Below, piece after piece: positions 1 to 29,321 of a DNA stretch of 29,321 nt; within the stretch, counting starts at the first letter, position 1; the number at the start of each line of letters is the position of its first letter. The DNA comes from Phycisphaerales bacterium. Its GTDB lineage: Bacteria > Planctomycetota > Phycisphaerae > UBA1845. The notes under the pieces were generated by a model that was given only the letters and a program-made list of their open reading frames with translations, ran no database searches and was not told the origin of the DNA. Location of the stretch: positions 1 through 29,321 of the forward strand of contig JAUWNF010000001.1 of the NCBI GenBank assembly GCA_030612785.1, in the 5' to 3' direction. The translations under genes were made by a program, and so were the position numbers.

Positions 1-788
<788 letters not shown>

Positions 789-1712
789 CTAATCCTTTCC
801 TTCCTCTGTGAGCCGTGTGGCCTTAGCCCGCGCGGATTCCCCCGCGTGCCCCTGCCTGTCCGGCGTTGAATCAACGGGTAGCGGCACCGCCATGGTAAAC
901 ACCGCCCCGCCGTCCTTACGATTACCCGCCTTGATCCAGCCGCCGTGCGCTTCCAGGATGCGATGCACGATGGCCAGTCCCAGGCCGGTGCCGGTGTCTT
1001 TCGTTGTGAAAAACGGGGTGAACACCTTATCGAGTTGATCCGCCGCGACGCCCAGACCGTCGTCCTCGACAACGATCCGCGCGTGGCGCTTGTCCGCGGT
1101 TCGCCCTCCGTCCGCGATACGCACGTGCCCGTCCCGCCCGACCGCTTCAATCGCGTTGAACACAAGATTGAGCAGCGCCCGTTCGATCTGTGAAGCATCG
1201 CAAAAGAGCACAACCGCGCGCAAGCGATCATCGACCTCGATCTGGGCCGACACCGCGTCGGCCCGCGGCTGCGCTTGCGCGACGACGCGATCAACAATCT
1301 CCCAAAAAGGGACCGGCAGCAGAGTCGGCTCGGCGCCGTGGGCGAACGAGAGCGTATCGTTGACGATGCCCTCCAGGTTGTGGACCCCAGAACCGATACG
1401 CCGCACAAGTTCCAGTTGCTCGGGCTGATCGGTCAGGTCGCTTTCGAGCAGGGAAACGTAGAGTTCAATCCCCGCCAACGGGTTGCGAATTTCGTGGGCG
1501 ACACCCGCCGCCATCTCTCCCAGCGCCGCCAGGCGCTCACGGCGCGCGAGTTCCCTGTTCTTTTCGTCCAGTTGCTCCCGCAGTCGAAACACCTCGAGGC
1601 TCAGCATCTCGTGGGACTGCTTGAGCCGCTCGGTCACCTCGTGATAGGAGCGGATGATGCTCCCCAGGTCCTGGGTTTCGCTCGTAGATGGTGCGGTCGT
1701 TGCGGTGGTCAT
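789..1712 (-). CDS. Cytoplasmic sensor histidine kinase (HisKA + HATPase, FleS/FlgS-like), with a short coiled-coil N-terminus only
   Basis: H-box AAGVAHEIRNPL, N-box LLNLVFNA, G1 DDGLG, F-box FTPFFTTK, G2 GTGLGLA. ATG at 1712 has a GAGGA RBS and overlaps the upstream stop (ATGA). The 1958 start in the track is an over-extension. Confidence 0.92.
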   Translation of the reverse strand: MTTATTAPSTSETQDLGSIIRSYHEVTERLKQSHEMLSLEVFRLREQLDEKNRELARRERLAALGEMAAGVAHEIRNPLAGIELYVSLLESDLTDQPEQLELVRRIGSGVHNLEGIVNDTLSFAHGAEPTLLPVPFWEIVDRVVAQAQPRADAVSAQIEVDDRLRAVVLFCDASQIERALLNLVFNAIEAVGRDGHVRIADGGRTADKRHARIVVEDDGLGVAADQLDKVFTPFFTTKDTGTGLGLAIVHRILEAHGGWIKAGNRKDGGAVFTMAVPLPVDSTPDRQGHAGESARAKATRLTEEGKD

Positions 1713-2230
1713 GATTCCTCTTGCAGACTGTGCGAACGTCTCGCCTGGTCGTTGGATACTTGATAGGCGGTAATCGCCTGGGACCTTGCGTGAACGGCGC
1801 CCAACGCCTTGGCGGTGAACTGTTTCTTCGCGGCAAGCAGGCGGGCATCCGTCTCGTCCTGGTCCATGAGGCGGCACATGCGTTCTTTCGCTTCGTCGAT
1901 CAACTGCTCCGCCTGGTCCTTTTCCGTGGGAGTGAAGAACGCGCGGAACTCGTCCCATCGCTCGCGAACCGGTCGTAGCCTCTCGGAAACCTCCGTCAAC
2001 GCGTCGGTGATTCTCCGGCGGTCGCCCAGCATGGTCAGCAGCGGCTTCACGTCATCTGACTCGATGAGCGCTCGTTGGCCGGTCGCGCATGCCTCCAGCT
2101 TTTCGTAGAGCGTCGCCTGCGCCCGCAGCAAAGAGAGGATGCGCTGAGACGAGTCGACCTCCAGCAAGCCGCGGGCTTTAGTCCGCGCGGCGGCACTTGC
2201 CGTATCCCGGTCTTTTTCGCGATCGTTCAT
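1709..2230 (-). CDS. Helical protein resembling the flagellar export chaperones FlgN/FliT
   Basis: All-helical pattern (LLRAQATLYEKL...QRALIESDDVKPLLTMLGDRRRITDAL...AITAY). ATG at 2230 follows a GAGGA RBS and the gene is coupled to the kinase. The family call rests on recalled resemblance only. Confidence 0.55.
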   Translation of the reverse strand: MNDREKDRDTASAAARTKARGLLEVDSSQRILSLLRAQATLYEKLEACATGQRALIESDDVKPLLTMLGDRRRITDALTEVSERLRPVRERWDEFRAFFTPTEKDQAEQLIDEAKERMCRLMDQDETDARLLAAKKQFTAKALGAVHARSQAITAYQVSNDQARRSHSLQEES

Positions 2231-2252
2231 AGGTATCCTCATGGCCCGGGGG

Positions 2253-4640
2253 TCAAAACAGCTCCGCCTCTAAGAGCCACTTGAAGTAGCGTTTCCAATC
2301 CGCCCGCTTTTCGGGCGAAAGTGACTTCTCGAAAGCTTTGTCCGGAATCCGGTCGGTCAGAATCTCCGCCCGCGCCAACGCCGCCCGCGCCTCGGTGGGT
2401 CGCCCCAAGAACACGTGGCAGTTGATGATCTGGACATAAGCCGCCAAGGCCGTGGGTGAATCCTGGTAGGTCCCCGCCGCCTCCTCGTACAACTTCAGCG
2501 CCTGCTTGTAGGCCTGCATCGCGAAGAGGCAGTCCGCTTCGTAGAGCCTGGCGTGCTTGAGGCGGAGTTGATCAACAGGATCCAAGGCAGCCTCGTCGCT
2601 CACTTGGTACGCGGCGATGAGCGAACGATAGAGCCCGCGGGCGCGAGTCAACCGCGCGGTCGAGTCCGCCCGCATCTGCGCCCGTTGCCCGGAGCAGGCG
2701 GCTTCCTCAAGCTCGCGCTGCAGCGCCAAGGCACTCTGCCGGTTGGAGTCCGCCAACAGATAGCGCACCCGCATCGCCTGCCGCGCATCCAGGGGCCGCT
2801 CGCCGTAACGCCGCAACCATTCCTCGAACACCGCAATGGCGTGTTCGTACCGGCCCGCGCGATTATCCAGGTCCCCCTGAAGAAGCAGAGCGTCCGCGAA
2901 CTCGGGCGCCTCCGGCGTGAACACCTCGGGGTCATCCAACACCAATCCCAGGGTCTTCTCCGCGAGGTCATATCCCGAATCACCCTTGGCCAGATAGCAC
3001 TCCGCCAACGGGATGAGCGCCTTGGCCCCGTCGATGACGTGGGCGAAGCGCGTGGAACACTCTCTAAACGCCTCGATGGCCCCGGAGTAATCCCCTAACT
3101 CCTGTCGGATGCGACCCAAACGATACAACGCCCGCGGCACCAGCGGATCACCCGCCCGCTCGCGCGCGAATTGCCGGTACAGGTTGGCCGCACGCTTCCG
3201 ATCCCCGGCCCGCTCGTACAACTCCGCGGCACGCCAACTCGCCTCGGACATGCGCCGTTCATTGAGCGTGTTGATCCGCGCGATTTCCAGGTAGACCGCC
3301 GCCGCCTCGGTCGACCGCCTCCGCGCGTCGGTCAGCAGCGGTTCTTCCCCGCCCCGCTCCTCCTCGCCAAGGGCGGCAGCCCTTGCGAGAAGATCGTCCG
3401 CTTCCAGACCCAACAGAGAGGCCAGCCGCCCCAGCGCCTGGGTGGCCCGTTCCACCTGCCGGCGATCCACGAGGGTGCTTGACAGTCTGGCGTACTCCAC
3501 GCCCGCCCGGAACTGCCCTTCGACCCGCTGCGCTTCCGCCAGCACGCCCAACGACGCGCGGATGGCATCCAACGTTATGACTGATGAGCTTCCCGCGTGC
3601 TTGAGGTCATCGATCGCCGAACGATAGGCCTCCAGGGCCTCCTCGTGCCGTTGCAATCTCGCGAGCGCCTCCGCCGACCCGACCCGACTCGCCAGCGCGT
3701 ACGGGCTTTCCGGATGTTCGCCGATCACGTCCTTGAAGAAAGACAACGCCTCCAACGGTCGTTGCGGATTCTCGCCACCGAGCACCACCTTGCCCAACAG
3801 CCAGCCACTCATCGCGTGCGCTTCGTCCGCGGCGTCCACCCGGTTGCGGATCGTCCGCAGATATCGTTCCGCCTCGTCAAGGTGCCCCGATTTGTACATC
3901 ACCAGGGCTTCGAGACACGCGAAGCGATCATGGAACTGCGAATCGCCGAAGTGCTCCTTCTCGCGCGCGAGCACGGTAGAGGCCTGGGAGGTTGCGCCGG
4001 CAAGGTCCAAAGCGTTGAGCTTTTCCTCGATCGCCCACAGACGCAGGTCCAACCGGTGATCGTCGATCTTGCTTAGGAACTGATCGAGCAACAGGCTGAA
4101 GGTCTCGGAGGAAACGTGGAGCCTGTCGCGGCGCAACTCGAGCACGTGCTTGCGCAGGTCTTGCTCGCTCTTTACGCCCCCGGCAACCGCCTTCTCATAC
4201 GACTCGACCGCGGCACTGAACCGACGAAGCCACTCCTGCGCCGTCCCGATCCGCTCGAAGTGCTCCGCCGTGCGCTTCACCCGCCGCGCCTGTGCCTGGT
4301 CGTAGTGCCCAACGACCTGATCTCCCGCGTCCGGCGTCTTGACCCGCTTGTCCAAGGAGTGTCCGAACTTTGCCCGCGCCACCCGTAGATGCACCCGCGC
4401 GAGGTCGCGCGGAGTCCGGCCCTCGCTTGCCAGGACCGCCTCGCCGAACTCGATAGCCCGGTCGTACAACCCGCCGGCCACATAGGCGTCCAGGTATTTC
4501 AGCACTTCATCGATCGGGGTTGTCGTTGGCGTGGGGCGGGTGAACAGGAACGAACCGGCCAGCAGAATGACCGAGACGGCCAGCAACGGAATCTGCCACT
4601 TGCCAGCCACCCGTTCTCGGATGTCTATCCACGAAGACAT
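2253..4640 (-). CDS. Large tetratricopeptide-repeat protein with an N-terminal membrane anchor
   Basis: Hydrophobic segment WQIPLLAVSVILLAGSFLF, followed by many TPR-like helices (ALYRLGRIRQELGDYSGAIEAF; ALLLQGDL...YEHAIAVFEEW; ARLYEADCLFAMQAYKQALKLY). Start is 4640 or 4649. Confidence 0.85.
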   Translation of the reverse strand: MSSWIDIRERVAGKWQIPLLAVSVILLAGSFLFTRPTPTTTPIDEVLKYLDAYVAGGLYDRAIEFGEAVLASEGRTPRDLARVHLRVARAKFGHSLDKRVKTPDAGDQVVGHYDQAQARRVKRTAEHFERIGTAQEWLRRFSAAVESYEKAVAGGVKSEQDLRKHVLELRRDRLHVSSETFSLLLDQFLSKIDDHRLDLRLWAIEEKLNALDLAGATSQASTVLAREKEHFGDSQFHDRFACLEALVMYKSGHLDEAERYLRTIRNRVDAADEAHAMSGWLLGKVVLGGENPQRPLEALSFFKDVIGEHPESPYALASRVGSAEALARLQRHEEALEAYRSAIDDLKHAGSSSVITLDAIRASLGVLAEAQRVEGQFRAGVEYARLSSTLVDRRQVERATQALGRLASLLGLEADDLLARAAALGEEERGGEEPLLTDARRRSTEAAAVYLEIARINTLNERRMSEASWRAAELYERAGDRKRAANLYRQFARERAGDPLVPRALYRLGRIRQELGDYSGAIEAFRECSTRFAHVIDGAKALIPLAECYLAKGDSGYDLAEKTLGLVLDDPEVFTPEAPEFADALLLQGDLDNRAGRYEHAIAVFEEWLRRYGERPLDARQAMRVRYLLADSNRQSALALQRELEEAACSGQRAQMRADSTARLTRARGLYRSLIAAYQVSDEAALDPVDQLRLKHARLYEADCLFAMQAYKQALKLYEEAAGTYQDSPTALAAYVQIINCHVFLGRPTEARAALARAEILTDRIPDKAFEKSLSPEKRADWKRYFKWLLEAELF

Positions 4641-5186
4641 AGCGCCCATCCTGAGCCGCCCCGGCGTACCGGGACCTCATGTCGCGCGTCATCCTGACGC
4701 ATTACTCGTCAATGTCGGCAGAATTTGCCGGATGTCTTGACCGCAAGTGGGAGGAATCTCCCAGCAGGGCCGGTGGCCGCAGACCTTGGAACAGGGCAGG
4801 GACGACCCCGATCCCAAGCCGCATCGACGGTGACGAAGGCCCCGCCGCGAGCCGCCACCCCCCGGCAACACTGCGGCGCACATCCCCTCGCACCGTAGAA
4901 ACCCACGGCATGAATCGCCGCCCGCCTTGCAGTCACACCTCCGGCAGGGTTATCAGTGTTGGCGCGCGCCGGCACCATCAGGACGGTTTGCGGCAGACGG
5001 CACGGCTCGGTGGCGCCGAATCCACCCACACTCCCCAACAGGGACACCGCGACGAAGATTGACAATTCCATGCGAACCGCCAACCATTAAGATGACAAGG
5101 CCGTTGCCAAGGCGGGTCCCAGCTTCCCAGGAGACCGCCCGCCGCGGCGCCGGCGGTCTGGTGGAAATGTAGGCAACTGGAAACCA

Positions 5187-6815
5187 GTGATGAATCCCAA
5201 AACTCGCTTTCTACTGTTTGCGGTCACGGCGGCCTGTCTTCCACTCGTGTGGCCGGGCTGCGCGCCTCCACCGCCGCCCGATCCGGTCATCGGCGAGATC
5301 ATCGGCCAGGGCAGCGTTACCATTGAGATCACCGGCATGGTGGCGACACTGACGGCCACACCCGAAGACGGCTGGGTGTTTGAGAGTTTCGAGGGACTCA
5401 ACGACTCGTCGGGGGAAAACCCCCACAACGTCGCCACCGATCGCCTGGGCGACTACGCCGCCGTGTTCGTCGAGTCCCTGGAAGACGCCGACGGCGATGG
5501 CATCCCAGATTCCCGGGACAACTGCCCGGACGTGCCCAACGCCGATCAAGCCGATCTCGATGGGGACGGCCTCGGCGACGCCTGCGATGACGACAATGAC
5601 GGAGACGGAGTCGCTGACGACATCGACAACTGCCCGCTGGTTCCCAACCCCGATCAGACGGACACGGATGGTGACGGCGCGGGCGACGCCTGCGACGATC
5701 CCGACGACAACGACAGTGATGGCGTCCTCAACGACGAGGACAACTGCCCTGATGTCTTCAACCCCGAGCAGGGGGATTTCGATGAGGATGGCCTCGGCGA
5801 CGCCTGCGACGACGACGACGACGGCGACGGCATCCTCGATGACGGGGACGCCTCCGGCATTGCCGGGGACAATCCCTGTGTCGGGCTCGAGATCCAAGAC
5901 TGTGACGACAACTGCCCGCTTCTCGCCAATCCCGATCAGTTCGATCGCAACGAGGACGGCGCGGGGGACGCCTGCTCGACGGTGAAGCGTTATCCCAACG
6001 GGCTGATCTTCTTCATCGACATCGAGACGAACACACTCGAACGAGTCAATTACAGTGGTGGAGACCGCGCAGTAGTCGCGGGGATCACCCCGCCGATCGA
6101 CCCGTCGGGGATGGCCGTCGATCCGATCAACCGCTTCGTCTACTGGGCGGAGGACCAAGGTGGAGGGATGATCCGACGGGCGACGCTGGAGGGAGAAATC
6201 GTGCAGGACCTGTTCGGGCCTCTGACGCACCCGACGGCCGTCGCCCTCGACCTGGTCAACGGAAGGCTCTACTTCACGGATATGTATGACGATTTCATCG
6301 CGGTCCTCGAACTTGACGGATCGGGCCAGACGGGGCTCATCTCCTACGGGCCCGAAGTGGCCGATCCCGTCGGCATCGCGGTCGATCCCGACGGCGGAAA
6401 GATGTACTGGGCGGACTCCCTGCGCGACGCCATCTTTCGTGCCAATGTCGACGGAACCGATGAGGAACTTATTGTCCAATTGACCGACGGCGTACCGATC
6501 CCTTGGGACCTTCAACTCGATCCCACCGCCGGCAAGATCTACTGGATCGATCGCTGGAACAACCGCATCCAAAGGTCCGACCTTGACGGTGGGAACGTGG
6601 AGACGCTAATCCAGGGCAACGACACTTTTGTGGATAGCACGACCCATCAGCCCAGAGGTCTCGCCCTTGATCTGGAAAACGGCAAGATGTATTGGGCCGA
6701 CGAACACCACGACGCCATCCGCCGGGCCAACCTTGACGGCACCGAGATCGAGGACGTACTCACCGAGGGCCTCTCAAACGTCCGCGCCCTGGCGGTGCTA
6801 CCCCCGGAGAACTAA
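5187..6815 (+). CDS. Secreted protein, probably a lipoprotein, with an InlB-B-repeat-like module, thrombospondin type-3 Ca-binding repeats and an LDL-receptor class B (YWTD) beta-propeller
   Basis: Signal peptide ending ...LVWPGC, then a Pro linker. TLTATPEDGWVFESFEG module. Four DxDGDGxxDxxDNCP / DxDGDGxGDAC pairs. Repeats VYWAE, LYFTD, MYWAD, IYWID, MYWAD. Confidence 0.88.
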   Translation: MMNPKTRFLLFAVTAACLPLVWPGCAPPPPPDPVIGEIIGQGSVTIEITGMVATLTATPEDGWVFESFEGLNDSSGENPHNVATDRLGDYAAVFVESLEDADGDGIPDSRDNCPDVPNADQADLDGDGLGDACDDDNDGDGVADDIDNCPLVPNPDQTDTDGDGAGDACDDPDDNDSDGVLNDEDNCPDVFNPEQGDFDEDGLGDACDDDDDGDGILDDGDASGIAGDNPCVGLEIQDCDDNCPLLANPDQFDRNEDGAGDACSTVKRYPNGLIFFIDIETNTLERVNYSGGDRAVVAGITPPIDPSGMAVDPINRFVYWAEDQGGGMIRRATLEGEIVQDLFGPLTHPTAVALDLVNGRLYFTDMYDDFIAVLELDGSGQTGLISYGPEVADPVGIAVDPDGGKMYWADSLRDAIFRANVDGTDEELIVQLTDGVPIPWDLQLDPTAGKIYWIDRWNNRIQRSDLDGGNVETLIQGNDTFVDSTTHQPRGLALDLENGKMYWADEHHDAIRRANLDGTEIEDVLTEGLSNVRALAVLPPEN

Positions 6816-6831
6816 GATACTCTAACAAAGC

Positions 6832-6856
6832 GAGCCGCGGGCTTCAGCCCGCGCGG
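6832..6856 (+). repeat. REP-like palindrome family B (GAGCCGCGGGCTTCAGCCCGCGCGG)
   Basis: Related copies at 810-835, 2166-2190 and, reversed, 19244-19268. Confidence 0.85.
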
Positions 6857-6874
6857 ATACTCCTTCCGATTCGA

Positions 6875-6966
6875 CCGCTGGTGCGAGAATCCCTTCTAGC
6901 ACCGGTCTCCCGCGGGAATCCTTTCCCGCCGAGTCCAGGACCGAGAAAGGATTCTCGGTCCAGCGA
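6875..6966 (+). repeat. 92-bp three-hairpin element (family A), copy 1
   Basis: Aligns end to end with 16793-16884, 20759-20850 and the reverse complement of 26803-26894. Confidence 0.93.
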
Positions 6967-7001
6967 CGGTTCTGTCAGAGCTTCTTACTCACGCACGGTA
7001 T

Positions 7002-9299
7002 TCAGATCAGACGAATCGCGACCTGATAGGTGACAAGCGCCCCGCCATACGCCAGCACTGTCATGTACCCGAAGGCAAACAGAGGCCAGCGCCAACTATT
7101 GGTCTCGCGCTTGATGATCGCCAGGGTCGCTCCGCACTGACAGCACAGCGCGAAGAAAACCATGATCGACAAGGCGACGGCCAGGTTGAAGACCGGCCGG
7201 CCGTCGGGCCAGGTGGACCGCTGCAACGTGGACCGCAGGTCGACGGAGGCTTCATCCTGTTCCTCGCCGAGGTTGTAGATCGTGCCCAGGGAAGCGATGA
7301 CCACCTCGCGCGCGGGCAGTGAGGCGATGACCGCCGTGCCGATGCGCCAATCCCAGCCCAGCGGCTTGACCAGCGGTTCGATCCACCTACCCATCCGCCC
7401 CAGGAGGCTGTGACGCAGGTAGCAGCCGGCCTCCTCTCGATCAATCTCACTTAGCCGCTCTTCCAGTGATTGATCGACGTGCTGCCGGACCTGGACGCGC
7501 TGTACTTCGTGATCCGCGGCGATGGACGCGGGGTGCGGATAGTATCCCATCGCCCAAACCACGAGCGTGACGGCGAAGATAATAGTTCCCGCCTGGATCA
7601 CGAACGCTTTGCCCTGCGCGTACATGCGGTAAAGCACGGTGCCGACGGAGGGCCACTTGTACGTCGGCAGTTCCAAGAGAAAAGGAAATGATTCTCCTTT
7701 GGAGACGGTCTTGCCCAGGATGAACGCCACCGGGATGGCAATAACGACACCGAGCAGATACATCACCAGCAGGGTCACGGCCCGCAACCCGATCAACCCT
7801 CCCAACAGCGAAGTGGCGGGCACGAAAGCGCCGATCATCAGGACGTAAATAGGCAGCCGCGCGCTGCAGGTCATCAAGGGCGCGATCAGAATCGTCACCA
7901 GACGCTGACGCGGGTGCTCGATCGTGCGCGCGGCCATGATTCCCGGGATCGCGCAGGCAAAACACGACAACAGGGGAATAAACGACTTGCCGCTAAGCCC
8001 CAGGCGGCGCATGTGGCGGTCCACCAGAAAGGCCGCCCGCGACATGTACCCGCAATCCTCCAAAATGGCGAGGAAAAGGAACAAAATCAGAATTTGCGGT
8101 AGGAAAACCAGCACCGCGCCGACGCCCGCGAACAGCCCGTTGGCGATCAGACTCCGCAGAGCACCAGGGGGCAGCAAGCCACCCACCCAGTTTCCCAGGC
8201 CCGCGAAGGCGCCGTCGATTAGATCCATCACCGGGCCCGCCCAGGTGAAAACCGCCTGAAACATGACCACCATCAAAACAAGAAAGATCGCTAGGCCGAG
8301 CACGGGATGCGTCAGGTAACGATCAACCGCGTCGGACCTCGTGCGGCGGGGAGGGTGCCGGCGTGTCAGAACGTCGGGAAGGATCAGATCGATCCACGCA
8401 TAGCGGACACGGGCTTCGATTTGCGTGACGTCTTCGCCGGCTTCGCGGATGCGCTCCCGGCGCTCGCCAAGTTCGTCGGCCACACGCCCACCGCGGCAAA
8501 GCACGAGACGCTCCTCGTGGTATCCTCCAGGGTTGAGCAGCGCTTGCAGGAGCTCCACCCTGGTGGTAGGCGCGGCCGCATCACATCCTCGTCCGACCGA
8601 CGCAGCCAAGCCCTCGAGTTCCTCACGGATGCAGGCGGGGAACTCAGCGTAACGATTGGGAGGCGGCGCATCGAGCGATTCGATGATCGCCTCTTTCAAC
8701 GCCGCAATGCCGACTCCCTTAGGCGCGACTACCTCGACGACCGGAACCCCAAGGATGGTTGCCAACTTCTCGACGTCGACTTCCAACCCGGCGGCGCGGG
8801 CCAGATCCACCATGTTGAGCGCGACCACCGCCGGATGGCCGAGTTCAAGAATCTGGCTAACAAGGAACAGGTTGCGTTGCAGATTGGCCGCGTCCACCAC
8901 GCAGACAACGGCGTCCGGCTCGGCGCCACCGCCGGCGCGACCGTTGAGCACATCCAGGACTACACCCTCGTCCGCGGAGCCGGCGGCCAAGCTATAGGTT
9001 CCCGGAAGATCAAGGATTTCGATTCGCGCCGAAGAGCCCCCGGTCTTCAAAAAGCCGGTCTTGCGTTCGACCGTGACCCCGGGGTAGTTGCCCACACGTT
9101 GACGGTAGCCGGTCAGGGAATTGAACAGCGTGGTCTTGCCGGTGTTCGGGTTGCCCACTAGGGCAATGCGCTTTGTGCGTGGAGGGGAATCGATCTGTTC
9201 GCGGAAGGTCACGAGTTGGCTGCGGAACGTGTGGCCCAGCCGCCCTCGGCTGGGTTGCTGCTCAAATACAGCGGAGGGCCGCTGTCCCACATGTGCCAA
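7002..9299 (-). CDS. feoB: Ferrous iron transporter B
   Basis: G1 GNPNTGKTT, G2 VGNYPGVTVE, G3 DLPGTYSL, G4 NMVD, then membrane gate domains (FSCFACAIPG-like SCFACAIPGIMAAR, PLMTCSARLPIY). The start may be the GTG at 9212. Confidence 0.96.
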   Translation of the reverse strand: MAHVGQRPSAVFEQQPSRGRLGHTFRSQLVTFREQIDSPPRTKRIALVGNPNTGKTTLFNSLTGYRQRVGNYPGVTVERKTGFLKTGGSSARIEILDLPGTYSLAAGSADEGVVLDVLNGRAGGGAEPDAVVCVVDAANLQRNLFLVSQILELGHPAVVALNMVDLARAAGLEVDVEKLATILGVPVVEVVAPKGVGIAALKEAIIESLDAPPPNRYAEFPACIREELEGLAASVGRGCDAAAPTTRVELLQALLNPGGYHEERLVLCRGGRVADELGERRERIREAGEDVTQIEARVRYAWIDLILPDVLTRRHPPRRTRSDAVDRYLTHPVLGLAIFLVLMVVMFQAVFTWAGPVMDLIDGAFAGLGNWVGGLLPPGALRSLIANGLFAGVGAVLVFLPQILILFLFLAILEDCGYMSRAAFLVDRHMRRLGLSGKSFIPLLSCFACAIPGIMAARTIEHPRQRLVTILIAPLMTCSARLPIYVLMIGAFVPATSLLGGLIGLRAVTLLVMYLLGVVIAIPVAFILGKTVSKGESFPFLLELPTYKWPSVGTVLYRMYAQGKAFVIQAGTIIFAVTLVVWAMGYYPHPASIAADHEVQRVQVRQHVDQSLEERLSEIDREEAGCYLRHSLLGRMGRWIEPLVKPLGWDWRIGTAVIASLPAREVVIASLGTIYNLGEEQDEASVDLRSTLQRSTWPDGRPVFNLAVALSIMVFFALCCQCGATLAIIKRETNSWRWPLFAFGYMTVLAYGGALVTYQVAIRLI

Positions 9300-9325
9300 C
9301 CCATCGAATTAGCGTTGACGGAGCG

Positions 9326-9550
9326 TTAGTGGAGAGTCAAGTCTATGTTCCGCTGGTGGACGGATCCCAAACCCACGCTCGTCTGATCGATCCTGACGAT
9401 GCAGGGATCGCCGGCGCACACCATCTCCAGGCGCGCACCGCAAACGAAACCAAAGTCCGCCAGGCGTTTCGCGCACGACCCTTCGGCGGAGACGGAAGCA
9501 ATCGCTCCGGTCTGTCCCGATTTCAAAGCGACCAGTTGCACAGCCATCAC
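9326..9550 (-). CDS. feoA: FeoA (SH3-like) ferrous iron transport protein
   Basis: LKSGQTGAIASV...KRLADFGFVCGARLEM...GDPCIVRI, directly upstream of feoB. Confidence 0.88.
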   Translation of the reverse strand: MMAVQLVALKSGQTGAIASVSAEGSCAKRLADFGFVCGARLEMVCAGDPCIVRIDQTSVGLGSVHQRNIDLTLH

Positions 9551-9633
9551 CCTCCACTCAGAATACGGAGACCGCCGCCATTTAGAGCCAAGCGATGCTC
9601 CGCGTCAGCTTGCACCACATCACGTTTCGCCAG

Positions 9634-9717
9634 ATGAGACCGAGTCTCTATCAAACGCATCGGCACACTCCACAACCGACCTTAGACGTCACCTCGCGAA
9701 TTGAGACCGGCTATCAA
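9634..9717. promoter_or_regulatory. Two related imperfect palindromes upstream of feoA, candidate Fur-type operators
   Basis: ATGAGACCGAGTCTCTA (9634-9650) and TTGAGACCGGCTATCAA (9701-9717). The TGAGA-N5-TNTCA shape resembles Fur boxes. Function is inferred from position. Confidence 0.4.
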
Positions 9718-9948
9718 GAGTTATAGCAAACCCGGTGCCTAATGTCACGTCCTCTGCCGTCAAGAGCTATCGGAGCGGATGCAGATGCCTATCAATAACC
9801 TCCAGAGCATACCCGAAGGCGAGCACCAGCGGAAGGGGTGAGAGACAGAAAATGAGACATACTATCAAATGGTCGATGCTTCTGGACCCTTCCGGCCGCA
9901 GAACGCTCACTCAGGAAGCAATGCCAGCATACAGTGCGTCTACCATAC

Positions 9949-10623
9949 CTAAAGCTCAAACCGAACGCAAGCCGCTTCCGATGGAAACCGGTCGGCACGG
10001 ACTTCGGATAGTTCCTCTGGACTCGGCGGTTGCAATTCGCGGCGAAGACGTGTGGCCACGTGCTCCATGTCGCCGCTCGTGATGGCGCCCATGGAGGAGA
10101 CGACGCGAGCGGTGTCACCCGACCACTGACACGCTGTGTCCGGGGCCACTGCCGCCAATGACCCCATAAAACCATGATGGGATCGTCCGCGCCGGTAGGT
10201 CGGTTCGCGCGAGCGGTGCAGGCACGCACCACCGACCTTCCTGTCACCGAGGATCAGATCGCATATCCCTGCCTGCCTAACGCCGGAGACGCCGATGCGC
10301 TCCAAGCCCGCGATCAGCCAACTGGTGAGCATGTCAAAATGTCGACGATGGTGGCCGAACGGAAGCCCGGTCACGACCACGGACACAATCACGTTGCCCG
10401 GATCAAGGACCACGGCGCACCCTCCCCCGCGGCGCCTGAGGATGGGTACGCGGTCAGCATGGCAGGCGTCAAGGTGCAATTCCACGTCCGGTCGACTACC
10501 TGAACCGAGAACCACGACCGTGTCCCTGAGCCGATAGACTCGGACCCTTGCCTGTCCGTCGCGGCGCGCGGCACGGATCAGATCGTCATCGTATGTGTAT
10601 GGTGGAAAGGCGAAGTCAACCAT
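9949..10623 (-). pseudogene. Lipoate-protein ligase A family protein with an apparent in-frame internal deletion
   Basis: VVVLGSG, ILRRRGGGCAVVLDPG and DLILGDRKVGG motifs are present. KVGGACLHRSR runs directly into EPTYRRGRSH, so the intervening strand and helix expected in LplA proteins are missing. Confidence 0.7.
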
Positions 10624-10627
10624 AGCT

Positions 10628-10800
10628 CTACCGTTTCGTCGCGTGGACGTGGACGGCTGAACCAGCCGCTACCTCACTGGCTTCCATGATGGCTTCGGAC
10701 AGCGTGGGGTGCGGGTGGATGGTGACCATGAGGTCCTCCAACGTGGCCCCCATCTCCAGAGCGAGCGTGCCCTCCGCAATGAGTTCCGAAGCGTGGGGGC
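10628..10800 (-). pseudogene. lpdA: 3' fragment of dihydrolipoamide dehydrogenase (E3)
   Basis: GPHASELIAEGTLALEMGATLEDLMVTIHPHPTLSEAIMEA, the E3 C-terminus with the HPTxSE motif. The FAD and NAD domains are absent. Confidence 0.85.
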
Positions 10801-10915
10801 CTGCGGGTCCCGTCGGCGGCACGAGGCGAATGTCCACCTTCAGCTCACGGGCCAGACGTCTCGTGGCAGGTACGGCTACGACGCGCCCCCATGAGGCAGG
10901 GGGGGCAGCCGAACG
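10795..10915 (-). pseudogene. Fragment of dihydrolipoamide acyltransferase (E2): peripheral subunit-binding domain and linker, fused in frame to the E3 fragment
   Basis: VVAVPATRRLARELKVDIRLVPPTGPAG fits the PSBD pattern A.PA.RRLARE.GVDL..V..TGP.G. Confidence 0.75.
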
Positions 10916-10980
10916 GGACGGAGACTCCATGATCCCTGAGCCGATGACCAGGCCGCGAGCCCGGTAGTTGACATAGTCCG
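10915..10980 (-). mobile_element. Short transposase remnant (ISKra4/ISLre2-like catalytic Glu motif)
   Basis: DYVNYRARGLVIGSGIMES resembles the Y..YR..G..IGSG..ES motif. It covers only about 20 codons. Confidence 0.6.
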
Positions 10981-11135
10981 TTATCGTAAAGGAGAATCTC
11001 CCCGAACTTACCGCGGACGCCGCCGACACACTGGCCATTATGTAGAGGGTGACTGGCTGCGACACCGAGCACAACGACTGGTTCTGGGCCAAGATCGCAC
11101 CCGGCGGCGAGATTCAAGCGGAGGGCAAAATCGGC
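10977..11135 (+). pseudogene. Internal fragment of a cytochrome P460-family protein with a premature stop
   Basis: Manual translation: [51 protein letters not shown]. This fits the family pattern IVKEN...MYK...DWFWAK...G, with TAG where Tyr is expected. There is no CxxCH. Confidence 0.6.
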
Positions 11136-11912
11136 TTTTTTATACCCATCTTCTTGATGCGCGAGGCCACGGTGGTCGGTCTGAGTCCCAGGAGTTCAGC
11201 CGCTCCGCCCGGGCCGTAGATCTTCCAAACGCTCTTGTGCAGCGCGGCCAGCAGGTTATCGCGTTCGCGTCGCCTCATCTCCGCGTCGGACACGACCTCT
11301 TTGTTCGCGTCGTCCCCGGCCTCAGGACTGACTGAAGGTGTCGTTGTCTCCTGCTGCTTCTTACTGAGCAGGTCGAAGTGAAGAGCGCCGGACCGCGCGG
11401 TGATAAGCGCACGCTCGATGACGTTCTGTAGCTCGCGTACATTGCCGGGCCAGTCGTAGCGCTGGAGTTGCGGGATGTTCGCCTGAGTTAGCCGGGGCAG
11501 TGCGCAGTGCAGCCTTCGCACCGCTACTTCCGAGAAATGGGCGGCCAAGAGAGGGATGTCCTCCTTGCGACGCCGCAAGGGAGCCACTTCGAGAGGGAAC
11601 ACGTTGAGACGATAGTAGAGATCCTGCCGGAACCGCCCGGCCTCCATCGCCTGTTTCAAGGCCCGATTGCTGGCGGCGATGATCCGTACATCCGTTTGCC
11701 GTGTCTTCTCGTCGCCGATGCGCTCGTACTGCCCTTCCTGCAGAACGCGTAGGAGTTTGCTCCGCAACTCCAGGGGGATTTCGCCGACCTCGTCGAGGAA
11801 CAGGGTTCCACCGTCGGCCAACTCGAAACGCCCCGCCCGAGCCTTGACGGCGCCGGTGAATGCTCCCTTGACGTGTCCGAAGAACTCGCTTTCGTACAGC
11901 TCCCGGGGGACC
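11114..11912 (-). pseudogene. 5'-truncated sigma-54 activator (FhlA/HyfR-like AAA+ half plus Fis HTH)
   Basis: Begins at [21 protein letters not shown] and contains Walker [19 protein letters not shown] and the [14 protein letters not shown]. Walker A and the sensory domains are absent. Confidence 0.85.
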
Positions 11913-11997
11913 GGATGACGAACAGGCATCCAAGCTGGAACAGGTTGATCGGCTTCTCGCCATTGTTGGAAGCCGCGTGTGCCTGCGGAGCAGGCGG

Positions 11998-12124
11998 AGG
12001 GTTCTGGGTTCGGGACGTAGCGTCCGGTCTCCGTGCCGGACGTGGGGTTCGGGGTTCAGGGTGGGGCAGGCGTTTCGCCCGCCGGTGTGGCGGTGCGACG
12101 CCTGACCGGAGCGCAGCCGAAGGG
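11998..12124. repeat. Cluster of degenerate short repeats and palindromes
   Basis: Two GGGTTC(T/G)GGG(G)TTC(G/A)GGG runs. GTGGGGCAGGCGTTTCGCCCGCC (12061-12083) shares GGCGTTTCGCCCGCC with the reverse complement of 15096-15118. CCTGACCGGAGCGCAGCCGAAGGG lies at 12101-12124. Confidence 0.55.
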
Positions 12125-12184
12125 TCAGCAGTGCTCTGGTCGGAACCGTCACCTCGCGAACGCACTGCTCAAGAGCAGTGGCAC

Positions 12185-12335
12185 CCGGCCCGTTCCGCGT
12201 CGCACGCAAGGGTGGTGGCGTCTTCAGGATCAGGCTCCGGGCGAAGGCCACGCTGTAGTCCTTGTAGCCCTTCATCGCCGCGAGAATCTCGTTCCGCCGG
12301 GCCGACTTGACGTGGGCGAGCAGGAAAAGGTGCAT
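12185..12335 (-). pseudogene. Fragment resembling the C-terminal region of RepB/ParB-like proteins of integrative elements
   Basis: HLFLLAHVKSARRNEILAAMKGYKDYSVAFARSLILKTPP has natural codon usage inside an otherwise junk ORF. The family resemblance is recalled, not searched. Confidence 0.4.
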
Positions 12336-12348
12336 CACGGGACGGCGC

Positions 12349-12630
12349 CTACATGGCTTCGGTACCGCAATAGGCGCGAAGCGAAGCCCATCCGCGGCCC
12401 GAAGTCCGATCGTGCTTTCCCACCGGTTCGACCTGTCTGATCTCGCCAAACCCGGTCTTGAAATGTTGCCCACAGCAGTGGGCTCTGTAGCCCTCGACCG
12501 CCAGGGGCTCGCCACAATGTGGGCACTTGACAACAAGTCCATCTCGCCACGGGTGCTTCAATACGACCTCACCCAATAAGTTGTCGTAAAGACACCAGAT
12601 CGGATTCGTCCATATCTCGCGCGGGAACAT
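12349..12630 (-). CDS. Small hypothetical Cys-rich protein (CPHC...HCC), possibly a fragment
   Basis: 93-aa ORF with protein-like composition and no RBS identified. Confidence 0.35.
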   Translation of the reverse strand: MFPREIWTNPIWCLYDNLLGEVVLKHPWRDGLVVKCPHCGEPLAVEGYRAHCCGQHFKTGFGEIRQVEPVGKHDRTSGRGWASLRAYCGTEAM

Positions 12631-12881
12631 AGAACAAGCTCTCCTCCGCTCGATTCATCAGTGCGCGGCTCCACAACACTGCGTCAGCCGTTTCGCGTCG
12701 TCCCGGCTCAAATCGAGCCGCCCGGGATGATACGCCCGGGTCGCAAAGCAAACAGGGGACGTTTCCGGGGCCATGCCCCTATTCCAGAATCGAGCCCCTA
12801 GGTTCAAAGAACCTGGGCCACCCGGTCAGGACTCCGAACCAGCCAGGGCACCGTGGCGTGGTCGGCGTAGCGCCGGAATGC

Positions 12882-14582
12882 TCAGAGGCATTCGAGCACT
12901 GCTTCCGTAAAGCCCTGGGCGCGCGGTGTATCCCGATTGAAGGGAAGCCCCTTGGTCTCGATCGCCTTGTCAATGACCGCGAGCGTGTTTGTAAACGCGG
13001 CTGAGGCTTTGGGATGGTCAATGAGCGACTGGTCTAGCTTGTCGCAGTAAGCATCGAGCTTGCTTGAGTCTAGCGACGGTCGCTTGCTACCTCCGAGTTG
13101 GCATCGCAAGATCAGAAGCATCTGGTATCGGAATGGCCGGTATCTCCGCTCAATCACGTTATTCGCCAAGAGACTATCGAGCTTATAGTTGGCCAGGGCG
13201 CTGGTGTAATACGCAGCTGGGCGATGATTACTCCTAAACACGCGATCTCTAACACGCTCAAGCAGTTTCTTAGGATAGCGACCCGCAGAATGTGGCTCGT
13301 CGAGGAACATCGACACAAAGACCCTTAGTTGAGCAGAAATAGGTATCACGCGACTCTTCTCGACCGTGTCCATGTGCGCGTACTGCCGTGATCTGCGCTC
13401 GTAATACAGCCGTCCGGGACCCGATACGGCAGCATAGTAATCTTCGAGGGTGCGCTGGAATTCCGATAGTGATTCGATGTCTTCAGGACGAATGGATGTT
13501 TGTCGGTTCGTGGCCGTTATGATCGAGTTCGTGACATCTTCATTGTCTGTTACGATGAGCTTGACAACAATGTGGGCTTGCTCGTCCACTGCATCCCGAG
13601 CGTTGAACAAGACATGACTCGTTTGGCATCCATTGACGATCTGGTAGTCTTCTATTCGGAACTTCTTTCCGACCCTATTCAATGTTCTCGCTACTACGGT
13701 GATACCGTTGTTGAGGACAATGAAGCGGTCCTGATTCCCCTTGTGAATGGAGGTCGCTATTTCTCGGTTAACATCGTTATCGCCTTGGAAGTCTCGAATA
13801 TTGTCATGGAACAGCACTTTGCGAATATGACCGGCATCATCTTGCAGGAGCTTCAGATACTCCTTTACAGGAAGATAGCCCAGGTAGGCTTCCTTGAGGC
13901 CCTGGATCTCAGGTAGCACCATTGCGGGGTCGATGGTGATCTCCGTAGATACCGCTCTTTGCGTCGCCTTATGAAAGGACTGAAGTTCCTTGGCGTCGAC
14001 TGGAATACAGCGTACTTCGCCGAAGAGGTTCATCGCGCGAAGGTGGTCAAGCTCCTTGTCAATTCTACTTTGAACAGTAGCATCATCCTTCCATTCGCCG
14101 GCTGCGACGTAGTAGAGGAAGCAGTTTGGGTTGCGCTCAGTCATCTTGACGCTATTGCCAAACAGTTGCTGTTGGAGATTTGCGTACTCCTCTATGGCTT
14201 CGTTCCTTGGCATTTGAGGCGATTCTGAAAAGAAATCTGACACGCCCGTGATGAAGGTGGCAATGTGCGCCCCTTGAAACTTCTTGCCGGACTTCGCTTG
14301 ACAGAAGACAAAATCCACATCCAGCGACTTGTTCGCTTCGCACAGGTCATCGATTTCTTCCGAGCTGGTAACAAGGGTTCCGTTAACGATGATGGCGATC
14401 GCATCAATACCTAAATCACCTCCACCATCGGTGGCAAGGGTGTCCGCAGAGAACGTCTCTTCGTAGTGTCGGGATACGCAGCAGTATGAAGCAAACCGTT
14501 CAAAGACGGAAGCGTCGTCGAGGTCATCATACTCGTGCGTCTTCTTGAAGTGGTCAAGCAGTGCCTGTGTGATCCTATCCAT
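12882..14582 (-). CDS. AIPR-family protein (abortive infection / RM-associated phage resistance)
   Basis: N-terminal DGGGDLGIDAIAI...FCQAK nuclease-like motif. AIPR core LFHDNIRDFQG...FIVLNNGITVVA...YQIVNGCQTS...ITATNRQT. AGAAGG RBS, intact 566-aa ORF, visibly more AT-rich than the flanks. Confidence 0.9.
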   Translation of the reverse strand: MDRITQALLDHFKKTHEYDDLDDASVFERFASYCCVSRHYEETFSADTLATDGGGDLGIDAIAIIVNGTLVTSSEEIDDLCEANKSLDVDFVFCQAKSGKKFQGAHIATFITGVSDFFSESPQMPRNEAIEEYANLQQQLFGNSVKMTERNPNCFLYYVAAGEWKDDATVQSRIDKELDHLRAMNLFGEVRCIPVDAKELQSFHKATQRAVSTEITIDPAMVLPEIQGLKEAYLGYLPVKEYLKLLQDDAGHIRKVLFHDNIRDFQGDNDVNREIATSIHKGNQDRFIVLNNGITVVARTLNRVGKKFRIEDYQIVNGCQTSHVLFNARDAVDEQAHIVVKLIVTDNEDVTNSIITATNRQTSIRPEDIESLSEFQRTLEDYYAAVSGPGRLYYERRSRQYAHMDTVEKSRVIPISAQLRVFVSMFLDEPHSAGRYPKKLLERVRDRVFRSNHRPAAYYTSALANYKLDSLLANNVIERRYRPFRYQMLLILRCQLGGSKRPSLDSSKLDAYCDKLDQSLIDHPKASAAFTNTLAVIDKAIETKGLPFNRDTPRAQGFTEAVLECL

Positions 14583-14713
14583 GACACCTTCTCTCTGTAG
14601 GAGCGCTTACGGAGAAGCGCCGGGGTGGCCCGGAGAACCCCATCAGGATCCCGCGGGCAAGTCTTGGCTGGCCGTGCTGCGCTTCGCCCCAGTCGTCGCA
14701 CTCGCCGTCTCGT

Positions 14714-14838
14714 TGAGATACGGTCCGCCCCTCAGTGAGATAGGGTCCGCGTCTCGGTGAGATCGGGTCCGGACCTCGGTGAGGTCGGGACCGAGTAAGC
14801 ACGGTATCGGGACCGAGTATGCAGCCTACTCGGTCCCG
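14714..14838. repeat. Five tandem 22-bp units with drifting sequence, ending in a hairpin
   Basis: TGAGATACGGTCCGCCCCTCAG / TGAGATAGGGTCCGCGTCTCGG / TGAGATCGGGTCCGGACCTCGG / TGAGGTCGGGACCGAGTAAGCA / CGGTATCGGGACCGAGTATGCA, then inverted TACTCGGTCCCG (14827-14838). Confidence 0.8.
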
Positions 14839-14990
14839 CCACCTGTTGAGGACCACGCCGCCTCCCAGCTTGGGTGCGGGCGCCTGCGCCAAGTAAGGCG
14901 CGGGAGTCGATCTCAGCTTGGAAACGGTTTTTCCAGGGCTCATAACGCCACACAACTTACCCAAATTGCCCATTTTGTCGCTCGCCGATC

Positions 14991-15014
14991 AGAGCCGCGA
15001 CCGTGAGGGAGCGG
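14991..15014 (+). repeat. REP-like family C (AGAGCCGCGACCGTGAGGGAGCGG)
   Basis: Related sequences at 19061-19082 and 20854-20877. Confidence 0.65.
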
Positions 15015-15095
15015 ACAGCCCAGGACAAGATCGTCCTCGTATCCAATCGCTTACTGACGTGCGCGGCTCTGATTTCGTCGCCGTCGGCACGCGCT

Positions 15096-15118
15096 GGCGG
15101 GCGAAACGCCCACCCTAC
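15096..15118 (-). repeat. GTAG-type REP (GTAGGGTGGGCGTTTCGCCCGCC)
   Basis: GTAG tetranucleotide followed by a GC-rich hairpin, the classical REP layout. Confidence 0.7.
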
Positions 15119-15416
15119 CCGCACCATGGCCGCGTAGTCGTCGGGGTCGGAGGTGATGTTGTTCTCGAAGAGGGCGCAAGCGATGAGCATGAGATCACTC
15201 CGAGATTCAAAACGTTGTTGGCAGCATACCGCGCTCGCGAGGCGCGGCAAGGGGCCAATCCTCGGCGGGCGGCGATCGGGGCGACTGTTCATAGAAACGT
15301 TTCTGTTTCCCAATGTTTACCGGCGATTCAGACACTTGACGGCCATACACTCGATCCTGGCAGCTACCTGCGTCGTGGAGCCGTTCGAGAATCAAAACGG
15401 ATTCACCCTGCGCACT

Positions 15417-16667
15417 CTACATCTGGAACAGCCCTTCCACGGACACACAAGCAAAGCCGGCGTCCTCGATGACCAGGCCTTGCGCGGCGGGCGGGGCCAT
15501 CACCTCGCCCAGCCAGGCTAAGGCCTCGCGCGTATCGGCAAACGTGCGCAGCCCCGCAACCACGTCACCGAATCCAGCCAAATGCGGTGACACGAGCGCG
15601 ACATGAACCCCACGCTGCCGTGGATCGGTCAAGTGCCGCAGCTTGACGGCCTTGTGATCGCCTAACCGGTAGCCTCGATCTTGTACTATGCGCACCGCCG
15701 CCCTGTAATCTTCCGCCGCGCGCAGCAGATCGAGAAACGCGTTTGGCCCGACACCCTCGGGGCAGTCCGCTTCGAGAATGATGCCGCCACCGTCGCGCAC
15801 GGCCTGATGATTGTTCTTGAGTGCCTTATCCGCTTGGTAGAGATTACGCCCCAGCGGCATCGGCACCTTCAAATGAAGGACATCCACAGGTCGTGTGATC
15901 GTCCGTACATAGACCTCCCGCACAACCGGTAGCAGAGTGTGCAGCACGTCCACGGGATCGCCGGTCGCCAGCGCCAGGAGCCGATCGCCGCAGACTACCT
16001 CCGCGATCGAGCAGATTCGCTTGCCCGCGGACTTCATTCCGTCGACGATCTCGGCTACCCCCTCGTGTACTGGATTGCCCGCCAGGCGCAAAGGTCCGGA
16101 ATCAGGATGCATGGCTTGGGCGTGATTGCGCTCTATGTCATCACGTGACATACAGCCGATCGTCACGGTCTTATGCGGTCCGGTGAAACCAGCGAAGTAG
16201 TGAGGTTCCACGCTGCCGATCGGCAGGAGATACTTGCTTTGGGCCACGTGCCGGTTGAACCGCACGCCGGCCAACTCGACAAGCTCCGCGTCCTCTTGCG
16301 CGTCGTGCCAATAGACGGCATCAATTAGCAGTGCGCAACTCGAAAACGTGTTCCACTCGAACTCGTGTCGCTGAGCCTCGGAGAACTGATGCGTACCGGT
16401 GGCGACAAGCGCGCCGAACCTCGGTGCCGCCGACATGCGCATGACAAGCGAAGCCAACGCCCGCAGCGCGGGGACCGTCTGCGTCGAACGGTGCGAATCG
16501 TTGATCAGGATTAGTACCGTCTCACGCTCGATGGCAGCCGTTTGGAGGAACTCGCACAGCGGCCCACCCAAGGCGACACAATCCCGCCACATCTCCTTGG
16601 GCGACACAACTCCGGCCGGAGATGTCGGCGCAATTCGTTGCCAGGTCAAATCTGAGAGGTTTCCCAT
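15417..16667 (-). CDS. LarA-family (lactate racemase superfamily, nickel-pincer cofactor) protein
   Basis: INDSHR, ATGTH, EPHYFAGFTGPHK, ERNH and NLYQADK match the order of the conserved LarA Asp/Arg, His, His/Lys, His and Tyr-Gln-Lys motifs. DCPEGVG and LGDHKA are also present. Substrate unknown. Confidence 0.88.
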   Translation of the reverse strand: MGNLSDLTWQRIAPTSPAGVVSPKEMWRDCVALGGPLCEFLQTAAIERETVLILINDSHRSTQTVPALRALASLVMRMSAAPRFGALVATGTHQFSEAQRHEFEWNTFSSCALLIDAVYWHDAQEDAELVELAGVRFNRHVAQSKYLLPIGSVEPHYFAGFTGPHKTVTIGCMSRDDIERNHAQAMHPDSGPLRLAGNPVHEGVAEIVDGMKSAGKRICSIAEVVCGDRLLALATGDPVDVLHTLLPVVREVYVRTITRPVDVLHLKVPMPLGRNLYQADKALKNNHQAVRDGGGIILEADCPEGVGPNAFLDLLRAAEDYRAAVRIVQDRGYRLGDHKAVKLRHLTDPRQRGVHVALVSPHLAGFGDVVAGLRTFADTREALAWLGEVMAPPAAQGLVIEDAGFACVSVEGLFQM

Positions 16668-16792
16668 GGCGGATCAGTCTACCGTGCGCGAACCTCGATG
16701 CCCACAACCACCGTCCCCGCCAGCGGCACCTGATCGTGGCATGCTTCGTGAATGCCACGATTCGCGGGGGCCAAAGAGTACCTGTGCCCTCA

Positions 16793-16884
16793 CCGCTGGT
16801 GCGAGAATCCCTTCTCGCACCTACCTCCTACAGGAATCCCTTCCTGCGGGGTCCAGGACCGAGAAAGGATTCTCGGTCCAGCGA
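16793..16884 (+). repeat. 92-bp three-hairpin element (family A), copy 2
   Basis: Near-consensus copy between cbiO and the LarA gene. Confidence 0.95.
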
Positions 16885-16930
16885 CTTCGTGAGTACCGCG
16901 ATTCGCAAATGCCAAGGAGTAGCTGTACCC

Positions 16931-17689
16931 TCACTTACCCACCAGCGACGGCGGCACTTCCAGGCCGTGGGCTTCCATCCGCGCACGATCGGCCAACAGG
17001 ACGCGCGCGGGGCCGTCGGCCACTACCTGGCCATCGTCGATCACCGCCACCCGGTCGCAGGTTTCCAGGATGAACTCCAGGTCGTGCGCGGCGATCAGCT
17101 TGGTCTGTTCGAGCGAGCGGATGAGCTTGATGGTCTCGCGGCGCGCCCGGGGATCGAGGTCGTTGGTGGGTTCATCCAGAACGAGAATCTCCGGCTCCAT
17201 AGCCAACACACAGGCCAGCGCGACGCGGCGTTTCTCGCCGGCGCTTAGATGATGGCTGACGCGGTTGGCGTACTGTTCGGCGTCCACTCGCCACAAGGCC
17301 AAGGTGACCCGGCGCCGAACCTCGCTCTCATCGAGCCCGAGGTTGAGCGGGCCAAAGGCGACGTCGTCGTAGACGCTGGCGCTGAACAGTTGATCGTCGC
17401 TGTTTTGAAATACCAGGCCGGCCTTTCGCCGAACTTCGAGAAGGTCCCTTTTGTTGGCGCGATTCTGGCTGTTGATGAGGTCCAGGCCCGCCACACGCAA
17501 CGTCCCCTGTTGCGGGCGGCAGAGGCCGATCAGGCAGAGGAAGAACGTCGTCTTGCCCGCGCCGTTGGGTCCAACGAGACCGACGGCCTCACCGGGGGCG
17601 ATCGTCAGGGACAGGCCGCCCAGCGCCTCCCGCCCGTCGGGAAACGCGAACCGCACATCCTTGGCTTCAACCACCGGTGTCATATCCAC
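16931..17689 (-). CDS. cbiO: ECF transporter ATPase (CbiO/NikO)
   Basis: Walker A GPNGAGKTT, Q-loop LVFQNSDDQLF, signature HLSAGEKRR, Walker B LVLDEPT, H-loop AAHD. Confidence 0.93.
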   Translation of the reverse strand: MDMTPVVEAKDVRFAFPDGREALGGLSLTIAPGEAVGLVGPNGAGKTTFFLCLIGLCRPQQGTLRVAGLDLINSQNRANKRDLLEVRRKAGLVFQNSDDQLFSASVYDDVAFGPLNLGLDESEVRRRVTLALWRVDAEQYANRVSHHLSAGEKRRVALACVLAMEPEILVLDEPTNDLDPRARRETIKLIRSLEQTKLIAAHDLEFILETCDRVAVIDDGQVVADGPARVLLADRARMEAHGLEVPPSLVGK

Positions 17690-18438
17690 AACCGCGCCCC
17701 GACCAGTGCGCCCGCAAGCAGGATCGCCACCAGCATCTTGATCACATCTCCTGGGGCCACGGACCGCGTGGACAAATAGGGAATGCTCCCGTCGTAGCCG
17801 CGGGCCAGCATCGCATTGTACAGCCGATCCGCCCGATCGAGCGAGCGGACCAGCAGCGACCCGATTACCAGCCCGATCGTCGCCAGCGCCCGGCGGTTGA
17901 GCCTGAGCCGAAACCCGCGCGCAGCCAACGCGGCCTGCATCGACTCCATCTCACCGCCCAGGGCGAAGTTCATGCGATAGGAAAGCAGGATCACGCCGAC
18001 CAGCCGGGCCGGGCACCCGACACGCTTGAGCGAGCGGCACAGTTGAGCAAACGGAGTGGTCGCCACCAGCGACAGAGCCAGGAGGGTGATCCCCACAGCC
18101 TTGGCACCGACCATGCCGGCCAACGCCAGCCCGTGCGTCGACACACTTATCGGCCCCAGCGAAAGCCGGCGCCCGTCGTCCGCGGTCAGCGCCACCAAAA
18201 CGGCGAAGACCGCGATGAACACGATCAAGCCGCGCGTGCGCCTGACAACCAGACGAACCGGAAGGCGCGTAAACGCAACAGCCACCATGGACACAACCAA
18301 TGCCGCGCCCGCCAGAATCAAGTTCGTAACGCAGGCGGTGGCCACGATAAGCGAACCGATGCCGATCAGCTTAGTCGTTGAGTGCCACGCGCGCAGCGGC
18401 GAGTCCACGTCCAGGTGATGATCGATCAGCGACCACAT
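17680..18438 (-). CDS. cbiQ: ECF transporter T component (CbiQ/NikQ)
   Basis: Multiple TM segments with the ARG motifs (ALAARGF, RSLDRADRLYNAMLARGY). Overlaps the cbiO start. Confidence 0.92.
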   Translation of the reverse strand: MWSLIDHHLDVDSPLRAWHSTTKLIGIGSLIVATACVTNLILAGAALVVSMVAVAFTRLPVRLVVRRTRGLIVFIAVFAVLVALTADDGRRLSLGPISVSTHGLALAGMVGAKAVGITLLALSLVATTPFAQLCRSLKRVGCPARLVGVILLSYRMNFALGGEMESMQAALAARGFRLRLNRRALATIGLVIGSLLVRSLDRADRLYNAMLARGYDGSIPYLSTRSVAPGDVIKMLVAILLAGALVGARLWI

Positions 18439-18447
18439 TGCATAGAC

Positions 18448-19026
18448 CTATCCTGGCGCGTTGTGATCGCGCTTTATGTGCGTGTCCAGCCGACGTCTCA
18501 GTGAAACAATCATGAGAAAAGACGCCGCTGAGAGAATCAGCGCCACGCCAGCCAGGGCCTCGGCGTGAGACGAGTCCTGTGGCGGGTGAACGTGCGCGGG
18601 CTCCGCTGTGGCAGGATGATCGTGCTCGTGTTCACGATCGGGCGATCCCTGCACAGTCGGTGCCGGTGACAAAGTTGTGGACAAGGCCGACGACCCGCCT
18701 GGCGGATTAAGCAGGGCCACTTCCTCCGCACTGAGTTGGCGTCGTGCCCGATGCCCGGCGATGGTGGCTTCAAGGGTATAGGCAATCTTGGCGGTCGCGG
18801 TGAATGTGTAGCTGCCGTTTTTGTCTGAAATGCCGCTAGCCACTTCGTGACCCTCCGCGTCAGTCACCACGATGGCCGCACCGACGGCGGGCTCGGTGCC
18901 GCCCCAGTAGACAGTGACCACAACGCGATCAGGCGGCTGCACCTCGCATTCCAGCGTCACGCTGTGCGCCCGCGCGATTGTGGCGCTGAACAGAATCGAC
19001 AGCACGACCGGGAGCCCGTGGTTCAT
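18448..19026 (-). CDS. CbiL/NikL-like accessory subunit: signal peptide, beta-rich periplasmic domain, His-rich linker and C-terminal TM
   Basis: MNHGLPVVLSILFSATIARA|HSV signal, AAIVVTDAEGHEVASGISDKNGSYTF, DREHEHDH, terminal TM segment. Lies between cbiM and cbiQ. The frame stays open up to an ATG at 19287. Confidence 0.75.
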   Translation of the reverse strand: MNHGLPVVLSILFSATIARAHSVTLECEVQPPDRVVVTVYWGGTEPAVGAAIVVTDAEGHEVASGISDKNGSYTFTATAKIAYTLEATIAGHRARRQLSAEEVALLNPPGGSSALSTTLSPAPTVQGSPDREHEHDHPATAEPAHVHPPQDSSHAEALAGVALILSAASFLMIVSLRRRLDTHIKRDHNAPG

Positions 19027-19100
19027 TGAACGACGGTGCGTAATCCTGCTCCACCCATCCGAACCGCGCCCGTAAGGGAGCGCCTGGGGCAGACTCCTAA

Positions 19101-19198
19101 CAGCCTGTTGATGAAGTCCACCGTGGCCCTGTGGCACCGGTTTCCAACCGGTGAAAACACGGGTTGAAAACCCGTGCCACACATTCTTCAACGGGCTG
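19101..19198. mobile_element. 98-bp MITE with 15-bp terminal inverted repeats, CTAA target duplication and an internal inverted REP pair
   Basis: CTAA(19097-19100) | CAGCCTGTTGATGAA ... TTCTTCAACGGGCTG | CTAA(19199-19202); the TIRs match 13/15. Internal GTGGCACCGGTTTCCAACCGGTG (19131-19153) and CACGGGTTGAAAACCCGTGCCAC (19158-19180). Confidence 0.8.
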
Positions 19199-19243
19199 CT
19201 AAGCGGCCGTGAGCAATCTCGCGACAACTCACCGGCCGATTCG

Positions 19244-19268
19244 CCGCGCGGGCCAAAGCCCGCGGCTC
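19244..19268 (-). repeat. REP-like family B copy
   Basis: Reverse complement GAGCCGCGGGCTTTGGCCCGCGCGG, 23/25 identical to 6832-6856. Confidence 0.85.
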
Positions 19269-19276
19269 GCGCGTCA

Positions 19277-19981
19277 TCATTGGCCATCGAAAACCTCCGG
19301 CTTCACCCTGACCAGGAAACCCACGGCGGCCGCGGTAATCAAACCCTCGATGACCGCCAGCGGCACATGGGCCAACAGAAACCACCCGATCGCCTTGAAA
19401 AAGACGTCATCCGCCGTCAGGCCCGCCGCGAGGAAGATAAGTAGCGACAAGATCATGGCACCAAAGCCGGCAACGAATCCCACCAACGCCGGGCGCCCTA
19501 TTCCTTTCGCACAAAGGGGTGGGGGATGGAGGATTGGAGATCGGCCTTCAACGGGTGATCGCCCCTCCTTCTTCGTGTCAGGAGCAGAGCGCCGGCGACC
19601 GCCGTAGCTTCCCACTCCCCACTTGCGGACGCACCACCCCGCCAGAAGGGCCGGCAGCCCGATCATCACCGCGTTCACGCCGATCGTGGTCACCCCGCCG
19701 TGCCCGAACAGAAGGGCCTGCATGATGATCCCGACGACAATGGGCACCATCGCCCCGGGCCCCACCACCGCGCCGACCAAGCCATGCAGTAGTGGATGCA
19801 CGCTGGTCACACCGAGTTTCAGATGGATCAGGGAGACCGCGAAAAACGCGCTGGTCATAAGGGCTAGACGAGGCACGTCGCGGTCGCCCACGCGCCGCAG
19901 GCTGACCACTGTAGCTACACCGCCGATGACGTACCCCCCGGCACAAACCGAAACCGGCAAGAGTCCGTCGGAAATATGCAT
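19277..19981 (-). CDS. cbiM: ECF Ni/Co substrate-binding S component (CbiM/NikM)
   Basis: Diagnostic N-terminus MHISDG, then SAFFAVSLIH, SVHPLL, QALLFGHGGVTTIGVN, AHVPLAVIEGLIT. Confidence 0.93.
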   Translation of the reverse strand: MHISDGLLPVSVCAGGYVIGGVATVVSLRRVGDRDVPRLALMTSAFFAVSLIHLKLGVTSVHPLLHGLVGAVVGPGAMVPIVVGIIMQALLFGHGGVTTIGVNAVMIGLPALLAGWCVRKWGVGSYGGRRRSAPDTKKEGRSPVEGRSPILHPPPLCAKGIGRPALVGFVAGFGAMILSLLIFLAAGLTADDVFFKAIGWFLLAHVPLAVIEGLITAAAVGFLVRVKPEVFDGQ

Positions 19982-20072
19982 CGCCCATTGGCTCCTTTGG
20001 GGGCACTGCGGCGAGTCCCTCGCAAGGCGGTCTCACCTCGATCACACCAGCTCGGTCCGGTTGCAAAAGGCC

Positions 20073-20154
20073 GTAGGGTGCGTCCCAGACGCACCATCCA
20101 CCTCTTGCTCGACGGCACGACTACCACAGAAGGTGCCTCAGGAACGCACCCTAC
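20073..20154. repeat. Inverted GTAG-REP doublet (REPIN-like)
   Basis: GTAGGGTGCGTCCCAGACGCACC (20073-20095) and GGTGCCTCAGGAACGCACCCTAC (20132-20154). Confidence 0.8.
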
Positions 20155-20450
20155 CGTGTCTCCGCAGTCGCCGCCTTGGGATGCGGATCACTCTTCACGC
20201 CAGACCACACCGTAGTCGACGGCCAGGGTCAGCTCGCCCTCATTGTCTTTGTAGGTCACGGTTCCGCCAGTACAACGAACGAAACCCTGGAATTGCTGGC
20301 CGCTCCAAAGGGCCGCCGCTCGGTGATGGTGTAGTAGCCTGACGGTACGCGAAAGGTGGACTCCTTCCCAGCCGGACGCAACGGTGTGGGCGGCGTCCAA
20401 CAACGCGATTGTGACGCGATGACTAGAACTCGGGCTGATCGGCACATGGC

Positions 20451-20483
20451 GGAACCCCGTTCCCGGCTAGGAAACGGGGTTTC
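20451..20483 (-). terminator. Stem-loop just 3' of the tRNA, possible terminator or processing signal
   Basis: GAAACCCCGTTTCC-TAGCCG-GGAACGGGGTTCC on the minus strand, with no clear U-tract. Confidence 0.35.
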
Positions 20484-20488
20484 TCGAC

Positions 20489-20563
20489 TAGCGGCGCCCG
20501 GACTCGAACCGGGGACCTTGGGATTATGAAGCCCACGCTCTAAACCAACTGAGCTACGCCGCC
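20489..20563 (-). tRNA. tRNA-Met (anticodon CAT), probably elongator; CCA not encoded
   Basis: GGCGGCG acceptor stem, D-arm AGCTCAGTTGGTTTAGAGC, anticodon loop TTCATAA, T-arm GGTTCGAGTCC, discriminator A. Lacks the initiator C1:A72 mismatch. Confidence 0.93.
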
Positions 20564-20682
20564 AAACGTCTCGGGCCAGCGCACAACGCCACCCCACAAT
20601 ACTCATACCCGCCCTTGGCGTTTTGTTCAAGATGTCAAAGGCGCTGGGGGCGGGTGTGGCCAGAGATTGTGGCATCGCGACT

Positions 20683-20739
20683 GTAGGGCGGGTTCTACCC
20701 GCCTTCCCCGGCCCCGGCGGCGGGTGGAACCCGCCCTAC
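20683..20739. repeat. Inverted GTAG-REP doublet (REPIN-like)
   Basis: GTAGGGCGGGTTCTACCCGCC (20683-20703) and GGCGGGTGGAACCCGCCCTAC (20719-20739). Confidence 0.85.
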
Positions 20740-20758
20740 GCAATGACCGCGAGCGAAG

Positions 20759-20850
20759 CCGCTGGTGCGAGAATCCCTTCTCGCACCTATATCCTGCAGG
20801 AATCCCTTCCTGTGGAGCCAAGGACCGAGAAAGGACTCTCGGTCCAGCGA
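20759..20850 (+). repeat. 92-bp three-hairpin element (family A), copy 3
   Basis: Aligns without gaps to copy 2. Confidence 0.95.
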
Positions 20851-21179
20851 TCCGAGCCCCGAGCGCCAGCGAGCGGGACCCTACGCAAACAGGCTGCCCA
20901 CGAAGACCCCGCGTGGGCGCTTGGGGCTCTGATCAGCCCTGCCGAAATCGTCACGCACCCGACCGACGTTTTCCGCCTGGAATGCCCACTTCAGAGCCCT
21001 CGCGGAGGTACCGATAACACTACCACAAGGTGCATCCACGTAGTGTCCCGTCTCGGTGGATAGGCGCCACGAGCGGCTTGTCCGCCGTGTTGCGCGCTCG
21101 TCGCCCAGAGGAAGGCACTGAAAGGTGGCGTCAGGCATCCGATCGGCCCTGGCCGGACGATTGCTCGGAGTGTAACGCT

Positions 21180-22148
21180 ATGGCAGTAAAGAGGTTACTC
21201 GTTACCGGCGGCACCGGCTTTGTCGGGCGGAAGGTGGTCAAGGCCTGCCGGGACGGTGGCTTCGAGGTCCGCTCTTGCAGCCGATCCGAAGGGGTCGACC
21301 TCCGCGAAGGCGACGCCTTCGGGCAGTTCCTGGCCAACGTGAAACCGGACTCGGTAATCCACTGTGCGGCCCACGTGGGCGGCATCGGCTATGTCGGCGA
21401 GCACGCCATCGAGGTGTTCGACGACAACCTGCGGATCGCCACCGGTCTCATGCGCGGGATGAGGATCGCCGGCGTCAACACGCTGCTAACGGTGATGCCC
21501 AACTGCACCTATCCGGGTGAGAAAACCATCTACCGCGAGGATGAGTGGTGGGACGGCCCGATCCACGAGAGCGTGCTGATGTACGGCCTGCCGCGTAAGA
21601 CGCTGTGGGGCTTGTGTAAGACCTACGGCGCGGTGACCGGGCTGCGGTCGGCGCATCTGATCTTTCCGAACATGTACGGCCCCGGCGATCACTTCGACCC
21701 GGTGCGTAGCCATGCTTTGGGGGCGCTGATTGCCAAGATCGTCTCGGCCAAAAGCGCGGGCGAAGAGCACGTTGAGTTGTGGGGCAGCGGACAACCGGTG
21801 CGCGAATGGATGTACGTAGAAGATGCGGCCGACGCGATCGTGCGTTTCGTGCGGCACGCCCAGGACGACGAGTCGGTCTTTGAAGATCATCCGATCTTCA
21901 ACGTCGGCATCGCCGAGGGCATCTCCATCGCTGACCTGGCGGAGCTTATCCGTGAGGCCGCGGGCTGGAACGGCTCTTTCGTATTCGACCGCAATCGGCC
22001 CGACGGAGCCTCGCGGAAGCTCCTCGATGGAACACGGTTCAACAAACGGACGGGGTGGACACCGGCGACTTCCCTGCGCGAGGGCGTCAAGAAGACGGTG
22101 CAATGGTATCAGACAACCCAACAGCGGGAGCTAAGCCATGCCCATTAA
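21180..22148 (+). CDS. GDP-L-fucose synthase-like NAD(P)-dependent epimerase/reductase (Fcl/WcaG family)
   Basis: GGTGFVG, HCAAHVGGI, NCTYP, NMYGPGDHF...SHA, WGSGQPVREWMYVEDAA, PDGASRKLLD. ATG at 21180 follows GGAG. Confidence 0.88.
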   Translation: MAVKRLLVTGGTGFVGRKVVKACRDGGFEVRSCSRSEGVDLREGDAFGQFLANVKPDSVIHCAAHVGGIGYVGEHAIEVFDDNLRIATGLMRGMRIAGVNTLLTVMPNCTYPGEKTIYREDEWWDGPIHESVLMYGLPRKTLWGLCKTYGAVTGLRSAHLIFPNMYGPGDHFDPVRSHALGALIAKIVSAKSAGEEHVELWGSGQPVREWMYVEDAADAIVRFVRHAQDDESVFEDHPIFNVGIAEGISIADLAELIREAAGWNGSFVFDRNRPDGASRKLLDGTRFNKRTGWTPATSLREGVKKTVQWYQTTQQRELSHAH

Positions 22149-23304
22149 CGAATTCAGCCCCCAGATCGGCAAGAGCGAGATCGTTAAGATCCTGCAGACC
22201 CTCCAGGACAACTGGATAACCGAGGGCAAAAAGACGCAGCAGCTAGAGGCCATGCTTGCCGAGTACTTCGGCTGTCGGCGCGTCGTGATGGTGCCCAACG
22301 GAACGCTTGCTCTGTTTGCGGCGCTGAAGGTCCTGGGGATCGGCCCGGGCGACGAAGTCATCGTACCGGATTTCACCTTCTTCGGCAGCGTGTCCGCTGT
22401 GGTGCTGACCGGGGCCACTCCCGTGCTGGTCGACGTTGATGAACTCGACGGCAACGTCTCCGTCGACGCCGCTAAGGCGAGCCTGTCCGAGCGGACCAGG
22501 GCAATCATGCCCGTACACATCTACGGGCAAAGTTGCGACATGCGGGCGGTGATGGAGTTGGCCCGGGAACACGACCTGTATGTCGTCGAGGATGCCGCCC
22601 AAGGCATGGGCGTGACCTTCGGCGATAAGCACGTCGGCACGTTCGGCGACATCGGGTGCATGTCCTTCTTCGCCGACAAGACCATGACCACCGGCGAGGG
22701 CGGCGCGCTGCTGCTCAACGATGAACAACTGGCGCAGAAGTGTGTGTATTTCAAGAATCAGGGCCGGCTGCGCCGCGGCTCTTTCGTGCACACGCACATG
22801 GGATACAACTTCCGGATCACCGATCTACAGGCGGCCATCGGCGTCGCCCAGTTCGAGCGGGTCGAGAGAACCATCCAACGCAAACGCGTGTTGCGCGACG
22901 CGTACTATCGCCGACTCGACGGCTGTCCGCGCGTTCGTTTGCCCGCGGACAACGGGTTCGGCGAGGTTGTGCCCTTCCGGGTCAACATCCTGGTGGACGA
23001 TCCCGAGGGGTTGGCGGAGTTCCTAGCCAAGCGCGAGATCGCCGTCCGCCGTTACTTCTACCCACTGCATCGTCAGCCGAGCCTAACCGCGGAGAACTCG
23101 ATCGTACGCCAGACCCCAGTCAACTCCGTCCGGCTCTTTGACACGGGCTTGATGTTGCCCAGCGGACTGGATTTGACAGAGTCGCAGGTGAATCACGTCT
23201 GCGCGTGCGTCGAAGAGTATCAGTACATGCACCACACCGAGAGGACCTCCGGTGCCAATGGTGGCTCGCCCACCAATGCTTCTCCCTCGACGTTGCGTGC
23301 GTAA
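22138..23304 (+). CDS. DegT/DnrJ/EryC1/StrS PLP-dependent sugar aminotransferase (perosamine synthase-like)
   Basis: NGTLAL, GPGDEVIVPDFTF, PVHIYG, VEDAAQ, SFFADKTMTTGEGG (PLP Lys), GYNFRITDLQAAIG. Confidence 0.93.
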   Translation: MPINEFSPQIGKSEIVKILQTLQDNWITEGKKTQQLEAMLAEYFGCRRVVMVPNGTLALFAALKVLGIGPGDEVIVPDFTFFGSVSAVVLTGATPVLVDVDELDGNVSVDAAKASLSERTRAIMPVHIYGQSCDMRAVMELAREHDLYVVEDAAQGMGVTFGDKHVGTFGDIGCMSFFADKTMTTGEGGALLLNDEQLAQKCVYFKNQGRLRRGSFVHTHMGYNFRITDLQAAIGVAQFERVERTIQRKRVLRDAYYRRLDGCPRVRLPADNGFGEVVPFRVNILVDDPEGLAEFLAKREIAVRRYFYPLHRQPSLTAENSIVRQTPVNSVRLFDTGLMLPSGLDLTESQVNHVCACVEEYQYMHHTERTSGANGGSPTNASPSTLRA

Positions 23305-23355
23305 CACTGGCGGACAAGCCGCCAGTAGTACCAAACACGAATGGTGACGACGATC

Positions 23356-23541
23356 ATGAAGTGGATAATCCTGATTATTCTGACGATCATCCTTCTGTTC
23401 ATAGACTTGTCGGACTTGCGAGAAGCCAAATCCGCGCGGGCCGGCGACGACGGGCAGCCGGCGGACAATCCGGTTAAGATTTTTGGCCGGGGTGCCGTTC
23501 ACCTGGGGCTTCTGACCTACTTCCTCTTCTCGTTGGCTTGA
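23356..23541 (+). CDS. Possible small membrane protein with two hydrophobic segments
   Basis: MKWIILIILTIILLFID...VHLGLLTYFLFSLA. It sits in the operon gap on the same strand; no homology recognised. Confidence 0.4.
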   Translation: MKWIILIILTIILLFIDLSDLREAKSARAGDDGQPADNPVKIFGRGAVHLGLLTYFLFSLA

Positions 23542-23579
23542 GACAGGCAACCGCAAATACCGGCGGCGGCCACCGATAT

Positions 23580-23638
23580 GTACCGCCGGCATCTTGCCGG
23601 CCTCGGGTGCCCAAATGCCGGCTGGAAGCCGGCGATAC
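23580..23638. repeat. Degenerate inverted REP doublet
   Basis: GTACCGCCGGCATCTTGCCGGC and GCCGGCTGGAAGCCGGCGATAC. Confidence 0.7.
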
Positions 23639-23682
23639 GGGCTTTTCAAACACGCTCTAACGTCATTGGAGCTCTACAGAGT

Positions 23683-25209
23683 ATGTACACCGCGACCACA
23701 CTGAAAGATCCGCCCCGGCGGAAAACCCGCGCGGCTACGAGCGGTTTCGGGAGTGATGGGCTCCATGCGCCACACCTGTCCGGCGAAACACCGCCGCCGT
23801 CACAGTTGGAGATAGGAAGTGGCGTTCGGCGGGAGATCGCCCAAAACCTCGGACGCTGGCGGGCGCGCAATCGGTTCTATCATCAGCGAATGGCTGAGTA
23901 TCTCCGTTTCGTAGTTCCGATAGGGCAATCCGTTCTGTTGTTGGGATGCGAAGACGGCGCCCTGCTCTCGAAGCTAAGGCCCTCATGGGGTGTCGGAGTG
24001 GACAGTTGCCCGGAGATGATCGCCCTGGCACGCCAGAGACACCCGCAGCATGAGTATCTCCTCGCCCAAGACTACGCGGCCCGCGTCGACCGCAAGTTCG
24101 ACTATGTCGTGCTCAACGACATCACCGGCGAAGTCCACGACCTGTTCACGCTGCTACAAAGCATCGCCGAGCAGTGCAAGCCTGACGCGCGCGTGGTGAT
24201 CGTGCAGCACAATTACCTGTGGAGGCCTCTGCTCCGGCTGGCCGCGCGGCTCAAGGCCAAACGACCGGACGCCACGCGGAACTGGCTCAGCGTCGGCGAT
24301 CTCCGCGTCTTCCTCGAAGGCGTGGGCTTTGAGACCATCGACGTGCGACCCAAGCTCTTTAGCCCGGTCAAGCTCTTCGGGCTCGGCCCGCTGATCAACT
24401 GGATCGCGGGGCTTATTCCCCTGGTGAACCGATTGGCCTGTATGGAGATCATCGTCGCCCGGTCAGCACCGGGCACAGTCGATCCGGCCTCCAAGACGGC
24501 AACCATAGTGCTCACCGTGCGCGACGAGCGGGACAACATCGAACCGATGGTCCGGGCGATCCCCAAAGTCGGAGCAGCCACCGAGATTCTCTTTGTTGAG
24601 GGACATTCCACCGACGGCACGCGCGAGGAGATAAGTCGCGTCATCGAAGCCTATCCGGAAAAGAACATCAGGCTTTTGACGCAAGACGGCGTGGGCCAGG
24701 GCGACGCCATCCGCAAAGGCTTTGGCCACGCGGACGGCGACGTGGTTATCCTGCTGGAAGCGGATCAAACCTCTCCGGCCGAGGACGTGCTCAAGGCGTT
24801 CGAGGTCATTGCGACCGGGCGCGCGGACTACGTCAACGGCAGCCGTTTCATCTATCCGCGGGCCAAGGGCTCCATGCCCTGGCGCAACGCGCTGGGCAAC
24901 TGGTTCTTCGCCGTGTGGTTCACGTGGTTTCTGAAACAGCGGACCTCGGATGTGCTGTGTGGCCTCAAGGCGATCGCCCGCCCGCAGTTTCTGCGGCTTA
25001 ACCGCAATTGGGGATTCTTGGGGCTCTTCGATCCGTTCGGTGATTTCGAGCTGATCTTCGGGGCCTCGCGTCTGGGGCTGAAGATCTGCGAGGTGCCCAC
25101 GCGCTATCGCCCACGAACGTATGGCGTGCCGAAATCGAAGATCGTCAGCCACGGTTTTATGTTGTTACGGATGGCCGCACGAGCGACCAGGGTGTTCAAA
25201 TGCCGCTAA
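23683..25209 (+). CDS. Bifunctional class I SAM-methyltransferase-like / family 2 glycosyltransferase
   Basis: N-domain RNRFYH...VLLLGCEDG...GVGVD..PEMI. GT2 domain IVLTVRDERDNI, FVEGHSTDGT, GQGDA, LEADQT, DVLCGLK, DPFGDFELIFGA. Start uncertain. Confidence 0.88.
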   Translation: MYTATTLKDPPRRKTRAATSGFGSDGLHAPHLSGETPPPSQLEIGSGVRREIAQNLGRWRARNRFYHQRMAEYLRFVVPIGQSVLLLGCEDGALLSKLRPSWGVGVDSCPEMIALARQRHPQHEYLLAQDYAARVDRKFDYVVLNDITGEVHDLFTLLQSIAEQCKPDARVVIVQHNYLWRPLLRLAARLKAKRPDATRNWLSVGDLRVFLEGVGFETIDVRPKLFSPVKLFGLGPLINWIAGLIPLVNRLACMEIIVARSAPGTVDPASKTATIVLTVRDERDNIEPMVRAIPKVGAATEILFVEGHSTDGTREEISRVIEAYPEKNIRLLTQDGVGQGDAIRKGFGHADGDVVILLEADQTSPAEDVLKAFEVIATGRADYVNGSRFIYPRAKGSMPWRNALGNWFFAVWFTWFLKQRTSDVLCGLKAIARPQFLRLNRNWGFLGLFDPFGDFELIFGASRLGLKICEVPTRYRPRTYGVPKSKIVSHGFMLLRMAARATRVFKCR

Positions 25210-25988
25210 GCGATTATCACGAGCGGTTCGCCGCGGTCTATGACCTGTTCTATGCGCGGCGCGATGTGGCAACCGAAGCCAGGTTCGCGGCGGATTTGCT
25301 GGGACTGCGCGGTGGCCGGCACGTTTTGGACTTCGGTTGCGGTACCGGCGCGCACGTGTTGGCCTTCGGCGCGCTCGGCATCAAGGCGACCGGATTCGAC
25401 CGCTCGGAGGCGATGATCGCCCAGGCCCGTGCCAAGGTGGCCCTGCCGGATTCCGCCGCCGTCACCTTCGCCGACGGCACGTTGGCCTCCTTCTGCCACG
25501 GGCTAAACGGTGTGTGCTTCGACGGCGTGGTCAGCTTCTTCAACGTGCTTAATTGTATCGAGACCCCCCGCGAGATGGTCGAGGATCTAACATTGCTTAG
25601 AAGCCGACTCGCGCCGGGCGCCAAGATGTTGATCGACGTTTGGAACGGGGCGGCGGTCTTTGTGAACGAACCCAGGCCCGACGTCAAACACTACCGCAAC
25701 CCCGACGACCCGCAGCGCGAGACCGTCCGGATCACCGTGCCGGATCTTGACCGCGTCAATCAGTGCTGCGCGCTGCGCTATCGCGTTTTGGACCTCGACC
25801 GCCGAACGGGCAGCTTCACCGAGTTTGAATCGGTGCACCGGCTCCGCTTTCTCACACCCGTGCAGTATCGCCACCTGTTTGAGCTGGCGGAGCTGGCCAT
25901 CGTCGACGAGTTTCCCAAAGGCCGACCTCAAACCCCGGTTACGGAAGATGAGTGGTACATCAGCTACCTTGTGCGTCGAGACGCCTGA
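25200..25988 (+). CDS. Class I SAM-dependent methyltransferase
   Basis: AVYDLFY...VLDFGCGTGAH, TGFDRSEAMI, FDGVVSFFNVLN. Overlaps the upstream stop. Confidence 0.9.
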   Translation: MPLSDYHERFAAVYDLFYARRDVATEARFAADLLGLRGGRHVLDFGCGTGAHVLAFGALGIKATGFDRSEAMIAQARAKVALPDSAAVTFADGTLASFCHGLNGVCFDGVVSFFNVLNCIETPREMVEDLTLLRSRLAPGAKMLIDVWNGAAVFVNEPRPDVKHYRNPDDPQRETVRITVPDLDRVNQCCALRYRVLDLDRRTGSFTEFESVHRLRFLTPVQYRHLFELAELAIVDEFPKGRPQTPVTEDEWYISYLVRRDA

Positions 25989-26016
25989 AGCACGCCGCAC
26001 GGATGATGCCGCGCGC

Positions 26017-26775
26017 GTGGCACAGGATCGCGCCCGAGCGCGCCTCGAACGGCACGCCGCTATTTGGCGCATGCGACCGCTGACCCGCGACATCTACCGG
26101 CGGTATCACCAAACCATCGACGCGGCCCGCAGCACTGTGCCGGGCGCGGATGTGGAGGTCGGCGCGGGACACGGAAGCTTCGCCGAGTTCCGTCCCGGCA
26201 CCGTCTCCTGCGACATAGTTCCCTGCCCCTGGCTAAGCTGTTCGGCCGACGCGACGCGCCTGCCCTTTGCCGACGAATCGCTGGCTAACATCATCATGAT
26301 CGACGTGCTGCACCACGTGGCGCGCCCGATCGCATTCTTGAAACAGACGGCGCGTGTGCTGGCGCCGGGAGGGCGCCTCATCCTGCTCGAACCCTATGTC
26401 TCGCCGGTAAGTTCGATCGCCTGGCGGTATTTCCACGACGAACATATCGATACGCACATCGATCCTCTGAAAGAAAGAGCAACCGCGGCAGACGCGCCGG
26501 AGGAAGATCCCTGGGAGGCCAACATTGCTATTCCAACCTTGGTTTTCTGGCGTCACCTCAGCACCTTCCGGAAACGGTTCCCCGAGCTGCGCGTAATCCG
26601 CCGGCAACGCCTTGATATGATCGTGATGCCGCTCAGCGGCGGGTTCGAGAGACGCCGTCTGATCCCCCTGTTCCTGATACCGGTGGCGCGTGCGCTGGAA
26701 CGCGTTCTCGCCCCGCTGGCCCCGTGGTTGGCGTTTCGGTGTTTCCTTCTGATCGAGAAGACATCGAAACATTGA
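26017..26775 (+). CDS. Class I SAM-dependent methyltransferase (type 11-like)
   Basis: VEVGAGHG, ADATRLPFADESLANIIMIDVLHH, LAPGGRLILLEP. GTG start chosen by position and uncertain. Confidence 0.85.
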   Translation: MAQDRARARLERHAAIWRMRPLTRDIYRRYHQTIDAARSTVPGADVEVGAGHGSFAEFRPGTVSCDIVPCPWLSCSADATRLPFADESLANIIMIDVLHHVARPIAFLKQTARVLAPGGRLILLEPYVSPVSSIAWRYFHDEHIDTHIDPLKERATAADAPEEDPWEANIAIPTLVFWRHLSTFRKRFPELRVIRRQRLDMIVMPLSGGFERRRLIPLFLIPVARALERVLAPLAPWLAFRCFLLIEKTSKH

Positions 26776-26783
26776 GAAGAACG

Positions 26784-26806
26784 TGGTGGGCAATGCCCAC
26801 CCCAAC
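26784..26806 (-). repeat. Degenerate GTAG-type REP directly adjoining family A copy 4
   Basis: Reverse complement GTTGGGGTGGGCATTGCCCACCA, a GGTGGGC-ATT-GCCCACC hairpin. Confidence 0.6.
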
Positions 26807-26894
26807 TGGACCGAGACTCCTTTCTCGGTCTTTGACTTTACAGGAAAGGATTCCTGCAGGAGGTAGGTGCGAGAAGGGATTCTCGCACCAGCGG
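26803..26894 (-). repeat. 92-bp three-hairpin element (family A), copy 4, inverted
   Basis: Reverse complement aligns without gaps to copies 1-3. Confidence 0.93.
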
Positions 26895-27042
26895 GTATTG
26901 CCTCGCCGAGCGGCGAGCCGCCCATGCTGCCACGCACCCAATACCACGTGCGTTGGGCTGGGCCGGGTGCGTCTGCACCGCCCTTGGGGTATCATAAGTG
27001 CGGTTGGATTCTCCCGCGCGGGGTGCCGACGGTACACGAGCT

Positions 27043-28194
27043 ATGGCAACGCTATCCTACAGAACAGCCGGTGAGTCTCACGGAAAAGGTCTGATCGCTC
27101 TGGTCGAGGGCATGCCGGCCGGTGTGATGGTGGACGAGAGTTTCATCAACGTCGAACTTACCCGGCGGCAGGGAGGCTTTGGCCGGGGCGGGCGGATGAA
27201 GATCGAGCGGGACACCGTCGAGGTGATCTCCGGGGTTCTGCGGGGCGTGACCATCGGCTCACCGATTTCACTGCACGTGGTCAATCAGGACTCCCGGATC
27301 GAGAAGGCGCCCGCGATCCAGCGTCCCAGGCCCGGCCACGCCGACCTGGCGGGGAGCTTGAAATGGTTGACCACCGACTGTCGTGAAACCCTCGAACGGG
27401 CGTCGGCGAGAGAGACGGCTGCCCGCGTGGCGGCCGGGGCACTCACGCGCGGCTTGCGGAAGGCCTTCGGCATCGAGGTTGTGGGCTACGTGGCGCGGAT
27501 TCGCGATGTTGCGGCCAAGGTTGAATCTGACATCGAGTTCGACGAACTCCGCCGCCGGCGCGACGCCAACGAGGCGTTCTGCCCGGATGCCACCGCAGCC
27601 AAGGCTATGATCGAAGCCATTCGTCAGACGGAGCGGGATCGCGACACGGTGGGCGGCGTGGTGGCGGCTGAGGTGCGCGGTCATCCACCGGGGCTGGGCA
27701 GTTGTGCCCGCTGGCAGGACAAGCTGGATGGGCGGCTGATGCGGGCCGTCGGCTCGATCCAGGCGATCAAGGGTGTCGAGATCGGGCTGGGGTTCGGCGT
27801 GGCCGGTCGCCCCGGCAGCGAAGTGCACGACGAGATTCAGTACGATTCCCGGCTACGGGACACGCCGTCGCTGGGTTTCGTCCGACGATCCAACAACGCC
27901 GGCGGCCTGGAGGGCGGCATGACCAACGGGCAGCCGATCGTACTCCGGGCGGCTATGAAACCGATCAGCACTCTCCAGCGGGGCCTCGATAGCGTCAATC
28001 TTCTAACGAAGCAAACCGAGCGGTCGGACTACGAGCGGAGCGACATCTCAGCGGTTCCCGCGGCCAGCGTGGTGGTCGAAAACGTGGTCGCTTTCGAGAT
28101 CGCGCGGGCTTTTCTCGAGAAGTTCGCCGGCGACACCTTGGGGGAGGTGCGGGCGGCGTATGCGCACTACCTGGAGACGGCCCGCGCACTGTGA
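27043..28194 (+). CDS. aroC: Chorismate synthase
   Basis: TAGESHG, RRQGGFGRGGRM, RPRPGHAD, ERASARET, SNNAGGLEGG, AMKPISTL, ERSD. Confidence 0.96.
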   Translation: MATLSYRTAGESHGKGLIALVEGMPAGVMVDESFINVELTRRQGGFGRGGRMKIERDTVEVISGVLRGVTIGSPISLHVVNQDSRIEKAPAIQRPRPGHADLAGSLKWLTTDCRETLERASARETAARVAAGALTRGLRKAFGIEVVGYVARIRDVAAKVESDIEFDELRRRRDANEAFCPDATAAKAMIEAIRQTERDRDTVGGVVAAEVRGHPPGLGSCARWQDKLDGRLMRAVGSIQAIKGVEIGLGFGVAGRPGSEVHDEIQYDSRLRDTPSLGFVRRSNNAGGLEGGMTNGQPIVLRAAMKPISTLQRGLDSVNLLTKQTERSDYERSDISAVPAASVVVENVVAFEIARAFLEKFAGDTLGEVRAAYAHYLETARAL

Positions 28195-28283
28195 AAAAAG
28201 GGGTCAGGCTACTTTATCATTCCGACCAATACGCCATCTGAGAAGGTGACCAAGAGATAAAGTAGCCTAACCCCTTTTTTCAC
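28191..28283. repeat. 28-bp inverted repeat between convergent genes; REP-like doublet and probable bidirectional terminator
   Basis: GTGAAAAAAGGGGTCAGGCTACTTTATC (28191-28218) and GATAAAGTAGCCTAACCCCTTTTTTCAC (28256-28283), with A/T tracts on both ends. Confidence 0.8.
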
Positions 28284-29200
28284 CGATAGTAAGGCGTAGC
28301 TGGCAGGCCGCTGCCATCGCGAACCAGTTCCACGATGTGATCCACTTCTTGGTTGGCAAGCGCGGCCACGAAGTTCTCCGCCGGCCTGCGAGCGATGGTG
28401 TAAACCTGCACGCGCGATATCCGCCCGCCAGCGTCGGTGATCTTATTGAGCCGGTCCACGAACGCCCCCAGTTCCGCCTCACTCGGCGCTGTGCCCCGCA
28501 AACGCAGGAAAAGAGCCTGAATCACGATCGGTCTGACGCGCGCGGCGGCGATGATGTTCGCCGTCACGTGCTCAAGCGTGTGGCTTGGCCGGTTCACCAG
28601 GCGGTGGTACTCCTCGGTACCGGCGTCGAGCTTCGCCCATATCTCACCGTTGTTCTCGTCCATGATCGCAAGTCCTTCGACCACGGTGGGTGTAGTGAGA
28701 TAACAGGCGTTGGTGATCAGGACTATCTTGGCGTCGTCGAGGCCCGCGTTTCTCTTGAGGTCGGCCACGATCTTAACGCACCGGCAAAAGTGTGGGGAGG
28801 CGGTAGGCTCGCCATCTCCGGAGAAGGCGATGTCCTTGATACGCCGCAACTCGGCGGGTACGCCCGTAAGGGCCGGGTCCCGAAAGAGGGCGCCGCGGGC
28901 AGCCTCGTCGATCATCAGGGCGAGTTCGGCGCGCAAAACGCTTATGTCCACGTTCCGCACGCGCGGGGTAGTCTGGCGGTCGACCTGGCAGTAAACGCAG
29001 GAGAAGTTGCAGGAGGCGTCCGGGGCGAGGTTGATCCCGATGCTCAACCCGCCGCCTCGTCGCGAGATGACAGGATAGACGTACAAGTTCTCACGCCAGT
29101 GCCTCGAATGAGTGCGGTGTTGGGGCAACGAGTTATTCGCGGGCGAGGCGATAGCACCTTCCTCCGAGCGGCGACGGTATAGACAATACGCGATCGGCAA
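28280..29200 (-). CDS. Uncharacterised radical SAM protein
   Basis: YVYPVISRRGGGLSIGINL...CNFSCVYCQ (CxxxCxxC), FSGDGEPT, LITNA, WAKLDAG. Start uncertain (29128-29200). Confidence 0.9.
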   Translation of the reverse strand: MPIAYCLYRRRSEEGAIASPANNSLPQHRTHSRHWRENLYVYPVISRRGGGLSIGINLAPDASCNFSCVYCQVDRQTTPRVRNVDISVLRAELALMIDEAARGALFRDPALTGVPAELRRIKDIAFSGDGEPTASPHFCRCVKIVADLKRNAGLDDAKIVLITNACYLTTPTVVEGLAIMDENNGEIWAKLDAGTEEYHRLVNRPSHTLEHVTANIIAAARVRPIVIQALFLRLRGTAPSEAELGAFVDRLNKITDAGGRISRVQVYTIARRPAENFVAALANQEVDHIVELVRDGSGLPATPYYR

Positions 29201-29321
29201 ACCCCGGCCACATTACGAGACCCAGTGCCACCGGTACCTGACCCCTCAGCGCCTTCCCCTCGTCGTTGCGTGCGTAACGCTGGCGGACTATCCGTCAGTG
29301 GCACCAGTCGATTCAGCCGTG

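Follow-up and report, generated by a model that had tools for sequence, protein, structure and literature searches.

Bacterial lineages that give up a dispensable pathway can leave deletional pseudogene relics, in which traces of the lost pathway stay readable, the remnants are homologous to the intact genes of relatives and short direct repeats mark the junctions (Kuo and Ochman 2010, PMC2916853; Danneels et al. 2018, PMC6054270). The same features recur in the 3-kb patchwork zone analysed here, where the pathway is a 2-oxoacid dehydrogenase and the host a sediment anaerobe. The zone lies in a stretch of 29,321 nucleotides (the window) from a cold-seep Phycisphaerae metagenome-assembled genome (MAG) of 739 contigs, 92% complete and with 5% contamination, and was compared with 101 family genomes and with protein collections. 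It looks like a row of deletion-truncated stubs from a 2-oxoacid dehydrogenase operon and its neighbours, combined with dispersed repeats. The best explanation, which we consider probable, is a cluster of recent deletions beside a dispersed repeat element, whether serial or in one complex event, and we regard the zone as ordinary gene decay of a kind already known, not as a new class of system.

A preliminary description of this DNA had listed at least six unrelated fragments. Six stubs were verified at or near the sizes given there (lplA, the E3 tail, the E2 PSBD, P460, the sigma-54 activator and RepB/ParB; Table 1), but lplA, E3 and E2 are not unrelated, because they are parts of one operon. 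The stubs lie within ~3 kb, with at least five junctions, and two of the deletions are in frame. That fragments abut without spacer was borne out at 10800/10801 and 11131/11132. Small ORFs at 9595-9910, 10845-11219 and 12172-12807 gave zero Pfam matches, even at E values up to 10, which leaves a claimed transposase motif of ~60 bp unsupported; the motif was not found. Nor could an identity be assigned to a supposedly protein-like stretch at 9780-9920. A search of 9300-15200 against Rfam returned a single match, a chance snoRNA-like hit (E 0.75).

Table 1. Features of the patchwork zone and its flanks (positions in the window; a dot marks features without a strand).
Feature	Position	Strand	Remarks
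feoB	7002-9299		FeoB Pfam hits
feoA, intact	9326-9550	-	73 aa; PF04023 FeoA on identical Logan contig; upstream of feoB
feoA upstream region (to ~9792) plus ~155 bp	9551-9948	.	GC 55%
lplA	9949-10623	-	in-frame 81-bp (27-codon) deletion at ~10196/10197; Pfam LplA-B_cat 1.8e-19
E3 (dihydrolipoyl dehydrogenase) tail	10628-10801	-	last 58 codons; Pyr_redox_dim 4.9e-11
E2 PSBD (E3-binding domain)	10799-10903	-	35 codons; E3_binding 2.3e-7
73 bp	10904-10976	.	possibly leftover E2 linker plus further P460 scrap
Cytochrome P460 piece	10977-11131	+	51-codon internal fragment; E 3.9e-15
GAF/sigma-54 activator, C-terminal half	homology 11132-11911; ORF 11114-11929	-	Sigma54_activat 3.8e-46
REP-like hairpin modules, dispersed repeat family	11908-12191	.	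left end cut at sigma-54 stub
RepB/ParB piece	12192-12344	-	44 codons; residues 160-203 of a 284-aa ParB_N+RepB protein
Cys-rich conserved hypothetical gene, intact	12349-12630	-	93 aa; 23 homologues
Predicted AbiU/AIPR abortive-infection gene	12882-14582	-	right flank; low-GC patch, 49-53%

Remains of a 2-oxoacid dehydrogenase operon

The relative G022 carries an intact E1a-E1b-E2-E3-lplA operon (G022:C23) on a single strand and in the same order as the stubs, which are homologous to the E2, E3 and LplA of relatives and match their intact operon in order, strand and spacing. The E3 tail (Pyr_redox_dim profile positions 69-109 of 110) retains its native stop, and the 4-nt gap between it and the ATG of lplA is identical to that in a second relative, G002; from lplA through the E3 tail the nucleotide identity to G002:C505 is 86%, and there the full E3 then continues. 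A 319-nt contig from a sister sample, X2, that is 97% identical to the E3 tail likewise runs into an intact E3 beyond 10802. Joined in frame to this tail, with junction microhomology GG(G) of 2-3 nt, is the E2 PSBD stub, which has 74% identity to residues 116-150 of the G022 E2 and 81% nucleotide identity to E2 on G002:C917; in G022, 2359 bp separate the PSBD from the E3 tail. Comparison with these relatives shows that an ancestor carried an E1a-E1b-E2-E3-lplA operon for a 2-oxoacid dehydrogenase complex.

In the host, tblastn found no E1a, E2 or E3 elsewhere in the 92% complete genome and returned a single E1b-like match, weak (22%) and on contig C197; no 2-oxoacid_dh domain was found in the genome either. 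E1a, the E2 catalytic domain and the FAD/NAD domains of E3 were found neither in the window nor in the rest of the genome; genus relatives retain E1b/E2/E3. With essential parts gone the complex cannot be assembled, and the lineage has lost it, although at 92% completeness the absence of these parts is not absolute.

In lplA, alignments against G002, G022 and the closest homologue, P0025, each reveal the 81-bp deletion, and the LplA-B_cat match covers profile positions 8-140 of 200 only. The missing block is conserved and lies just after the RKVGG lysine motif; in the G002 orthologue, the 81 bp deleted from the host are bounded by a CGCGA direct repeat (5 nt). The lplA product is probably inactive. 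A frameshift affecting the C-terminal region of lplA was also considered and rejected, since P0025 has that region too.

In G002 a multihaem cytochrome gene comes after lplA, and its orthologue in G000 has another neighbour upstream and sits on other contigs, so that rearrangement has affected this locus as well. The 86% identity of the E3-lplA relic to G002 exceeds the 71-77% of syntenic core genes, which hints that it was transferred recently or that the G002 contig is mis-binned.

Neighbouring stubs, the dispersed repeat and the flanks

The P460 piece lies on the strand opposite its neighbours. It has 55% identity to a G016 protein with a Pfam-confirmed P460 domain (PF16694), and its best match among 5.8 billion proteins reaches 61% only. 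Some 100 aa at its N-terminus and the terminal CxxCH are absent, and a TAG at 11043-11045, in place of a conserved Trp, is the only stop inside any stub. The adjoining 10904-10976 has no detectable homologue, with no matches besides antisense P460; by reading only, an Ala/Pro-rich stretch in it resembles the linker of the G002 E2, and a PMTR motif occurs in frame with P460.

The activator stub corresponds to residues ~282-540 of 540-aa GAF-containing orthologues (67-68% identity) and to positions 61-167 of 168 in the Sigma54_activat profile. It has lost the GAF domain and Walker A and keeps intact GAFTGA, Walker B, arginine-finger and HTH motifs. Because the missing half is found nowhere in the genome, and because the repeat copy adjoining the activator lacks ~110 nt that the copies on C31 and C268 share to its left, this junction speaks for a deletion rather than an insertion. 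No genome among the 101 of the family (DNA search), and none in the protein collections, has activator, P460 and operon side by side; six loci (12-20 kb) around activator orthologues contain no P460 and no E1/E2/E3/lplA, and the contexts of the closest P460 proteins contain no activator. Colinearity is proven for three of the six stubs only. The truncations look recent, judging from the AAA+ motifs of the activator, all intact by reading, and from the one stop across the stubs, and function in any stub is not likely.

To the right of the activator, the preliminary description saw REP debris, and 11908-12333 is indeed multi-copy and hairpin-forming, with a depth that rises to 334, compared with 9-18 on either side. 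Copies of the repeat occur on C31, C268, C324 (twice), C309 and C463 and at the contig ends of C23 and C30; those on C31 and C324 sit between long ORFs. Folded as DNA, 11905-12200 forms several stem-loops (-75.9 kcal/mol, z = -2.67). The RepB piece lies in a dispersed unit, 12045-12333, and its breakpoints recur: the start (residue 160) is identical on C324 and in G019, and the end (residue 203/204) on C324 and G004:C336. A contig from X4 has 53 letters where the window has 15, at 12313-12329. No inverted terminal pair was found for the repeat, whose unit has provisional ends, and no transposase domain was seen in the scanned ORFs. An assignment of the RepB scrap to an IS200/RAYT-type HUH motif was rejected upon finding full-length ParB_N+RepB homologues, and G004:C301 was rejected as a syntenic locus, as it shares only repeats with the window.

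A block at 12214-12825 is shared with G019, with 84% identity overall and visibly more in its core; G019 has 41 extra bp at 12333/12334, and a GTGCRTC repeat (7 nt) flanks this indel. The region 12349-12630 is no fragment: it is an intact conserved gene, whose 23 homologues (52-91% identity) have variable neighbourhoods with many defence and mobile-element genes. The gene at 12882-14582 is, from its sequence, a predicted AbiU/AIPR abortive-infection gene, with full-length matches to PADLOC AbiU (1.6e-133 over residues 2-563) and Pfam AIPR (1.5e-46). The right third of the zone is a dispersed repeat plus an intact small gene that moves between variable regions, beside the AbiU gene, and not local gene debris. 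On the left flank, 9318-9792 recurs beside feoA in other runs from marine sediment (90-95% identity), 9793-9948 has no Pfam or tblastn matches, and FeoB of genus relatives is ~55-60% identical, with paralogues that confuse FeoB-based synteny.

Origin of the patchwork

One option raised for the zone was an assembly chimera. A Logan contig of the source run, SRR12623518_258248 (3278 nt), reproduces 9300-11972 with zero mismatches and the same gene calls. A de Bruijn graph cannot join sequences at junctions that share no k-mers, and since a second assembler yields one identical, mismatch-free contig, the junctions within 9300-11972 are real and a chimera is excluded there. Such an artefact would be confined to the repeat join between 11972 and 12250, which comes from the MAG assembler only and where Logan contigs break. 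Exact protein matches to the stubs came from two Logan contigs, both of the source run, and none of the junctions was recovered in an independent sample. A mis-join through the shared repeat would bring together sequences of different places or strains, feoAB through the activator stub on the left and the RepB scrap, the 93-aa gene and AbiU onward on the right. It is suggested by this break, by a depth that about doubles across it (9.35 left, 18.2 right), by the high copy number of the modules in between (depth to 334), by repeats at contig ends elsewhere (C23, C30) and by the nature of a 739-contig genome with 5% contamination. We nevertheless consider a mis-join unlikely: exact-match unitigs cover 12020-12138 and 12163-12241, the window copy differs by 1-16%, depending on the module, from every other copy, so that a unique path exists, and X2 has exact pieces from either side at similar low depth (2.2-2.6 versus 3.1). 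If true, it would touch one junction, and all junctions within 9300-11972 would stay on one mismatch-free contig.

A microhomology-mediated collapse, another of the options raised, holds for E2, E3 and lplA, which are colinear, show microhomology and have a 97% identical relative with intact E3; for P460 and the sigma-54 activator it is inferred. Microhomology amounts to 2-7 nt where measurable (GG(G), CGCGA, GTGCRTC). One deletion of ~2.4 kb at 2-3 nt of microhomology made the in-frame fusion between the PSBD and the final 58 E3 codons, and an 81-bp deletion between CGCGA repeats took out the conserved lplA block; these two steps are shown. Further deletions would have taken the lipoyl domain of E2, the two E1 genes and the front of the P460 gene, another the rest of P460 from its 3' side as far as the stop codon of a convergent sigma-54 activator, and yet another the activator 5' half with the left ~110 nt of the REP-like repeat. 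Altogether, at least 6 kb would have collapsed to ~1.9 kb of stubs. For serial independent events, at least five deletions in 3 kb, two of them in frame, are unusual, which counts against a purely serial origin.

Could a single complex repair event, by template switching at a broken fork or by ectopic single-strand integration at microhomologies, have built the whole patchwork? The stubs all look equally young (intact motifs, one stop codon), their junctions are spacer-free with 2-7 nt of microhomology where measurable, the P460 piece is inverted relative to its neighbours and no relative has P460 or the activator beside the operon; ectopic-strand integration at microhomologies is moreover documented in Acinetobacter baylyi (bioRxiv 10.1101/2023.11.22.568220). 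The events described in the abstract of that preprint are, however, microindels, much shorter than the 150-800 bp pieces found here, and plain deletion explains why E2, E3 and lplA keep their native order, strand and spacing. Deletion alone would leave an identical picture if the P460 gene had been convergent with the activator while pointing away from the operon, and no parental P460 or activator copies are left in the genome as templates, all of which makes a single event improbable. We find it very doubtful that a recurrent break-and-repair hotspot, possibly triggered by the hairpins or linked to the adjacent variable or defence region, stitched in P460 and the activator by microhomology-templated synthesis, in which case some of the patchwork would have been constructed instead of being a leftover.

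The remaining option was a hotspot beside AbiU that captures short DNA by end-joining, forming a fragment archive that would be a new system. Fragments of unrelated function, on both strands and without spacers, near a defence gene, would fit such an archive, as would the variable, defence-type neighbourhoods of the 93-aa gene family. The colinear intact operon of relatives argues against capture for the operon part, three fragments being in native order and spacing, and both the RepB piece and the REP debris belong to a dispersed repeat that has the same breakpoints at other sites. A search of the host genome for intact donor copies found none, and neither Ku (PF02735) nor the LigD primase-polymerase (PF21686) gave a match in this 92%-complete genome; control genomes do respond. 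Fragment sizes are irregular (105 to 800 bp), no second such locus was seen beside homologues of the 93-aa gene, and a repeat search of 9600-12950 gave only two-copy matches of 14-28 nt, none of them at a junction, in agreement with the earlier observation that no junction motif recurs. We therefore regard capture as extremely unlikely and retain clustered recent deletions as the explanation.

Comparison with known systems

What the locus records is a cold-seep Phycisphaerae lineage that very recently lost its only 2-oxoacid dehydrogenase complex, which same-genus relatives and a 97%-identical sister-sample strain keep, with deletion scars still readable base by base. Gene callers take the stubs for genes, namely a 271-aa "sigma-54 activator", a 136-aa E3_binding/Pyr_redox_dim protein and a 224-aa LplA, so that metabolic reconstructions of the MAG would be inflated; the zone is a useful worked example for annotation, and its biological point is small. 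It also shows the spread through Phycisphaerae genomes of a dispersed repeat that carries a fixed RepB scrap.

With integron and CRISPR arrays the zone shares a row of short, mixed DNA pieces at one locus near a defence gene. The preliminary description had already set both aside, and rightly: neither an attC-like site nor a direct repeat recurs at the junctions, no integrase or Cas domains were found in the scanned neighbours, and the segments are truncated internal gene pieces, not whole cassettes or spacers of uniform size. REP/BIME hairpin clusters and MITE-like repeats resemble 11908-12333 in their short GC-rich hairpin modules, intergenic copies, mosaic structure and tendency to break assemblies; the repeat differs in its fixed 44-codon ParB/RepB scrap, both of whose breakpoints recur in several copies and genomes, and the analysis identified no terminal inverted repeats, no target duplications and no RAYT-type transposase. 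Short-patch double illegitimate recombination (bioRxiv 10.1101/2023.11.22.568220) shares the few-nt microhomology and the inverted segment, whereas the known events are called microindels in the abstract of that preprint and the pieces here span 105-800 bp, three of them native operon remains. From the deletional pseudogene relics, this zone differs in an unusually high density for a free-living bacterium, with six stubs and at least five junctions packed into ~3 kb, in the young look of all its stubs and in having two deletions in frame.

Gene remnants across the patchwork zone

The patchwork zone (~9735-12880) has a probable and ordinary explanation: a dispensable operon and the genes around it recently decayed by deletion, next to dispersed repeats. 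It lies on contig C282 of a metagenome-assembled genome (739 contigs, 4.08 Mb, completeness 91.7%, contamination 5.2%), and a cold-seep metagenome run contains the window sequence. The names carried by LplA and P460 homologues assign the genome to Planctomycetota, class Phycisphaerae. GC content is ~63% across the window, falling to ~50% at 13000-14500. The preliminary description of the zone was correct and read with notable accuracy: profile matches and homologue alignments verified gene pieces on both strands, of sizes right within a few bases, and a repeat search of the zone revealed no recurring junction motif, as had been stated. The transposase motif it listed was not found in the zone. 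Homology searches of 10904-10976 and 9793-9948 returned no identity.

Gene remnants and intact gene in the zone, with the extent of each match
Feature	Coordinates	Strand	Extent
Sigma-54 activator stub	ORF 11114-11929	minus	Sigma54_activat from profile position 61 on, then AAA lid
E2-PSBD/E3-tail fusion	ORF 10628-11092	minus	E3_binding at residues 71-98; Pyr_redox_dim positions 69-109 at residues 98-138
LplA-like stub	ORF 9949-10623	minus	match restricted to profile positions 8-140/200
Cytochrome P460 piece	10977-11131, through a TAG	plus	55% identity, E 3.9e-15, to a 174-aa protein of relative G016
RepB/ParB piece	12192-12344	minus	residues 160-203 of 278-284-aa ParB_N+RepB proteins of relatives G034 and G035
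93-aa Cys-rich conserved hypothetical gene, intact	12349-12630	minus	23 homologues, 85-123 aa

An operon with missing segments

Rather than being unrelated fragments, as had been proposed, the E2, E3 and lplA pieces are shown by their alignments to be a single operon with parts deleted. In the relative G022 (contig C23), the genes for the 2-oxoacid dehydrogenase subunits E1a, E1b, E2 and E3 and for lplA are consecutive, and the PSBD, E3 tail and lplA of the window are colinear with them on the identical strand, the PSBD and E3 tail being separated by 2359 bp in G022 and joined in frame without a gap in the window. Same-genus G002 matches 10205-10801 at 86% nucleotide identity, with a complete Pyr_redox_dim domain upstream of the match, and its E2 PSBD matches 10800-10912. 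When aligned side by side at the E2/E3 junction, the parents have only GG(G) in common; the E3 stop and the 4-nt spacer before the lplA ATG are identical in G002. Within lplA, 27 conserved residues found in G002, G022 and the closest LplA homologue (P0025) are absent from the window, and CGCGA brackets the corresponding 81 bp in G002. For these three genes, the native order and short shared motifs bear out the proposed collapse by microhomology-mediated deletion; for the P460 and activator pieces, an ancestral order was not found in relatives.

No other E1a, E2 or E3 and no 2-oxoacid_dh domain was found in the window's own genome, where the sole E1b match is weak (22%, on contig C197) and GcvH is still encoded; E1b, E2 and E3 are present in genus relatives. 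Another sample from the study behind the source run contains a 319-nt contig with 97% identity to the E3 tail. One end of this contig enters the lplA start; the other, unlike the window, carries on for 120 nt matching the intact G002 E3, indicating that a very close strain keeps E3 and that the deletion is recent. Since the relic is closer to G002 than are core genes (71-77%), and the cytochrome gene downstream in G002 lies elsewhere in the window's genome with a different upstream neighbour, the operon may have been mobile, or the G002 contig (C505) may derive from a closer strain.

Activator, P460 and repeat-derived pieces

Activator homology stops at 11132 and P460 homology at 11131, so that the two stubs abut. 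The Pfam domain Cytochrome_P460 is present in the G016 protein and a G021 homologue; the piece corresponds to residues ~100-150 of the former, and the CxxCH end is absent. Activator orthologues are 540 aa long with an N-terminal GAF domain, which, given the profile start, implies that ~281 residues including Walker A are missing from the stub; this half is absent elsewhere in the genome. The C-terminus is near complete, orthologues extending just 3-6 residues past the alignment. The stub shares 67-68% identity with six orthologues (76-87% among themselves), yet on reading its sequence no break is seen in the GAFTGA, Walker B, sensor or arginine-finger motifs. It appears to have diverged while functional and to have been truncated recently. 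In the simplest picture, the P460 gene would have stood tail to tail with the activator and head to head with the operon, with deletions trimming both sides; no relative searched has the three side by side. A second sigma-54 activator (3-788, minus; receiver domain plus AAA+, truncated by the contig end), adjoined by a histidine kinase (789-1958), is a paralogue of the stub (70% identity over 57 aa of the stub, 53% to a full-length orthologue).

The segment 11908-12333 has piecewise matches on other contigs of the genome (84-99%) and in other genera and families (80-96%), several hairpins in its predicted fold, and a depth of up to 334 (flanks 9-18). Two further copies (C31 and C268) have ~110 nt more in common, left of the point where the window copy meets the activator; as the window copy lacks these, the junction is a breakpoint within the repeat, of the kind left by a deletion rather than by a clean insertion. 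This repeat includes the RepB scrap, whose start (residue 160) recurs on C324 and in G019, and whose end (residue 203/204) recurs on C324 and G004:C336. In G034:C235 (97-2670) and G035:C4 (429-3067), a three-gene cassette with overlapping starts and stops combines a tandem pair of ParB_N/RepB-like genes with one for an HNH_repeat protein; a fixed piece of the second gene (residues 160-204), fused to REP-like hairpins, is dispersed in the window's genome (window, C324, C309) and G004. Scrap and hairpins may constitute a non-autonomous mobile element. The exact 14-nt word CGTCACCTCGCGAA is common to 9687-9700, upstream of feoA, and 12147-12160, in the repeat core; the remaining three of its 4 genomic occurrences all fall within the hairpin family, and the feoA copy may have arisen by chance or be a very small remnant of a repeat.

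The block 12214-12825, which includes the intact 93-aa gene, is shared with G019, from another genus; identity over the whole block is 84%, with a visibly more similar core (syntenic core genes of a same-genus genome, 71-77%). G019 has 41 bp extra, flanked by GTGCRTC repeats, and a contig from another sample (X4) has a similar longer form. The 93-aa family has no Pfam domain, and its neighbourhoods vary (loci L042, L043, L046), with methylase/HNH, serine recombinase, RelA_SpoT and NYN genes nearby. Shortly past the AbiU stop, a 38-nt hairpin (12787-12824; two C157 copies at 92%) may be a terminator-like repeat. Upstream of AbiU lies a dispersed repeat (14724-14977; G004:C301 and G004:C228, 78-79%), and an 84-nt repeat at 20850-20932 belongs to a separate dispersed family (C39, C641, C312, G002:C505; 80-82%).

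Assembly support and alternative readings

A 3278-nt contig from Logan, a second assembly, for the source run SRR12623518 is identical to 9300-11972 with zero mismatches and yields the window's FeoA, LplA-B_cat, E3_binding+Pyr_redox_dim and Sigma54_activat calls. Mis-joins in a k-mer graph cannot produce junctions that overlap by 2-5 nt, which establishes the left two thirds of the zone as real DNA. The suggestion of an assembly chimera is thereby set aside for 9300-11972; between 11972 and 12250 the Logan contigs break. Across this interval, Logan word depth doubles from 9.35 (8695-11972, feoA to activator stub) to 18.2 (12250-14792, holding AbiU and the 93-aa gene), a step for which a mixture of strains, an additional copy or a mis-join might account. 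That a mis-join through the repeat occurred there is improbable despite this step, and it would split the zone and leave the overall reading unaffected.

Capture of short DNA pieces by end-joining, forming a fragment archive, found no supporting evidence and is less probable still: three pieces (E2, E3, lplA) retain native operon order, two others are copies of one dispersed repeat, the junctions share no recurring motif, and neither Ku, LigD nor intact copies of the fragments were found in the 91.7%-complete genome. One complex repair event instead of serial deletions fits the present data as serial deletions do; we regard it as unlikely. Deletional loss of bacterial pseudogenes is already known, and the zone agrees with it (PMC2916853, PMC6054270).
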